A DNA stretch of 64,000 nt. Origin: Candidatus Bathyarchaeia archaeon (GTDB lineage: Archaea > Thermoproteota > Bathyarchaeia > 40CM-2-53-6). Under the pieces are notes generated by a model. The model did no database searches and was not told where the DNA came from. It was given only the letters and a program-made list of their open reading frames with translations. Position 1 is the first letter of the stretch, and the number at the start of each line of letters is the position of its first letter. The stretch is taken from contig JBEKFP010000002.1 of assembly GCA_050013255.1 (NCBI GenBank), positions 288,001 to 352,000 of the forward strand, given 5' to 3'. The translations under genes and the position numbers were made by a program. This document shows, piece by piece, positions 1 through 64,000 of this stretch.

Positions 1-567
1 GGGTCCAATAATTTCAAAATCATCAAAGTGGGCTACATATTCGCGCCAGAACTTTTGGGAATCAATGACCGTATCAAGATTGTCGAAGTAAGCAATCTGA
101 ATCTTCGAATTAAGTCGGTGCAGCATTGCAATTTTTCCATTCACTCTCTCGGGGAAGAGGACGCAGTCCTTGTCATCTCGGTCCGGCCCAACCAGCCCGT
201 GCTTCTCAAAATGTGTAAAGTCTTTCGTTGACGCCAACGCAATGCGCGGCCCTCGACGCGAAAAGGCGGTGTACGTAACATAGTACGTCCCGTCGAGGGG
301 GGTCAAACGTGGATCCTCGCATCCGAACTCCTCCCAATCCGCAGAGCCTTCAAGAACCGGGTGAGCAGAACGAAACGATATGTCTGTTCCGTTCTGTGAC
401 TGTGCATAGCCCAAACGGGAGACCCTGTTAGCGTCCACAGCTCGGTAGAGTAGATGAATCGTGTTCCCTGCAGCGACTGCTGCTGGGTTGAATGTCCCAT
501 CATCTTCCCAATCCACACCGGTCCTCGGTCTAATGATAGGATTCGCCTCACTCCTCGTAAGCTTCAG
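1..567 (-). CDS. GH130 family glycosidase/mannoside phosphorylase (runs off window start)
   Basis: Not in ORF track. Manual translation (L)KLTRSEANPIIRP...GTFNPAAV...LLYRA...SRLGYA...GCEDPRLT...YYVTYTAF...DDKDCVLFPERVNGKIAMLHR shows GH130 motifs. Start is probably CTG at 567; an in-frame TGA lies 3 codons upstream. Confidence 0.85.
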   Translation of the reverse strand, partial: MKLTRSEANPIIRPRTGVDWEDDGTFNPAAVAAGNTIHLLYRAVDANRVSRLGYAQSQNGTDISFRSAHPVLEGSADWEEFGCEDPRLTPLDGTYYVTYTAFSRRGPRIALASTKDFTHFEKHGLVGPDRDDKDCVLFPERVNGKIAMLHRLNSKIQIAYFDNLDTVIDSQKFWREYVAHFDDFEIIGP

Positions 568-714
568 TAAGTTCTTTCACCTAGCATTGCCTCCCTGGAA
601 TCAATACCAGCTAATTGACATTTGGTTCTAGACCTACCCCCGAATTTGCTGACCTGACTGTTCAGGACTGTTTGGCGCCGGCCGCAGAAACGCGCATTTC
701 AATTTTCGTCCCCA

Positions 715-870
715 CTATGCCCTGATGCCATTAGGCTTCGTAAATGTAAGTCGCTTGAGTGCGTCGACGACTTCATGCGTGTGTTTTGTGATGTCGACGT
801 TCGTGAAGACTCGAGCGATTTGGCCTTCTTTGTCAATAATGAATGTCATTCTCTGCGCGTGTGAGCACAT
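715..870 (-). pseudogene. C-terminal fragment of Bcp-type peroxiredoxin
   Basis: Translation ...AQRMTFIIDKEGQIARVFTNVDITKHTHEVVDALK matches the Bcp/PrxQ C-terminus; N-terminal catalytic part absent. Confidence 0.7.
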
Positions 871-1013
871 GGGATGGAAATATCAGAAAAGTTGGCTAGA
901 GCATGGACAAGGGATCAAGCTGTTCTAATCAGAGCTTTCGAAATATGTTCACAGCTCCTACGAGGAGTTGGACCCAGTGATGAAAGAGAGAAAGATTCAG
1001 ACGAGAGTTGCAG

Positions 1014-2108
1014 TTACATGGTGCTAGTTTCCACTTCATGTCGCTCAAACGCATGTGTCGTCAAACTTTGCGCCAAGAGTTTCTGGAATAATTTGATGTA
1101 TTTCTCAGCTATCTTCTCAGCCGTATTCTTCCTGGCGTACTCTTCCGCTGCTTGGATAGTTTTCATCAACATGTTACCGCTTTCCATGACCTCAATTAAG
1201 CATGCCTCGAATTCATCAGCTGTTCTGTACTTCAGGATCTCCTTATGGAAGTTCTTAAAGAACGGTGAGTCCAACGCTATGATTGGGCAGTCTGAACCAA
1301 GGCATTGATGGGCTGTGCTCGAAACGACTGCTTTCGTCTCAACCTGTCTATTGAGAATAAGGGCGTCGGAGGCGTGCAAGTAGTCGTAGAGCCGCCCTAT
1401 GTTCGGAGCTTCGTTCCTGATATCCACCTGAATGTTGCTGGCCACTATCCGATTTGGTGCATGGATGCTGACCACCAGGAGTAGGATGGGGTAGCGTATT
1501 CCCAACGTTGAGATGCTCTGCAGCAACTCAAGATCTTTCCCGACGTGTTGACCGAATACCAGCAAAATTTTACAATTCAGTGGCAGAGCCAGTTTTAGTC
1601 TCGCTTCCGCTTTATTCCCTTTTGCAATAGGGTGACATGGGAAGGGTATGACGTGGATTTTCTCTTCTGGGAAGGCCTCGCGAAGAAACTTCCTGTATCT
1701 CTGGTCGAAGCAGACTATAGAATCCCATTGAAACTGGTAGAATGAAGGGTCGGAGGGAAGTTCAGCCTCATGTATTATGTTCACGGTTCTAGCATTCTTT
1801 CTAATGTGGTGAAAGATCTTCCTCAAATCGTCTCTTGGAAGCATACCTAGGTTCTGTACAACGAAAATATCATGATCAGAATTCAGTATTGATCGAGGAT
1901 CAAGATATCCACCGACTCGGAAACACCTGGTGACGTAGCTCTCATCCTCTCCCACGAATGTGGTTCCATGAAAATCTGATTGAAGATAGGAATAGAGCCG
2001 GAGATCATGCCCTTTTCTAACCCATTCTCTGCCTATCAGCTCTGCGTGAACCGAGGAACCTGCATCAAGGTTCCAAGCGCCCATCATACCAATCTTCAAA
2101 CGTAACAT
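1014..2108 (-). CDS. GT-B glycosyltransferase (GT4-like)
   Basis: 364 aa; N-terminal KIGMMGAWN, C-terminal ASDALIL...LGSDCPIIALD and A..YI.LF pattern; same strand as the GH130 gene. Confidence 0.75.
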   Translation of the reverse strand: MLRLKIGMMGAWNLDAGSSVHAELIGREWVRKGHDLRLYSYLQSDFHGTTFVGEDESYVTRCFRVGGYLDPRSILNSDHDIFVVQNLGMLPRDDLRKIFHHIRKNARTVNIIHEAELPSDPSFYQFQWDSIVCFDQRYRKFLREAFPEEKIHVIPFPCHPIAKGNKAEARLKLALPLNCKILLVFGQHVGKDLELLQSISTLGIRYPILLLVVSIHAPNRIVASNIQVDIRNEAPNIGRLYDYLHASDALILNRQVETKAVVSSTAHQCLGSDCPIIALDSPFFKNFHKEILKYRTADEFEACLIEVMESGNMLMKTIQAAEEYARKNTAEKIAEKYIKLFQKLLAQSLTTHAFERHEVETSTM

Positions 2109-2565
2109 CTACTAGGCATACATTCAATTCAGGAACCCCGGTACCACAATGTCTGGACGTTGATGGAGTTTCTAAAAGGTTTCTAGGTTCCTGCGTTATG
2201 AAATAGTATGAACGAGAAAGATAAACACTCTGAGGTGATGACCTTGCTCCACCCACGCTCTACCAACAAGTTCAGCATGAATAGAAACCCCGGAGGTCTG
2301 ATTCCACGCATGGGAAGGTATTCTGTTTCACGAACATTTACACAGTGATGCTTCTGCAAGTCGGACGGTTGTCAGGGCATAGTCTTCTACGCTTTCCCCA
2401 TGCTGTGCAGTCAATACCTGCGGCCTGTAATCAAATTGGTTCATGCGGGCATTGAGAGCTATCTACGTCCTCTATGTAGTGTCTGCCACATTTTGGGCAT
2501 TTAACCTGTCGTAATGTTTCCGTGTTGTGTCAGATGAGAGATGAAGGTCCGAATACTTTTCGCTT

Positions 2566-2964
2566 GTGGTTGTAGAAGAACATTTGCGTGTGCGCACCAC
2601 CGGATCGATGGGGATGTGGTTTGTTGGTGCGGGGAGTGAGAAATTCTCCGAGCTTCCGTCACGATTTGGGTTCTCAGTTGAATACACAGACTCGGTTGCC
2701 AACTTGCGGTATTATGAACCCGATTTCGTTGCTGTCTTGGAAAATGGTGAGCATTACCTCATTGAGACAAAAGGGCGTGAGGACCCGGACGTACCCCACA
2801 AGGATCGGGCAGCTAAACTTTGGTGCGAGTACGCAACCGACCTAGCTCAAATACGGTGGCAATATCTGAAGGTCCCTCAGCAAGACTTCAAGCGATTGGA
2901 GCCCAACGAGTTTTCGGACCTGAGCGTGTTCAAGTACGAGCAACAAACCTTACCCGCTGACTAA
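2566..2964 (+). pseudogene. C-terminal PD-(D/E)xK nuclease fragment of a type III restriction (Res) subunit
   Basis: GFSVEY...YEPDFVAV...YLIETKGRED...KDRAAKLWC; helicase portion missing. Confidence 0.7.
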
Positions 2965-3058
2965 TAGTATTTGGGAAGCTCCAACGGCAGACGAATCACA
3001 CGTCATAGGATACCCAGCCAACTCCTAAAACAAGCTCTTCATGTACGGGTGTGGTTAG

Positions 3059-3742
3059 GTGAGGTTGGTCACAATGGATAACATTAGGGTTACAGTCGGC
3101 GGACTCATGAGCGTAGACGGTAAGATAGCGCCCGCTGACAGAGTTGGAAGGAAGTTCTCAAGATTTATGACGGGGCGGCATCAAAGGATGTTACACACTA
3201 TCAGATCCAAGGTGGACGCGATCGTGGTAGGTGTCAATACTGTCATAACCGATAATCCTTCGCTGACTGTCAGGGAGGTGAAAGGGAAAAACCCTCTCAG
3301 AGTTGTACTCGACAGCAACGCTAGAACGCCATTGGAATCAAAGATTCTTGGTAGGGAAGCCTCAACCGTAATCGCAGTCACGAAGCATGCCCCTGAAGGC
3401 AGGGTCGAGCTTCTGCGAAGGAAGGTGGAAGTTCTCGTGTTGGGCGGCTCCCAACGCGTTGACTTGAAGGAATTGTTGGGTGAACTAAAGAAGCGCGGTA
3501 TACATTCAGTTCTAGTTGAAGGTGGAGGAGAAGCCCGCTGGGGCTTTTTCAAGGAGGGACTCGTGGACGAACTCTTCGTCTGGGTCGTACCTTACATCTG
3601 GGGAGGAAGAGATGCACCAACGCTTGTCGATGGTGAAGGTTTCCTTCAAGAAGCGGACGCAATACCGTTAAAACTCAAGAGCACCAAAGTAGTCGATAAG
3701 ACATTAATTCTCTCGTTCCGTGTAAATGGTAATCACGTCTGA
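3059..3742 (+). CDS. RibD C-terminal/ArfC-like ribosylamino-pyrimidinone 5'-phosphate reductase
   Basis: MSVDGKIA, DAIVVGVNTVITDNPSLTVR, PLRVVLDS, VLVEGGG, LVDEL motifs. Confidence 0.85.
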   Translation: MRLVTMDNIRVTVGGLMSVDGKIAPADRVGRKFSRFMTGRHQRMLHTIRSKVDAIVVGVNTVITDNPSLTVREVKGKNPLRVVLDSNARTPLESKILGREASTVIAVTKHAPEGRVELLRRKVEVLVLGGSQRVDLKELLGELKKRGIHSVLVEGGGEARWGFFKEGLVDELFVWVVPYIWGGRDAPTLVDGEGFLQEADAIPLKLKSTKVVDKTLILSFRVNGNHV

Positions 3743-3951
3743 GTCATTTTCTTGAGCAACGAACTTTCAGTAGGGCCTCTCTTGTCTCGATACATCATGT
3801 AAGTCTTGATGAGCATATCCAGGAAATCATTTATCGAAATATCATTGTTGGTATCACCCGCAAATAGGTCTCTGGCTTTTTTTAGTTGGGTGAGCCTTTC
3901 AGTTTCGAAGGTTACAGTTACGGTTTCATCTGTTACCCTTGACAAACACAT
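3733..3951 (-). CDS. Small hypothetical protein, possibly ribbon-helix-helix
   Basis: 72 aa, VTVTFE...LKKA...SINDFLDMLI pattern; directly downstream of the TrpD-like gene. Confidence 0.5.
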   Translation of the reverse strand: MCLSRVTDETVTVTFETERLTQLKKARDLFAGDTNNDISINDFLDMLIKTYMMYRDKRGPTESSLLKKMTQT

Positions 3952-3955
3952 CCAC

Positions 3956-5119
3956 CTACGGCATATTCAACGAACCTAAAATGGACTCAAGCTTCTCCAT
4001 TTTTCCGCCACTTAAAGCAATCAACTTGCGTAATTCCTCTAATGCCTTTCCTTCGTCAACTGTCTGACAGGCCATTTCAAACCCATCTCTTATATCCTTC
4101 ACGTCATCGGCCGCGTAGATTATCGAGGCGGCATTCAAGAGGATGAGGTCTCTGCGCGCGCTTCTGTCTGAACCAGATAGTACCCCGACCGTGACTGCCG
4201 CATTCTCGACGTGACTGAGACGAGCAAGGACATCTTCAATCCTTCCTCGCTTTACGCCAACATCTTCTGGAAGAATCGTGTAAGTGTTTATGGAACCATC
4301 AGATTTCAATTCCGATACAACAGAATTGCCAAGGTTAGAAAATTCATCTATCATTACGTCCTCTGTCTTTCCATGTCCCAAGACCACCAAAGCTCTTTCG
4401 TAACCACAATTGCGTAGAACTGTAGCAACCTTCTCTGTGAAGGGCTTGCTCACGCCCCTGACTTGGCGTCTTATTGAAAACGGATTGAGGGCGGTCGCTA
4501 TCATCAGCCTAAGCGAATACAGCAAGGGCATCGCAGCGGACACAGATTCTTTGTGTCCCAATTCTATGAGTGGACCCATCCATGGATAGACGCCTTCAGA
4601 GGCCCACACTGCGACCCTGATTTTCTCTACACAGCTCTCGACAACATCACGAGGCACGTTCACGTTTATCCCCAAGCAGTCAGCTAAATCGGTTGATCCA
4701 GTCTTTGACGAGAAAGCTCTTGCACCACTCTTGAGGGCGTACGAACCAGCGGCAGCGGCAGCTATCACCGCCGGAGTTGTTACGTTTATGGTCGGCGCAG
4801 TATCACCGCCAGTTCCACCTGCTGTCACTAAGGGTTTGTCCACATTGAACCGGAACCTGAACTTCTTTGTCGCTTCCATGGCCGCAGCCATTGATGCAAG
4901 TTCGTCTATGGTCGGTTCTTTGATGGTCAACCCGCCGAAGAACGCAACCAACAATTCAGTAATGTCGGGCGATCGATCAGTCAATCCGTCCAGAATGGTT
5001 TTTGTGACAAATTCCGTCTCGTCGGGCTTAAGGTCTTCACGTCTTGACAGTTTGTCGAAGACCTCGCGCAATCTATTCTTCAGGTTCGGTTCCGTCGGTG
5101 TTCCAACAGAGTTCTGCAT
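3956..5119 (-). CDS. Anthranilate phosphoribosyltransferase-like protein (divergent TrpD family)
   Basis: GGTGGD..TINVTT, KSGARAFSSKTGSTD (canonical KHGNR..SS..GSAD), DEFS, LLNAA motifs. Confidence 0.8.
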   Translation of the reverse strand: MQNSVGTPTEPNLKNRLREVFDKLSRREDLKPDETEFVTKTILDGLTDRSPDITELLVAFFGGLTIKEPTIDELASMAAAMEATKKFRFRFNVDKPLVTAGGTGGDTAPTINVTTPAVIAAAAAGSYALKSGARAFSSKTGSTDLADCLGINVNVPRDVVESCVEKIRVAVWASEGVYPWMGPLIELGHKESVSAAMPLLYSLRLMIATALNPFSIRRQVRGVSKPFTEKVATVLRNCGYERALVVLGHGKTEDVMIDEFSNLGNSVVSELKSDGSINTYTILPEDVGVKRGRIEDVLARLSHVENAAVTVGVLSGSDRSARRDLILLNAASIIYAADDVKDIRDGFEMACQTVDEGKALEELRKLIALSGGKMEKLESILGSLNMP

Positions 5120-5137
5120 TGCTTAACCTCAACCGAC

Positions 5138-5677
5138 TCAAAGAGCTGCGCCGGTAATCTGAGCCCGAAGGATTCCTCGAAGAATGGCATAAGAAATCAA
5201 CGTGGACGGCACCAATTGAAGTGTAATGTAGATCGGCAATGCAACTAGGTAGAAGGTGAAAGGCAATCCGAGAGCCACGACAATCACAACGTAGGTCATC
5301 GGGATGTCCACGAGGGCGCAAGTGAGACTCAAAAGCAAGAGCCTTGTATGAAGCTTCATCCTCGGATGGAGCTTGGAAAGGACTACAGAAACAGTACCCA
5401 CCACAACCGCGAATACTAAATTAACGAAAGGCCATAGCCACGAAAGCGGATTTGCGGCCGTGATCAATCCGAGAAAAGCTTGAACCTCCGTGGTGATGAT
5501 AGCTCCGAGAGGCCCGAATATGGTCGCGGAGACTAGCAACCACGTGTATGTGTTTATGTATCCAAGGGGTGTGGCATTTCCTCCCGTAATGGCAGAGTCA
5601 GCTCTTTCGGCGAACGAGGCTATGACCCCTGCGACCACCCCCAAAACCATCGCAATCATTGCATCTCTCATTCGCAT
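5138..5677 (-). CDS. ECF transporter S-component-like membrane protein
   Basis: 179 aa, about 6 hydrophobic segments, ATIFGPLGAII motif. Confidence 0.65.
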   Translation of the reverse strand: MRMRDAMIAMVLGVVAGVIASFAERADSAITGGNATPLGYINTYTWLLVSATIFGPLGAIITTEVQAFLGLITAANPLSWLWPFVNLVFAVVVGTVSVVLSKLHPRMKLHTRLLLLSLTCALVDIPMTYVVIVVALGLPFTFYLVALPIYITLQLVPSTLISYAILRGILRAQITGAAL

Positions 5678-5751
5678 GCGAGTTCCTCCATTGAACTAAA
5701 CAATCATGTGAAAGACATTTACGTTATTTAGTAGGATTCCCTTTCTAAATA

Positions 5752-6312
5752 TTGAGCGCTTCAGCAAGGTTCCCTTGGATCCTGTCATACTTCCTGTTTG
5801 GCTTTTGGCCGGCGCTCCTAACTTCCGCGCTCGCTTCAGTGCTGATCAGTTTCGGCATGACAGGGATCGCCGGAGCTGGGATCAAGTTTGTTGCGACGAT
5901 GCCCCAGTTCCTTGCCTTCGCGTTGTTCGCCATGGCCTTACGTTATACGAGTTCAATTTCCTTTAGACGACTTCTGTTCTTCATACCTGTCGCCGGAGTG
6001 GCCATTGTGGTAAGGGTTCTTCTCTCCATAAGCGCAGGCACGTACATATTTGGGCCCTTGTTCTTCAACACTTCTCCTGATCTCATGCTGCAGGTTTTTC
6101 CGCCATGGCTCTATGTTTTGCTGAACATACCGCAAGCGGCTTTCAGCGATATGAGCGTACTGGCGGAGGCTCGGATCAAGATCCCGGCCGTAGTTAGACT
6201 GGCACATCAGCTTAGAGACTATGGCTTCGAATTTGAGCGTGTTCCTCTTACGGTTGACGATGCAGCCCTACAGATATCCCGAAACATGAAGAGGCAGGGA
6301 ACAGATGGCTGA
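5752..6312 (+). pseudogene. Chimeric remnant: ECF S-component fused to the C-terminus of an ECF ATPase
   Basis: Hydrophobic FLFGFWPALLTSAL... half followed by FSDMSVLAEARIKIPAVVRLAHQL...PLTVDDA, typical of an EcfA tail. Confidence 0.55.
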
Positions 6313-6520
6313 TGTTGCAGTAGAAACCGAAAATTTGTCGTATGCCTATCCTAATGGGACCACAGGGCTTCGTGATGTCACTGTGATTCTGGAAAGAGGC
6401 AAGCTCATCTCGATCATGGGGCCTAACTGCTCCGGGAAGAGTACTTTCGCGAAGCAGCTCAACGGCTTGCTTAGGCCGACGAAAGGCTTGGTGAGAGTCT
6501 GCGGAATGGACAAGAGGTAC
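6305..6520 (+). pseudogene. Truncated ECF ATPase N-terminus
   Basis: VETENLSYAYPNG...IMGPNCSGKSTFAKQLNGLLRPTKG, then similarity ends just before the transposase remnant. Confidence 0.75.
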
Positions 6521-6574
6521 GTCGTGTGCGTACATGACTCGAAGGTCCGGTCCGCTTGGATTGAGTTCAACGAC

Positions 6575-6734
6575 TATAGAGCCAATTCTCACGGGCTATC
6601 AGATTTACCACAACTATATTCGACCGCACGAAGCACTAGAGGGCAAAACACCCGCAGAAGTTGCAGGAATTCAAATCAGAGGAAAAGACAGATGGATGAC
6701 CATAATTCAGAACGCAAAAAGTAGATCAGTCTAA
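6575..6734 (+). mobile_element. C-terminal remnant of archaeal IS6-like/DDE transposase
   Basis: PILTGYQIYHNYIRPHEALEGKTPAEVAGIQIRGKDRWMTIIQNA. Confidence 0.75.
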
Positions 6735-6988
6735 TTCGAGTTCTCTGTTTTCCGAGAAATACTCCAGAATCGCTGATTATCCGTTCTCCGTAGATACTTC
6801 CACCAGAATAGCAGTTGTATTGTAAGAACGAAAAACGTAAGACCAGTAGTTAACGCTATGACTTCAAAGAAATTAGCTACGAAAGTTTGCATGTGACGTG
6901 AAGCAGTATAGAAAACAGCGGCATTAATGAAAATAACGGTAGACAAAACTCGTAAGAATAGGTGTTCTTTGCTCGTTAATCCTTTCAA
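6731..6988 (-). CDS. Small 2-TM membrane protein
   Basis: 85 aa, two hydrophobic helices, GAGGGAAG upstream. Confidence 0.5.
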   Translation of the reverse strand: MKGLTSKEHLFLRVLSTVIFINAAVFYTASRHMQTFVANFFEVIALTTGLTFFVLTIQLLFWWKYLRRTDNQRFWSISRKTENSN

Positions 6989-7000
6989 CTTTCTTCCCTC

Positions 7001-7216
7001 CTAACGCACATTGAGTACGCCGTATCTCCAGAGGACGAACCAAATGTTAATGAGGAGCGGCACCAGCGTAACAACAATGACCAAGAACGTCAGTACGCCA
7101 TAGCCGAATCTCCTTGTCTTCACGTGGTTTATTGATATCAGGTAAAATATGATTGCGTCGGTAAGAGCAATAATGATGATTGCACGAAGGGTTAAGTCAT
7201 AAAGTAACGAAAGCAT
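7001..7216 (-). CDS. Small 2-TM membrane protein
   Basis: 71 aa, strong SD AGGAGGTGA 5 nt before the ATG. Confidence 0.6.
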   Translation of the reverse strand: MLSLLYDLTLRAIIIIALTDAIIFYLISINHVKTRRFGYGVLTFLVIVVTLVPLLINIWFVLWRYGVLNVR

Positions 7217-7574
7217 TTAACTCACCTCCTCTCGTTTCGGCTTTGATGGATTCGATTGACGAGGCTTGACAACTTTCTTCCCTCGTTAGGCTAAGTAAGG
7301 AGCCACGCTCATACAGGTTCCCCTAGTTTTCACGAATCGAAACATGGTTCCGTGTGCAAAGGGCTAGAAACGGTAAGATCGAATCCCACCAAACGAAAGT
7401 AAACAGCCCAAAGCACCAAACGACAACGACGCGTTACCCTCTATGGTCGTTATTATCAGTCTAAGTTACGATTGGTAAATTCCTCCCAAGGCTTTACTAC
7501 GAATCAGGGAACCCCTCTGAAACGGCTCAAAATCAGGAGAGCACGTTCAAAATAAGGCTGTTAAACCCATGATA

Positions 7575-7616
7575 TGGTGGGGCCGGTGGGATATGAACCC
7601 ACGACAAGGAGTTATC
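7575..7616 (-). pseudogene. tRNA 3'-half remnant (possible att site)
   Basis: Minus strand GTC-GTGGG-TTCATAT-CCCAC-CGGCCCC-A-CCA = T-arm, 3' acceptor strand and CCA; no 5' half found. Confidence 0.7.
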
Positions 7617-7862
7617 GAAAAAAGCCGGGGACAAGAAAGTTTTCTTCACGGTCACCGTCAACATTGCCTCACGCAAAATACAGAACTTGCAGGAGTACTG
7701 AACAGTCATTCGAAGCCTGTGCAGTACGTGGCTCATTTGTGATGTTTGCGCTTTGCGTTTTCGTGTTTGAGCTTGTGCGTAGTTAGATCGTGGAACTGAA
7801 CGGTTCTGTTGCATACTGGACAAGTTATTTTGGACATATCTTGTCAAAGGATGAGGAGATAT

Positions 7863-8077
7863 TTACGAACTTGCATTTTGGATGATTGTTAGCCATCTGT
7901 CTTTCTTTGCCTCAAATCTGAATCACTGCGGCTTCTGCTGGCGTTTGTCCTTCTAGTGCCATGTGCGGTCTTACGTAATCGTGGTTGGTTTGCATGCTTT
8001 TCAGAATCGATGTATCCATCTTCTTTAAGTTACGAGTAACTTTCTCTCGGTCGCGGATTTCTCCTCATTCGTTCCAT
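7863..8077 (-). mobile_element. Second degraded IS6-like/DDE transposase C-terminal remnant
   Basis: MERM/GEIRDREKVTRNLKKMDTSILK...HDYVRPHMALEGQTPAEAA..*..WLTIIQNA with frameshifts and an internal stop. Confidence 0.75.
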
Positions 8078-8225
8078 CTTGGTATTGTGATGTCGCTCTA
8101 GTTGGCTTCAGGTCGCTTAACCCGTCCAGTTCGAATAGATCTTTAGCTTCCCGGATCGCCCATTCAAAATGACGCCAACTCACATTTATCCCGAAATGTG
8201 GAGTCATCGAACTTCCGCATGAAAA

Positions 8226-8936
8226 CTAGGTGGCAATAAGGTGCGAGAGGATTCCTGTGATTGGAGTCTTTTCCGCCCCTTCCAGGATGGTGAGCCTGCC
8301 TGTCTTCCTCCTAAGCGAGAGTTGGATTTGTCCCCTGAAACCCCTCACTCTGGCATCGCGAACCTCAACTCGGTCGCCCTCGGAGATTGTTCCTATCTGA
8401 TTGTTCCATACAGAGAGAGGGATTTCTCCGGTACCGTCGGAGAGCGTAACGGAGCAGACCAAGAGGGGGACCCCGTCCCTCGAGGTCACAGCTCTCACTT
8501 CTGATTTCTTGACCACAACCGCCTTGAAAGATACGCTCTTCAACCCTAACCTCATATCTCTAATGCTCCTCTCACCCTTCGCATCAAGTTTTTTTGCTTC
8601 GCGTTCTTGAATGGCATCAATGTAGCGTGAAAATCGTTCCGGCGGATTCCTCAACATTTCAACCGAATCATTAGGGATGTCCGCTTGCGCCAACCACTTG
8701 CCCTCAACTGAGAACATGTACGTTGAAGAAGCTGCACCGTGTTGACGCGTTTGAATAGAAACCTTTCCACACCGGGAGTTACCGCGGTTTCGTGCAACTA
8801 GAATCGAGGCACGAAGAAGATTGGGCTTTAGATTATGCTTCTTTGTGATCTGAAGTAGATAGATAAAGTCTCTGTCCAGACCGCGAATCCCTGTTAGGTT
8901 CCTTAGCGCAGTTAAGATATTTCGACTCTCAATCAA
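8226..8936 (-). CDS. OB-fold single-stranded DNA-binding (SSB/RPA-like) protein with N-terminal extension
   Basis: C-terminal LSDGTGEIPLSVWNNQI..ISEGDRVEV..ARVRGFRGQIQL; start uncertain (TTG 8936 or CTG 8879). Confidence 0.75.
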   Translation of the reverse strand: MIESRNILTALRNLTGIRGLDRDFIYLLQITKKHNLKPNLLRASILVARNRGNSRCGKVSIQTRQHGAASSTYMFSVEGKWLAQADIPNDSVEMLRNPPERFSRYIDAIQEREAKKLDAKGERSIRDMRLGLKSVSFKAVVVKKSEVRAVTSRDGVPLLVCSVTLSDGTGEIPLSVWNNQIGTISEGDRVEVRDARVRGFRGQIQLSLRRKTGRLTILEGAEKTPITGILSHLIAT

Positions 8937-9399
8937 TATGACGCCATGAGTAATAAAGCGACCCCCAATAATTGGGGCTGATTCTCTGTCCTCCTTCAGA
9001 GATCTGCTTGTCTCAAGAGCACCACGTCTGCAGTCATTCTTCGCGCGCGCAAGGCACGCTCGCTTACTCAATGAGATACACGGTCTCAGCGCCTAATCGC
9101 AGGGCATGCGAATTTTGGCTACGCAACATCAAACTGGGGCGCCTCCCAGTTTCGAGGGTACACTACTGCCAGCGAATGCCTGGGCGTACAGAAGACGGAT
9201 CCGTTGGCCTGGGAAGGGAAAGGAAGACTCCTCATGGTCTTCCAAAACCTCCACGCCATCTCCGACTCCTTCGACATCTGCAAATTCAACGCGTAGCTGT
9301 TCAGAAGAGGCGTACGAGCAGGGCGTATGGTTGTGATTCTAAAACGGGCAGGAGAAAAAGGGGAGTGTGGACCCTGGTTAACCAGAGTCCTAGTTCTAG

Positions 9400-9493
9400 G
9401 GCTCACCAGACTAAGGAAGGAGCTTGTCGGCGTTCCTAATCCAGTGACGTCGTCGTATCCTGGCGTTGTCGCTAGGCTGAGTGTCTGGTCCAT
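9400..9493 (-). pseudogene. S53/S8 peptidase C-terminal remnant
   Basis: ATTPGYDDVTGLGTP, the sedolisin-type terminal motif only. Confidence 0.55.
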
Positions 9494-10046
9494 TGTTCGC
9501 AGCCGATAGTATCGTAATCCGGTCTCATTTCTTCAAGCATCCTCCTTAGTGGTCAGGTACCCCACAACCTCAACTTATCTTTAATTTGTTTGGGTGTCAT
9601 CATTTTTTGAGTCACCTTTCTTCTCAAAAGAATCTCCAACCCACCGCCCAACCGCCATACAAAATGTGTTGTCCTCGGTTTCGATGTGTTGGTGTGGGCC
9701 TTCATATTCTTTGCAGCTTGCGACCTGAACATACTTACGCTGCTTCGCTGCACTCAATGTGCTAGTTCCTCCCGAATCTGCGCTACAACCAAGAAAGATA
9801 ACTTGAACAACCTTCTGATTCGAAGTAACTCTTCGGCCTCTTCTGGTTTTCTGGTCAGTCTGTACATTGCATATAGAACAGAACTAACTACGCTGTCTTG
9901 GAAGTAAAGGTTCTTCGATGAGCTGACAGTTAACAGCCGAAAAAGCTGAGAGACATCAGCTATCAAGTTAACGTTACCCTCCGCCCGTTATCGCGAGCGT
10001 CGCCGCGAGCCTTCGAATCATAATCTGGAACCTAGCTAGGATCGAG

Positions 10047-10350
10047 ATGGGCGCTAGACTGAATCGGAGTGCTAACGATCTATTCGCATTCTATCTTACG
10101 CATCTGAATGGTGAGGAAGCGACAATTCTGCCTGCCATGTGGAAGCATTTCACAGATGATCAGCTCACTGCAATGCGCAGTAACGTTGAGACAAACATGT
10201 CGATGGAGCGATATGCTGAATGGATGAGTTGGATGTTCCCATCGCGCAACATTAACGAACTGACTGGCATGTTCATGGGATTGAAGAAGGCACCGGCACC
10301 TGTTCGCGAAAATATGTCCCGTATAGCAGAAAAAGGCTCTGTTGCATCTA
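10047..10350 (+). pseudogene. Hemerythrin-like domain fragment
   Basis: FYLTHLNGEEATILPAMWKHFTDDQL (H..xEE..lfP pattern); N-terminus missing. Confidence 0.55.
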
Positions 10351-10731
10351 TGGGACACGCCCTTTCCCGTTTTTCGCGTTGCTTTTCGGGACATCCTCGG
10401 CTGAAATACGCTCTAAGAGAATCCGCTTTATTTTGTCTTCATCAAGTTCAATCTCGACCCGTTCAATCTTTATTTTCTGAACTTTCCCACTCAACTTCTT
10501 GAATAGCAATTTAGCCGCGAGTTCCGCGGCGAAAGGGGTTGCAATTTCGATTGCTAACTTCACGGTCTCAGGATATGCAAATCCTTCACGAATGATGATT
10601 TCCTCGTATGTTAGGACACAATCCTTGGCAATTTCCTTGGTCATCCCCATGGTAGTTTGTTGTGTTGCGAATAGATCGCATACGAGTAGGAATCCATGCA
10701 GTGCTTCTAACTCAACCTTAATCTTCAACAA
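10348..10731 (-). CDS. Hypothetical protein
   Basis: 127-aa ORF overlapping the upstream ORF, protein-like composition. Confidence 0.5.
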   Translation of the reverse strand: MLKIKVELEALHGFLLVCDLFATQQTTMGMTKEIAKDCVLTYEEIIIREGFAYPETVKLAIEIATPFAAELAAKLLFKKLSGKVQKIKIERVEIELDEDKIKRILLERISAEDVPKSNAKNGKGRVP

Positions 10732-11030
10732 TCTGCAACAGAGCCCTGCAGATTCTTCCTAAGTCTGCTTCGAGTTAGTGGCGGCGTCTGGTTTCTTGCT
10801 TCCTTGATCTCCGTCTTGATTCTTTCCCGCGTTAGTCCCGCTGACCTAGCGCTCCTGAAAATTTTTTGTCTCAACTCTTTGCAGGAATCTCTCAGTGCAA
10901 GATAGCGCAGTGATTTTTCGCCGTTGCCATTCTTAATTTCTTCGAACAGGTCGTCACACGCGTTTTCCCGTTCAGCCAAGTCATGGATTCTGTTGTGGAA
11001 CTCATGAAAACCTGTCGTCATCACAATCAC
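10725..11030 (-). CDS. Hypothetical helical protein
   Basis: 101-aa ORF, charged helical composition. Confidence 0.45.
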   Translation of the reverse strand: MIVMTTGFHEFHNRIHDLAERENACDDLFEEIKNGNGEKSLRYLALRDSCKELRQKIFRSARSAGLTRERIKTEIKEARNQTPPLTRSRLRKNLQGSVADC

Positions 11031-11822
11031 AGCCTCATTGGGCTGGTCGGTTTAAAGTGCTTAGGCCAACTAGAATCGCATAAACAGGTGAATCATTGTT
11101 TCAGGTTGCCGTGAAAGCTGCTATCAGGTGTGAACTTTGCATCACCCCTTTTTTTCCTTCTCAGCCTTCCCCCCTCAACCACTCAATATTGATGACGCAT
11201 ACAAGATAGTCAAGCAAAAGGTCCATCTCTGGGGAACCGCAAGTAGTTGGTGGGCGCGTAAGAATGGAGAGAGTTGTTCCTGGGTGTCCAGGCTGCGGTG
11301 GAAAAATGATTTTCTATTCCAGTGACGCTTATTCGGAACATTACATCTGTCCGGCTTGCGACCGGTTTCTGGGGATTCCAAGACCGATTGACTTCTTCCG
11401 TAAGTGAGTCCCGCCATCATTGGATCTAAAGGTCTTGCACCGCAGGCCGGACATGATTCCCGTAACGTCATGCCTTTGTGCATGTGGTTCCCTTGGTGCG
11501 CACACACGGGTTTCCCAATCTTTGCTACAATACTGGGAAAAGTGGCGCTCCTAGAACACGACTAGGATCGGTCTTAGGTAAAGCCCATGTAAAGCGACAT
11601 TCAGAGATCATTGTTCTTGTTCTCAGCAAGATAATGATAAGGTGATTCCTTCCTGAATCGCTCATAGTGCACTCTCACATTATCGACAAATCGGCCAAAA
11701 TCCATTCTATACGAAGATCCGTCGAACGGTGCCCGCGAATAGTCAATCGACTCAATCTTCCTAGATTCCCACGCTTCCATATCATGGACATGGCAATACG
11801 TTAAGTAGCTCGGTCCGCAACG

Positions 11823-12014
11823 GTGGCGTGTGAACACCTCATGGCGAACAAAGCAGGCCCACAAAGTAACTGCGGAGAATGTGGCAAAGACTTAGTCCAT
11901 AGGCCCGTCCGTAACTGGGGCACATGTGAAGCATGCGAAGTTATGTTCTGTAAGAACTGCCTTCAAGTATTCCACAACTTGAATTGTGAGAGTTTACGAA
12001 TAACGCCACACTAA
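11823..12014 (+). CDS. Small Cys-rich zinc-finger protein
   Basis: CGEC...CEAC..FCKNC..H..C. Confidence 0.4.
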   Translation: MACEHLMANKAGPQSNCGECGKDLVHRPVRNWGTCEACEVMFCKNCLQVFHNLNCESLRITPH

Positions 12015-12142
12015 CGGTGCTGGTACATCGCCGTCGGAGGACTCACATGCATGTCAAACTTATCCTAGGAAGACTTAGCTTTGATGTGATCACACCGTCG
12101 TCATTCAACGTTCTTAATGGTAAGCAAATGGACGGCCATGAT

Positions 12143-12274
12143 TTACGGTGTAGTTGCTTCTCGCTGGCCATTCCTCAGCTCGCTTAATAGTTCGTCATCG
12201 GTCAACGGGCTCTTTCGTTCAATGACGTCAATCACAGACAGCTGTAATGGTCGTGGTCCGTACACTTTTTCCAA
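12143..12274 (-). pseudogene. Truncated small winged-helix protein downstream of cdc48
   Basis: MEKVYGPRPLQLSVIDVIERKSPLTDDELLSELRNG then premature stop; resembles the N-half of the small wHTH I recall following cdc48 in TACK genomes. Confidence 0.5.
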
Positions 12275-12290
12275 CGAGCGGTCACTTGGC

Positions 12291-14471
12291 CTAGGCTATC
12301 GGCGAACGTGCTGCGGCTCTTTCTCTTCTAAGCCTCTTCGAGAATTTCTGGTACCATGCGTCGTCTTCGGGGGCTATGCTAGGACCAACTCGTTCCATCG
12401 CTTCATCAAAATCCCGCCTTGAGACCTCTGAGGCATCTACGTCTTCTCGTAAAGCGTTCATGGCCGCTTCTCTGCAGATTGCTTCAATGTCTGCACCTGA
12501 ATAGCCTTGTGCTTTCCTTGCGAGTTCATCCAATGACACGTCTTTAGAGAGGGGCATTGAGCCTGCGTGAATTCCGAATATCTCCTTGAGTGACTCGAAG
12601 TCTGGCGAGGGAACGTAGATCAGTCTATCGAATCTTCCCGGCCTCATCACTGCTGGATCTAGCATGTCCGGCCGATTGGTGGCTGCGATTACGAGAACGT
12701 TCTGCAATGTTTCTATGCCGTCGATTTCAGTCAGGAGCTGACTTATCACCCGTTGGCTGGCTCCAGAATCAGCGTATCCCAATCCGCGTCTCGGCACTAT
12801 GGCATCCAATTCATCGAAGAATATTATTGCAGGAGCTGCGGTTCTTCCTTTTCGAAAGACTTCGCGGATAGCCTTCTCTGACTCTCCAACCCACTTGGAG
12901 AATATTTCTGGACCTTTTATTGAAATGAAATTGGCCTCGCTTTCTGTTGCTACCGCTCGTGCTAGGAGCGTCTTACCGGAACCAGGTGGTCCGTAGAGCA
13001 GGATTCCACGCGGCGGATTGATTCCCATTCTCTTGAATACTTCAGGCTTCTTAATCGGCCATTCAACAGATTCCATAAGTTCCTGTTTGACTTGCTTCAA
13101 ACCACCGACCTGTGTCCATTGTACCTGCGGGACTTCGACGTAGACTTCGCGCATTGCTGTAGGCGTGATCTCTCGGTATGCTGACGTGAAGTCCTCCATC
13201 TTGACAACCATTTTTTCGAGGATTTCGGGCGCAATGCGTTCCTTCTCCAAGTTGGTTTCTGGTATGTACCGTCGGAGCGCCTTCATCGCCGCTTCTCGAC
13301 ATAGCGAGGCAATGTCGGCTCCAGTGTATCCATGTGTCACGTCTGCAAGTCGCTTCAGATCCATGTTTTCACCGAGCGGCATATTCCTCGTATGAATCTG
13401 GAGCGCTTCATATCTTCCCGCTTTGTCTGGAACTCCGATCTCGATTTCGCGGTCGAATCTCCCGGGTCGACGCAGTGCTGGGTCGATTGCGTTCGGCCGG
13501 TTGGTTGCACCGATTACTATTACGTTGCCGCGAGATCCCATTCCATCCATCAAAGACAGGAGCTGTGCGACGACTCGACGTTCTACTTCGCCCGTTACTT
13601 CTTCACGTTTTGGTGCGATCGCATCCATTTCGTCAATGAAGATTATGCTAGGCGATGTCTCCTGTGCTTTTTGGAATATCTCCCGTAATCTCGCTTCTGA
13701 TTCCCCATAGAACTTTGACATTATCTCCGGTCCGGAGATCACGTAGAAGTTTGCGTCAGACTCGTTAGCAAGAACTTTTGCGAGAAGTGTCTTGCCGCAA
13801 CCTGGAAATCCATACAGAAATACTCCTCTAGGTGGCTCGATACCAAGTCGCTGGAAAAGTTCCGGATGTCTGAGAGGCAGTTCTACCATCTCACGTATTC
13901 TTTGTATCTCTTCGTGTAGACCGCCTATGTCTTCGTACGTTACTATCGAGATCCCTTTCTTCTCGGGCGTCGGCTCACTCAATACTTGGACATGAGCTGT
14001 CTCTGTAATCTTCACTGGGCCATGCGGACGTGTTCTCGTGACTATCAACGGAACGGCGCTTCCGAAGATCGAAAGAAGAGTCATCTCTCCTTCAACAAAC
14101 GGCATGTCCATAAATCGTCTTTTCACGAAACGCACAAATTCCTCGTCCACACTCAGGCGTACATCTGTTGGCGCGAACACGATCGCTTCGGCCTCTTTCA
14201 CGTCTGCCTTTCTAACGTTGACGTACTCGTTTAGAGCAACACCCGCATTCCTTCGAATAAGGCCGTCCATCCTTACAATTTCTTGTCCTTGATCTTCAGC
14301 GTACGCGGGCCATGCTACAGCTACAGTCATCTTTTTCCCATGAATTTCAACAAAATCTCCCGCAGTGATTCCGAGCTTCTGCATCGTGTCGTTGTCAATG
14401 CGGACCTTGCCGTGCCCAACATCTCGCTGCCTGGCGTCAGCAACCTTCAAAGAGATTTCTCTACTACTCAT
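12291..14471 (-). CDS. cdc48: CDC48/VCP AAA+ ATPase
   Basis: 726 aa, N-domain plus two AAA modules (GxPGCGKT/IDEMD; GPPGSGKT/FDELD; RPGRFDR). Confidence 0.97.
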   Translation of the reverse strand: MSSREISLKVADARQRDVGHGKVRIDNDTMQKLGITAGDFVEIHGKKMTVAVAWPAYAEDQGQEIVRMDGLIRRNAGVALNEYVNVRKADVKEAEAIVFAPTDVRLSVDEEFVRFVKRRFMDMPFVEGEMTLLSIFGSAVPLIVTRTRPHGPVKITETAHVQVLSEPTPEKKGISIVTYEDIGGLHEEIQRIREMVELPLRHPELFQRLGIEPPRGVFLYGFPGCGKTLLAKVLANESDANFYVISGPEIMSKFYGESEARLREIFQKAQETSPSIIFIDEMDAIAPKREEVTGEVERRVVAQLLSLMDGMGSRGNVIVIGATNRPNAIDPALRRPGRFDREIEIGVPDKAGRYEALQIHTRNMPLGENMDLKRLADVTHGYTGADIASLCREAAMKALRRYIPETNLEKERIAPEILEKMVVKMEDFTSAYREITPTAMREVYVEVPQVQWTQVGGLKQVKQELMESVEWPIKKPEVFKRMGINPPRGILLYGPPGSGKTLLARAVATESEANFISIKGPEIFSKWVGESEKAIREVFRKGRTAAPAIIFFDELDAIVPRRGLGYADSGASQRVISQLLTEIDGIETLQNVLVIAATNRPDMLDPAVMRPGRFDRLIYVPSPDFESLKEIFGIHAGSMPLSKDVSLDELARKAQGYSGADIEAICREAAMNALREDVDASEVSRRDFDEAMERVGPSIAPEDDAWYQKFSKRLRRERAAARSPIA

Positions 14472-14483
14472 TCTCTCATTCTC

Positions 14484-14750
14484 TCAGAATACATTAGGAT
14501 TCGTGCCGACCAGACCGAATCTCCAGTCTCGTTTCCAGACCTTCTCTGCCACAGGAAAGGGGAGCACGGCATTGTAGAAGTCAAAACTGTGAAAGCCAGG
14601 TATCGGACGAATACCCTTAACGAGGATGCGGAATAGCTCTCTTGCGGCATGGGCATCGACTGTGAAAATCATGCCCGTTTTACCGCCAGACGTCTTCCAT
14701 AGTTGCGCTAACAAGCCTTCGCGTGCTGGTTCCCTCGATATCAAAGCCAT
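14484..14750 (-). CDS. Hypothetical protein upstream of cdc48
   Basis: 88-aa ATG ORF with GTGA upstream, ends 12 nt before cdc48. Confidence 0.55.
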   Translation of the reverse strand: MALISREPAREGLLAQLWKTSGGKTGMIFTVDAHAARELFRILVKGIRPIPGFHSFDFYNAVLPFPVAEKVWKRDWRFGLVGTNPNVF

Positions 14751-14885
14751 AGTGATATCTCACGTTGGCTATTCGCGACGATTAATCCTATGGATCGTAT
14801 TTGTGAGGGCTTCAACTTCTGAAGTGCAGACTCGAATATCTGTTTGGAGGGTTTTCGCCCCCTGAAGATGGTTGCGTGTCAACAA

Positions 14886-16166
14886 CTACGAAACCCGCCG
14901 GTTTTTCATAAATGCGTAGCTTCGGCGGTGCGAATATCGGAAGTTTGAACGGGGAGGGTGCCTTGAGTACTGATGGGATCTTCTTTCGAACGCGCGTCGA
15001 GTTTCATCGCTGGATCTGCTCGATCCCTCTCTCCTAGCGGTGAATGCGTCCGGGCCAGAGCTGAAGTTAAGTCGCTCAATCCGGTCGTCTGCCATCGATT
15101 GTATTGTCCGAAAGTCGACATTTTGCTCCGTGGATACTATCGTCACTGCGGTTCCTGTCTTGCCAGCTCGTCCGGTTCGACCAATCCTGTGAAAGTAAGT
15201 ATACGGATTCTGAGGAACGTCATAGTTGATGATGTGTGTAACTCCGTCAACATCTAAGCCTCTTCCGGCCAGGTCAGTGGCAACTAGGATACGACTCTGA
15301 CCGCTTCGAAATGCGTTCATTGCTCTATCGCGTTGATGTTGGGTGAGGTCACCGTTTAGTGCTATGGCATCTTGATTTCTTCTCCCGAGTGATTGGTTCA
15401 GCCAGAATGTGCTGCGTTTGGTTCGACAGAAAACTATGGCACGTTGTACTTCTTTGTCCTGCAGGATTCTTAGGAGCGCATCAAGTTTTCTTTCTTGGTC
15501 CACTTGGTAGTAGTATTGGCTGATCTCCTTGACATTGAGGTCCTCCGGTTCGATCAGGACTTCGCGAGGGTTCTTCATATGCCTACGGGCAAGTTTCAGT
15601 ACTTCCTTGGGCATCGTAGCGGAGAAGAACGCGATTTGACGTTTACTCCTAGTCTTAGTTAGAATATGCTCAACGTCATCAATGAAACCCATGTCCAGCA
15701 TTCTGTCAGCCTCATCCAGAACAACGCACTGGACTTTTTCAAGGTGAAGGGATCCACGTTCTATATGGTCGATGACTCGTCCTGGTGTTCCAACTATGAT
15801 CTGCGGGCAATCTCTCAAGGCGCGTATTTGCAGATTAATTGATTGGCCACCATAGATTGCAAGAGCGTGCTTGCGAGTGAATCTGCCATACGAGTTGATA
15901 TCGCTGGCTACTTGCACTGCAAGCTCGCGTGTCGGAACGAGCACCAGCGCCTGAATGTTCAGGTTCTTTTCGTCAACGATCTCCAGGAGCGGTAGGCCGA
16001 AGGCAGCGGTCTTTCCAGTTCCAGTATGCGCTTGACCAATGACATCGCTTCCGTGCCGCAGAAGCGGAATAGTTGCTTCTTGGATCGGAAACTGTTTCTC
16101 GAATCCAAGTGCCTTGATAGCGTCCAATATTTCTGGGCTTAAGCCCAGTTTCTCGAAATTACTCAT
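14886..16166 (-). CDS. DEAD-box RNA helicase
   Basis: Q motif, AHTGTGKT, PTRELA, DEAD, SAT, HRIGRTGRAG, Arg/Ser-rich tail. Confidence 0.95.
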   Translation of the reverse strand: MSNFEKLGLSPEILDAIKALGFEKQFPIQEATIPLLRHGSDVIGQAHTGTGKTAAFGLPLLEIVDEKNLNIQALVLVPTRELAVQVASDINSYGRFTRKHALAIYGGQSINLQIRALRDCPQIIVGTPGRVIDHIERGSLHLEKVQCVVLDEADRMLDMGFIDDVEHILTKTRSKRQIAFFSATMPKEVLKLARRHMKNPREVLIEPEDLNVKEISQYYYQVDQERKLDALLRILQDKEVQRAIVFCRTKRSTFWLNQSLGRRNQDAIALNGDLTQHQRDRAMNAFRSGQSRILVATDLAGRGLDVDGVTHIINYDVPQNPYTYFHRIGRTGRAGKTGTAVTIVSTEQNVDFRTIQSMADDRIERLNFSSGPDAFTARREGSSRSSDETRRAFERRSHQYSRHPPRSNFRYSHRRSYAFMKNRRVS

Positions 16167-16587
16167 TGATTATCTCCTTATCCTCCATTCATGTCGCAGG
16201 TCTGAAATGAAGGCCGAAAACTGATTCCATCTCGGTCTTTGACCCATTGTGGGAACGAGACTTCGGTTGTTTCCTCGGACTTCCGCGACTTCGGTCAGTT
16301 GCAACAAGAAGAAGAACATGCGGGCAATTGTTGTAAATGACTCGCGTCTCTCGTTCTCGACAACTAACTTTGTGTGTTCTTGCCGTCGTTCTATATAAGG
16401 ATAGAAAGGCAAGTTTCGTGAGTAATCTTGGTTAGAAGATGAAATCGTCTATCTTCTCAGTAACAGGGAATAGTACATCAGTTAACAGAATAATGTTCCA
16501 CGTCACACTGTCCTTTTCGTTTTCAAGTATTTATCCATGGGATTCTCGTCTGAGAAGTGGTGCGGCCGCCGGGATTCGGACCCGGGT

Positions 16588-16611
16588 TTCCTCGTTGCTG
16601 CGATTGCAACT
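16588..16611 (-). other. tRNA intron 3 (24 nt, variable loop 45/46, BHB)
   Basis: CCTC|AA^A|GTTGC-loop-GCAAC|GAGG|AA^A. Confidence 0.85.
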
Positions 16612-16644
16612 TTGAGGCTTGGGAAGCCCCCGTCATAGACCAGG

Positions 16645-16673
16645 CTATCCCTCCAACCTTTCCAGGTTGGGAA
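16645..16673 (-). other. tRNA intron 2 (29 nt, D-loop 15/16, BHB)
   Basis: GTCC|AG^T|..CCAACCT GGAA AGGTTGG..|GGAT|AG^C. Confidence 0.85.
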
Positions 16674-16685
16674 CTGGACCACGGC

Positions 16686-16707
16686 CTAATGGAGCAATCC
16701 GTGCTCA
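16686..16707 (-). other. tRNA intron 1 (22 nt, position 3/4, BHB)
   Basis: AGTG|CG^T|GAGCA-loop-TGCTC|CATT|AG^G. Confidence 0.85.
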
Positions 16708-16968
16708 CGCACTCAAAGTCCAGCCACGACGACCGCAAATCCGGAAAGCATCGAGCTCACAATAAAAATCTCCCGACTCACGTGGAACAAAACATCATGG
16801 AAACCCATCCCATAAGGCGCCTCAGATATCTTTGAGATTCTAGAACCGGGACCCTATCCGTTGGCATGCGGGGAAGTGGCAGAAGCGTTTCAATCGGGCG
16901 CGGCCTAACTACTCGTGGGAACGCTATGGTCACGCGTTGAAACAGTTAGGCTTGGGAAAGGGTGCGGC

Positions 16969-19186
16969 CTAGGCTTCCATGAAGTCTTCTGCCTTCTGCG
17001 GTTCGGGGGGTAGGCCTTTACGTTCGCGAATGCCGGTGATGATTTGGTTTAGTAGGGAATTCGGGACGGGTGCCCAACGGGAAAACTCCAATCCCCAGAA
17101 TGCCCGCCCTTGGGAAGCGCCGCGCATGACCTCTGAGAGGTCGAAGGTTTCCGCTGTTGGGAGTTCCCCAACCACGTAGACTAGGTGGCCGCGTTGGTCG
17201 ACTGAGAGGATTTTCCCGCGTTTCTGTGAGATTACACTCGTCGCGGCTCCTAGTAGTTCTGGTGGTACCTTCACCGTGATTTTTTGGACTGGTTCCAGTA
17301 GAACTGGGTTTGCGCTGAGGAATGCCACGAAGAACGCCCTTCTGCTCATTGGCATGATTTGGGCCGGTCCTCTGTGCACTGGGTCTTCGTGAAGTGAGAC
17401 ATCCGTGACCTTTACCCTGACCCCTCGAATCTGCTCATACGCGAGGGGGCCTTCTTTTATTCCCCAGCGGTAACCTGCAATAACCATTTCCTTGACCTCT
17501 TGGACGTATTGGGCCCCTTTCGTCACTTCCAAAAGCATGTTGCTTCCCTCGTCAACGCTCCACACCCCACGGGCTTCGTCAGCAGGCCATCCTTCTTCTC
17601 GAAGTACCTTGGCCATTTCATGTTTGTCCTGGTATTCCCCAATCTTGCCCTCCTTGATCATGTCGACGATTTTGTCGGGCAGGGGTTCAACTTCCAGGTA
17701 GATCTTGTTGTGCTTGTTAGGTGACTTGCCTTCCACAGGCCCGGCGGTGCCTCTGATGCTTTCGCGGTAAATCACGATTGGTTTGGAGGTTACTATTTCC
17801 AACCCGGTTTTCGTTATTAGCGTGTTCGCTATTTCCAAGTGCAGCGTGCCCATTCCGGCTATGAGGTACTCGCCGGTTTCTTCGTTGATCTTCGTCACGA
17901 GGTTCGGGTCTTCGAGGGTCAACCTTCGCAGTACTTCCACGAGTTTAGGAAGGTCCCTGCTGTATTTCGGTTCGACGGCCATCGTAACGACGGGTTCGGT
18001 GACATAGTGGACGGCTTCGAAGGGCGCGATGTCCTTTATCGTTGATAGTGTCTCGCCGGCCTTCGCAGCATCTAAGCCTAGAAGGGCGGGTATATTGCCT
18101 GCGCTTAATGTGCCCACGATTTCTCGGTATGGCCCCATGAAGATGCATACCTGCTGAACTCTCTGGTCAACTCTTGCTCCGAGTAAGTGGAATGTTGACG
18201 CTTCATGGATTGTTCCTGAGAATAGCCTGCCGCTGGCGACGACCCCAGCTTGCGGGTCAACAACAATGTTCGTGATCGCCATAACTACTGGGCCGTTGTC
18301 GTCGCAGTTCATCATGGCTTGGCCGACTTCGCTGTTTATGTCCCCCTTCCAAATCTTCGGAATCCGATACTTCTGTGCTACATGTGGCGGGGGCAGATGC
18401 TCCACTGCCATGTTGAGGATGGCTTCGTCAAGCGATGCTCGCTCTTTTAGTTCGCTTACCTTTTCGTTCAGGTAGGCGTCGACGACATCGGAGAATTTGA
18501 CATTCTTCTCCTTCGCGATTTCCGCGTTGAATCCCCATCGGTCCTTGGCGGAACCCATGGCCACAGTGTTCGATGCGAAGCTTACCTTCCATTTCTCACG
18601 GTACTCAGGTTCAGCGTAGAGCTCGATTAGGCGGTTGAACTCGGTGATTATGCGCCCGACTCTCTCTTGAATCTGCTCGGGCGACAACCTCAATTCTTTG
18701 ATGAGGCGGTCAATCTTGTTAATGTACAGCACAGGCCGCACACGTTCCTCAAGCGCCTGCCTCGTCACCGTCTCCGTCTGAACCATAATCTCCTCAACAG
18801 AATCCACAACTACAACCGCACCGTCAATCGCCCTAAGCGAGCGTGTGACTCTTCCAGAAAAGTCAACGTGGCCTGGTGTGTCGATTAGGTTAATGACGTA
18901 CGGTATCCCATTCCTTTCGTGTAACAGGCTTATGTTCGCAGCCTTAATGGTCATCTGGCGCTTTTGCTCTTCCTCCATGTAATCTAGGGCTAGCGCTGTC
19001 CCAGCCATGCCTGGTGACAGAAGACCAGCAGCTGCAAGGAGGGAGTCGCTCATCGTCGTTTTGCCGTGGTCGACGTGGGCAATGATTCCCATATCTTCCG
19101 GACGCAGAACTAGGCTACGTCATTCGGATTTGTTCCTTGTTAGCTATGATCCTCTGTATTTCCGTCGTAGATTTGTAACGGGGCAT
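16969..19186 (-). CDS. fusA: Elongation factor EF-2, two exons (19123-19186 and 16969-19094), 729 aa after splicing
   Basis: Exon 1 MPRYKSTTEIQRIIANKEQIR + N + MGIIAHVDHGKTT; DTPGHVDF, NKID, diphthamide site HEDPVHRG. Confidence 0.95.
19095..19122 (-). other. 28-nt BHB intron in EF-2 mRNA
   Basis: TCCG|AA^T|GACGTAG-CCTAGTT-CTGCGTC|CGGA|AG^A; removal restores frame and the conserved Asn. Confidence 0.9.
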
Positions 19187-19323
19187 TTTTTCTCAACTCT
19201 GCTCCGAAATCGAGAAGGCAACATGACTCAATATCATTAAAGCATTATGCTTGGTTCTGCCCAGTTTTCGGGGCACCCTTTTGCCCATCCAGTAACGGAG
19301 CACGGCTTACGTTTCTGGCGCTG

Positions 19324-19665
19324 TTAGTTTTCCCTTGGTGTGTCGAGCTGGAGTGTCTTCCAATCATTGATGAAGTTGTAGGCCAAGTAGATCATTGAAA
19401 GCATGAAGAGGGTTCCAAGAACGTCGTCGATAGGGGTATTCGACGGGAGGAAATCTATCGCAATTAATGCTTGTGTGGAAAAATACAGGAGCAATAAGAT
19501 CGCTACTAGGCGAGCACGCTTCATAGTTTTGGCAAGAAGACCGCTCTTGAAGTAGTTCACGCCATAGGCTGCCATTCCAAGAACCAGGATCGAGAGGCCA
19601 ACATTCACTGACGAGAAGAGCAAGCCGACAGGGTCATGCATTTTCCGGTTCCTCCTCTTTGGCAA
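19324..19665 (-). CDS. Small 3-TM membrane protein
   Basis: 113 aa, three hydrophobic helices. Confidence 0.65.
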   Translation of the reverse strand: MPKRRNRKMHDPVGLLFSSVNVGLSILVLGMAAYGVNYFKSGLLAKTMKRARLVAILLLLYFSTQALIAIDFLPSNTPIDDVLGTLFMLSMIYLAYNFINDWKTLQLDTPREN

Positions 19666-19919
19666 GCTCTCTCTTCACTACTCTCTCAAGTGTAGCCAAA
19701 ACTATCTCGCCTAACGTCCCTTTGATAACCCGCTTCCAGATTCGCAACTCACGCTCTGAATCGGGAGAAGTCAAAATTAAGCTGAGACAAGAATGAGATT
19801 GTGATACTACTAAACCTTACTTTGACTCAACTCGCCTTGCTCTTCATTTCGTTTTCTAGATTCGAACTAGAATGGTCTATGCTGACAGGAGGGTAATATT
19901 GAGAGAGTGCTCGGCCTAC

Positions 19920-20093
19920 TTATGCCTCAATTCTCGATTCCGGTTGAGTGCCTTCGAGTAGGGTTACCTTCTCGACCTTCCATCTACGCCAAAAGGGATT
20001 CGTTCGAAGTTCATGAAGTATAGCTTCGCGCAACGCTTTCTCTTGGTCGTTGTCTTCTGGTTTGATGAGTGTTATGATTGCAATCTCGCTCGT
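19920..20093 (-). CDS. Small hypothetical protein with probable ACG start
   Basis: (M)SEIAIITLIKPEDNDQEKALREAILHELRTNPFWRRWKVEKVTLLEG...; GGCGGT 5 nt upstream; no nearby ATG/GTG/TTG in frame. Confidence 0.4.
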   Translation of the reverse strand, partial: TSEIAIITLIKPEDNDQEKALREAILHELRTNPFWRRWKVEKVTLLEGTQPESRIEA

Positions 20094-20382
20094 GATGTAC
20101 CGCCCTAGTTTGTACCGGTTTCCAGAGAATATATGGCTTTGGCTGAACGGAGATTACTTACCATTTTTTTTACCAATTTCTTACCAATTTTAGGTATGAT
20201 CGTCCAGTTGTTCCTTCCCCTAACCCGCATTTCTTGACTGCCAACCCTGGCTAGATTTTGACAGCTAAGTATCGAGGGGAGGCCCGCGGATTGTGTTTCG
20301 CGTTCCAAACAGTTTTGTCTTACTGTGTTGAGCATGGTTAATTTTGTGGGTCATGTTTTCCCAATAGGTGAGGCGTTGGCCT

Positions 20383-21426
20383 TTGGGTTTCAACCTTTCC
20401 CCGCTCGTTGTTAAGCGGCAGCTGAGGTTGGATGACCTGAAGGGTCGGAGTCTCGCCGTTGACGCCAACAATATGCTCTACCAATTCCTTGCGCTGATTC
20501 GTATGCGGGATGGGAGGCCGTTCACTGACTCGAAGGGACACGTTACCTCGCACTTGGTTGGTTTGCTTCTTCGCACCACTCGTCTGATGGCGGATTATGG
20601 GATACGGCCAGTGTTTGTTTTCGACGGCAAGCCACCCGCGCTGAAGATGCGAACTCTGGAGGCGAGGCGTCAGTATAGGGAGAAGGCGCGGAAGGAGTGG
20701 GAGGTTGCAGTGCAATCCGGCGACTTCTCATCAGCCTGGTCAAAAGCAACAAGAATGAACTCGTTGACCCAACCAATGCAAGAGGATACTAGGAAAATGC
20801 TGGGCCTTCTCGGCGTTCCTTACGTTCAAGCGCCGGAAGAAGGTGAAGCCCAAGCAGCTCACATGGCGGGGAGGCGGGATGTTTGGGCGGCCAACAGCAG
20901 GGACTATGATTCCGTCCTCTTTGGCTCACCGCGACTTGTACGCTACGTGACGATATCTGGGCAGGAATTCTTGCCGAGCAAAGGAATCGGCCGCCCACTT
21001 ATCCCAGAATTAATCGAACTTCAACAGCTCTTGACGGCGCTTGGAATAAGCCGAGAGCAACTGATTGACCTAGCCATCCTAGTGGGAACAGACTTCAATC
21101 AAGGAATTCATGGGGTCGGACCCAAGACAGCCTTGAAACTCATCAAGGAACACGTAAAACTGGAGGAGTTGCCGGAGCGATTCAAGAGTCAGCTACCGGA
21201 TAACATTCAGGAGTTACGCACAATCTTCCTCAAACCCACCGTAACTAAAGATTACGAGATTCGATTCAAGGGACTGGACGAGAGAGGTCTTCGAAAGTTT
21301 CTCTGCGAAGAACGGGGGTTTTCGACGGGCAGAGTCGACCTTGCAATTGTCCGGATGCAGGAATTTTACGCCCGAGACCGATCAACTCTCCAAAGCTGGC
21401 TAGGCGGCGATCGAGGAGGGAATTAG
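20383..21426 (+). CDS. fen: Flap endonuclease 1
   Basis: AVDANN.LYQFL, FVFDGKPP, EGEAQAA, DYDS.LFG, GTDFN.G..GVGPKTA, C-terminal PIP-like TLQSWL. Confidence 0.96.
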   Translation: MGFNLSPLVVKRQLRLDDLKGRSLAVDANNMLYQFLALIRMRDGRPFTDSKGHVTSHLVGLLLRTTRLMADYGIRPVFVFDGKPPALKMRTLEARRQYREKARKEWEVAVQSGDFSSAWSKATRMNSLTQPMQEDTRKMLGLLGVPYVQAPEEGEAQAAHMAGRRDVWAANSRDYDSVLFGSPRLVRYVTISGQEFLPSKGIGRPLIPELIELQQLLTALGISREQLIDLAILVGTDFNQGIHGVGPKTALKLIKEHVKLEELPERFKSQLPDNIQELRTIFLKPTVTKDYEIRFKGLDERGLRKFLCEERGFSTGRVDLAIVRMQEFYARDRSTLQSWLGGDRGGN

Positions 21427-23025
21427 TTGGGGACGGAGACTTCCTTCAATCAGTTTACGGAGGTCTGCAAAGCGTTGGAGTCGACGACGAAGAGGACCGA
21501 GAAGGTGCTTTACTTAGTCAAGTTCCTAAAATCTCTAAGCCGCGAAGAATTGGCGCCAGCCGTGTCTTTCATCGTAGGCCGGCCCTTTCAGGAGTCCGAT
21601 GAACGAGTACTCGATATCGGAGGACGAACGCTTTGGAAAATCAACCGCGGAAGCGGCCAGGCCGCCCTGGTTCCGAAAGCTGTGACGATACTCGAAGTTT
21701 ACAGAACCTTCGAGAAGGTGGCGACCGCAACTGGGCCGGGTTCGCGGCAAAAAAAAGAGATGCTAATTGGCACGATGTTAAGCCGGCTTCCTAACACAGA
21801 CGCCGAGTATTTGATGCGAATCATATTCGGAGAGATGCGCATAGGCGCCGTTGAGGGCGTTGTCTTGGACGCTATAGCGCAAGCCGCATCCACTAACCCT
21901 GACCAAGTTCGAAGGGCGAACATGCTCATGGGCAACATAGCCCAGGTTGCAGAATTGGCGCTCACAAAAGGCCCTGAAGCAATCGACAAAGTTGGCGTCA
22001 CCCTGTTCGTTCCCATCAAACCCATGCTAGCCGAAATGGCGGAAGGTATCGACGAAGTCTTCAAAGAACACGGACGCACTAGCGCCTTTGAATTCAAGTA
22101 TGACGGCGCCCGCGTACAAATCCACCGCAAAGCAGACGCGATTCGAATTTTCAGCAGAAGGCTAACCGACGTCACAGGGAGCCTGCCGGACATAGTCGAG
22201 CTTGCAAGGGAACGAGTTCGCAGCCAGGAGTTCCTCATTGAAGGTGAAGTTGTTGCAATCGGCCAGAACCAGAAGCCCCTCCCCTTTCAGGATTTAATGC
22301 GGCGGTTCAGACGCGTACACGAAGTTGACGTGATGCTGGAGGAAATCCCGTTGAAACTCTTCCTATTCGACGTCATCTATCTTGACGGAAACCTCATGAT
22401 CGATACCCCTTACGAGAAGAGGTGGGACATACTCCGAGGCATAGTCGATGAGGAACTACTCGCAACAAGGATTGTTACCGAAGACTTGGGTGAGGCCGAG
22501 AAGCTTATGCGAGCTTCAATTGAGGCTGGCCATGAGGGCCTGATGGCGAAGGACCTCAAGAGCAACTACACGCCTGGGGTCAGGGGTAAAAAGTGGTTCA
22601 AGATCAAATCTGCCGAAACGCTAGATGTTGTCATTGTGGCTGCGGATTGGGGTTCGGGGCGGAGGCGGGGCTGGTTGAGTAATTACCATCTCGCCGTTCG
22701 GGACGAGGCGTCGGGAGAGTTTCTAGTGGTCGGCAAGACCTTCAAAGGCCTCACCGACGAAGAATTCGTTGACATTACGAAGAGATTGCAAGCGTTGAAG
22801 ACTCGGGAAACAGACTACACGGTGCATGTCAAGCCGTCGATTGTCGTTGAAGTGGCCTTCAACGAGATTCAACGAAGCCCACACTACAAATCCGGCTTCG
22901 CACTTCGCTTTGCCAGAATCCAACGTTTCAGGGAAGATAAACGGGTTGGGGATGCGGATTCGCTTCAGAGGCTATCGAAGCTCTACCAGGACCAGTTCAG
23001 GTTCAAAGCTACCGCCGACTTCTGA
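21427..23025 (+). CDS. lig: ATP-dependent DNA ligase
   Basis: EFKYDGARVQIH, EGEVV, FDVIY, EGLMAK, WFKIK, LRFARI. Confidence 0.95.
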   Translation: MGTETSFNQFTEVCKALESTTKRTEKVLYLVKFLKSLSREELAPAVSFIVGRPFQESDERVLDIGGRTLWKINRGSGQAALVPKAVTILEVYRTFEKVATATGPGSRQKKEMLIGTMLSRLPNTDAEYLMRIIFGEMRIGAVEGVVLDAIAQAASTNPDQVRRANMLMGNIAQVAELALTKGPEAIDKVGVTLFVPIKPMLAEMAEGIDEVFKEHGRTSAFEFKYDGARVQIHRKADAIRIFSRRLTDVTGSLPDIVELARERVRSQEFLIEGEVVAIGQNQKPLPFQDLMRRFRRVHEVDVMLEEIPLKLFLFDVIYLDGNLMIDTPYEKRWDILRGIVDEELLATRIVTEDLGEAEKLMRASIEAGHEGLMAKDLKSNYTPGVRGKKWFKIKSAETLDVVIVAADWGSGRRRGWLSNYHLAVRDEASGEFLVVGKTFKGLTDEEFVDITKRLQALKTRETDYTVHVKPSIVVEVAFNEIQRSPHYKSGFALRFARIQRFREDKRVGDADSLQRLSKLYQDQFRFKATADF

Positions 23026-23098
23026 GGTGTCCCACACCTTACCTTTGGGTGTGGTACAACTAGGGTGTGTTACCCATGAAGATTAGGTGTGAAACAGA

Positions 23099-23782
23099 TT
23101 GAAGGTTGCAGCGTTATTCAGTGGCGGTAAAGACAGCGCATTCGCGCTCTGGTGCACTCAAATGCAAGGCTGGGATGTGGAAAGCCTCGTCACCGTCCTC
23201 CCCGAATCCCAAGAATCCTGGATGTTCCACTTCCCAGGCCTAAAATGGACCAAACTTCAAGCCGAAGCGATCGGCCTACCCCAAACAGTCATCACGACCA
23301 AAGGAGAAAAAGAACAGGAACTGAGCGACCTAACTGCCGGCCTTGACAAACTCAAGAAATCCCTCGGCATTGACACCGTGGTTTCAGGCGCCGTGGCGAG
23401 CGAGTATCAGCGAACTCGAATCGACAACGTGTGCGAGAAACTCGGCCTGAAGAGCATCGCACCACTATGGCATAAGAACCAAGAGCAACTTGTCCGAGAA
23501 CAAATAGAATCCGGGTTTCAGATCATAATAACCGCGTGCAACGCACTCGGACTTGAGGAAAAGTGGTTGGGGAAGAAACTTGAAGCCTCAGACTTAGCCG
23601 AGTTGGTCGCGCTCAGGAAAAAATACGGCCTGAACGTTGCCTTCGAGGGCGGAGAAGCAGAAACCTTCGTCCTAGCCGGACCAATGTTCAAAACGCCTCT
23701 AAACGTCGTTCGGTCCACGGCGCATTGGCGTGGCGACTCGGGCTACTTGGAATTAGAGGAAGTTCAATTGGGTTCGCGGTGA
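23099..23782 (+). CDS. dph6: Diphthine--ammonia ligase (Dph6)/PP-loop ATPase
   Basis: LFSGGKDS, SWMFH, GAVASEYQ, EGGEAETFV. Confidence 0.88.
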   Translation: MKVAALFSGGKDSAFALWCTQMQGWDVESLVTVLPESQESWMFHFPGLKWTKLQAEAIGLPQTVITTKGEKEQELSDLTAGLDKLKKSLGIDTVVSGAVASEYQRTRIDNVCEKLGLKSIAPLWHKNQEQLVREQIESGFQIIITACNALGLEEKWLGKKLEASDLAELVALRKKYGLNVAFEGGEAETFVLAGPMFKTPLNVVRSTAHWRGDSGYLELEEVQLGSR

Positions 23783-23788
23783 AGGTTC

Positions 23789-25099
23789 TCAGTCATGAAC
23801 GAGCTGCGTTGCAAGCTCACGTGTCTTAGCAACGATTTCCTCCACATCAATCGATTTTACCTGTCTATTCTCCATGAGAACATGGCCGTCCACAATCGTG
23901 GTGTCAACGTTTGCGGCGGAGGCTGAGTACACTAGGTCCGAGACAATGGTTTCCTGCCCGTAGACTGGGTTCATGTTAGGCGCCTTTGCATCGACTAGAA
24001 TGATGTCTGCTCTCTTTCCTATTTCTAGGCTGCCGATTTCGCGTTCCACTCCCATGGCCTTCGCCCCTTGAATCGTGGCTAAGTCAAGCACGGTCTGTGC
24101 GTTCAGAACCGTAGGGTCCCACCTGTGCGCCTTATGCAGCAGGGCGCAAACCTTCATCGTTTCAAACATATCCAACGTATTGTTGCTCGCTGCTCCATCA
24201 GTCCCCAATCCGACGGGGACGCCGGCCTCAAACATCTCTGGCAACGGGGCGACTCCGCCGCTTGCGAGTTTCATATTTGAGACAGGGCAGTGCGCAACCC
24301 CGACGCCCGCCTTTGCGAGTAAGCCTACTTCGCGTTTTGTCAGCCAAGCGCAGTGAGCCGCGAGCATCTTCTTAGACAAAGCACCAATCTTGTCCAAGTA
24401 TTCAACGACGCGCATCCCGTGCTGTTGCTGTGAGTCTGCTTGCTCCTTCCGGGTCTCAGCTACGTGGACGTGGTCGATTACGTCGTTTTTCTCCGCAAAT
24501 TCCTTCGCCCATAGCAGAGTCTCAGCGGAGCATGTGTATGGTGAGTGTGGGCCGAGGGCGAAGCTTATTCGCGGGTTTCCGAGGCCTTTGATGTAATCGA
24601 AGAACTTCCTAGTTTTCTCCTGTTCCATTCGCGCTTTCGCGGGATCCATTAGGTCAATGATGCCGTAGGAGAGGAAGCCTCGCAGGCCCGATTTAGCCAC
24701 GGCTCTGGCGACATCGTCCATGTGGAAGTACATGTCCACGAAACTTGTTGTTCCGGATAGGATCATCTCCGCCGAGCCCAATAGGGCACCGTAGTAGCAG
24801 GCTTCGCCAGTCAGCTTAGCTTCGAGGGGCCAAATCTTCTTCTGCAACCAATCCTGGAGCAGCATGTCATCCGCGTACCCCCGAAACATGGTCATCGAAA
24901 GATGGGTATGCGTGTTAATTAGGCCGGGAAGGGCGATTCCCCCACGCCCATCTATTTCAGAATCAGCTGGGCTTTTGAGGTTCTTCCCCATCTGCTTGAT
25001 CTCTCCGTCCTGGATGAAAATGGATGCGTCCCGCAACACCTCGCGTTTCTCATCCTGCGTCACAATCCAGTCGCAGTTCTTGATCAGGAGCGATGGCAT
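23789..25099 (-). CDS. mtaD: MTA/SAH (5'-deoxyadenosine) deaminase, amidohydrolase
   Basis: PGLINTHTH, PHSPYTC, HVHVAET, HCPVSNMKLASG, GTDGAASNN. Confidence 0.88.
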   Translation of the reverse strand: MPSLLIKNCDWIVTQDEKREVLRDASIFIQDGEIKQMGKNLKSPADSEIDGRGGIALPGLINTHTHLSMTMFRGYADDMLLQDWLQKKIWPLEAKLTGEACYYGALLGSAEMILSGTTSFVDMYFHMDDVARAVAKSGLRGFLSYGIIDLMDPAKARMEQEKTRKFFDYIKGLGNPRISFALGPHSPYTCSAETLLWAKEFAEKNDVIDHVHVAETRKEQADSQQQHGMRVVEYLDKIGALSKKMLAAHCAWLTKREVGLLAKAGVGVAHCPVSNMKLASGGVAPLPEMFEAGVPVGLGTDGAASNNTLDMFETMKVCALLHKAHRWDPTVLNAQTVLDLATIQGAKAMGVEREIGSLEIGKRADIILVDAKAPNMNPVYGQETIVSDLVYSASAANVDTTIVDGHVLMENRQVKSIDVEEIVAKTRELATQLVHD

Positions 25100-25146
25100 A
25101 GGCCGTACGGCTGTAGGATTGAGTCGGTCGAGTTAAAAGCCACGCG

Positions 25147-26037
25147 TTAAACGAGCGAAGCTACTGCAAAGCCACATGCCATTAGGGTGATTGTTGAGAG
25201 AATGAAAAGGACGTTTGACCCCAGCGCTGGGACTAAGTCGCGTGTCCGGTTGTAGTTTTCCAAAGTAAGTCGGCCAGCTTTGTACGCTATGGGTAAGCTC
25301 AAGAGCGAAACAAGTACTGGAAATGGCGCGGCACCGACGGCGACAGCAAGTATGATTGAAGCGTAAGTTGCTGCTTGGCCTGTTACGTATAGCCAAGCCG
25401 AGCCTCGTTTTCCCAACAGTATTACAATATGCCGCCTACCCCCAACTCTATCGACTTCTGCGTCCGGGAACTCGTTGAGGAACAGGAGCAACGCGACGAG
25501 AATTGTGATTGGGATCAGTATGGCGATGCCTACGGCGTCGATTAAACCGGTCTGCGTAACGTAAACTCCTAAACCCATGAGCCCGAAACCGGAGCCAGCG
25601 ACAACTTCGCTCACGGCGGGGACGCGAGAAAGAATTGGCGTGTAGAAGACGATTATAATCGCTCCGTAGACAATTAGGGGGAGAAGCACGTTGAATAACC
25701 GTACCAAGAAGTAGACTCCAATCAGGGCAGCACAGATTATGGTGAACAGGCACACCGTAAGTGCTTCCGAGGGTTTCATCATGCCCTTGACGAGTATGTC
25801 GACCCCGCCGCTGAACGGTGTCTTGGGAGTTTTCGCGTCGATTTTGGAGCGGTAGTCGAAGTAATTGTTGAAAGCGTTCACAGACGCGTGCGTCAGCAGA
25901 GCTCCTACCATGACGAGGGCAGCGTCAATCGGAAGGATGCTTCGGTGCGAATAGAAGGCGGCCGCTAGGCCGGCGAGCACGATGACGATGGTTAATGGGA
26001 GGAAGTTTGCTCGAGTTATTGAAACTAGGTTGCCCAA
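25147..26037 (-). CDS. UbiA family prenyltransferase (MenA-like)
   Basis: NNYFDY...D and NEFPD..VD...GR Asp-rich motifs, multi-TM. Confidence 0.85.
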   Translation of the reverse strand: MGNLVSITRANFLPLTIVIVLAGLAAAFYSHRSILPIDAALVMVGALLTHASVNAFNNYFDYRSKIDAKTPKTPFSGGVDILVKGMMKPSEALTVCLFTIICAALIGVYFLVRLFNVLLPLIVYGAIIIVFYTPILSRVPAVSEVVAGSGFGLMGLGVYVTQTGLIDAVGIAILIPITILVALLLFLNEFPDAEVDRVGGRRHIVILLGKRGSAWLYVTGQAATYASIILAVAVGAAPFPVLVSLLSLPIAYKAGRLTLENYNRTRDLVPALGSNVLFILSTITLMACGFAVASLV

Positions 26038-26128
26038 AGGCTGTCTTCCAGCTCGCTACACCCGGAGGCAATCTTAACTGTTTTAACTTACGCGGCTACA
26101 TTCCACGGCCGGAAGGAACGTTTAGCTC

Positions 26129-27370
26129 ATGAGCAAAGTCAAAGATCCATTGTTGGCCCCTCAGGGCCAGTTGAAAATTGAATGGGCACGTACGCATATG
26201 CCCGTTCTCGAGCGGATCCGCACGCGGTTTGAGAAGGAAAAGCCGTTTCGCGGGTTGTCCATCGCGATGTGTATGCACCTAGAAATGAAAACCGCAGTGC
26301 TTGGCCAGACCATGGCTGCTGGTGGAGCTTCGGTCGCAATCACTGGGAGCAACCCACTCTCAACACAAGACGATGTTGCCGCAGCCCTAGCGAACTCAGG
26401 TGTTAACGTGTACGCGTGGCATGGAGTAACGGCCGACGAGCACCGCGAAAACCTGCTTAGAGTTCTCAACCACAAGCCGCACTTGATAATCGATGATGGG
26501 GCCGAGCTTTCCGTGGCAGTTCACACTAACAAGAAGGAGCTGTTCGGGCACGTGATTGGAGCTTGTGAGGAAACCACTACGGGTGTTCACCGGTACAACG
26601 CGTTGGAGAGGGATGGGTTACTCAGGTATCCCGTGATTGCGGTGAACGACGCTTTCACAAAGTACCTGTTCGACAGCCAATACGGAACTGGCCAGTCCGC
26701 TCTGGAAGGAGTGATGCGGGCGACGAACATGCTGATCGCCGGAAAAACCTTGGTCGTTGGTGGCTACGGTTGGGTGGGACGCGGGATCGCCTTGAGGGCG
26801 AAAGGCCTCGGCGCAAAAGTCGTTGTCACTGAAGTTGACCCCGTTAGGGCTTTGGAGGCGGCGATGGAAGGCTACCAAGTAATGCCAATGGACGATGCCG
26901 CTAAGATCGGGGACATATTCATCACAGCTACCGGCGTCAAATCAATCATAACCAAACGACACTTCGACAAAATGAAAGACGGCGCAATCATGGCGAACTC
27001 AGGGCACTATGATGTCGAAATCGAAGTGAAGGAACTCCGCGACACTGCAACCTCAGTACGTCCCGCGAGGCAGCACGTGGAAGAATTCAAAATGAAGGAC
27101 GGTAAGCGGCTCTACCTATTAGCCGAGGGACGCTTGGTGAACCTGGCTGCGGCAGACGGTCACCCAGCCGAAGTCATGGATATGAGCTTCGCAGACCAAG
27201 CACTAGCCGCAGAGCATCTAGTCAAGAACAAGGGCAAGCTGCAACCAAAAGTCTACAGAATGCCACTCGAAATCGACAAAGAAGTCGCCAGAATTTGGCT
27301 TGAAAGCCACGGCCTAAAGATCGACAACCTCACCGGAGAACAAACGAAGTACCTCTCGTCATGGGAGTAA
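26129..27370 (+). CDS. ahcY: Adenosylhomocysteinase
   Basis: [43 protein letters not shown]. Confidence 0.97.
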
Positions 27371-27372
27371 AC

Positions 27373-27657
27373 TCAACCGAGTATCTTCCTAACGACGTGT
27401 TTCGTCGGAGCATTCAGCATGCGCGCTAGGGACATCAATCGGTCGCTACGTGCGACGATTGTGACGACGGGCGCGCTAAACATATAGTACAACTTCAGAA
27501 AATTCAACGCAAAATCAGACCTTATCTTGCTAATCCGGCGGAAGTCTCTCTGAGCCCATAGTTCAGTCCTCAAGCGCATTTGCGCGTAACCTTCCGCTCG
27601 TGAATTCATCTCGCGCAGCCAACTAACACGCGCCCGCCGACCTTCGTTCAAGGGCAA
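27373..27657 (-). CDS. Small protein resembling a CFI-box-CTERM-like domain
   Basis: RDFRR...FALNFLKLYYMFSAPVVTIVARS..L..LAR pattern; may be a remnant. Confidence 0.35.
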   Translation of the reverse strand: MPLNEGRRARVSWLREMNSRAEGYAQMRLRTELWAQRDFRRISKIRSDFALNFLKLYYMFSAPVVTIVARSDRLMSLARMLNAPTKHVVRKILG

Positions 27658-27681
27658 ACCCTCCGCGTCCTCATGCAGGCT

Positions 27682-28356
27682 TCAAGCAAGTTTTGCTTGC
27701 TTCGTCGAGCTTTGGCCATATCCTGCGTCTAGCAATTCCTGAATCTTCGCCGCTCGGGCGTACCCAATTCCGCCCTTGAGCGCCAATTCTGATCGGGATG
27801 CACGGAAGACATTGCGAACTGAGCCGAATGATTCGAGCAGCTTCTCCCCCATCTTCGGGCCAATTGTTGGTAAACTCCCGAGGAGGGATAATTGCCAGTC
27901 TTTGGTCGTCTCCATCCTGGGTTTCTGGACAATCAAAGGCAAGGCTCCAGCCTTTCCACGGAACCTTCTCACAAGTACCTCCAAAAGGTCGGCGGTTTGT
28001 TCTCGGTCCAATGTGAAGAGGATTTTGAAATCGAAATTCATCGCCAGAGTCAGCAATGTGCCCCAATAGACTCTAGGGTTTTGAAGATCCGCCAACACCT
28101 CCTGAATATCCCCCTCCACGACAAGCAAGTAGTCTTTGTAGGAGCGGGAGATGCGTTGGGCCTGTTCGAACAGCCTGCCTCTGTATAGGGAGGCTATGAA
28201 GTCGTGCACCGTCTTCCTCTCAACCGCATAGGAAGAAACTATGTAATCCCCTATATCGAGGGCTTTCATCTGAACGTACAGGCCTCTCTTCCGCAAGATC
28301 TCCGGGATTCCCGACGCGGCTTCCCGGCTGTCTACTACGATCCTAGCGAATGGCAT
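27682..28356 (-). CDS. xpf: ERCC4/XPF nuclease (short form)
   Basis: IVVDSRE, GDY, VERKT..DF..S...GRLFEQ, C-terminal HhH2. Confidence 0.92.
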   Translation of the reverse strand: MPFARIVVDSREAASGIPEILRKRGLYVQMKALDIGDYIVSSYAVERKTVHDFIASLYRGRLFEQAQRISRSYKDYLLVVEGDIQEVLADLQNPRVYWGTLLTLAMNFDFKILFTLDREQTADLLEVLVRRFRGKAGALPLIVQKPRMETTKDWQLSLLGSLPTIGPKMGEKLLESFGSVRNVFRASRSELALKGGIGYARAAKIQELLDAGYGQSSTKQAKLA

Positions 28357-28389
28357 CTTTGACCCAACCTGTAGAGAATGGGTTGGGGC

Positions 28390-29166
28390 TTAGAAAAGTC
28401 GTGGTATTTGGATGGGGATTACTATGTTCGGCAACGGGACTTTGAAGTATACGTACAGGGCCAAGCCTACGCCCATGAATGTTGCGAGAATAACGAGGTA
28501 ATCCGCTGCCCGCATTTTCAGTGTCACAATAGGGGTTCTTTTTTCAGTCGCACCGAAAGCCCGAGACTCCAAAGCCTCGGCCAGCTCTACGCTTCTCCTG
28601 ATGGCGGAGATTATGAGGGGAATCAGGATTGGGACGTAGTTTCGAATGCGTTTCATGAAATTCCCCTTGTCAAGTTCCAGCCCCCTAGAACGCTGAGCAT
28701 CAACAACGGTTTGGGCGTCCACCGCCATAGTAGGCACTAGTCGCACGGCGGTTGTGAAAGTGAATGAAATTGAGTAGGGCACGTGTATCTGTTCAAGCGC
28801 GAGCCCTAAGTCGTCAGCAGATGTTGTCATGAAGAAGAAGGAGAAAGCGGACATTATCGCGAGGAATCGAATTGCGAAGGCCAACGCAGTTACTATTGGC
28901 GTTAAGAAAATCACGTTCATCACGAATATGAAGACGAACAAGTATAGCCCGCCTCGCAGCGAGCGAAGCCAACGTTTTCCACTCTTGGCCAGAAGAATAC
29001 CTGGGACTTGTGCGAAGAAAATCACTAGTAGCGCAATGATGTTTGTGAACATTAGGGCCGCACCGAAGAAGCCGAGTGTCAGGATGAATTTGGCTCTGGG
29101 GTCAAGCCTGTGAATGGGGCTGTCCATTCTCGTGAACTTGAATCCTTCCACGAACCTCAAAGACAA
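28390..29166 (-). CDS. ecfT: ECF transporter T component
   Basis: SPIHRLDPRAK, AQRSRG, ALESRAF. Confidence 0.92.
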   Translation of the reverse strand: MSLRFVEGFKFTRMDSPIHRLDPRAKFILTLGFFGAALMFTNIIALLVIFFAQVPGILLAKSGKRWLRSLRGGLYLFVFIFVMNVIFLTPIVTALAFAIRFLAIMSAFSFFFMTTSADDLGLALEQIHVPYSISFTFTTAVRLVPTMAVDAQTVVDAQRSRGLELDKGNFMKRIRNYVPILIPLIISAIRRSVELAEALESRAFGATEKRTPIVTLKMRAADYLVILATFMGVGLALYVYFKVPLPNIVIPIQIPRLF

Positions 29167-29173
29167 CCTGCTT

Positions 29174-30022
29174 TCACCGCCTCTGGGCTGGCGCCCGCGT
29201 CTCCAGTTTTCCCTTCAATTTCCCTGAGAGAAACCCTCTGGCAGAATACGCGTCTATAATGTTAGGTGGAGGGTTGAGGTCCTTTAGGTTCTTCATCAGG
29301 GAGGCAATTTGCGGCAAAACTAGGGATGCTTGCTGGACCACTTGTTCGTTCGTTAGGATTTGGGTCGCCGGTCCGTCCGCAATGATTTTTCCTCGAGATA
29401 GCAGAACTACTCGGGGTTTGCATTCCGCCACAAACTCAACATCATGTGTCACTATGACCACGGTCTTTCCTTGGGATATGATTTGAACGATGAAGTTGCG
29501 CAGGTGGTCCTTCTGTAAGTAATCTTGGCCAATGGTCGGTTCATCCATCACCACATGCTTCGGGTCCCAGGCAAGTACCGCGGCTAGGGCAACGCGTTTC
29601 CGTTCTCCGCCGCTAAGAACAAAGGGCGAGGACTTTTCGTACCGGTTCAGGTCCAGGGTGGTGAGTAGGCTGGTAACTCTCTTCTGGATAGTGTCTTCCT
29701 TAAAGCCGAAGTTCCTAAGTGAGAAGGCCAATTCCTCGGCCACGGTCTCAGCGAACAATTGGTGGTCGGGGTTTTGAAATATGAGGCCCACGTCCCTTGA
29801 AAGCTGCGCAACCGATTTCTCCCGTGTGTTAACTCCGTCAACGAGCACGGCTCCTTCCGTGGGTTTTAGGAGGCCGTTGAACATCTTGACCAGCGTTGTC
29901 TTTCCCGCACCGTTCTCTCCCATTATCGCAACGAATTCGCCATCTTTGATCTGTAGGTTGACGTTCTGAAGAACTTCCGATCCGGTCGTGTAGTGGAAGC
30001 TGACGTTTTCGGTTGAAATCAT
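29174..30022 (-). CDS. ecfA2: ECF transporter ATPase
   Basis: GENGAGKT, FQNPDHQLF, LSGGE, DEPT. Confidence 0.92.
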   Translation of the reverse strand: MISTENVSFHYTTGSEVLQNVNLQIKDGEFVAIMGENGAGKTTLVKMFNGLLKPTEGAVLVDGVNTREKSVAQLSRDVGLIFQNPDHQLFAETVAEELAFSLRNFGFKEDTIQKRVTSLLTTLDLNRYEKSSPFVLSGGERKRVALAAVLAWDPKHVVMDEPTIGQDYLQKDHLRNFIVQIISQGKTVVIVTHDVEFVAECKPRVVLLSRGKIIADGPATQILTNEQVVQQASLVLPQIASLMKNLKDLNPPPNIIDAYSARGFLSGKLKGKLETRAPAQRR

Positions 30023-30858
30023 TGGGGTAAAAGCCTCTTTAATTCGACGGTTGCTTCCTCAACCGTGATTGGGTTGTTTACGCCAAACCCGTCCTTTCGC
30101 AGAAGATGGAAAAGCATGGTGACCTTCGGAAGGCCAATTCCGATCAGTCGTGCCTCGTCATTGTAGACTTCCCGAGGTGTTCCGTCCAACGCTATTTTTC
30201 CATTATCCATCACGACGACTCTGTTCGCGTACCTTGACACTACATCAAGCCTGTGCTCGACAAGTAGGGTGGTCAGTTGGAGTTCGCGGCTGAGTTTGGC
30301 TATGATTTCGACGATCTCTTCTGCCGATTTAGGGTCAAGGAAGGAAGTGGGCTCGTCCAGGACAAGCACGCTGGGGCGCATGGCAAGGACGCCTGCGATG
30401 GCGGCGCGTTGTTGTTGGCCTCCTGAAAGTTCGTACGGGGCCTTGTTGCGTAGGTCAAAGATGCCTGTCGCTTTCATCGCCCAATTGACTCTTTCAATAG
30501 CCTCTTCTTTGGCTACGCCTAGGTTCTCCAACCCGAATGCGACGTCCCTCTCAACTGAGAGCGAGAAGAGTTGGTTCTCAGGGTTTTGGAAGACGAACCC
30601 CACGTGAGTTGCCAACTCCGCCGTAGACCGCCCATCAACATTTAGTCCGTCGACTAGCAGGTCGCCCCTCAACTCGCCGGAGTAGAAATTCGGGATTAAT
30701 CCGTTCAGGCATCTGCAGAGCGTTGTTTTGCCGCAGCCGCTTGGGCCTGTGAGGATTACGAAGTCGCCTTTCTCAATTGATAAGTTGACATCTTCCATCG
30801 ACGGCTTTTCGGCGCCCGCATAGGTGAATGAGAGCTTCTTGGCTTCGATTGCCGGCAA
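30019..30858 (-). CDS. ecfA1: ECF transporter ATPase
   Basis: GPSGCGKT, FQNPENQ, LSGGQQQR, DEPT. Confidence 0.92.
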   Translation of the reverse strand: MPAIEAKKLSFTYAGAEKPSMEDVNLSIEKGDFVILTGPSGCGKTTLCRCLNGLIPNFYSGELRGDLLVDGLNVDGRSTAELATHVGFVFQNPENQLFSLSVERDVAFGLENLGVAKEEAIERVNWAMKATGIFDLRNKAPYELSGGQQQRAAIAGVLAMRPSVLVLDEPTSFLDPKSAEEIVEIIAKLSRELQLTTLLVEHRLDVVSRYANRVVVMDNGKIALDGTPREVYNDEARLIGIGLPKVTMLFHLLRKDGFGVNNPITVEEATVELKRLLPQ

Positions 30859-30883
30859 CGGAATAGGCCCCTACTCTTTCATC

Positions 30884-31942
30884 TCATTTTTGCGTAATTA
30901 CGCTTGTTTGGGATGAAGCCTGCGCATTACCGAGTGTCGTCGTATTAGGTTTTGGGGGACGCGAGAAAAATTCCCGAACCAAAGCTAATGAAATTCTCAG
31001 CGCGTCATTCACGTTACCTTTCACGTTCGCGCCCGCTGCCGTCGCATGCCCTCCGCCCATCCCGTTCATGCGCATGCCCAGAGGGTTTGCTAAGTCCGTT
31101 CCGATATGCATCCCTGTTTCAAATGTGAATTCCTTGGTTGCACGGAAACTGACCGTCAAATCGTCGTTCCTCTTTCCAGCAACTATCGCCAGGTGAGCTC
31201 CCAGCGCAATGAGGGCCCGTGCGGCTGAGGCATGGTAAGATCCGACTTCCGATAGCGCCACTACCCATTTGCCCGCGCGTTCCATTCTCACTCTCTGTGC
31301 TGACTTGATGCGGGCGATTCTCTCGGATTCACCCATTGTTGCCCGCGTAACCTCCCTCGCTTTCTCAGGGTCCGCTCCTAAACGAACCAAGGCATATGCG
31401 GATTCGAATGTTCGGCGCGTGGCAATCGACAAATGTCCAGTCTCCACCAGCAACCCGGCCAGAAGCGCCTGGCAAACGGCCCGGTTAGGCAAAAGGTGTG
31501 ATTGCTTATACATGTCGAGGATCATTTCGCACGTTGAAGTTGCTTTATCATCGCAAATGACGAATGTTGCTGTTTTTGTGTTCTCGGGGTGGGGTGCGTG
31601 GTGGTCTATCATTACCAAGGGTTTGCCGGATTGAAGAACTGGCTCCTGGAGTTCGCCGAGCTGCCGAAGAGTGTTCGTGTCAACTGTAACGGTAAGGTCC
31701 ACGCTTGACATATCGGGGTGCTCGGTTACCTCAAGTGGAACGGTCTGGAGGATTTGTTTCGATAGTTTGCTCACGCCGGCGGGAGAAGCGAAAGTAATCC
31801 TAACTTTCCTGTTAAGGCGCCTAGCGAGAATCGCGAATGCGTACGCCGAGCAAACGGCGTCGGGATCGGAGTTCTGATGGCCGATTATTAGAACTGATTT
31901 TGCCTTCCGAATCAGTTTGATTAGGCGGGGATATCCTCGCAA
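30884..31942 (-). CDS. DHH/DHHA1 phosphoesterase (NrnA-like)
   Basis: HQNSDPDA, VDT, IDHH, GGGHATAAG. Confidence 0.88.
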   Translation of the reverse strand: MRGYPRLIKLIRKAKSVLIIGHQNSDPDAVCSAYAFAILARRLNRKVRITFASPAGVSKLSKQILQTVPLEVTEHPDMSSVDLTVTVDTNTLRQLGELQEPVLQSGKPLVMIDHHAPHPENTKTATFVICDDKATSTCEMILDMYKQSHLLPNRAVCQALLAGLLVETGHLSIATRRTFESAYALVRLGADPEKAREVTRATMGESERIARIKSAQRVRMERAGKWVVALSEVGSYHASAARALIALGAHLAIVAGKRNDDLTVSFRATKEFTFETGMHIGTDLANPLGMRMNGMGGGHATAAGANVKGNVNDALRISLALVREFFSRPPKPNTTTLGNAQASSQTSVITQK

Positions 31943-32223
31943 AGGTTAAGCTCCCTAGCTTTCGCGTCCGCTGCGGAGAACGCCATGTTGGTGGCCTCGT
32001 CTACAAGAGGCTCCAAATCCAGATCGCCACTCTCGAGCTCAATCGCCACATCAATAGATACAACTAGTGGCTTGTCGCCCACCGCCTCAATCGTCACGTC
32101 GAGGTCGCTGATTTGCTTCACAGAAATCCTGGACAACAGGTGTTTTCGCGCAGCTTCTTGCGCGGCTTCGCATATTTGTTCAACCTCTTCTGCTGTTGGT
32201 TTTCTCTTGAACTCAATACTCAT
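31921..32223 (-). CDS. DUF3194-like protein
   Basis: Acidic 100 aa protein, typical neighbour of prefoldin beta. Confidence 0.65.
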   Translation of the reverse strand: MSIEFKRKPTAEEVEQICEAAQEAARKHLLSRISVKQISDLDVTIEAVGDKPLVVSIDVAIELESGDLDLEPLVDEATNMAFSAADAKARELNLCEDIPA

Positions 32224-32265
32224 TGCGATTACTCCTTGAAACGACGTGGGGTTGGTGTAGCGGCT

Positions 32266-32637
32266 TTACGGCTGTGTGGGGCGCCTAGGTCCCTGTAGCC
32301 GTTCCTGAAGCTTCTCTTGGGCATCTTTCAACCTCTCCCTAGTCCTTTCCTCTTGTTTTCCGAGGACCGTGACTCGTGTCGTCAGAAGCTCCTTTCGCTC
32401 CTTCAGTTCGGTTAGCAGGTTCTGCCTGTTGGATTTGACAAGTATGCTGCCCACGCTTTTGTAGACAGGGGTTTCGTCAGTTGCCTTCTCAAGTTCAGCT
32501 AAGGCTTTGTCAGTCTCATTCAATTCGGCGTCCAGCTGCTGCTTTTGCGATGTCACGGACTGTAGCGTTTGTTGAAGTTGTTGGAGACGAACCAATTGTT
32601 CCTGGACTTGCGGTGGTAGCTCTACTTCTTCGCCCAA
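32266..32637 (-). CDS. pfdB: Prefoldin beta subunit
   Basis: LPPQVQEQL..LQQLQQ, VYKSVGSILVK. Confidence 0.93.
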   Translation of the reverse strand: MGEEVELPPQVQEQLVRLQQLQQTLQSVTSQKQQLDAELNETDKALAELEKATDETPVYKSVGSILVKSNRQNLLTELKERKELLTTRVTVLGKQEERTRERLKDAQEKLQERLQGPRRPTQP

Positions 32638-32774
32638 AACTTATGCCTTCATAACTCGCGCGAATTCGCGTAGCCATAAGACGGCGGCTAATTAAGCATT
32701 TCAGACCTTCCGGCACTTTTCCTCAACTCTCCAAGCTAAATCCAAAGTCCGTCCAACAGCCTATTGATCATGAG

Positions 32775-33095
32775 ATGATAACGAACAGCGGCAGGCACAT
32801 ACAGATAGTGGAGAAACGCTTTTGCTCGAAGTGCAACGTCTTCACCGACCAAATCTGTCACAGGGTCCGGTACCAAGACAACGAAGCCCAGGCCGGAACA
32901 CTGATCAAGAAGAGTAACTGGGTCTGCCCCACCTGCCTCACCGACACAGAAGACGTGAAGGTCCAGCCGCTACCCGGCGACAAAGTGAGAATCATAAACA
33001 GAATACTCAAGATGCAAGACGACTACGCAATCCAATCCATGAGCATCTCATCACACCCGGAGAAGTTAGTTGTCGAGATAACCATCAAGGAGTAG
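32775..33095 (+). CDS. Zinc-ribbon hypothetical protein
   Basis: CSKC...CPTC. Confidence 0.65.
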   Translation: MITNSGRHIQIVEKRFCSKCNVFTDQICHRVRYQDNEAQAGTLIKKSNWVCPTCLTDTEDVKVQPLPGDKVRIINRILKMQDDYAIQSMSISSHPEKLVVEITIKE

Positions 33096-33176
33096 CCAAG
33101 GCTAACGCACATCCCTCTCTTTTAAATCCGGAAGCAAAGAATACGAGGCGTGACGTTTCACCGGGGAAATCGTCGA

Positions 33177-34286
33177 ATGCCTGATTTAGTCAAAAAGAAC
33201 ATCGAGATAGACGATGAAACAGGGGCCATAAGCGGATCCCTCACCTACGCGAACGCGAAGATTCCTGTCCCAAACAAGTTCGCAACCACAACAGAATTGA
33301 ATGCAACTAGGTTGGTTGGGTTAAAGCAAGATTTTCCAACCGAAATCGTGATCGCGGGAAAACTGATCTACCCCGAGACGCTGAAGCGTATATTGAAGGA
33401 GGAGGAATTCCTCAAACAGTTCGCGAGGCGGCTCGCACGGGAGACCTCGACTCATGAAGACGCGTTGAGCATGCTCTTTCTTGTACTGAAGGGCGAAGCC
33501 GCGGTTGTTGAATCAAGCGACTTGCGGACGGTTCTCGACCTTCAATATTTCTCTGACATGGACGTAGTCACTGTCCAACAGAGCCCAGGCGTGTCCCCGA
33601 AGGATTTCTTGCTCCTCTACCGTTTTGCTGAACGTTGGCTGGATAATAGGGGCTTGGACAAGCCGCTCATGCCGGTCTTTAGGCCTACTGAGACGAAGCA
33701 GGAGTTCGATAAGATTCTGGGGCAGGTGTTGAAGAGGGGTAGTAAACTGATTGGGTTTGATATGAGGGGAGGGTTCTACTACCAAGCTCTTCGCTCATTA
33801 GAGGAGGCGAAGAAGAAGGACCCGAGCCTCTGGGTCCATGTATTCCAGGTTCCGCCGAAGATTCGCTTCGCTAGGAGCATGCTTCGTTGCTCGGAGGGTA
33901 TGATGCTCCCACTCCTTGGGGTAGACAGTTTCAACAGGTGGGTTGTACCGCCCCCTCCCGTTCCGCTCACGAAGGACAAGATCAATAGGTTCGATTCCAC
34001 GAACTGGGGGGTCTTCAAGCGAAAGGAATGGACGGAACAGTACGGCCCAACCTTACACTGCACATGCCCCATGTGCAGCAAGCAGAAGCTCCCTACTTTC
34101 TACTTAGGACAGGTGCTAACAGTCTTGGGGAGGAGTAAGGTACACGACCACTACGCTCAACGGGAACAGCTCCTGCAATTGTCATCCCACGTGAAGAGCG
34201 GAAACGTGAAGAGCTTCGTTTCCAGGAAGAAGTATCCAAAGGACTTTCTCGCTCAGGTAACGAAGTCGGAATCGGAGGCGGGCTAA
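33177..34286 (+). CDS. Divergent TGT-fold protein
   Basis: C-terminal CTCPMC-x22-H zinc site in a TIM-barrel-sized protein; catalytic DSGG motif not visible. Confidence 0.6.
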   Translation: MPDLVKKNIEIDDETGAISGSLTYANAKIPVPNKFATTTELNATRLVGLKQDFPTEIVIAGKLIYPETLKRILKEEEFLKQFARRLARETSTHEDALSMLFLVLKGEAAVVESSDLRTVLDLQYFSDMDVVTVQQSPGVSPKDFLLLYRFAERWLDNRGLDKPLMPVFRPTETKQEFDKILGQVLKRGSKLIGFDMRGGFYYQALRSLEEAKKKDPSLWVHVFQVPPKIRFARSMLRCSEGMMLPLLGVDSFNRWVVPPPPVPLTKDKINRFDSTNWGVFKRKEWTEQYGPTLHCTCPMCSKQKLPTFYLGQVLTVLGRSKVHDHYAQREQLLQLSSHVKSGNVKSFVSRKKYPKDFLAQVTKSESEAG

Positions 34287-34903
34287 AGCTTCGCCTCAGC
34301 CATCTTAGTCATCAGGGCTCGAAGGTCAACTTCCGAATTCGTTCTCCAACCCAGCGCCATCACACCTGCATCATCTTCCTCGAGGTATCCTGTTCGGAGG
34401 AATATGTCTACAAGTGTTGCGGCTTTCCAGCGGCCAAACTTGTGGGCGATCAGTTTCTCCAGGTCTTCGCGTGGGGCCTTGCCTTGCTTGGAGACTAAGT
34501 ATGCAAGCGATGCGCTCAGAGCTGCTAGGTTGTCAACTCGCCAACCAATCATCTTTGCTTCCTTCAGGCCTAATGTCCCTTTCAGAATGACTTGATACCT
34601 AGCTTCTTCAAGTGGACCGCCTTCAGGCGTAATCTCACCTGTTGAAGTCTCCTTCACTTTCTTTATCTCCAAATCCAGTTCGGATAATAGTTGGTTCAAC
34701 TGTTCGAGGACCTGTTCGTAATTCTTCCCCAACTTCTCCTTTAGCTCCCAATCCTTGGCGCCGGGCAGTTTGCCGCGGCGGAAGAGAAGTAGGTGCACTG
34801 CACGTTTCAGTTTGTCAGAGTAGAAACTCTTAGTTTCAGTCTTCGTCTCCGCTGTTTCCGTGGTTTCAGTAGATTTTGCTTCAGTGGTTTCCGTCGTTGC
34901 CAA
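34283..34903 (-). CDS. Tandem winged-helix KITE-like (ScpB/Nse1/Nse3-MAGE) protein
   Basis: 206 aa, LN..L..L.LEI first WH, GYLE...LGWRT.SE.D C-terminus; third gene of the SMC operon. Confidence 0.6.
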   Translation of the reverse strand: MATTETTEAKSTETTETAETKTETKSFYSDKLKRAVHLLLFRRGKLPGAKDWELKEKLGKNYEQVLEQLNQLLSELDLEIKKVKETSTGEITPEGGPLEEARYQVILKGTLGLKEAKMIGWRVDNLAALSASLAYLVSKQGKAPREDLEKLIAHKFGRWKAATLVDIFLRTGYLEEDDAGVMALGWRTNSEVDLRALMTKMAEAKL

Positions 34904-34908
34904 CTATC

Positions 34909-35697
34909 TCATGCCCCTCTCGGAATCGGTATCGGAAAGCTAACGCCACCCTCAATTGCCTTCTTTGAAGGTTCATCCATCGGAACCAGCAGCAGTTGCT
35001 CCCCCTCGGTTTGGAGTTTGGCATAGCCGTAGGTTACGAGGAAACTTACGAAGTAAGCCCTCTGGACCGTTTCATGGTATGACTGCGCATGAACGAATTT
35101 CCAATATTCAACTGGTTTCTGGTCTATATACTGGGCTCGAAGTTCTTCCCAGAGTGAAGTGAGGAGTTTTCCGAAATCTTCCCCTTGTATCCCCAGGCCT
35201 GACAGAATGGAAGAGTCGGCCGTGTCGGGTTTCTTGCCGCCCGAGTAATCCCTCCGTTTCCACCTCTCTGCGATAGGTAGGAGCAGGTTCCAGTAGTCGA
35301 GCGATAGGCTGACAGCTTCGTTCGTTAGCTGCTCTAGTTGTGCTAGCGGATGCCAACTCTGAAGGAACACTTCGGCAAGCCGTTTCTCGCTCATTCGCTC
35401 AACTTTACGTTTGATGAATTCGGGTTCGGCGTAGAGTGCGCTGGATTGGAATTTGAGCTGGGTGTTCTGGAGGCGGACGACCTCTGAGAGCCTGTTGAGT
35501 GTGTGTGCGTCGAGGCAGTGGTCGTCGAAGCTTTCCCAATGTGGGAAATACTCTCGAAGGGTCTCCACCCCGAGTTTAACGTCCATGAAGAAGGGGTTGA
35601 ACCTCCTCCCCGAAATCGCCTCGCAGGTCTCAATGATCTCCTCTAACTCTTTTCTGCCCGATGCGAGCGTGCGCTTCCCTTTGGGTTTCTCTGCCAA
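34909..35697 (-). CDS. Kleisin/ScpA-like protein
   Basis: N-terminal NPFFMDV...L..LS.VV.LQ..L like ScpA; C-terminal WH V.RAYFVSFLVTYGY. Confidence 0.6.
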   Translation of the reverse strand: MAEKPKGKRTLASGRKELEEIIETCEAISGRRFNPFFMDVKLGVETLREYFPHWESFDDHCLDAHTLNRLSEVVRLQNTQLKFQSSALYAEPEFIKRKVERMSEKRLAEVFLQSWHPLAQLEQLTNEAVSLSLDYWNLLLPIAERWKRRDYSGGKKPDTADSSILSGLGIQGEDFGKLLTSLWEELRAQYIDQKPVEYWKFVHAQSYHETVQRAYFVSFLVTYGYAKLQTEGEQLLLVPMDEPSKKAIEGGVSFPIPIPRGA

Positions 35698-35699
35698 GG

Positions 35700-37652
35700 T
35701 TACTTCAGCTCGCTAACTACCGATGTTCCCGCAACGTTCTGGACTACGATCACGTGGCTGTTCTCGGTAACGTTAACCTGCCCCGGGGTGATGGCCACGT
35801 ATTGTCCTTCGGTCATGGCTCCGGAGCTCGACATGATCAGTTGCGTAACGAGTTCGCGGTTCTTAGGGTCCATGTGAACGTCAAATTCGTCGATCGCCCT
35901 GAACGGGGAGGTGATGTGTTGCTGGAGTCCTAGCAGGAAGGCCATCATAGCGATGCTGCGTTCCCCGCCACTCTGCGTAAAGGCGTCGAGGGCGGTGGGG
36001 TTGTTTCCCTTAAACCCAACCATTATTTCCACACCACATTTCTCAATATCCCTCGAGGATATGAGCCGAATAGACCCTGTTGCGCCAACGGTTCCTAGGA
36101 TTTCGTTGTAGCGCCCGGTCAATTGTTCAAGGAAGGATGAGAGCACGTCCCGCCAACGGGAGAGGCGCTTATCAAGCTCCGTAAGGACCTCCTGGCGGTT
36201 CTGGGCAACTTGGTCAGCCTTTTGCTTCAGTTCTTCGTAGACCTTCGCGTAGGACGAGTACATCTTCTCGACATCTGCCGAAAGCGTTGACAAGGGCCTC
36301 ATCTGCTCCTCGACGGCACCGATTTCTAGCATTATCTCAAGGTTCTTTCTCGGCGATTCCATCGCGGCTCCCGCCTTCTCCGCCGCAGCAACCATCGGGT
36401 CCAACTCCTCTCTGGCTAGTCGGACTTGCGCTTGGAGGTCCGCTACTTCCTCTGTGAGGAGTTTCATCTTGAACCCTGAAACCTCATACTCCACATTCGT
36501 GTCGATGAGCCTTGTAAGCGCGTCCTCGAGGCGGCCGCTAGTATCAGCCATTTTCTCGTTGAGCGCCGCCATTTTCTCCTTCACTCTAACCAGCTTGCCT
36601 TGTGAATCCTCAGCCATCTCACGCCAAGAACTCTTCATCTTGTCGAGTGATTGCAGGTCAGGCTTAGTTGGTGATGCCTCCTGCTCGGCTTCAACGGATT
36701 GGAAGTTCTGTAGGAGATTCGTAGTCCATTCAATGTTCAGTTCATGTGTTGTGAGTTGCTTCACGAGCTCAACCCGTGAATCCTCCAGCTCCATTCGTCC
36801 AAGGTTTAATTCGTCGAACTTTGCCTGGCGTTTCTTCTTTGACTCCGCCAGCTCTTGGATTTTATTTTCAATCGATTGTACAGCTCGTGTCTTCGATTCA
36901 ATTCTGGCTTCGATGTGAGTTAATGCCTCCTTCTTCCTCTGGATCCGGCTCCATAAGAGTTCCCTCTTCAGGGCTTCCAGTTTCGTCTCCAGTTGCTGTT
37001 TCTGCAGGTAGCGCCCGTATTCACGCTTCCAATAATCGTGGGTCTCCTTAGTGGATTCAAGTACCTGGGCCAGGGAATGTTCCTCGCTTGCCACGCTTTC
37101 TAAGCGTTGTCTCGCGTCGATAACTTCCTCTCTATAAGATTCGAAGCCCACGGCTTCCTCAAGCATTTTCAGCTTATCTTGTGCGGTTACGGCGGCGAAG
37201 CGGCCGACCATGAACTGGTGCATTATGACTAGTATATTGTCGGGGTTCAGGCCGAGGGAAAGCAAAACGTCGGTGATTGCGGATTTAGGCGCAGATTTGT
37301 TCTGGAGGAGGTAGTAGTACGTGCCTGTACTCTTGATTACGCGTGTGATGGTGACGAGATCGGAGTGGAATCGTGGGAATGGCCGTTTTTCGCCTGTGTT
37401 ATCGAGGATTAGTGTGACTCGGGCTTCGTCGTGCCCCCACTTAACAAGGTCGCTCAACCGCTTGGATCGTTCAGTGTAAGCTTGGCCTAGAACTACGGAG
37501 ATCGCGAGAAGGATGGAGGATTTTCCGGCTCCGTTCGGCCCACAGATGAGGTTTAGCCCCGGCTCTAAGGGGACGTATGAGTTTTCGTAGGACATGAAAT
37601 TTGTAAGCACTACGCCTTTTATCATCTGAGCCGAGCTACCGTTTGAAACCAT
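35700..37652 (-). CDS. Short SMC-family ATPase (Smc5/6-like / coalescin-like)
   Basis: NFMSY, GPNGAGKS, coiled coils, QSGGERS, IDEFDVHMD; 650 aa. Confidence 0.88.
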   Translation of the reverse strand: MVSNGSSAQMIKGVVLTNFMSYENSYVPLEPGLNLICGPNGAGKSSILLAISVVLGQAYTERSKRLSDLVKWGHDEARVTLILDNTGEKRPFPRFHSDLVTITRVIKSTGTYYYLLQNKSAPKSAITDVLLSLGLNPDNILVIMHQFMVGRFAAVTAQDKLKMLEEAVGFESYREEVIDARQRLESVASEEHSLAQVLESTKETHDYWKREYGRYLQKQQLETKLEALKRELLWSRIQRKKEALTHIEARIESKTRAVQSIENKIQELAESKKKRQAKFDELNLGRMELEDSRVELVKQLTTHELNIEWTTNLLQNFQSVEAEQEASPTKPDLQSLDKMKSSWREMAEDSQGKLVRVKEKMAALNEKMADTSGRLEDALTRLIDTNVEYEVSGFKMKLLTEEVADLQAQVRLAREELDPMVAAAEKAGAAMESPRKNLEIMLEIGAVEEQMRPLSTLSADVEKMYSSYAKVYEELKQKADQVAQNRQEVLTELDKRLSRWRDVLSSFLEQLTGRYNEILGTVGATGSIRLISSRDIEKCGVEIMVGFKGNNPTALDAFTQSGGERSIAMMAFLLGLQQHITSPFRAIDEFDVHMDPKNRELVTQLIMSSSGAMTEGQYVAITPGQVNVTENSHVIVVQNVAGTSVVSELK

Positions 37653-37922
37653 GGTTGCCTTTCGCTGCGTAAAAAACGTTCAGGGATTTTCGAGACCGAA
37701 CTCCATACATCGGGCTCCAATTCGCAACGCCGGCAAGAGCATTGAGTTTCAAAGACTCGAATTTTCGGTTCTTCTTATGGATCGGTGCTGGTAATCAATG
37801 ACATTTGTTATGTCAACGTTCATTTGAAGAATTGCCAATTGTTTTGAACAAAAAACCGCGAAACACGTTTAAATATGATAGCCCCTTCACGCATGCATCA
37901 CGGCGGGAGTGAAGTAGAAAGT

Positions 37923-38153
37923 TTGCAGAGGCTCGGCAAAATTCTTCATCTTTCAAGCAGCCGAAGCCTCATAGTCAAGATCGACGAAGCCCGCTTCGTC
38001 AAAATGGGAACCCGAACTTGTGACAGCAAACTGAAGGAGATAGGAAGAGTCCACGACATTTTCGGATCCGTATCCTCCCCTTACGTATCGATCAGACCCG
38101 CGGGTCCTTCGCCGGCCAAGTATGTAGGCCGCATTGCTTACTCCTTGGATTAG
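37923..38153 (+). CDS. gar1: H/ACA RNP subunit Gar1
   Basis: LGKILH, IGRVHDIFGSVSSPYVSI; usual position before tfb. Confidence 0.85.
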   Translation: MQRLGKILHLSSSRSLIVKIDEARFVKMGTRTCDSKLKEIGRVHDIFGSVSSPYVSIRPAGPSPAKYVGRIAYSLD

Positions 38154-38168
38154 GTAGATGAGAAAAAA

Positions 38169-39125
38169 GTGTCTGAAGAAACTGATGGTGAACTAGGCGA
38201 AGCGCTACACTCAACTCAAAAGGTGCGCGTTTGCCCTGAGTGCGGCGAGCCTAAACTAATGCGCGACTACGAAGCTGCTGAAATTGTATGCATGTCCTGT
38301 GGGTTCGTGATCGATGAGAAAATTGCTGATAGCAGGCCCGAATGGAGAGCCTTCGACGACGACCAAAAAGCAAAACGGAGCAGAGTCGGCTCACCATTAA
38401 CCTACACGATTCATGACAAAGGTCTCTCAACCGTAATTGATTGGCGTGATCGACGCGTTCTCGGAAAACGAGCCACAGCTGCCCAAAGGTTAGACCTCTA
38501 CAAGCTTCGTAAATGGCAGAGTAGAGTGCGAGTTTCAGATGCTACTGAGAGAAACCTCGCCGTTGCTTTAGCTGAATTGAGTAAACTCTCTTCGGCGCTC
38601 AACCTTCCGAAGAACATCCTAGAAACGGCCTCAGTTATCTACCGAAGGGCAATCAAGAAACGTCTCATTCGCGGACGATCAATCCACAACGTAACCGCGG
38701 CAGCAATCTACATGAGTTGTAGGCAATGCGGAGTTCCGCGCACACTCGACGAAATAGCAATGTCATCTAGCCTCAACAAGAAAGACATTGGAAGGAGTTA
38801 CAGGTTTATGGTGCGTGAACTCGAAGCCTTTGTGCCCCCCTCAACGAGCAGGAACTACGCCGCCCGCTTCAGTAACAAACTGGTGATTTCCGGGAAGGCA
38901 GAGGCGATTGCGATTCGCATCCTCGAGATCGCTAAGGAGATGAAGTTAACGAGCGGCAGGGGGCCGACAGGCATTGCCGCCGCAGCCACATATATCGCCA
39001 CAGTCCTCACAAACGAGAGGAAGACCCAGCGGGAGATTGCTGAAATAGCGAACGTGACCGAGGTCACCATTAGAAACAGGTACAAAGAACTGCTCGAACG
39101 CCTGTTTATCGAAGTCCCGCTGTAG
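38169..39125 (+). CDS. tfb: Transcription initiation factor TFB
   Basis: CPECG zinc ribbon, PEWRAF, two cyclin repeats, VTEVTIRNRYKEL. Confidence 0.97.
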   Translation: MSEETDGELGEALHSTQKVRVCPECGEPKLMRDYEAAEIVCMSCGFVIDEKIADSRPEWRAFDDDQKAKRSRVGSPLTYTIHDKGLSTVIDWRDRRVLGKRATAAQRLDLYKLRKWQSRVRVSDATERNLAVALAELSKLSSALNLPKNILETASVIYRRAIKKRLIRGRSIHNVTAAAIYMSCRQCGVPRTLDEIAMSSSLNKKDIGRSYRFMVRELEAFVPPSTSRNYAARFSNKLVISGKAEAIAIRILEIAKEMKLTSGRGPTGIAAAATYIATVLTNERKTQREIAEIANVTEVTIRNRYKELLERLFIEVPL

Positions 39126-39137
39126 CCTAATCCGCTT

Positions 39138-42100
39138 CTACTTTTTGGTTTCGCTTTTTCCGTCCAACTTTGTCTTCTCGCATAGGCCGAACTCGTAAGT
39201 TTCCGAATTGATCTGCCAGGTCTTCGTATAGTACGGAGCATCCGTTTCCTCTTTTTTGGTACTGATTACCAGTTGTTTCGCCCGAACTTCACTGGCTATG
39301 TAAGTTCGTTTGGCCTTCAGCAGGTTCGCGGCGTCTGTTGAGGGCGGGAGAATGTAGGCGTGAACGTATGAGTCCACTTTGAGGTCCATTTCCTTCCGCA
39401 TTTGCTGCATCCGCCTTACGGCGTCTCTGGCTAAACCTTCGGCCAGTTCGCTCTTGGAAAGTTTCAGGTCTACGTAAACTGTGCCGTCTACGAATTCGGC
39501 TTTGGCGAAACGTGTGGGAGCCTCGTACTTCGAACTCGCAGCCCTGAGGGTTGGTGTAAGGGTTCGCGTGTTCGCCTGGTCAAGGAGGAGGGTTGAGTAG
39601 GTGTTCAGGGCTTTTCGAACCGGTTTGGAATCGGTTGCTACAATCACTTTGGGGACTGGTTGCCTCTGTTTCATCGATTTTTGCATGCGGGCAACTGCGA
39701 CTGTTGAAATGATATCCTTGGCTGCATTCATCTCTTCTTCGAGGGAATCGCTGATCCATTTCTCGTCGAATTTTGGCCAGTCGAGCATGTGGACGGACTG
39801 GGGGTGTCTTGGTTCGGCGTTTCTGAACATGTGTTGGTATATTGATTCGGTGAGGAAGGGCGTGATTGGAGTTAGCATGGCGAGGGCGGCCTTGAGGGCA
39901 GTGTAGAGTGTTGTGTAGGCTGCCAGCTTGTCCCGTGTCTGTTTCTCAACCCATGTTCTGCGCCTGATGAACCTGACGTACGTGTGGCTCAGATCTTCCA
40001 CGAGGAAGGTTTTGAGTTTTCGAACTGCCTCATGGATCTTGTATTCATCCATAAGCGCAGTTGCTTCCTTGATTGTTCGGTTCATTCGGCTTAGCAGCCA
40101 CCGATCCTCGGGGCGAAGGCTTCGCGTGAGCTGCTTCAAGGGGACACGGGGTGAGAACTTGTCCAAGCTCATGTAGGTGCCAGCGAAAACAAAAGTGTTC
40201 CAGAATGTGCTCAAGTCACCACTGTACTGTTTTACGGCGTCCCACGAGAAGCGAAGGTCCTCCCATAACGTGTTCTGGAGAACGTAGTACCGGAAAGAAT
40301 CGCGGCCGAATTTATCTACAACCTCATTGGCCGTGACGTAATTACCCGCGGACTTATGCATCTCACGCCCTTCGGAATCGAGCGCGAAACCGTGCATCAG
40401 GACAGTTTTGTACGGTGACTTCCCCATCGTAACCATTCCGCTTTTCAGCAGGGCAAAGAACCATGCCGTTATCTGGTCGCGCCCTTCCACGATGAAATCG
40501 GCAGGCCACCAGAATTTACTCTCTTGAGCGTTCTGGGGGTGGCCTAGGCATGCGAGTGAAGCGCCGCCCGAGTCGAACCACACATCCATAACGTCGGGGA
40601 CTCGGGTCATCTCCGCTCCACATTCGCATCGCAGCTTGACATTGTTCACCCAGGGAACGTGCAGCGTGGGCAGGTCAGGTGTTGAGGTCGCATTCTCCAA
40701 GAGTTCTTGCTTTGACCCTATGACTTTCTGTTTCCCGCAAGAATCGCATATCCAAACTGGAAAGGGTGTGCCCCAGAATCTTTGGCGTGACACGACCCAG
40801 TCCTTTAGGCCTTCAAGCCAATTCTTGAATTGAACTGCTCCTGCCCAGTCAGGAATCCAGTGTGTCGCGTCCACTTCTTTCATGAAGTCGATCTTTTTCT
40901 GCGCTATGCGTATGAGCCATTGGTCTGTTGCGCGGATCAAGAGCGGAGTCTTGCAACGCCAACATACGGGACTACGGTGTTCTATCTCTTCCGAGTGAAG
41001 CAGCATTCCTAATGATTTCAAATCGTCTATGACTTCGGGGTTCGCACTCCTAACGGGCTTCCCTGCGTATTTTCCCGCTTCGGGCACGAACTTTCCTTGA
41101 TCGTCCACCAACATGAGGACGGGTAATCCGTAGTGTACTCCAACTTCGTAATCTTCTTCGCCGTGGCCTGGGGCGGAATGGACGCATCCCGTCCCCTCAT
41201 CCAGCGTAACGTACTCCTTGCTCAGGACGACGCGGTGCGCATTCTTCAGGTTCAGTTGAATGGGAACCAATGTCTCCAGGGGGGAGCGGTACGTCACTCC
41301 ATCTAGTTGCGTTCCAGGGAAGCTTTCCAGGAGTTCTAATGTGCGGCCGGAGGCCTTGGCCACCGCTTCAATTCGCTCCTTTGCGAGTATGAATGTCTCG
41401 TTCCCAGACCGCACTCTTGCATACTGGAAGTCCGGGTTCACCATGACCGCCACATTCGACGGTAGCGTCCAAGGTGTCGTGGTCCAAATCAGTATGAACT
41501 CGTTTTGCTTGCCTTCGACCGGGAATTTCACGTAGATTGACGGGTCGCGGAGCATCTTGTACTCTAGAACGACTTCGTAATCCGAAAGGACGGTCTCGTC
41601 TTGTGGGCACCAGTGTACGACCCGCTGCCCATGCTCAAGGAGGCCCTTCGACGAGGCCTGCTTGACACCCCACCAACCGCTCTCAATATAGGAATCCTGA
41701 TGTGTCATGTAGGGCTTGGCCCAATCCATCCATATGCCAAGATCTGCGAACGCCCTACCCAACGCCGTAGAGTTCGTTTCAGCAAATAATCTGCATTCCG
41801 CGATGAAGCGTTCCAGTCCGAAGTTCTCTACGTCCTTCTTGGTTTTGATCCCGAACTTCTGTTCTATTGCGAGTTCGATAGGGAGGCCGTGGCAGTCATA
41901 TCCGGGTTGGTCCCTGACGTTGAACCCCTGCGAACGCTTGTAGCGAATGACAGTATCTTTCACGACCTTGCCCCAAGAAGTTCCAATGTGTGGGGTATCC
42001 GAACTAGGGAAGGGTGGTCCATCTAGGAAGTAGAACTTTGGGCCCTTCGCCCTAAACTTCTTCACAGCTTCATAAGTCTCTTCTTGGTCCCAGAGGCTCT

Positions 42101-42164
42101 TTACTTCCTTCTCGACAACCTTAGGGTCATACTGCTTCGGCAATTCGCCAACGTGCTTGCTCAT
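39138..42164 (-). CDS. ileS: Isoleucine--tRNA ligase
   Basis: DGPP, HIGT, GYDCHGLPIE, WTTTPWTLP, GTG.VH.APGHG, SRQRFWG, EMHKS. Confidence 0.95.
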   Translation of the reverse strand: MSKHVGELPKQYDPKVVEKEVKSLWDQEETYEAVKKFRAKGPKFYFLDGPPFPSSDTPHIGTSWGKVVKDTVIRYKRSQGFNVRDQPGYDCHGLPIELAIEQKFGIKTKKDVENFGLERFIAECRLFAETNSTALGRAFADLGIWMDWAKPYMTHQDSYIESGWWGVKQASSKGLLEHGQRVVHWCPQDETVLSDYEVVLEYKMLRDPSIYVKFPVEGKQNEFILIWTTTPWTLPSNVAVMVNPDFQYARVRSGNETFILAKERIEAVAKASGRTLELLESFPGTQLDGVTYRSPLETLVPIQLNLKNAHRVVLSKEYVTLDEGTGCVHSAPGHGEEDYEVGVHYGLPVLMLVDDQGKFVPEAGKYAGKPVRSANPEVIDDLKSLGMLLHSEEIEHRSPVCWRCKTPLLIRATDQWLIRIAQKKIDFMKEVDATHWIPDWAGAVQFKNWLEGLKDWVVSRQRFWGTPFPVWICDSCGKQKVIGSKQELLENATSTPDLPTLHVPWVNNVKLRCECGAEMTRVPDVMDVWFDSGGASLACLGHPQNAQESKFWWPADFIVEGRDQITAWFFALLKSGMVTMGKSPYKTVLMHGFALDSEGREMHKSAGNYVTANEVVDKFGRDSFRYYVLQNTLWEDLRFSWDAVKQYSGDLSTFWNTFVFAGTYMSLDKFSPRVPLKQLTRSLRPEDRWLLSRMNRTIKEATALMDEYKIHEAVRKLKTFLVEDLSHTYVRFIRRRTWVEKQTRDKLAAYTTLYTALKAALAMLTPITPFLTESIYQHMFRNAEPRHPQSVHMLDWPKFDEKWISDSLEEEMNAAKDIISTVAVARMQKSMKQRQPVPKVIVATDSKPVRKALNTYSTLLLDQANTRTLTPTLRAASSKYEAPTRFAKAEFVDGTVYVDLKLSKSELAEGLARDAVRRMQQMRKEMDLKVDSYVHAYILPPSTDAANLLKAKRTYIASEVRAKQLVISTKKEETDAPYYTKTWQINSETYEFGLCEKTKLDGKSETKK

Positions 42165-42684
42165 TACTGGTCGACTCCAAGGAAAATTCCTGAATGCGCC
42201 CTCCGGCATTGACCGAGAACAAAATCATAGTAAGGAACGTGCTTCGGTAGCTTACGGTGCGATTTCTCGGTCACCTTTCATGGGCGACACCAATTGCACG
42301 ACCACCATGCCAATTCTTATTTTAAGTTAACGTGTCCGGTTTTGGTGGTGTGTTAGCTGTGGCTTGGCCTCCGTCCCTGCATTTGCCTGTTAGAAGATAA
42401 TGGTTTCAACCACTATTGTTAGATCACTTGAGGCGGGTCATTGCATTGTAGGACCTGAAAAATATGGTGCAACGAGGCTCATATCCTTGACTGGGGAAGG
42501 TAGTAGGCTAGAGCCGAGATAAGTCGTTGGAATGTTCGCGTTGCTATTCCCATGTGAGGTTAGATGAGTGGAAAGGAACCGTCCCGAGATCTCAGAGAAG
42601 ACCACAACTCAGGAACAACTGCCCGGGGATGCCGGACCTTTATAGTTTACCCGCTGCATATGGGCGAATCCGGTTGATTAACTG

Positions 42685-42981
42685 TTGCAGGGACACAAGT
42701 GCAAGCGATCGGGGGACTGCTGTGTCATTCATTGGGGATCTTTTGAGGCGACCCACGAGGACATACTGCGTTGGAAGAGACAAGGACGAGAAGACATCCT
42801 GAAGCACATAGCGGTTAATTCCACTGACCCTCACAATCGACACGCGGTTTTCGTTACAAAGAATTGCCCCTTTCTGAAAAGAGAAGAAACAGGCCTCTAC
42901 TCATGCGCGATCCAGGAGACAAAACCGTTCTACTGCAGGGTCTACCCACACGACGGCATGTGTGAACACCAAGAAGACTAA
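42685..42981 (+). CDS. YkgJ-family Cys-cluster protein
   Basis: CKRSGDCC, CPFL, CAIQETKPFYCRVYP. Confidence 0.75.
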   Translation: MQGHKCKRSGDCCVIHWGSFEATHEDILRWKRQGREDILKHIAVNSTDPHNRHAVFVTKNCPFLKREETGLYSCAIQETKPFYCRVYPHDGMCEHQED

Positions 42982-43908
42982 GCCTTGACAACTCTTTTGA
43001 GCGAGCGAGAGTAGAAGATACCGCGAACTATGCGGCTTCTTTTTGATTCGCTCTGACAGAAAGATACTCCTCCGAACGACCTGTTCAAGCATCATCAGCA
43101 CCATGGTGCGAATGTCAGGGCCGCTAGCTGTCACCTGAACCCTGCTTCTACTGTAGAGACTGCTACCAGAAGCACCGAAGGTATTAGGCAAAGAGCCTAG
43201 AACCGATGTTGGCTGAAATTTCTCCATTTTTATTTGTCTTCAAATGTGCGTCCTGTAGGGTTCCCTGGTCTAGATCTGCCACGATCAGGTCTGCCAAGTG
43301 TCTGTACCAGAAGCGGCCGATCCACATGTCGGGATACACACGGGTCCCTCTCCAACTGAACGAATCTTCTACAGGATGGACATTGCAAGACAAATCATCT
43401 TGACGAGAAAAGAATGGGAAACGAGCGAAGACGTAGCGAAAACGCGAGGCGTATCATACCTGAACAGCGGCACTGGGCGGCGATGTGTCAATTGCAGAAG
43501 TACACGAAGAGGAAGAAGACGAGGAATCCTGGCAGCGCGGACAGAACTTCGTGGCGGTCGGAAGTGTTAAACCTGTAATAGCGACATTAGATCTACACGT
43601 GATTCCTGTGCCGAAGAAGAAGAAACCAAAGAAGAAAAGGTAACCAAAGAGCCAAGCATTTCCATTGCGGCAACAAGGAAGTTGAAGTAGGTAAGTTAGA
43701 GCCCCCGCGAAGCTCTTCCACTGAAACCCTGCTGCCCCTAGGAACATACCTATGTTTTTTAGGCGATGAGTACCGCATTCGCGGGTGCGGTGCCCTCGGG
43801 CTTGCACCTCGTAGTCACACTGGGGTCGGAGCAAACTCACGGTTGTCAGATTCTGGAGTATGGGTGCCGCTTCTTATTCACTTAGAACCGCTTAGCAGGA
43901 GTCCAGTG

Positions 43909-44310
43909 ATGAGGAAGATAAGAAACACGTGTCTCGAGTACGGGTGCGTCAAATGCTGTTTGAATACGGAGATGGAACTGAGCAGTTCAGACATCGTCCG
44001 GATAAGGGGCCTTGGTTTCTCTGAGGATTTCTTCATCGTCAAGAAGAACGGGAACCGGCAGCTCAAGAATCTGTCGGGGAGATGCGTCTTTAATAACGGT
44101 CAGCGATGCACCATCTACAATTATCGGCCTGAAGGTTGTCGGCTGTACCCGGCCATTTTCTATGAAGACACTGGAGAAACAGATCTCGATTCATACTGCC
44201 CACATCACGGGAAGTTTCAATTGACGCCATGCATTTCACGCGAAGTCATCAAATTCGTTCGAAATTTGGATGTGGAGATGCAGAGACGACCCAGGTCCGG
44301 GAACCGCTGA
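43909..44310 (+). CDS. YkgJ-family Cys-cluster protein
   Basis: C...C.KCC, CVF...CTIYNYRPEGCRLYP. Confidence 0.8.
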   Translation: MRKIRNTCLEYGCVKCCLNTEMELSSSDIVRIRGLGFSEDFFIVKKNGNRQLKNLSGRCVFNNGQRCTIYNYRPEGCRLYPAIFYEDTGETDLDSYCPHHGKFQLTPCISREVIKFVRNLDVEMQRRPRSGNR

Positions 44311-44470
44311 ACGTCGAGGCATCTGAACTCCTCAGCTTTCGCCGCCTTCCGTGACCAAGTCTGTATGATGAGCATCCACTCTTGGCCTAGGTCGAAAGCA
44401 GTTGCCGCCTGTCGCGAGGCAGGTTAAAATGGAGAGTCGAGCTGTCACCTTGTAGGATAGGCAGTGTGGA

Positions 44471-44773
44471 TTGGGAAAGAGAAAGGTCCTTTCAGAAGGA
44501 GACATTAATCAACTCGTTCTTCCAGGAACGGGTCAGCTGCTTGGGATTGTAACCCAAATGTTTGGGTACGATCGGATAATGGTGAAGTGTTCAGACGGAG
44601 CCGACCGACTCTGTCGCATACGAGGCAAGATGAAGAGGCGGACTTGGATCAAGAATGGCGATGTGGTCTTGGTTGCCCCTTGGGATTTCCAAACCAGTCG
44701 CGCGGACGTGCTTTGGCGTTACACACAGAACCAAGTGCAGGTACTTCACAACAAGGGCATCCTCACGATGTAA
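44471..44773 (+). CDS. eif1a: Translation initiation factor aIF-1A
   Basis: CRIRGKMKRRTWI..GDVVLVAPWDFQ..ADVLWRYT. Confidence 0.95.
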   Translation: MGKRKVLSEGDINQLVLPGTGQLLGIVTQMFGYDRIMVKCSDGADRLCRIRGKMKRRTWIKNGDVVLVAPWDFQTSRADVLWRYTQNQVQVLHNKGILTM

Positions 44774-44814
44774 CCCCATAGGCCCAATGGTGCTATACGT
44801 AAAAGCCAGATGCT

Positions 44815-45954
44815 TCAAACAGTTCCCCAAGTGTGCTCGCAGTTGCAATAACTTTTTCCAAAGTCATCTTTGTCTACCCTGCGAGTACCGCTTTTGAATT
44901 CGAAATTCGTGACCCTTGCAGGGTACTCGTTGTAGAACATTCCGTGCCAAATCGGTCCTATGAGGGGTTGCGATATGTTCCAGCAGCACCTTGCGTAGGT
45001 TGCCATCTCTATGCTGAGCTCGCATTCATCGGAGAATGCTTTCACACTGAATATCGGCAGGTCATTCTCGTAACGTTTAGTTATTCTAACATCCTTCATG
45101 GAATGTTCCTTCCCCTCCGTAGGGTCGTAGAAGTCGAGGGTCTTTGAAACCATCTTTTCTCCCCAGTCCATCAGGCTCTCGTGTGAAATGGAGCGCCTGA
45201 GCATTGGTATTCCGAGATGCGGCAGGAAGTATTGCAGGTAAGCGCCATTGTCCCACTGTACTGTAGCCCAGTACCAGCAGGGGGTTATCGAGGATATCCG
45301 CACTTTCTGGAAATAAGACCTGCCCTTTACGGAAGTCTCGGTTTCGCCTACTCGAATTTTTCCCGATGACATCAGCCCTCTGTATTTCAGCATAGAATAC
45401 CCCATGTTTCCGATGAAGTTCTTTCCTGTTGGTACCAGTTCCGCCATCATGTCTTTCCACCGCTGCATCGAAAGGTCGATTCCGACCTTCTCGCTGTTTA
45501 TATCCAGCCAGAGATCCGCGGGGCTCCCACCAAAGGAATAGACACCATCATTGCTTTCCATTCTGATTCGTCCAGAGTTGTCACCCCACCCGGTTTCAGT
45601 CTTCCCGTGGTCGAGAACAAAAGAGTCATGCATCTTGTTTCCGTCATAATACCAGGAGGCGACGATTGATTCGAAAGCAGCGCGATTTTTCTTGATCTCC
45701 ATTGAGATTTTTGGCTCCCAGTAAGAATCGTTCACGCGAACCTTTCTGCAGTTCCTGGTGGCCCAAAGGACCATGAGCTGCTTAGGGAATTCTGGGTTGT
45801 CTGGGTTTTCGAAAAAATGGATCCACCACCACCAGTGCCAGGTGTGGTTCTTGAGCATGTTTTCGGGGTAAATCTTCCATATGTCACTGAAGCCTTTATG
45901 CATGCGTCCTCGCAAGTCAGATGACTTTGTTGCATTAGACAATTCCTCTTGCAC
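44815..45954 (-). CDS. Aromatic-rich hypothetical protein (possibly AttH/CrtC-like fold)
   Basis: 379 aa, WHWWWWIHFF, G.SYFQKV, PCWYW; beta-rich. Confidence 0.6.
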   Translation of the reverse strand: MQEELSNATKSSDLRGRMHKGFSDIWKIYPENMLKNHTWHWWWWIHFFENPDNPEFPKQLMVLWATRNCRKVRVNDSYWEPKISMEIKKNRAAFESIVASWYYDGNKMHDSFVLDHGKTETGWGDNSGRIRMESNDGVYSFGGSPADLWLDINSEKVGIDLSMQRWKDMMAELVPTGKNFIGNMGYSMLKYRGLMSSGKIRVGETETSVKGRSYFQKVRISSITPCWYWATVQWDNGAYLQYFLPHLGIPMLRRSISHESLMDWGEKMVSKTLDFYDPTEGKEHSMKDVRITKRYENDLPIFSVKAFSDECELSIEMATYARCCWNISQPLIGPIWHGMFYNEYPARVTNFEFKSGTRRVDKDDFGKSYCNCEHTWGTV

Positions 45955-45986
45955 TACCTCTTCCGCAATATGTGACTGATACCTCT

Positions 45987-46349
45987 CTATTTTTGCAATC
46001 TGTGTAGCACATAAACAGCTGCAGTCATCCCTAAGAAAAAGTACAAAACTGCAACTTCTATTGGCAAAGTTCCACCTATCATGTAAAACGGCGAATCATA
46101 GTAACCCCATAATCGATTTCCAGTTCCATATAGCTCCCAGACCGTATCTGCCACAAAACCAATAACACCAAGTTCTAAGATTACGGGGTGTCTGAGTTTA
46201 ACAAGTCCACCTATTCCGATGACACCAAACAAAACCAATAGAAGCGTACTCGTCCAGACATTTTTGCGTAATTGACTTGCAAGAAAAGTGGAAAACACAA
46301 TGACTAAGATTACAATTGAAACCATTGTAACACTATTTTTGAGTTTCAT
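45987..46349 (-). CDS. Small membrane protein
   Basis: 4 TM segments, WELYG...LWGY; AT-rich codons. Confidence 0.65.
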   Translation of the reverse strand: MKLKNSVTMVSIVILVIVFSTFLASQLRKNVWTSTLLLVLFGVIGIGGLVKLRHPVILELGVIGFVADTVWELYGTGNRLWGYYDSPFYMIGGTLPIEVAVLYFFLGMTAAVYVLHRLQK

Positions 46350-46894
46350 AATCCGCTTTGTAATAGGTCGCTGATTTAAGTTGCAACGGCTGCTGCGCAC
46401 GAAGGTTGTGAGATCGACTTTCACGATAATGCTTGGGGACGCGACATATGTTCCAGAGCGTGTACGCACCAATAGACCCTAAACACACCAAATAGCAAAG
46501 AAGGAGAAGTTTTCGAGTTATCTAGACGACGGGACGAGTAAGCAAGGCTGTGGACTCGGTGGAGGAAACGAGGGCCGTCTGTTCTTTGTCGCTGACTGTT
46601 TCAGCTATGGTGATCCCAAGTATGAACTCGAAAGACTGGGTACGGCTTTGTTGCTCCTCAAGAAAACGCTGGAAAGCGACGGAGAGAGACTTGCCACTTC
46701 CGAACGCACTCCTGGCCCAACGCAGCAGCCAAAGGATCCGGAGCAACCAGAATCGGCATCTCAACTTGAACCGCCAACGCAAGCCAACCCATTAGTTAAT
46801 GTCTATCAGACCGGCTCCTAACCAATAGCACTTCGCCGGCCAGTATAAGTTAACTAACCATTTCGAGAACCTTTTCTGAGTCATCTCACAAGTC

Positions 46895-47902
46895 ATGACT
46901 GCGATTGCGTTGTATTGCTTGGGAATAGAGTCCACGGCGCATACATTTGGCGCAAGCGTTGTGACAAACCAGGGGCAGTTCCTGTCTGATCCGCGTGACG
47001 TTTATGCTTCCGCTCCTGGGAAGGGAATTCATCCGCGCGAGGCGGCTGAGCATCACAGTGAAGTTGCCGCCCGTGTGGTCTCAGATTCGTTAAGAAAGGC
47101 TGGCGCCAAAGCTTCGGAACTCGCTGGCGTGGGAGTTTCATTAGGTCCTGGACTTGGACCATGCCTAAGGGTCGGAGCCACCGTTGCCCGATCAATATCC
47201 GCATACTTCGGCGTCCCATTCGTAGGCGTAAACCATGCCATCGGACACATCGAGATCGGAACCCTCACCACCGGAGCCAAGGATCCCCTGGTGGTTCTTG
47301 TCTCAGGCGGGCACACAGCGATTACGGCTTTTTCTGGAGGACGTTGGAGAATATTCGGTGAAACCGAGGACATCACAATCGGAAACCTATATGACATGTT
47401 CGCCCGAGCTATCGACCTCCCATCGCCAGCAGGGCCTCAAATCGAAAAACTAGCGGCCAAATCATCAAAGTTCCTAACTTTGCCTTATGTGGTGAAAGGA
47501 AATGATGTTTCATACTCCGGGCTGTTGACAGCGTCCCTCGCCAAGCTGCGATCAGGCGCGGGTTTGGAGGATGTATGCTACTCGATGCAGGAGGTCTCCT
47601 GCTCAATGCTCGCCGAGGCCGTAGAACGAAGCCTAGCGTATACTGGCAAGAAAGAGATCCTTCTAACTGGGGGGGTCGCAGCGAATAGGACATTGAAGGA
47701 TAAACTCGAATGCGTGGCCAAGATGCATGACGCAATATGCCACGTCGTAGGTTCCGCATACACAGGTGATTGTGGCGCCCAAATCGCGTGGACCGCCATG
47801 CTTGCGCTTCAGGCCGGTTTAGCCACTTCCGTTGACGCGCTCGTTAAGCCAAAGTGGAGGTTTGAGGATGTTGACATCCCCTGGAGAAAAGAAGTTAGCT
47901 AA
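46895..47902 (+). CDS. kae1: KEOPS t6A threonylcarbamoyltransferase Kae1
   Basis: GIESTAHT, GIHPREAAEHH, VNHAIGHIEI, VSGGHT, GGVAAN. Confidence 0.96.
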   Translation: MTAIALYCLGIESTAHTFGASVVTNQGQFLSDPRDVYASAPGKGIHPREAAEHHSEVAARVVSDSLRKAGAKASELAGVGVSLGPGLGPCLRVGATVARSISAYFGVPFVGVNHAIGHIEIGTLTTGAKDPLVVLVSGGHTAITAFSGGRWRIFGETEDITIGNLYDMFARAIDLPSPAGPQIEKLAAKSSKFLTLPYVVKGNDVSYSGLLTASLAKLRSGAGLEDVCYSMQEVSCSMLAEAVERSLAYTGKKEILLTGGVAANRTLKDKLECVAKMHDAICHVVGSAYTGDCGAQIAWTAMLALQAGLATSVDALVKPKWRFEDVDIPWRKEVS

Positions 47903-48530
47903 GCTCATCTACAAAGGCGCCGAAGCCGAAATCTACCTCCAAGATTGGCATGGGGAACTGGCGATCAGAAAGAGCCGCATACCAAAGCCCTACAGAGTTC
48001 CTGAACTCGACGAATCAATCCGCCGAACGAGGACGGCACATGAAGCAAACATGATGCACGAAGTGAGGAAACTCGGCGTTCCCGTCCCAACCATTCAACA
48101 CATAGACCCTGAATCTACCACCATAATCATGGATTACGTCCCGGGCCCAACGCTCAAGGAAGAGCTGTACAAACTCTCAATATCAAAACGCCGCGAACGA
48201 TGCAACTCACTCGGCAACATTCTTGGACTAATGCATGAAGGTGGAATTGTTCATGGGGACATGACGATTTCGAACGTGCTATCCGAGGACGGCAACTTGT
48301 ACATGATCGACTTCGGCCTAGGTGACTTCTCACACGAGCTAGAGGGCAAGGGTGTAGATCTCCTTCTCCTTCACAGGGCGATGAAGAGCACACATTACTC
48401 CTTCCATTTGGTTCTCTTCAATGCCTTCTTGAAGGGCTACGGAAGGGCTGTTGGTAAAAAGCGAGCTAAGGAGACCTTGCTAAAGATGCGTGAGGTGGAG
48501 AAGCGTGGGAGATACTTTGACAGGGCATAA
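47868..48530 (+). CDS. bud32: KEOPS kinase Bud32
   Basis: KGAEA, HGDMTISN, IDFGL, RGRY; start uncertain. Confidence 0.93.
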   Translation: MLTSPGEKKLAKLIYKGAEAEIYLQDWHGELAIRKSRIPKPYRVPELDESIRRTRTAHEANMMHEVRKLGVPVPTIQHIDPESTTIIMDYVPGPTLKEELYKLSISKRRERCNSLGNILGLMHEGGIVHGDMTISNVLSEDGNLYMIDFGLGDFSHELEGKGVDLLLLHRAMKSTHYSFHLVLFNAFLKGYGRAVGKKRAKETLLKMREVEKRGRYFDRA

Positions 48531-49107
48531 CCCAACGGTCTACTTCGCTACCGGAAACAAGGGGAAGTTCATTGAGGCCGCTGATGTCGCCGCACGTTTC
48601 GGGATCACGTTGAAGCACATGCGCATCGACAAACTGGAGATTCAATCAAATAACTTGGCGGAGATCGCTTCCTTCGCAGCTATGGAGGCTGCGCGATCCA
48701 ATAGGCGCTCGGTAGTTTCAGAGGATGCGGGTTTCTTCGTAAATGCGTTAGCAGGTTTCCCCGGGCCGTACTCGTCTTATGTGTTCAAAACCCTAGGGAC
48801 GGGTGGCATATTGAAACTCATGGAGAAACGCGGGGACAGAGGAGCTTTCTTCCAGGCCTCAGTTGCATTCTGCACGCCGACGTCGCGCCCGAAGTGTTTC
48901 ACCGGCTTTGTACAAGGTCGCGTAAGCCGGAGACCAAAAGGAACTCACGGTTTCGGTTTCGATCCAATCTTCATACCTAAAAGAGGAGACGGCCGAACCT
49001 TCGCTCAGATGACAACTGACGAGAAGAATTCTTTCTCACATCGCGCTTTGGCCTTCGTAAAGTTCTCGAAATGGTTCGTCGGCGAGGGAAACCGCATTAT
49101 GCCTTAG
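48517..49107 (+). CDS. rdgB: Non-canonical purine NTP pyrophosphatase (RdgB/Ham1)
   Basis: FATGNKGK, EDAG, GFPGPYS, GFGFDPIF, SHR. Confidence 0.94.
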   Translation: MTGHNPTVYFATGNKGKFIEAADVAARFGITLKHMRIDKLEIQSNNLAEIASFAAMEAARSNRRSVVSEDAGFFVNALAGFPGPYSSYVFKTLGTGGILKLMEKRGDRGAFFQASVAFCTPTSRPKCFTGFVQGRVSRRPKGTHGFGFDPIFIPKRGDGRTFAQMTTDEKNSFSHRALAFVKFSKWFVGEGNRIMP

Positions 49108-49113
49108 ACACGG

Positions 49114-49428
49114 TCATTCATTGCTCCACGAATGGCCGCATTTTGTGCAAACAAATCTTTCCATCACCCTCTCCTGTCGGACCCCTGCGTGTTCGCCAGA
49201 CACGAATCCAAGGCTGCGGAAAGCTTCGTTGTGCCCACAGCGTGGGCATGTCGCAGCTACCTTCATGTATTCGGGGCTAGGTGCGTCTACGATGTCCGTT
49301 GGCTTTTCAGTGGGTGTTATCTTCACGATGTCAACTACCTCAGTTTTGAGCTGATAGCCGCATTTCGAACAAACATAACCCTCCTTGGTCGTCCTCATGT
49401 AACCTCCACATTTCTCGCAAAATTTCAT
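49114..49428 (-). CDS. TFS/RpoM-like double zinc-ribbon protein
   Basis: MKFCEKCG...CSKCG...CPRCG...CTKCGHSW; lacks the canonical RSADE hairpin. Confidence 0.8.
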   Translation of the reverse strand: MKFCEKCGGYMRTTKEGYVCSKCGYQLKTEVVDIVKITPTEKPTDIVDAPSPEYMKVAATCPRCGHNEAFRSLGFVSGEHAGVRQERVMERFVCTKCGHSWSNE

Positions 49429-49548
49429 TTCATCCGATACCTTCTTGGTGTGAGGGCGAAGTCTTGGCCACATGACTATTGTTGAGACAAGTTAAATAAT
49501 CGAGGGTCATCGACTAGGTTACAATTTCGGATTTGGAGTGTGCAAATT

Positions 49549-49998
49549 ACGGCTAGGCTTTACACGAGTAAGCGGGGCAAGTCAGGGTCAACTCGGCCCA
49601 TAAGCAAGAAAGCACCTGCCTGGTGCAAGTATACGCCCGAAGAGGTAGAAGCCCTAGTTCTCAAACTGTCTAAGGAAGGCAACTCGCCGAGCACCATCGG
49701 TATGCTCATGCGGGACCGTTACGCCGTACCCCTAGTGAAGTCGCTCACGGGAAAAAATGTGCGGGAGCTCTTACAAACCGCAAACCAAGCGGGGACACTT
49801 CCCGAGGACTTGAGCGCACTCCTGAAGAAGGCGGACCACCTTAGGCGGCACCTGGAGAAGAACAGGAAAGATTACGTTAACAAGCGTTCCTTGGCCATGA
49901 TCGAGTCGAAAGTTCACCGGCTCGTCAAGTACTACCGCGCCAAAGGACAACTGCCACCGCAGTGGGAATACAAACACGTCGTGGCGTCAGTGTCCTAA
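49549..49998 (+). CDS. rps15: Ribosomal protein S15 (uS15)
   Basis: ARLYTSKRGKSGSTRP, PEDL, HLEKN.KD, ESK..RL.KYY; start ACG 49549 or GTG 49540. Confidence 0.95.
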   Translation, partial: TARLYTSKRGKSGSTRPISKKAPAWCKYTPEEVEALVLKLSKEGNSPSTIGMLMRDRYAVPLVKSLTGKNVRELLQTANQAGTLPEDLSALLKKADHLRRHLEKNRKDYVNKRSLAMIESKVHRLVKYYRAKGQLPPQWEYKHVVASVS

Positions 49999-51446
49999 TG
50001 GCTTCAGAAGGTAACCGTGAGGCCTTCCTCGAACGCGCAAACGCAGTTGCTAACGTAGTCAAAGACAACATCCAAAAAGACTCCTTCTTCGTAGCCGTTT
50101 CACACCACGATGCAGACGGGCTATCTTCTGCAGGAATAATCGGCTCAGCCCTAGCCCGTGCCAACGCCAGGTTCACTCTGAGAATAGTCGAAGAACTGCG
50201 GGAAGAGCTTGTAGAAGAGATTTCAAAAACAAAACCTGACATTGCCATCTTCACGGACATTGGGAGCGGTTACTTAGATCTGTTGAACTCACACCTCGAA
50301 GCGAAGGCCGCAATAGTACTGGATCACCATCCCCCCAACGCCGAAGCACCCGGTCGAATTACACAGCTGAACCCGCACGAGTTCGGAATAGACGGAGCGA
50401 CGAAGGTTAGCGCGGCGGGCGTTACCTACCTTGTGACTCGTGCAATGTCTCCGGGCAACAAGGACTTGAGTGCGCTTGGAATCGTCGGCGCACTGGGCGA
50501 CATGCAAGACAAGAACGAGAAAAGGTCGCTAATGGGTTTGAACGAGATCCTCGTCGAAGACGCCGTTTCGTCGGGAAACGTCAAAGTAGACACAGACCTC
50601 GTCGTCTATGGGAGGGAAACACGGCCAATTCACAGGTCGTTAGCCTACACCACAACGCCCTACATGCCCAACCTAAGCGGCCGCGAAGACAACTGCCTAA
50701 CCCTCCTCTCGAACGCTGGAATCAGGTTGAAAGACGGGGACAGGTTCCGAACAATAGCCGACCTGACACAGGATGAAAAACAGAAATTACTCAACGCCAT
50801 CATGAGCCACCTCAACTCCATAGGGTTTCAGTCAAGCGTCGTCCTCGACATGGTCGGGAGCGTGTATACACTGGTAAATGAGCCCCCAGGTGGCCCAACG
50901 AGAGACGCAAGAGAGTTCTCAGCACTATTGAACGCGTGCGGCCGCACGGGAAATCCCTCCATAGGCGTCAGCGTAGGTATGGGCGACAGAAAGACCGCCC
51001 TAGACGAGGCCAACGAGGTAGTAACAACTTACCGGAAGACCCTTGCAACCTACATGGAATGGTTAACAAAATCCCCAGAGGCGATTCAGAAATTCAAAGT
51101 AATATGGGTCATTCGCGGCGAGAATCAAATCCAAGAGAGCATGACAGGCGCATTCTCCTCAATAATCTCCTCGGCAGGTAACCTCTCAGCCGATAATGCA
51201 ATAATCGTCCTGACCAAAGCCAAGGACGGCGGGATCAAACTCTCGGCTCGGGCCCCACCTAAACTTCTGAAAATGGGTATGAACCTGGGTTCCGCGCTGA
51301 GCACCACGGCCAAGAAATACTCCGGCTTTGGGGGAGGCCACAACGTCGCCGCCGGAGCCCACATAAAAGTCGACGAGCCCACGCAATTCCTACAAGAACT
51401 CGACCAAGCCCTTCTCGACCAGATGAAACAGAACCATGGAAGCTGA
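49998..51446 (+). CDS. RecJ/Cdc45-like DHH nuclease
   Basis: HHDADG, DIGSG, LDHH, GDMQD, GGGHNVAAGA; conserved S15-DHH-Pcc1-S3ae cluster. Confidence 0.9.
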   Translation: MASEGNREAFLERANAVANVVKDNIQKDSFFVAVSHHDADGLSSAGIIGSALARANARFTLRIVEELREELVEEISKTKPDIAIFTDIGSGYLDLLNSHLEAKAAIVLDHHPPNAEAPGRITQLNPHEFGIDGATKVSAAGVTYLVTRAMSPGNKDLSALGIVGALGDMQDKNEKRSLMGLNEILVEDAVSSGNVKVDTDLVVYGRETRPIHRSLAYTTTPYMPNLSGREDNCLTLLSNAGIRLKDGDRFRTIADLTQDEKQKLLNAIMSHLNSIGFQSSVVLDMVGSVYTLVNEPPGGPTRDAREFSALLNACGRTGNPSIGVSVGMGDRKTALDEANEVVTTYRKTLATYMEWLTKSPEAIQKFKVIWVIRGENQIQESMTGAFSSIISSAGNLSADNAIIVLTKAKDGGIKLSARAPPKLLKMGMNLGSALSTTAKKYSGFGGGHNVAAGAHIKVDEPTQFLQELDQALLDQMKQNHGS

Positions 51447-51693
51447 AATTTCACTTCAATACCCCTCCGCCCTTTTCGCAAAGAGCGTTATGAAGGGCAT
51501 ATTACCCGAAAACAAACTACCCGACCGACGTATGCAACTTCACGCCAACGTCCGCGGAAAAACGCTGAAAGTCACTGTGAAGCGCTGCGAGAGAATCGAA
51601 ACATTGCAAGCCACGGTCCAAGATATTTTCCGTTGCATACGCGCCGCCGAATCTTCCCTCATGAAACTCTCGCCTTCTCGGCAGTCTCAGTGA
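51436..51693 (+). CDS. pcc1: KEOPS subunit Pcc1
   Basis: 85 aa, A..V...I.PEN, TLQAT..D; gene context. Confidence 0.75.
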   Translation: MEAEISLQYPSALFAKSVMKGILPENKLPDRRMQLHANVRGKTLKVTVKRCERIETLQATVQDIFRCIRAAESSLMKLSPSRQSQ

Positions 51694-51776
51694 AGACCGC
51701 GTAAATCCTGCTCTGAACGCTTTAAATACTGCCCAACGGGTAGGTTGCTGAATTCCGAGGTTACGGTGGAAAATCG

Positions 51777-52442
51777 TTGTCTAAAGCCACGAGAAAGGTT
51801 AGGGACAAGTGGAGGCTGAAGGAATGGTACGACGTTTACAGCCCCTCATACTTCGGAGAAAATCTTGTTGCTAGCATACCATGTGAAATCCCGGCCGCAA
51901 TAATAGGTCGAGTTGTCGAAACCACACTCTACGACATAACGAACGATTTCGCCCACCAATCAATCAAATTATACTTCCTAGTCGTGAACGCACAAGACCA
52001 CAGGGCAACTACGATTCTGAAATCACACGAATATGCAACCGACTACCTCCGCAGCCTAGTCCGGCGCGGCAGCACTCGAATGGACGGAATCTTCACCGCG
52101 ACTACGAGGGACCAATACTCCTCAAGAATTTCGATTGTGGCCTTCACCCGGGACAGGATAAAAGCGTCACAGGAGCATGGCGTTCGACAGATTATGCGGC
52201 AGATTGTTGAAGACAAAGCCACGAACCTAAACTACGACCAGCTAGCCCAAGAGACTGTCCTCGGCAAACTGGGGTCGGACATCTACAACCTTGCGAAGAA
52301 AATCGCACCCCTAAGGCACGTGGGCGTTAGAAAATCGAGGCTAGTCTCGATTCCGGCAGGGGTTATCGCAACCGCCGCCCAAGTCACCGAACAAGCCAAA
52401 GCAGCTAGTGTGGCTAGTCCGGCGGCACAGCCTAACGCGTAG
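51777..52442 (+). CDS. rps3ae: Ribosomal protein S3Ae (eS1)
   Basis: DKWRLKEWY, GRVVETTLYDIT, DYLRSLVRRG, IAPLR.V..RK. Confidence 0.95.
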   Translation: MSKATRKVRDKWRLKEWYDVYSPSYFGENLVASIPCEIPAAIIGRVVETTLYDITNDFAHQSIKLYFLVVNAQDHRATTILKSHEYATDYLRSLVRRGSTRMDGIFTATTRDQYSSRISIVAFTRDRIKASQEHGVRQIMRQIVEDKATNLNYDQLAQETVLGKLGSDIYNLAKKIAPLRHVGVRKSRLVSIPAGVIATAAQVTEQAKAASVASPAAQPNA

Positions 52443-52710
52443 TCCTCTTATACATTCGCTTAATCTCCTCTTGTATCTCGTCCAGGTCGCGTTGCAATTC
52501 ATCCACCTTCATCTTCGCAGCGCTGTCAATGCTATCGCTCCCGCCTGAACTCGAAACCACATTGGTCAACTGATCAGCTTTGCTCGTTGCAAGGCGCAAC
52601 TTTTCCTGAATGTCTGCGGTCCTCTCAAGGCCATAAACGAAACCAGCTAAACCTGCAGTCAGGGCGCCCGCAGCCACACCGGCTATGAAAGAAAAAACGT
52701 CAAAAACCAT
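52432..52710 (-). CDS. Small membrane-anchored coiled-coil protein
   Basis: N-terminal TM plus coiled coil. Confidence 0.6.
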   Translation of the reverse strand: MVFDVFSFIAGVAAGALTAGLAGFVYGLERTADIQEKLRLATSKADQLTNVVSSSGGSDSIDSAAKMKVDELQRDLDEIQEEIKRMYKRTTR

Positions 52711-52819
52711 AATCGCCACACAACACCAACCCAATCCATGCAATATATGCTAATTTAAAGCGCTAAGCCACCATAACCCAAATTGAAGCTAACGCTAACG
52801 AGTGGTAGTGTGGCGCAGT

Positions 52820-54100
52820 ATGAAGGCAGTTGTTCTGGCTGCGGGAGAAGGGACACGAATGTGGCCACTCGCAGCAACAAAACCAAAACACCTACTCCCA
52901 GTCGCTGGAAAACCAATCATCTCATACATTCTCCAAGCACTCACTGACAACTCTGTAAGAGATATCCTAATGGTCGTCGGCTTCAAAGGCGACCAGATCG
53001 AATCAGCCCTAGGCGACGGCGCACACTACGGCGTCCACATCGAGTACCTAAACCAACCACGCTGGACTGGAACGGCGTCCGCGCTCAAAGTTGCCCACGC
53101 TGCGGTGGGAGACGAACCCTTCCTCGCAATATATGGGGACCTCTGGGTAAGCTCAGCAGCTATCCAGGCAGTTGTTGAAAAATCTCAGGAATCCTCCAAG
53201 GTCATGGGGGTCGTCCGCGTAGAGAACCCTTCCGAATTCGGGGTTGTAACCCTCCGTGGTGAAAGGCTTGCTGCAATCCGTGAAAAGCCTTCAAAATCAC
53301 GCCAAACTGAAGGCTGGGTAAACTCTGGCATATACGTCCTAGACCAGGAAGTCTTCGCGGCCGTAGAGAAAACTCCCAAGTCCAGGAGAGCGGAGTACGA
53401 ACTGACCAGTTCCCTACAACAATTGCTCGACGAAGGGAAGGAGGTTATGGGCGCAGTCATTGCACGGGAAGATTGGATGGATGTCGGCAGGCCCTGGGAC
53501 CTCCTCGAAGCCAATGAGAGAGTCCTAGCGAACTTACCACACCGAGTAAATGGAACGGTTGAACAAGGCGCGGTTCTAAAGGGCCCTATCTGGCTCGAGG
53601 AGAGCGCATCAATCAAATCGGGCAGTTACATTGAAGGACCCGTATACATCGGCAAAGAGAGCAGAGTCGGGCCCAACGCGAGAATTCGTCCCTCCACAAG
53701 TATTGAAGACAACGTCCTTGTGGGGACATCCTGCGAAGTCAAGAATAGCCTAATCATGGCCGGGACGAGGGTCCCACACCTCTCCTACATCGGTGACAGC
53801 ATAATCGGCGAAAACTGCAACCTAGCTGCCGGAACCATAACCGCAAACATACGCCTAGACCAAAGGGTACTCAGTTTGAAGGTTAAGGGTCAATTGCAGA
53901 GTACGGGAAGGAAGAAGCTCGGCGTCATAATGGGTGATGAAGTTCAAACGGGAATCAATGCAAACACCATGCCAGGCGTCAGAATAGGATCAGGCTCGTA
54001 CGTCGGCCCTGGTACGATTATTCTGAAAGATGTTCCGTCTGGACAGATAGTGTTCGTGAAGCAACCGCTCGTGAAAAAACCTGCGGGTAAGCGCAAGTAG
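52820..54100 (+). CDS. glmU: Bifunctional sugar-1-phosphate nucleotidylyltransferase/acetyltransferase (GlmU-like)
   Basis: LAAGEGTRM.PL...PK, hexapeptide repeats, HLSYIGDS. Confidence 0.9.
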   Translation: MKAVVLAAGEGTRMWPLAATKPKHLLPVAGKPIISYILQALTDNSVRDILMVVGFKGDQIESALGDGAHYGVHIEYLNQPRWTGTASALKVAHAAVGDEPFLAIYGDLWVSSAAIQAVVEKSQESSKVMGVVRVENPSEFGVVTLRGERLAAIREKPSKSRQTEGWVNSGIYVLDQEVFAAVEKTPKSRRAEYELTSSLQQLLDEGKEVMGAVIAREDWMDVGRPWDLLEANERVLANLPHRVNGTVEQGAVLKGPIWLEESASIKSGSYIEGPVYIGKESRVGPNARIRPSTSIEDNVLVGTSCEVKNSLIMAGTRVPHLSYIGDSIIGENCNLAAGTITANIRLDQRVLSLKVKGQLQSTGRKKLGVIMGDEVQTGINANTMPGVRIGSGSYVGPGTIILKDVPSGQIVFVKQPLVKKPAGKRK

Positions 54101-54119
54101 GCAAGCTTTCCTTTTCGCG

Positions 54120-55331
54120 CTAGGCATGTCTCTTAGCGCTCACAATTGAAATTACGTCTCTGTCCTTTAAGACATATTCATCTGAAACTCGCATCTTCGA
54201 CCTGACCTCAGTCGCGTACAGGAATCCTGCTGCGAGATCAGAATGGATCATTCCCGCGAACTGTTTCGCGGTTGTCCCGTATGGCACGAGGTACGCGTCT
54301 GGGAGAACCCTGCCTTTGTGGTCGGTGAGCTTTTCCGGGTCCTCTACCGGGTACACCGTAACCATCTGGAGCAGTTTGAAGAAGGCCAAGTTTAACGCTT
54401 CCTGAACTCCGGTCGAGCCTAGCGGAATGAGGACCTTCTCCTTGATTCTCGTCAGGGCGTTGACCTGTTCGGGTGAAAGCTTGCTCTTATCGCTGATTCC
54501 GAAATTGCCATCGCCTGGGACGTAGGATATGATGTCCTTCTCTGCAGCCCTTCTCAGGGCAAGTTCGGCTTCGGCGCAACAGGGAACAACCATGTAGCCC
54601 ATTGATCGCAACGCTTCCAAGTTCTTCTCAGCCGGTGGGACATCCATCTTGTTGGCTGCGATTAGGAGGGGTTTCGAATCCTTACGAAGCTCGGTGATGA
54701 GGCTGAGAAGGTTCTCGTCGGACCAGGCGCTAGGTTTCTCGAAGTTGAGTTTGGTTTTGGTCTTGGCTGAGAGCAAGTGGGCCTTGCGAATTCCAAGTCC
54801 GCTCAGTTTCTCTTCTAGGGTCAGCAGAAGGTCGCCTTTGGCTCCTTCAACCTCCCTGACGGCGCGGGCCCATTCTTTCTTGACGATCTGCAGAATCCAC
54901 ATGTCCAGTTCATGTTCAAGAAAATGCACATCTTCCTTGGGGTCGTGGGTTCCTGGGTCGCATGGCTTTCCTTCAGAATCGGTTCCACCCGAGGCGTCTA
55001 CGACATGGATGAGTGCATCTGCTTGGCGAATTTCATCTAGAAACTGGTTCCCTAGGCCTCGGCCCTGCCATGCACCTGGAACTAGGCCGGCGCAGTCAAC
55101 GATTTCGACTGGGACCAGCCGTATGGAATTGACGCAGGTGGAGTTGCCGGGCGAGTCGGTGACATTGAATTCAGTGTGTACGCAGGGCGTTCTGACGTAT
55201 CCCATGCCGATGTTGGGCTTTATCGTTGTGAAGGGATAGTTGGCGATCGGGACATGCGCTAGAGTGGCGGCACTGAAGAATGTGCTTTTCCCTACGTTGG
55301 GTTTCCCAACGACACCGACGATGCGTGGCAA
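54120..55331 (-). CDS. ychF: YchF/Ola1 family translation-associated NTPase
   Basis: GKPNVGKST, NYPFTTI, DCAGLV, NKMD, TGS domain. Confidence 0.93.
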   Translation of the reverse strand: MPRIVGVVGKPNVGKSTFFSAATLAHVPIANYPFTTIKPNIGMGYVRTPCVHTEFNVTDSPGNSTCVNSIRLVPVEIVDCAGLVPGAWQGRGLGNQFLDEIRQADALIHVVDASGGTDSEGKPCDPGTHDPKEDVHFLEHELDMWILQIVKKEWARAVREVEGAKGDLLLTLEEKLSGLGIRKAHLLSAKTKTKLNFEKPSAWSDENLLSLITELRKDSKPLLIAANKMDVPPAEKNLEALRSMGYMVVPCCAEAELALRRAAEKDIISYVPGDGNFGISDKSKLSPEQVNALTRIKEKVLIPLGSTGVQEALNLAFFKLLQMVTVYPVEDPEKLTDHKGRVLPDAYLVPYGTTAKQFAGMIHSDLAAGFLYATEVRSKMRVSDEYVLKDRDVISIVSAKRHA

Positions 55332-55353
55332 ATGCGAATTTCCTAAGGCGCCT

Positions 55354-56040
55354 CTAGCTGCCTGGGGGGAGGCCGGTTATCCGAATTCCTGCATTTTTGA
55401 CCTTATAACGAATATTGATGCCGATTAGGAGGGCAGTAATTTGTTCCACTATTCGTGAATTCTCCAAGCGGCCTCCATCTATGGCCCTAACGCCAGGTAT
55501 TTTCATCGCAAGGTCCATGGCGACCTTTCTGACCTCTTGAGAATCGCCGCATACTATGACATCCGAATCCACATCACGGCTGATGTCCTGCAATGACTCT
55601 GCGACTACGTTGTGGAATGCGGACGCGATCTTCGTGTGCGGCGGGAGCAGTTTGGCCGCCTGTTGCGCGGCTGAGCCTTCCCAGACTCCGAGCGCTGTCG
55701 ACGCGCCCCCTCCCACGGCTGTGGAGAGTGGGACTACGACGTCTACGAAGACATCGTCCGGTTTGATGCTGTCATGAACTGACTTTATCATATCCACGTG
55801 GGCTGCGAAGGGGACCGACATGACGATTATGTCCGCTGCAGCTGCTGCCTTCGGGTTTTCCATACCTGAAACTGAACCTTTTCCCCCAAGGGCATCCCGA
55901 GCCCTCTTGGCAGCGTCCTCGGCTTTCTGCTGCTGCCTTGACCCAATGATGATTGTTTCCCCCGCCTTGGCCCAACGAAGGACCAATCCAAAACCTTGAT
56001 CGCCTGTTCCACCGATTACTGCTATGGTTCGATTAGGCAT
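55354..56040 (-). CDS. npdG: F420-dependent NADP+ oxidoreductase
   Basis: GGTGDQG.GL, IIGSR, GSAAQ, AFHN, E.ITALLI.IN. Confidence 0.9.
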   Translation of the reverse strand: MPNRTIAVIGGTGDQGFGLVLRWAKAGETIIIGSRQQQKAEDAAKRARDALGGKGSVSGMENPKAAAAADIIVMSVPFAAHVDMIKSVHDSIKPDDVFVDVVVPLSTAVGGGASTALGVWEGSAAQQAAKLLPPHTKIASAFHNVVAESLQDISRDVDSDVIVCGDSQEVRKVAMDLAMKIPGVRAIDGGRLENSRIVEQITALLIGINIRYKVKNAGIRITGLPPGS

Positions 56041-56128
56041 TGTCTAAGGCACCGTGAAATTCTTGGCAGTAGAATACGGGATTAAAGGCTAGCTCCCCAA
56101 GTCCAGAAATGGAACGTTCCACTTCAAC

Positions 56129-57463
56129 TCAGGTTGGAAACTCTTGAATGAACCCGCCCCTCATCATATACCGCGCTTGTTCGCGCGCGCGTTTGATGAT
56201 CGACCTAGCGCCCGTGTACACTTCCTCATGACTACGCTTTAGTCTCGCAACTCCTTGCTCAATCGCCTTCTCAGCAACCGCGGTTGCCTCACGCGGGAAT
56301 ACTTCCCAATCATCCATGGTGGGAATGATGTTCTTCGCTGATAGTCCTCGCTCCTCTGCTAATTTAGCGAGTTCAAACGCCGCTGCTAAACACATTTCAT
56401 CAGTGATCGTTCGTGCTCGAATGTCAATTGTTCCTCTGAATATTCCGGGGAAGCCGAGTGAGTTGTTGAGTTGGTTAGGGAAATCGGAACGGCCGGTAGC
56501 GACAACCGCGGCACCTCCTTCTTCCGCCTCCCACGGCCAAATTTCTGGAATCGGGTTGGCGCACGCGAAGACAATGGCGTCTTTGCTCATCCTGGAAACC
56601 TGTTCCTTCTTCAGCACTCCCGGCCCTGGCGTGGATAGGGCGATGCAAGCATCAGTCCCATCCATAGCTGCGTCCACGCCTCCTTCCTTTCCTTCTGAGT
56701 TAGTGGTTTGGCAAAGTTTCCATTTCTTTGGCGAAGTATTTTCGAGGTCTTTTCTATTACGGTGCAATATACCCTTACTATCAACGAGTATGAGGTTGTC
56801 CGCTTTTGCTCCAGCCAAGACCATAAGACGGGCGAGGGCAACGTTTGCAGCTCCTGCCCCGATCATTGATACTTTAACCTCGGACATCTTCTTTCCTACA
56901 ACTTTGAGCGCATTGACGAAACCCGCTAGAACTACGGTGGCGGTTCCTTGTTGGTCGTCGTGCCAGACGGGAATATCGAGTTGGCCTTGAAGGGCATCGA
57001 GCACCTCAAAACACTTCGGTTGAGCGATGTCCTCTAGGTTGATTCCGCCAAACGAGGGCTGTATCCATTTAACAGCCGAAACGATTTCTTCGACCTTCTT
57101 GGTTCCAAGGCAGATCGGAAAGGCATCGATGCCGCCAAGGTACTTGTACAGCAAGGCTTTTCCCTCCATTACGGGGAGTCCCGCCTCCGGCCCAATGTCG
57201 CCTAGGCCAAGAATTCTTGAGCCATCAGTCACAATGGCTATTGTGTTCCACTTGTTTGTGTTCTCGTAGACAGCTTCCGGCCTAGACTTGATTGCCTCGC
57301 AAGCTTCGGCAACGCCGGGTGTGTACCAAATCGCGAAGTCGTCAAAGGTGCGGATCGGGCACTTCGGAACAATCTCAATTTTTCCGCGGTAAAACGGGTG
57401 GTACTTTAGCGCGAGTTGTGCGGGTAGGTATGCTTTCCTTAATGATTCGTCGGTTGGTTTCAT
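56129..57463 (-). CDS. NAD(P)-dependent malic enzyme
   Basis: YTPGVA, ILGLGDIG, PVMEGK, INLEDI, HDDQQGT, GAGAA, ANP.PEI. Confidence 0.93.
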   Translation of the reverse strand: MKPTDESLRKAYLPAQLALKYHPFYRGKIEIVPKCPIRTFDDFAIWYTPGVAEACEAIKSRPEAVYENTNKWNTIAIVTDGSRILGLGDIGPEAGLPVMEGKALLYKYLGGIDAFPICLGTKKVEEIVSAVKWIQPSFGGINLEDIAQPKCFEVLDALQGQLDIPVWHDDQQGTATVVLAGFVNALKVVGKKMSEVKVSMIGAGAANVALARLMVLAGAKADNLILVDSKGILHRNRKDLENTSPKKWKLCQTTNSEGKEGGVDAAMDGTDACIALSTPGPGVLKKEQVSRMSKDAIVFACANPIPEIWPWEAEEGGAAVVATGRSDFPNQLNNSLGFPGIFRGTIDIRARTITDEMCLAAAFELAKLAEERGLSAKNIIPTMDDWEVFPREATAVAEKAIEQGVARLKRSHEEVYTGARSIIKRAREQARYMMRGGFIQEFPT

Positions 57464-57591
57464 TCCTCAACTTCCTCCCATAGTCTGCAAGCCACTTAAA
57501 TAGCAGCACTACTCTCAAACTGCCGGAAGCTCAAAGAAAAACACCTTTCGTCTTAAAGCTTCACAAAAATCGGTTGCGGTCGAAATATCCC

Positions 57592-58023
57592 ATGGGCACA
57601 TACAAGTACTTGGCTGAAACTTGGAACCAGCGAAAGAAAGCCGACCTACAGTTGTATCTTCGGCAACTCGCCATAAAATGGAGAAGGGAACCCACAGTCC
57701 ACAGAGTTGAACACCCAACAAGACTTGACCGAGCCAGGGCTCTTGGCTACAAGGCCAAGCAAGGGTACGTTGTGGTTCGCGTGCGCATAAGAAAAGGAGG
57801 CGCCCGAAAGCCGCGCCCAAGATCAGGTCGTAGGCAGAAAGCCTTGGGCGTAACAAGGTACACTAGAGCTATGAGTCTGAGGAACATTGCTGAAGAAAAA
57901 GCAAAGAAAAAGTACCCAAACCTTCGAGTCATGAACTCGTATTACGTTTGGGAAGACGGGAGGCATCACTGGTTTGAAACCATACTCCGTGACCCACACA
58001 ATCCCTCCTCAGCAATCGCGTAA
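57592..58023 (+). CDS. rpl15e: Ribosomal protein L15e (short form)
   Basis: PTRLDRARALGYKAKQG, NSYYVWEDG. Confidence 0.95.
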   Translation: MGTYKYLAETWNQRKKADLQLYLRQLAIKWRREPTVHRVEHPTRLDRARALGYKAKQGYVVVRVRIRKGGARKPRPRSGRRQKALGVTRYTRAMSLRNIAEEKAKKKYPNLRVMNSYYVWEDGRHHWFETILRDPHNPSSAIA

Positions 58024-58089
58024 AAAAGTTAAACGGACCCTCATTCGAAAGTTAGGTTCACTCGTCCACCGTTTAGGGACGCGGCCACA

Positions 58090-58890
58090 TTGCATAAGCC
58101 GCTAATCGTCATAAAACTAGGGGGCTCCGCCCTCACCGACAAGACAAGAATCTACACACCACGAATCCCCATAATTCACAGCGCCGCCAGCCAGGTCGCG
58201 GAAATTCGTAAAGATTGCTCAGTTATCCTCATACACGGGGCTGGAAGCTACGGCCACATCCCAGTCAGAAAATACGGGCTCCAACAGGGTTGGAAGAGCC
58301 CCAAGCAACTCAGAGGCTTGAGCTCAACAAAGTTCAAGCTCCTAGAGTGGGAAAACCTACTCGATGAAATACTCCTAGAACACGGGGTGCCCGTGATGCC
58401 TTTTCTTGCTTCCGATTTCTTCGTCACAGAAAAAGGAAGAATCGTTTCAGCGTGGTTAAAACCGTTAGCGAGTTGGCTGCGTTTAGGTTGCGTTCCTATC
58501 ACGGGGGGCGACATAGTACCGGACAGTAGGAACGGCTTCTCAATACTCTCCGGCGATCAAATCGCCGCGTTCATTGCTATCAGACTGAAGGCGACAAGAT
58601 TGATCTACGCTGTCGACGTCGATGGAGTATTCAACGCCAACCCAACCCTTGACTCTAATGCGCAACTTCTGGAAACCCTTACGCCATCCTTCGCCCGCCG
58701 CCTTGTTTCGAGAGCGATGTCGGCGACGACGCCTGACGTTACTGGGGGAATGGCGGGAAAAATCAGCGAATCCCTCTCCGCAACGCGTCATCGCATACCT
58801 GTTTACTTCGTGAACTTGACTAAGAGTGGTAGGCTACGCAAGGCTGCGTTAGGGCAAAAGGTCACCAGTTCTAGGCTCATACTGCGCTGA
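58090..58890 (+). CDS. Isopentenyl phosphate kinase
   Basis: KLGGSALTDK, HGAGSYGH, SGDQ, DVDGV, DVTGGM.GK. Confidence 0.88.
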   Translation: MHKPLIVIKLGGSALTDKTRIYTPRIPIIHSAASQVAEIRKDCSVILIHGAGSYGHIPVRKYGLQQGWKSPKQLRGLSSTKFKLLEWENLLDEILLEHGVPVMPFLASDFFVTEKGRIVSAWLKPLASWLRLGCVPITGGDIVPDSRNGFSILSGDQIAAFIAIRLKATRLIYAVDVDGVFNANPTLDSNAQLLETLTPSFARRLVSRAMSATTPDVTGGMAGKISESLSATRHRIPVYFVNLTKSGRLRKAALGQKVTSSRLILR

Positions 58891-58893
58891 GTG

Positions 58894-59256
58894 TTAGAGC
58901 AGGGGAAGGTCGCCTGTTATCTTGTCGACAAGCTCTGCCGGCGCCGGACCTATACCCACGCATGTAGCAGTGCCGGGTTCCACCTGGGTTAGGCCGCTAT
59001 CGTGGATTATAGCTGAAGCCAGACCTAATTCCTCGGCGCTCTTTCGTAGGTCCATTAATTTGCTTTCAGAATTCACCTTTACTACAACCTTAGCCTGCCC
59101 CTCGTGGAACCATTCTCTCCACCAGTCGGGGTGCTGCTTGCGGGTCTCCTCAGCAACTGTGACTGCAGCATGTCCAACCTGTACAGCAATCTTACCTTTG
59201 CCCATCTCCAAGTCGCGCCTCACTGCAACCACGAGTTTATACTTGAAATCCGGCGT
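58894..59256 (-). CDS. pth2: Peptidyl-tRNA hydrolase Pth2
   Basis: FKYKLVVAVRRDLEMGKGK.AVQVGHA, DSGLTQ, GIGP; 5' end ambiguous (ACG 59256 or spliced from ATG 59285). Confidence 0.92.
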   Translation of the reverse strand, partial: TPDFKYKLVVAVRRDLEMGKGKIAVQVGHAAVTVAEETRKQHPDWWREWFHEGQAKVVVKVNSESKLMDLRKSAEELGLASAIIHDSGLTQVEPGTATCVGIGPAPAELVDKITGDLPLL

Positions 59257-59326
59257 AGCCGAAACCCCGCCTTTAATTCAGCCATGTGGCAAATAAGTGC
59301 AAACAAGGGGCGCCAGGTGCCGAAAA

Positions 59327-59770
59327 TTGAGTGTACATGCCGTTCAGTCCGTTGAGATTAGCGCTATCGCCCACGCGACTGACGATCTCGAGAAGGTTCA
59401 GGCTGCGCTTACAACTATCTTGCCTGAATCTTTGAAGGGCCGGCAACTGTTCACAAGAAGGTATCTGGAAGGGCATTACAGAAATCCTATCACAACTTTT
59501 GAGGCAAGGCTCACCAAACCCGCAGATGTTGAAGTGTTCACCAGCAACTTCTTTCGTCAGTTATCGAAGAGCGAAAAGCTCCGAATCGAAAGAGATCTCG
59601 CACTCCATTCCGATCCGGAAGGCAACCTTTACGTCCGAATCGATAAACAGAGAGCGTTTCGTGGAATAATCGAACTAGGGGAGGAAGACCCAATCCGTAT
59701 CCGATTGAAGTTCAATCGTCTAAGCGGCGAAGTTACGCAACTCATGAAGGTAGCCCTGGAGGCAGAGTAA
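59327..59770 (+). CDS. DUF54-type RNA-binding protein
   Basis: HATDD.EKV, GHY.NPI, LYVRIDKQ. Confidence 0.8.
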   Translation: MSVHAVQSVEISAIAHATDDLEKVQAALTTILPESLKGRQLFTRRYLEGHYRNPITTFEARLTKPADVEVFTSNFFRQLSKSEKLRIERDLALHSDPEGNLYVRIDKQRAFRGIIELGEEDPIRIRLKFNRLSGEVTQLMKVALEAE

Positions 59771-59771
59771 C

Positions 59772-60482
59772 CTGTCGAACTTCGTAGACCTTCACGTAAT
59801 ACCACGAGTGGAGGACGAAAGCTCATGCAAGCAAATGGCTGAGCGAATCAGAATCGCCGGCTACTCCACTATAGGATTAACGTTCCCAACTGGCCTGATG
59901 CGGGACAGGATTGTGCTACTCAAAACTGTTTTTGAAGAAGCTGGGCTTGAAACTGCGCTTCGAATTGATTTAACGGCAAGCTCTAGAATGGACCTGCTTC
60001 GGTTGCTGCGACGATTCAGGAATTTATACGATGTTATTGCAGTGAAGTGCGCTAACCAGCGCGTGGCAATAGTCGCGTGCAGGGATAGGCGCGTGGACCT
60101 CATTATCTTTGACCCTACGAGTAGAAGCGTTAGGTTCAGTCATCCTCTTGCCAACCTTCTGAGAGGGGCAATCGAATTCAACCTAGTTTCTTCGCTCCTT
60201 AAGGAAACGAGGGCTGAGGTGTTCTCAGGGATTATGAAGCAGTGTGCAATTGCCCGTGAGCATAAGGTCAAGGTAGTTCTATCGAGCGGATGCAACAATC
60301 CTGACCAGGTTAGGAGCCCGCTTCAAATCGCCGCCCTTGCTACCGCGATGGGCCTCTCTGAAGCTCAGTCTCTTGCTGGAGTATCCGCAACACCCCTTTC
60401 GATTATCAAGCGCAACTTGGCCCATCGGTCACCTCAATTCGTAGAAGAAGGTGTAAGGGTCGTTTTGCCAAAGGTGGCATAG
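59772..60482 (+). CDS. rnp3: RNase P protein Rpp30
   Basis: N-terminal FVDLHV lies upstream of the first GTG; CTG start with GGAGG SD; D..AV....ACRD.RVD, SSG...RSP. Confidence 0.85.
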   Translation: MSNFVDLHVIPRVEDESSCKQMAERIRIAGYSTIGLTFPTGLMRDRIVLLKTVFEEAGLETALRIDLTASSRMDLLRLLRRFRNLYDVIAVKCANQRVAIVACRDRRVDLIIFDPTSRSVRFSHPLANLLRGAIEFNLVSSLLKETRAEVFSGIMKQCAIAREHKVKVVLSSGCNNPDQVRSPLQIAALATAMGLSEAQSLAGVSATPLSIIKRNLAHRSPQFVEEGVRVVLPKVA

Positions 60483-60485
60483 CGA

Positions 60486-60794
60486 ATGTCGAAACGTTAC
60501 CTGCTGATCAAAGTTGCTTCGGATAAACCACTTTCGCGAGACCAATTTCGAATCGCGTTGACCGATTCAGTTCGACGAAACTTTGGCGAAATTGGCCTAT
60601 CCAGGGTTGACCCAAAGGTCGTACGTTATGACGGTACAGGATCACGAGCGATTGTGGCCTGTAGGGCGGGTACAGCGAATGAGCTTCAAGCTGCCGTTGC
60701 CCTGATTTCAGAAGCTTCAGGGACTCCGATTGCACCCTTGGTTGTTGGCGTTTCGGGAACAATAAAGGCACTTGGAAAGAGAAGGCCAAGGTAA
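60486..60794 (+). CDS. rnp2: RNase P protein Pop5/Rpp14
   Basis: KRYL, FGEIG, GVSGTIKAL. Confidence 0.85.
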   Translation: MSKRYLLIKVASDKPLSRDQFRIALTDSVRRNFGEIGLSRVDPKVVRYDGTGSRAIVACRAGTANELQAAVALISEASGTPIAPLVVGVSGTIKALGKRRPR

Positions 60795-60823
60795 CTTTTT
60801 GTTTCGGACGACAATGCTCTGAG

Positions 60824-60901
60824 TGCGGGGATGAAGAAGCCAGTCCCAGTCAGATCTTTTTGCTGAAGATATGACGACCTCAGCGACGGGCTGACCCCAC
60901 A
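60824..60901 (+). ncRNA. Box C/D guide sRNA
   Basis: GGGG-ATGAAGA(C)-AGCCAGTCCCAGT-CAGA(D')-hairpin-ATGACGA(C')-CCTCAGCGACGGG-CTGA(D)-CCCC. Confidence 0.8.
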
Positions 60902-61058
60902 TAACATAACGCGTCAACTCAAGGGAGATGCGTTTTTCGTCACGTGACTTGATGCTTCGTCATCTAGTCACAGCTTCAGCAGTCAATAAGCCCTACCTCA
61001 AGGGTTTTATTGGAGAAACTTACTGAAAGGGACAAATTTCGCTTTAGGTGAATTTGAA

Positions 61059-61805
61059 TTGTCAATGTTTGCAGTTCCAGGTGCCTACGACCGTGCAATC
61101 ACAGTGTTCTCACCAGACGGGCGTCTGTTTCAAGTCGAATATGCTTCGGAAACTGTCAAGAGGGGCGCGACCGTGCTCGGCATCGTTTGCCCTGAAGGCA
61201 TCGTTCTAGCGGCAGAGGAAAGGCCCACCTCCAAACTTCAAGATCCGAACTTCATGTGGAAGATCTTCCAAATCGACGAACACGTAGGCGCTGCGGTTGC
61301 CGGTTTGAATTGCGACGCACACATCCTCGTCGACCAGGCGAGGGTTTACGCTCAATCGAACCGCTTATTGTACGACGAACCAATCGATATCGAAATTCTG
61401 ACGCGACGAATTGGAGAGATAAAGCAACTTTACACGCAGCATGCTGGCGTGCGCCCATTCGGCCTCTCAATGCTCTTCGGCGGATTGGATCGGAAAGGAA
61501 GCCGTCTCTTCTGGACTGATCCCAGTGGGGCCTTCTTCGCGTTCAAGGCTTTGGCGATCGGTGCCGGTGGCGATGCCGCCAATGAAATCCTCGAAGCGGA
61601 CTACAAGGACACAATGAGCCTAGATGAGGCAGTACTTCTTGCCATTAAATGCATGAGCAAAGTCCTAGAGGACAAGCTAAACGCGCAACAGCTGCGCATC
61701 GCAACTGTCCCTGCAGCGACAAGGAAGTTTGCTAAAATGCCGCCGGAAGACGTAGAGAAACATATTAAACGGCTGGATTCCTCGAAAAAGGCCGTTAGCC
61801 GATGA
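61059..61805 (+). CDS. psmA: Proteasome alpha subunit
   Basis: YDRAITVFSPDGRLFQVEYA, RPFG. Confidence 0.97.
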   Translation: MSMFAVPGAYDRAITVFSPDGRLFQVEYASETVKRGATVLGIVCPEGIVLAAEERPTSKLQDPNFMWKIFQIDEHVGAAVAGLNCDAHILVDQARVYAQSNRLLYDEPIDIEILTRRIGEIKQLYTQHAGVRPFGLSMLFGGLDRKGSRLFWTDPSGAFFAFKALAIGAGGDAANEILEADYKDTMSLDEAVLLAIKCMSKVLEDKLNAQQLRIATVPAATRKFAKMPPEDVEKHIKRLDSSKKAVSR

Positions 61806-62491
61806 GTGAAAAGTTCAGTACAGCTCGAATTTCAAAAAGCGGCGAAAAATTCGAAATCCTAGTCAAACCCGAATCGGCCTTAGAATACAAAATGGGCAAA
61901 CCCGTCGGCCTATCACAATTCCTAGTCATAGAAGAAATTTACAGCGATGCGGGCAAAGGAACTAGGGCGTCAGCTGAGAAACTGGAGAAAGCATTCGGAA
62001 CAGTAGACCCGGTGAAGATCGCCGAGGACATAATGAGGCATGGCGAACTCCAACTTACCACAGATCAAAGGCGACAATTGGTTGAAGACAAACGCAAACA
62101 GATAGTTGCCTTCATCAGCAGAAACTGCATAGACCCACGTACGGGAACTCCACATCCACCGATCAGAATCGAACAGGCATTGGCTCAGGTAAAGTATTCA
62201 ATTGACCCATTCAAGAGCGCGGATGAGCAGGCGAAAGATATCATTGAGGAACTCCGCTCCCTTCTACCCATCAAGATGGAACAGATGCGGGTGGCGGTCA
62301 AGATACTCGCTGAATTTGCCGCTAAGGGTTATGGGGCGGTAAAGGGCTACGGAACCATTTCGAGAGAGGAATGGCAGGCGGACGGAGCATTGGTCGCTGT
62401 CGTCGAGATGCCTGCTGGACTATACGGACCCTTTATCGAACGGCTCGGGAAAATCACTCAGGGTACAATTCAAGCAAAGGTACTCAAGTAG
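61802..62491 (+). CDS. Ribosome maturation protein SBDS/Sdo1
   Basis: GEKFEILV, GELQLT..QRR, PHPP.RIE. Confidence 0.94.
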   Translation: MSEKFSTARISKSGEKFEILVKPESALEYKMGKPVGLSQFLVIEEIYSDAGKGTRASAEKLEKAFGTVDPVKIAEDIMRHGELQLTTDQRRQLVEDKRKQIVAFISRNCIDPRTGTPHPPIRIEQALAQVKYSIDPFKSADEQAKDIIEELRSLLPIKMEQMRVAVKILAEFAAKGYGAVKGYGTISREEWQADGALVAVVEMPAGLYGPFIERLGKITQGTIQAKVLK

Positions 62492-62587
62492 AAGCCAAAG
62501 CACCAACACGGAAGCCGTGTAGCCAAAGTATATGTAGCAGTTTCCGTGTTTCTGCTCGACTTCGTTTACAAGTTTGAGTTGGAACGG

Positions 62588-63292
62588 TTGACGGTACAAG
62601 CTGAAAGAAAGCACCTAGTAGGGCCGGGCGAACTTCTCGCTGAAGGCCCCTTTTTTGCTGGGGAGAACACTTACCGTGATGGCACAAAAATATTCTCCTC
62701 ACGGGTAGGATTGGCAGAAGTCATCGGAAACAAATTCATCGTAGTCCCAATCAAGGGCGCGTACATTCCACGCCTCGACGATATTGTGGTGGGACGGATA
62801 ACCGATATCGGAATGTCCGGTTGGCAAGTTGACATCGATGCACCTTACCCTGCCATGTTGCCGGCCTCTGAGACTCCTTTACAACATGGTCGAGATTCTG
62901 TACGCCGCGATTTGAGCCACATTTACGGAGTCGGCGATCTTATGATTGCACAGGTCATAGCCTTCGATCGAACGCGAGACCCGCTCCTTACCACGAAAGG
63001 AAGAGGGTTAGGGAAAGTCACTTCAGGGCACGTGGCTCGAATAACCCCGGCAAAAATACCGCGAATAATCGGAAAGAAGGGCTCAATGATAACAATGTTG
63101 AAGAATGAGACTCAAACCGATATCATTCCTGGCCAAAACGGCGTAATCTTGGTAATTGGAAAGAACCCAGAAACCGAGAGTGCAGCGGTAGAAGCTATTT
63201 ACATGATTGAACGTGAAGCGCATACGAGTGGATTGACGGAACGCGTAAAGGCAATGATAGTAGAAAGAATGAAGGGAAAAACAGTTGGGTAA
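62588..63292 (+). CDS. rrp4: Exosome RNA-binding subunit Rrp4
   Basis: PGELLA, S1 domain, [19 protein letters not shown]. Confidence 0.93.
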
Positions 63293-64000
63293 AGAACAAA
63301 AGGTCCCACTGCTCGACAAGAACGGCCTTCGTGTGGATGGTCGACGCCTCGACGAACTCCGCCCACTGAAATTGGAGGTTGGAATTTTAGATAAAGCCGA
63401 TGGGTCGGCATACATCGAGCACGGGAAGAACAAGATACTCGCGGCAGTGTATGGCCCTAGAGAGGCCCATCCGAAACATATCGCCCTTGCTGACCGTGCT
63501 GTGGTCAGGTGCAGGTACCACATGGCCCCATTTTCAACTGACGAACGGAAATCGCCCGCACCATCTAGGCGCGAGTTGGAACTCTCGAAGGTGATTAGGG
63601 AGTCGCTTGAGCCCGCAATAATGTCAGAGTATTTCCCAAGGGCAACGATAGACATAACTATCGAAGTCCTGCAAGCTGACGCTGGAACAAGGTGCGCTGG
63701 AATAACTGCAGCCTCCCTCGCCTTAGCCGATGCAGGTATCCCAATGCGAGAACTAGTGGCAGCCTGTGCCGCAGGAAAGGTGGAAGGCAAAGTGGTGTTG
63801 GATCTCTCTGATATTGAAGATAAGCAGGGAGACGCAGACCTTCCAGTTGCTTTCATGCCAAAATCCAACGTTATCGGCCTCCTACAAATGGATGGTTCGT
63901 TGACCGAAGAAGAGTTCAAGCAGGCGCTAGATTTGGCGATCAATGCGTGCCGAAGAATCTATGATATGCAAAGAGAGGCACTCAAACAGAAATACCACGT
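63285..64000 (+). CDS. rrp41: Exosome RNase PH subunit Rrp41 (runs off window end)
   Basis: Manual translation [27 protein letters not shown]...ADGSA...YGPRE...[11 protein letters not shown]. Confidence 0.95.

Follow-up and report, generated by a model that had tools for sequence, protein, structure and literature searches.

The 64,000-nt window analyzed here, a stretch of the genome of a Bathyarchaeia archaeon, very probably contains a functional tRNA-Gly(CCC) gene that is divided into four exons by three short introns and that is the only CCC copy found in the genome (Table 1). An initial annotation had described the locus as a tRNA-Gly(CCC) with three non-canonical introns, and this description is borne out, since the spliced form is accepted by ARAGORN and none of the introns lies at position 37/38. 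Its coordinates are exact, and the present analysis adds the assignment to the minus strand. The same annotation had set the gene in the frame of the Thermoproteales, and here it has to be corrected: searches with the EF-2 protein and with the DNA place the genome in the Bathyarchaeia, with relatives recovered from peat and soil metagenomes.

Table 1. Coordinates of the tRNA-Gly(CCC) gene, its 5′ region, the neighboring EF-2 gene and three tRNA genes elsewhere in the genome. Positions are those of the window unless a contig is named.
Feature	Position	Strand	Length	Remarks
tRNA-Gly(CCC) gene	16710 (5′ end) to 16558 (encoded CCA end)	-	153 nt	starts with GCG and ends with the elements of exon 4
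Exon 1	16710-16708	-	3 nt	GCG; tRNA positions 1-3
Intron 1	16707-16686	-	22 nt	position 3/4; central helix AGUG/CAUU, inner hairpin GAGCA/UGCUC
Exon 2	16685-16674	-	12 nt	GCCGUGGUCCAG; positions 4-15
Intron 2	16673-16645	-	29 nt	position 15/16, D-loop; central helix GUCC/GGAU, hairpin CCAACC/GGUUGG
Exon 3	16644-16612	-	33 nt	positions 16-45, including anticodon CCC
Intron 3	16611-16588	-	24 nt	position 45/46, variable loop; central helix CCUC/GAGG, hairpin GUUGC/GCAAC
Exon 4	16587-16558	-	30 nt	positions 46-76; T-arm, 3′ acceptor strand, A73, encoded CCA
TATA-like box (putative promoter)	16761..16768	-		TTTTTATT; ~24 nt upstream of the leader spare strand
Leader spare acceptor strand	16730..16736	-		GCGGUCG; near copy of tRNA positions 1-7
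Remaining 5′ leader	16711..16729	-		last three bases AGU (16713-16711), with G1, form the 5′ strand of the intron 1 central helix
EF-2 exon 1	19186-19123	-		upstream gene
EF-2 BHB intron	19122-19095	-	28 nt	upstream gene, outside the tRNA gene
EF-2 exon 2	19094-16969	-		upstream gene
tRNA-Pro(UGG)	G000:C2:712228-712329 (L115)	+		outside the window; single 45/46 intron AGTTGCCTAAACCGCAACCGCGAA
tRNA-Lys(UUU)	G000:C1:291268-291457 (L113/L116)	-		outside the window; four BHB introns (27, 24, 30, 30 nt)
tRNA-Pro(GGG)	G000:C3:about 122293-122472 (L114/L141)	+		outside the window; four introns (29, 20, 21, 31 nt)

Removal of the three inserts (22 + 29 + 24 nt) leaves a 78-nt sequence that ARAGORN identifies as tRNA-Gly(ccc) with a score of 116.3. 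In the cloverleaf drawn by the program, a 7-bp acceptor stem, a 5-bp anticodon stem with a 7-nt loop, a 4-nt variable loop and a 5-bp T-stem are recognized, while the D-stem consists of 3 bp plus a C13-U22 mismatch; the spliced sequence accordingly combines the cloverleaf of an archaeal tRNA-Gly with a glycine anticodon. The identity of tRNA-Gly for its synthetase GlyRS is determined by A73, C2-G71, G3-C70, C35 and C36, and all of these, together with G1-C72, would be found in the predicted mature molecule. The 30 nt of exon 4 are at the same time the terminal 30 nt of the tRNA-Gly(UCC) gene. The T-loop (16574-16580, minus strand) reads UCCGAAU and has C at position 55 of the conserved U54-U55-C56-R57-A58, a position at which U is almost universal. 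This C55 is found again in tRNA-Gly(UCC) and in one further tRNA-like T-arm and is common in the genus; elsewhere among the relatives, the T-loop reads UUCGAAU in some and UCCAAAU in others.

In the raw window, no tRNA is detected by ARAGORN with its intron search switched on or by Rfam at gathering thresholds. We examined the intron set by a blind, SPLITS-like search, which started from every T-arm-like seed in the genome, listed upstream inserts of 11-75 nt conforming to a strict motif (central helix paired 4/4 and at least 3 inner pairs), removed all combinations of up to five inserts and ranked the spliced products by their ARAGORN score; a census of splice variants without ARAGORN scores had been too noisy, yielding many false tRNAs, and the score ranking was used instead. 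At the locus, the top solution of this search is exactly the three introns of Table 1, with the score given above. When the same procedure was applied to 400 random 360-nt regions of the genome, none of the 454,155 variants gave a tRNA match. A two-intron solution, in which intron 1 is retained, is accepted by ARAGORN only with a mismatched acceptor stem and at a lower score, and was rejected.

The inserts had initially been proposed to form bulge-helix-bulge (BHB) motifs whose removal yields a cloverleaf, and this holds for all three. Each intron forms a 4-bp central helix between two 3-nt bulges, plus an inner hairpin, and the central helix follows one rule throughout: its intron strand occupies positions n-5 to n-2, and its other strand is the tetranucleotide immediately preceding the final two bases of the exon. 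The inner helix measures 5-8 bp and the outer helix only about 1 bp in all three motifs, so that they lack the strict hBHBh′ form with helices on both flanks and are of the relaxed kind. Relaxed BHB motifs have been assigned to α2β2 or ε2 enzymes (PMC4033280). The three motifs do not overlap and are able to coexist, and therefore no order of intron removal would be required; the conformer with all three together has a predicted energy of -70.8 kcal/mol and is 15 kcal/mol less stable than the minimum (-86.1). In the minimum-energy fold, intron 3 adopts a symmetric 3x3 register, which we rejected: this register needs a GCAGCAAC repeat that is peculiar to this genome and unavailable in the relatives, and the BHB register is therefore the conserved one. 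The initial annotation had also pointed out that three of the four introns, counting that of the EF-2 gene (below), end in AG. This is true of this genome but carries no weight as the signature of an intron class, because the bulge bases vary freely among relatives (AA, TG, TT, TA, AT, AC).

Since standard tools are blind to the locus, the T-loop carries the unusual C55, and a tRNA-Gly(UCC) with only one intron exists, one could suspect a decaying tRNA pseudogene, whose inserts are never removed and whose GGG codons are read by tRNA-Gly(UCC). We consider this extremely improbable, and arguments against it come from the relatives. The query is matched in all 22 other sampled genomes of the genus, nearly over its full length in 18, and in many relatives the tRNA-Gly(CCC) sits downstream of EF-2. 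For a quantitative comparison, we used the 18 distinct congener sequences that share the three-intron layout, with duplicates removed and the window as reference. Their exons are constant in length and have a mean identity of 99.2% to the window (minimum 93.6%), whereas the inserts have drifted to mean identities of 67-74% and vary in length (18-24, 19-31 and 20-24 nt for introns 1, 2 and 3, respectively). Despite this drift, the splice-motif helices are kept: the central helix is paired in 18/18 congeners for intron 1, in 18/18 for intron 2 and in 15/18 for intron 3, and 98.6% of all central-helix cells are paired, compared with 35-52% in controls with the 3′ partner shifted by 1-3 nt. Two-sided changes occur in each of the helices, namely at H3 of intron 1 (TA in 13 sequences, TG in 4, CG in 1), at h3 of intron 2 (CG 15, AT 2, TA 1) and at h2 of intron 3 (TA 11, CG 6). 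Conserved exons, drifting introns and covarying helices are what one expects of a spliced gene and not of a pseudogene. A promoter-like box at fixed spacing likewise speaks against decay, and the failure of standard tools is shared by about half of the tRNA genes of this genome. One homologue, that of the congener L101 (G052:C15), is peculiar: introns 2 and 3 are retained, as is intron 1 at its 3′ end, but the usual leader, the spare strand and the GAGTGCG context of the 5′ exon are missing. Possible causes are a first intron that is longer or rearranged, a break in the assembly or a gene that is split.

Conservation extends into the region upstream of the tRNA. A TTTTAT(T) motif is located at a fixed distance from a GCGGYYG element in 19 distinct relatives, which makes the TATA-like box the putative promoter and, through the fixed spacing, places GCGGYYG at the predicted 5′ end of the transcript. 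The leader that follows was initially suggested to contribute to the intron 1 motif (AGTG/CATT), and the comparative data agree, as this pairing is found in every one of the 18 congeners and covaries in L038, where a leader AGC and an intron CGCU replace AGTG/CACT by AGCG/CGCT, with matched changes on both sides. Because the central helix of intron 1 is built on the leader, the endonuclease cut most plausibly precedes cleavage by RNase P, which is the order that the initial annotation had favored.

The GCGGUCG element itself could, in principle, have a more direct role, being the true 5′ acceptor strand or providing its first 2-4 bases, in which case a real tRNA gene would have a single intron of about 47-49 nt reaching down to GCCG. 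Several observations fit such a 5′ structure: the minimum-energy fold has the element (16736-16730) paired to the 3′ acceptor strand, the mature sequence would come out identical if splicing used the upstream GC, GCG or GCGG, and some relatives have a perfect GCGGCCG at this place. However, the central helix at this upstream site is paired at only 2 of 4 positions (UUUG vs CAUU, and AAUG vs CACG in L019; both read by hand), whereas the proximal site pairs 4/4 in 18/18 congeners and covaries. Moreover, GCGGUCG itself would introduce into the acceptor stem a G-U pair that the intron-free homologues do not have, and a BHB does not form at 7/8. We therefore retain the 22-nt intron at 3/4 and regard the longer upstream intron as very unlikely.

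With the 3/4 intron as the preferred structure, the upstream GCGGUCG would duplicate the 5′ acceptor strand as a spare. Of the homologues with a 3/4 intron, 22 of 23 carry it, as against 0 of 16 that lack this intron, a link that is to be read with the fact that its carriers are related lineages and may represent perhaps one or two evolutionary events. The minimum-energy fold pairs the spare strand in register with the 3′ acceptor strand in 20/22 cases, and the variation in GCGGYYG is confined to C/U opposite G; the same bases can alternatively form a local hairpin. A function as a folding aid is plausible on the basis of these predicted folds. It is tempting to speculate that the leader is a built-in folding aid, in which the spare strand clamps the 3′ end while the last bases of the leader complete the 3/4 splice motif, and that such stand-in strands are a general adaptation by which the acceptor stem becomes open to introns, a proposal to which we would give slightly less than an even chance. 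If true, it would impose a fixed order of endonuclease, ligase, strand exchange and RNase P. In our literature search, we found no paper on a leader-encoded stand-in strand of this kind. Pairing of the leader GGCUGGAC with the D-arm (GUCCAG) was considered as well and rejected, given that only CUGG is conserved and that L019 has a D-arm GUCUAG without a matching change in the leader (read by hand).

A processing pathway can be proposed from these elements. Transcription from the conserved TATA-like promoter would give a precursor of ~180 nt, composed of a leader of ~26-28 nt, the four exons and the three introns, each of which would fold locally into a relaxed BHB with the intron hairpin as inner helix. 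An α2β2 endonuclease of the crenarchaeal type would then cut in the two 3-nt bulges, and RtcB would join the exons. At intron 1, where leader bases -3 to -1 and G1 supply one side of the helix, the endonuclease would act before RNase P removes the leader, and until splicing has taken place, the 3′ acceptor strand is probably held by the spare GCGGUCG with which the leader begins. The rejoined true 5′ strand would subsequently displace the spare strand, and RNase P would trim the 5′ end. Splicing, the succession of processing steps and the part played by the spare strand are all deduced from sequence; the leader-dependent 3/4 intron offers a directly testable prediction on the processing order of pre-tRNA.

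The genome encodes the machinery that such a pathway would use. Two EndA paralogues were identified (two PF01974 matches). The first, of 190 aa, aligns over its full length with the catalytic subunit of Aeropyrum pernix, 3P1Z_B, its best solved relative (E 1.5e-38), and keeps the Tyr/His/Lys triad; the second, of 187 aa, is without the histidine. A segment IPKPKP of the 190-aa protein aligns with VEKPRG of 3P1Z_B, lysine on lysine, and we take the aligned lysine to be K44 of the A. pernix crenarchaeal loop. A Crenarchaea-specific EndA loop with a conserved lysine has been linked to broad specificity (PMC3241643), and α2β2 endonucleases have been linked to relaxed motifs and multiple introns (PMC4033280). 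The splicing endonuclease of this genome is hence predicted to be a two-subunit α2β2 enzyme of the crenarchaeal type with relaxed specificity. This matches the initial expectation that the introns need a relaxed-specificity endonuclease, for which classification of the endA subunits had been suggested as a check. RtcB and RNase P RNA genes are present, too. The RtcB match (G000:C1:110968-113778, minus strand, outside the window) is split into two blocks (profile positions 1-60 and 49-426) lying ~1.4 kb apart within one 1039-aa open frame, which probably reflects an intein in the RNA ligase gene.

With regard to decoding, the initial annotation had named a different intact CCC copy as an observation that would speak against the gene; none was found, and the genome contains a single full-length match. 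Besides CCC, its glycine tRNAs are GCC (2 introns) and UCC (1 intron), and GGG accounts for 19.5% of the glycine codons in 567 long frames. The tRNA-Gly(UCC) might read GGG by wobble, in which case the CCC tRNA may not be essential.

We then turn to the EF-2 gene immediately upstream, in which the initial annotation had seen the same class of introns spreading. The long EF-2 frame (16969-19092) is without its first 21 codons, which are found in another frame at 19186-19123. Excision of the 28-nt intron between them joins ...EQIR-N-MGIIAHVDHGKT in frame and restores ...IRNMGIIAHVDHGKT, and the intron has a perfect central helix (UCCG/CGGA) and an inner helix GACG/CGUC. From the restored frame and the motif, we conclude that the EF-2 intron is real. 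It was suggested that all four introns are members of a single family, which is actively multiplying and has lately moved from the tRNA to the EF-2 gene beside it. At first glance, this is an attractive idea, as all four are BHB hairpins of 22-29 nt on the same strand within 2.6 kb, and the 45/46 intron of tRNA-Pro(UGG) is a relative of intron 3, so that some copying between tRNA genes has taken place. Under closer inspection, the similarity of the EF-2 intron to the tRNA introns is at chance level: the best identity among 30 tRNA introns is 0.61, where shuffles reach 0.62 at their 99th percentile, and the genome-wide comparison for recent copies, which had been proposed as a check, returned no intron with a second copy in the genome. 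The EF-2 intron is also conserved far beyond the range of introns 1 and 3. Even in Bathyarchaeia with no more than 62-66% identity in EF-2, it interrupts the same codon; it is present in L040 and L071, where the adjacent tRNA-Gly has only a canonical 37/38 intron, and absent in L039, whose tRNA-Gly has 15/16 and 37/38 introns. Its presence is independent of the tRNA intron set, and the two loci therefore have separate histories. The comparison indicates that the EF-2 intron exceeds introns 1 and 3 in age and in distribution and varies independently of the tRNA introns, and a recent jump into EF-2 is accordingly given little credence, with a probability that we consider very small.

Two further features of this neighborhood were observed. 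In three relatives (L016, L032 and L033), the sequence that precedes the EF-2 match ends in ...VVHN followed by T, as would be expected where an intein ends; the putative intein would lie in the EF-2 P-loop region, at a site other than that of the BHB intron. The genes on either side (window positions 12291-16166 and 20368-23025) encode a CDC48-type AAA ATPase, a DEAD-box helicase, a FEN1/XPG nuclease and an ATP-dependent DNA ligase, which are ordinary archaeal housekeeping genes.

The introns of the tRNA-Gly(CCC) itself differ in their distribution. The 15/16 intron is the most widespread of the three and occurs in this genus and several others; the 3/4 intron is shared between this genus and one further group (L019-L021 and L030), which has an anticodon-stem intron instead of the 45/46 intron; the 45/46 intron is found only in this genus; and the 37/38 intron occurs in other genera and is absent here. 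This distribution points to intron turnover at the locus across the family, which makes it suitable for dating the gain and loss of introns. The 45/46 intron of tRNA-Pro(UGG) has an identity of 0.75 to intron 3 in this genome (maximum of 2000 random pairs, 0.70) and of 0.88 to its counterpart in a congener, a value that none of 1000 max-of-18 shuffles reached (0.79). This similarity suggests that introns may have been copied between tRNA genes at the same position. The two differ mainly in the four bases that must pair with the anticodon stem of each host.

Heavily interrupted tRNA genes are not restricted to the window. Genome-wide, ARAGORN makes 30 calls, several of which are spurious, with introns of 1-2 kb, and the Rfam tRNA model gives 18 matches above threshold. 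In our strict census, 16 of 38 CCA-ended seeds were solved, with 29 introns in total, or 1.8 per gene: one gene has no intron, six have one, six have two, one has three and two have four. The tRNA-Gly(CCC) is thus not the most interrupted gene of its own genome. The introns of the tRNA-Lys(UUU) lie in the D-loop, at 30/31, at 37/38 and in the variable loop; its spliced form has an ARAGORN score of 124.4, the highest in the genome, and most congeners keep all four introns, while some are without the D-loop intron. The layout of tRNA-Pro(GGG) is the same in 14 of 18 homologues of the genus. As standard annotation misses the tRNA-Gly(CCC) and about half of the tRNA genes of the genome, tRNA counts and "missing tRNA" calls will be wrong for metagenome-assembled Bathyarchaeia unless intron-aware methods are used.

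Compared with known systems, a three-intron tRNA gene is an archaeal oddity already on record, which is routine in this genome and is here extended to a new lineage; our literature search found no paper on tRNA introns in Bathyarchaeia. Multi-intron tRNA genes have been described in the Thermoproteales Pyrobaculum, Thermofilum and Caldivirga, with a stated maximum of three introns per gene (PMC4033280, PMC8450103). The present gene resembles them in having up to three short non-canonical introns with relaxed BHB motifs, alongside an α2β2 endonuclease with the crenarchaeal loop, and similar introns at the same position in different tRNA genes are known there as well (PMC4033280). Unlike the hyperthermophilic Thermoproteales, the host belongs to a mesophilic peat and soil lineage of the Bathyarchaeia, and its four-intron tRNA genes exceed the maximum stated for that group. 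In Asgard archaea, a 2026 preprint reports 2.2 introns per gene on average and up to five. The likeness lies in the presence of several introns per gene, many of them in the D-arm and missed by standard annotation, in the preference for BHB sites and in repeated gain. The Asgard archaea are, however, a different phylum, for which the preprint saw no general sign that introns are copied from one tRNA gene to another; here, the introns that tRNA-Pro(UGG) and tRNA-Gly(CCC) carry at 45/46 do look related. For the EF-2 intron, the BHB intron in the cbf5 pre-mRNA of Crenarchaeota is a published precedent (PMC2738675): both are tRNA-type introns in protein-coding genes that are presumably cut by the same endonuclease, although cbf5 is a different gene in a different lineage and bears on the EF-2 gene, not on the tRNA. 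Heavy interruption of tRNA genes, known in the Thermoproteales and recently in Asgard archaea, thus also occurs in an abundant mesophilic lineage of soil and peat with the same type of endonuclease.

Follow-up and report, generated by a model that had tools for sequence, protein, structure and literature searches.

The sole gene for archaeal elongation factor EF-2 (aEF-2) in the genome of this uncultured member of the Bathyarchaeia from peat lies on the minus strand of the window (the whole stretch of 64,000 nucleotides analysed here) and is split by a 28-nt insert, which is very probably a genuine, conserved bulge-helix-bulge (BHB) intron spliced out of the EF-2 pre-mRNA. We show the structure of the insert, its conservation and covariation in relatives, the genes for the splicing enzymes, DNA that bears the insert, and RNA from a same-genus relative in which the two exons are joined.

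From the ATG at 19186, a frame of 21 codons (MPRYK...EQIR) reads as a typical aEF-2 N-terminus; without splicing, this frame meets a TAG at 19117-19115, giving an ORF of only 23 aa (19115..19186). The long EF-2 ORF lies in a different frame, at 16969-19092, and encodes 707 aa from an ATG at 19092. Exon 2 alone scored 887.7 bits against TIGR00490 (cut-off 738.45; E = 5e-267), with a match restricted to profile positions 22-720 of 720, so that about 21 N-terminal positions are missing from it. As exon 2 is above the cut-off and exon 1 aligns to the N-termini of intron-less relatives, full-length membership in the aEF-2 family (TIGR00490) is met. The 2.46-Mb genome (three contigs, scored 100% complete) holds no other EF-2 copy, and neighbouring loci encode housekeeping proteins, namely a DEAD-box helicase, CDC48, FEN-1 and DNA ligase. 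The features of the locus are the following:

16969..19094, minus strand: aEF-2 exon 2 (last two bases of the Asn codon, 707 codons and stop; TIGR00490 match)
19095..19122, minus strand: BHB intron of 28 nt (sequence, fold and comparative data; in the RNA contigs an exon-1 end abuts 19094)
19123..19186, minus strand: aEF-2 exon 1 (start codon, 21 codons and base 1 of the Asn codon; aligns to the N-termini of intron-less relatives)
19125..19128, minus strand: central 4-bp helix, exon-1 strand TCCG (fold; covaries in relatives to TTCG/CGAA and CAGG/CCTG)
19097..19100, minus strand: central 4-bp helix, intron strand CGGA (fold and covariation)
19122..19124, minus strand: 5' bulge AAT, cut after 19123 (cleavage rule from PMC2738675)
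19094..19096, minus strand: 3' bulge AGA, cut after 19095 (read from the sequence; the loose end of the RNA contigs starts exactly at 19094)
19101..19121, minus strand: intron hairpin, a 7-bp stem (19121-19115 with 19107-19101) and a 7-nt loop (fold and covariation)
19115..19117, minus strand: in-frame TAG ending unspliced translation (ORF list)
19234..19242, minus strand: putative TATA-like box of the TTTAAT type, about 50 nt upstream of the exon-1 ATG (read by eye, conserved in the genus)

The minimum-free-energy fold of 19145-19080 contains the TCCG/CGGA helix, the 5' bulge AAT and the 7-bp stem. The two 3-nt bulges sit on opposite strands with the 4-bp helix between them, which meets the BHB criterion in the window. 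Only one junction yields R-N-M, with cuts after 19123 and after 19095, each of them being nucleotide 2 of its bulge. Excision of 19122-19095 (28 nt) gives ...QIR-N-MGIIAH and a protein of 21 + 1 + 707 = 729 aa, for which the predicted junction peptide is NMGIIAHVDHGK. The TATA-like box is consistent with a transcript that would include exon 1, although this remains an inference. An earlier note, made from the sequence alone, had claimed an out-of-frame upstream N-terminus, the fold with its bulges, the removal of 19095-19122 and the resulting R-N-M in 729 aa, and all of these held to the base; so did its claims that unspliced translation stops at a TAG after 23 codons and that the exon-side helix is weak, the outer helix not being formed in relatives. 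It had also expected gene callers to hide the intron, and indeed the public records list 706-707-aa proteins named 'elongation factor EF-2', every call in the cluster starting MGIIAH.

We asked how the insert behaves in relatives, taking EF-2 5' ends from 40 related genomes and 80 genome contigs; the organism belongs to Bathyarchaeia, and its relatives are MAGs from soil, peat and wetland. An insert of 25-54 nt was found at the identical codon boundary in 45 unique sequences. Under a strict rule that requires a 4-bp helix and 3-nt bulges and cuts after nucleotide 2, the reading frame and the conserved IRN-x-G sequence are regained in 45/45; one locus, L071, gives R-D-V-G and not R-N-V-G. In this Bathyarchaeia sequence (L071:1450-1511), shifting both cuts by one base would give the usual R-N-V-G; possibly either the residue differs there or the enzyme cuts the variant at other bonds.

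As the selection of the 45 unique sequences demanded a fully paired central helix, its 100% pairing follows from the selection, and the covariation is the informative part. When pairing was anchored on the splice sites, 92% of positions paired in register versus 24-47% with the partner strand slid by 1-3 nt, and stem positions switch among G-C, A-U, C-G and U-A across relatives. The central helix tracks the Arg codon (TCCG/CGGA, TTCG/CGAA), and where Arg is AGG it becomes CAGG/CCTG with the intron shifted by one base. An independent check with MAFFT and RNAalifold on 31 sequences recovered helix, bulge and stem alike, and 5/9 pairs had compensatory changes; such changes are seen in both helices, the central one and the intron stem. 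No outer helix forms between the exons, where pairing is limited to every other position and pairs 2, 4 and 6 are mostly mismatched. The canonical hBHBh' form, with flanking helices on both sides, is therefore not met, the inner stem being present and covarying and the outer helix absent; this places the motif in the relaxed class, which needs a broad-specificity enzyme.

An in-frame stop is found in 45/45 of the unique inserts (TAG in 38, TGA in 4, TAA in 3), including all 16 whose length is a multiple of three. Because of this conserved stop, unspliced RNA gives only a short peptide, of 23 aa in the window. It may be kept for structure or for halting unspliced translation, and our data do not distinguish these reasons. 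We also observed that the stop falls at the third codon after Arg in 41/45 unique sequences, within the stem (G-N-C-G-TAG). Exon 1 is conserved as a coding sequence, with diversities of 0.26, 0.20 and 0.51 at codon positions 1, 2 and 3, and its peptide corresponds to the N-termini of intron-less EF-2 homologues. Outside the genus of the window, most lineages have Ile or Phe (ATT, ATC, ATA, TTY) as the first complete codon of exon 2, so that no alternative start is available there.

On the DNA side, contigs of three peat or wetland runs, one of which is possibly the source of the assembly, span the insert without differences. A degenerate search pattern that would match the joined form gave 0 hits in JGI metagenome contigs, and the insert-bearing pattern with the same flanks gave 80 loci corresponding to 61 unique variants, all of them frame-restoring. 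On the RNA side, the peat metatranscriptome run X20 contains two contigs whose match to the window ends at 19094. They continue for 23 letters, the reverse complement of which is the exon-1 end of a same-genus relative (...GATCCGAA), with two differences from the window. The joint, CCGAA|ATATGGG, corresponds exactly to the predicted bonds, and no comparable loose end at 19094 was listed for the DNA runs. The RNA evidence is limited to two contigs, both assembled, of a relative that is 90-95% alike; it does not come from raw reads of the window's strain and gives no ratio of spliced to unspliced RNA. Spliced RNA alongside insert-bearing DNA is seen for the same-genus relative, and splicing in the strain of the window is inferred.

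These data bear on the checks proposed in the earlier note. RNA across the junction, which it had called for, is partly available, as the exact predicted joint is present in the two X20 contigs, from the same-genus relative only. The comparison of relatives that it had suggested revealed both the insert and compensatory changes, with the insert in 46/77 distinct EF-2 genes. Neither of two observations that it had named as refuting was made: DNA without the 28 nt was not found, since three DNA runs carry the insert, and the genome has no second intact EF-2 copy. Its claim of splicing of the EndA/RtcB type is supported by the covarying BHB, the enzyme genes, the insert-bearing DNA and the joined RNA contigs.

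We also looked for the splicing machinery. In the genome, two proteins of 190 and 187 aa are tRNA_int_endo paralogues, each containing the two Pfam domains, and their genes lie at L112 1213-1785 and L113 1204-1767. One is nearest to crenarchaeal catalytic subunits (3p1z_B, 2cv8_A, 2zyz_B), and the other is divergent and, as read from its sequence, appears to be without the catalytic His. The pair probably represents a two-subunit EndA of crenarchaeal type, although assembly into a heterotetramer is inferred from sequence; it is enzymes of this type that cut non-canonical motifs, cbf5 included (PMC5829648; PMC2738675). RtcB is also encoded (G000:C1:110968-113778; loci L114/L115) as one open frame of 1039 aa, whose match to the Pfam model comes in two pieces within the single frame, suggesting that it probably contains an intein. 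A broad-specificity EndA together with RtcB is therefore present at the level of gene content. In addition, the intron mode of Aragorn predicted introns in 25/30 tRNA genes, several very long ones being probably spurious.

A further protein-coding gene of the genome, cbf5, is split outside the window by a 19-nt BHB insert (G000:C2:595047-595065, minus strand; loci L116/L117) with helix CCCT/GGGG and bulges AGA and TAA. This insert sits at the codon of the crenarchaeal cbf5 intron, which the 2009 paper reported only for Desulfurococcales and Sulfolobales (PMC2738675). Separately, we observed an 18-nt in-frame insert with a TAA in the gene for the B12-binding subunit of an acyl-CoA mutase (G000:C2:407640-407657, plus strand), where it splits KPGL-D-GHDRG; its motif, as read from the sequence, is canonical, with an outer helix GCCCG/CGGGC, a central helix GGCT/GGCC and a 3-bp inner stem.

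In the mechanism that we propose, transcription would start upstream of exon 1. The 4-bp helix, with a 3-nt bulge on each side, would arise by pairing between the final codons of that exon and the intron's 3' end, the intron hairpin stacking alongside. The two-subunit EndA would then cleave after nucleotide 2 of each bulge, and RtcB would ligate the exons into CGA-AAT-ATG (R-N-M), giving the 729-aa EF-2 and releasing the 28-nt intron, probably as a circle. EndA and RtcB as the acting enzymes, the circular intron and splicing in the exact strain are all inferences.

Three other explanations could be proposed for this locus. The gene might not be spliced at all, in which case a 707-aa EF-2 truncated at its N-terminus would be made from the ATG at 19092, and the 23-codon frame would be a leader peptide or noise. 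This ATG is in frame, is conserved in the genus and is the start used by public annotation. However, most other insert-bearing lineages have no start codon there or nearby, the conservation of exon 1 is that of a coding sequence, intron-less relatives have the same N-terminal sequence in their EF-2, and the joined form is present in RNA contigs; we therefore consider a truncated EF-2 very unlikely. Alternatively, the ribosome might recode an unchanged RNA, either by a programmed frameshift or by bypass as in T4 gene 60. The stop codon and the hairpin just past the take-off point do resemble known bypass sites, but the length of the insert varies between 25 and 54 nt while the BHB geometry and the cut positions stay exact, matching take-off and landing codons are lacking, and the joined sequence exists as RNA, leaving recoding with very little plausibility.

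An assembly or sequencing artefact, or a decaying pseudogene, should also be considered, as frame disruptions in metagenome-assembled genomes are often errors. Against this, independent DNA runs agree base for base, the insert recurs in 46 of the 77 distinct EF-2 genes and in 80 metagenome contigs, and the gene is the sole EF-2 of a genome scored 100% complete, so that this explanation is all but ruled out. A spliced BHB intron remains our preferred reading.

To place the intron in a phylogenetic context, we used an EF-2 tree of Bathyarchaeia and deep Nitrososphaeria, on which the intron is present in 46/77 distinct EF-2 genes. In the order-level clade of the window, 34/37 EF-2 genes have the intron, and the three lacking it each branch alone inside the clade, which suggests losses. 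Two further clades of Bathyarchaeia have the intron as well, and it occurs in deep Nitrososphaeria; no instance was seen among the sampled ammonia oxidisers and the sampled Caldarchaeales. The tree requires 5-9 state changes for presence and absence of the intron, and the order of gains and losses is unsettled because the tree is a FastTree gene tree.

Fold stability showed no excess over shuffled sequence (z = -0.42), and a genome-wide BHB scan, of the kind that the earlier note had proposed, with the same geometry and frame restoration, gave 43 matches versus 47 for a decoy with 4-nt bulges, that is, no enrichment. A looser genome-wide BHB scan returned 7044 matches and was too permissive, and the scan with frame restoration also missed the cbf5 intron, whose stem has only 3 bp. 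Motif and frame restoration used as a filter cannot find mRNA introns unaided and add no support here; as the pattern alone is not above chance, the case rests on the comparative and RNA evidence. Rfam and ARAGORN gave no matches on the window. A regular-expression search for further genomic copies of the conserved flanks of the EF-2 intron returned chance matches only, and the best-looking one (C3 near 239824) was rejected since it lies inside an uninterrupted ORF.

Among known systems, the closest is the BHB intron in the pre-mRNA of cbf5, which encodes a pseudouridine synthase, in Desulfurococcales and Sulfolobales (Watanabe 2002; Yoshinari 2006; Yokobori 2009, PMC2738675). Both introns are short and intracoding, have a relaxed BHB cut between bulge nucleotides 2 and 3, are accompanied by a hetero-oligomeric EndA and are present in some lineages and lost in others. 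They differ in that the host of the present intron is a core translation GTPase, the intron falls at the R|N boundary, immediately ahead of the G1 motif, its carriers are Bathyarchaeia and deep Nitrososphaeria, and its splicing is without experimental assay. The BHB intron in the 5' UTR of HVO_1309 in Haloferax volcanii is likewise an mRNA substrate of the splicing endonuclease (Schwarz 2020, PMC7714728), shown in vivo and in vitro, and its excised form was found as a circle (PMC7714728). That intron is non-coding and its removal rebuilds no frame; for EF-2, splicing is inferred from the sequence together with contigs of a metatranscriptome. With the BHB introns of archaeal tRNA and rRNA, the EF-2 intron shares the motif, the cut rule and, by inference, the enzymes EndA and RtcB; unlike them, it lies in a message that is translated, codons limit what the exon strand of the helix can be, and there is no outer helix. 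In eukaryotes, HAC1/XBP1 splicing takes place in the cytoplasm through IRE1 and tRNA ligase or RtcB, as a regulated stress switch. This system also involves a short mRNA intron, a protein endonuclease acting at stem-loops, sealing by a ligase of tRNA splicing and a change of frame upon removal, but there the nuclease is IRE1 and not EndA, and no regulation is shown for EF-2.

According to Schwarz et al. 2020, cbf5 held the sole BHB intron reported in archaeal mRNA before their 5' UTR case (PMC7714728), and older work (2004-2006) had predicted introns in other genes of the rudivirus SIRV1 and of Sulfolobus (PMC2738675 among the sources). We found no report of a BHB intron in EF-2 in the literature searched, most subscription journals being outside its scope. 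EF-2 is thus, in all likelihood, the second kind of spliced protein-coding gene in Archaea after cbf5. The finding places an intron in an essential and universal translation factor, where it is widespread and has first support at the RNA level. It also means that public annotation systematically truncates EF-2, and where the internal ATG is absent, ATG-only calls would start past the GTP-binding loop. Moreover, the gene offers a testable system for asking why such introns persist, whether they couple the expression of an mRNA to tRNA-splicing capacity and how often split genes are missed.

A bolder reading, which we consider unlikely at present, is that the EF-2 intron is ancient and kept by selection, possibly predating the split of Bathyarchaeia and Nitrososphaeria, that with its universal in-frame stop it makes EF-2 output depend on EndA and RtcB in a HAC1/XBP1-like manner, and that it is perhaps one of many. 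The last part has its basis in the cbf5 and mutase inserts and in the EF-2 G1 region, which is struck at at least three sites in other lineages. If this reading were true, endonuclease-dependent mRNA splicing could belong to the normal course of gene expression in some archaeal phyla. Regulation through splicing, which the earlier note had also raised, is speculation: nothing observed speaks for it or against it.

In other lineages, BHB inserts interrupt this part of EF-2 at further positions, and the G1 region looks like a hot spot. One site lies between AH and V of the G1 motif, with a perfect 45-nt motif in L027 (about 251-295) and further inserts in L085 (about 1518-1553) and in L095, the latter having the R|N intron as well. 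Another site lies inside the Gly-Lys codons, with helix ACGG/CCGT in L090 (about 1465-1495) and a less regular form in L105. Some EF-2 genes (L017/L045, L030/L061 and L062) contain an intein after the P-loop Lys, giving frames of 1200-1320 aa, and this intein ends ...VVHN before TTMSD. Finally, EF-2 contigs of Bathyarchaeia were found in MAGs labelled as bacteria (Acidiferrales/Acidoferrum, Methylomirabilota or simply 'bacterium'; L036, L037, L041, L110 and HUK29375.1), which points to binning contamination.
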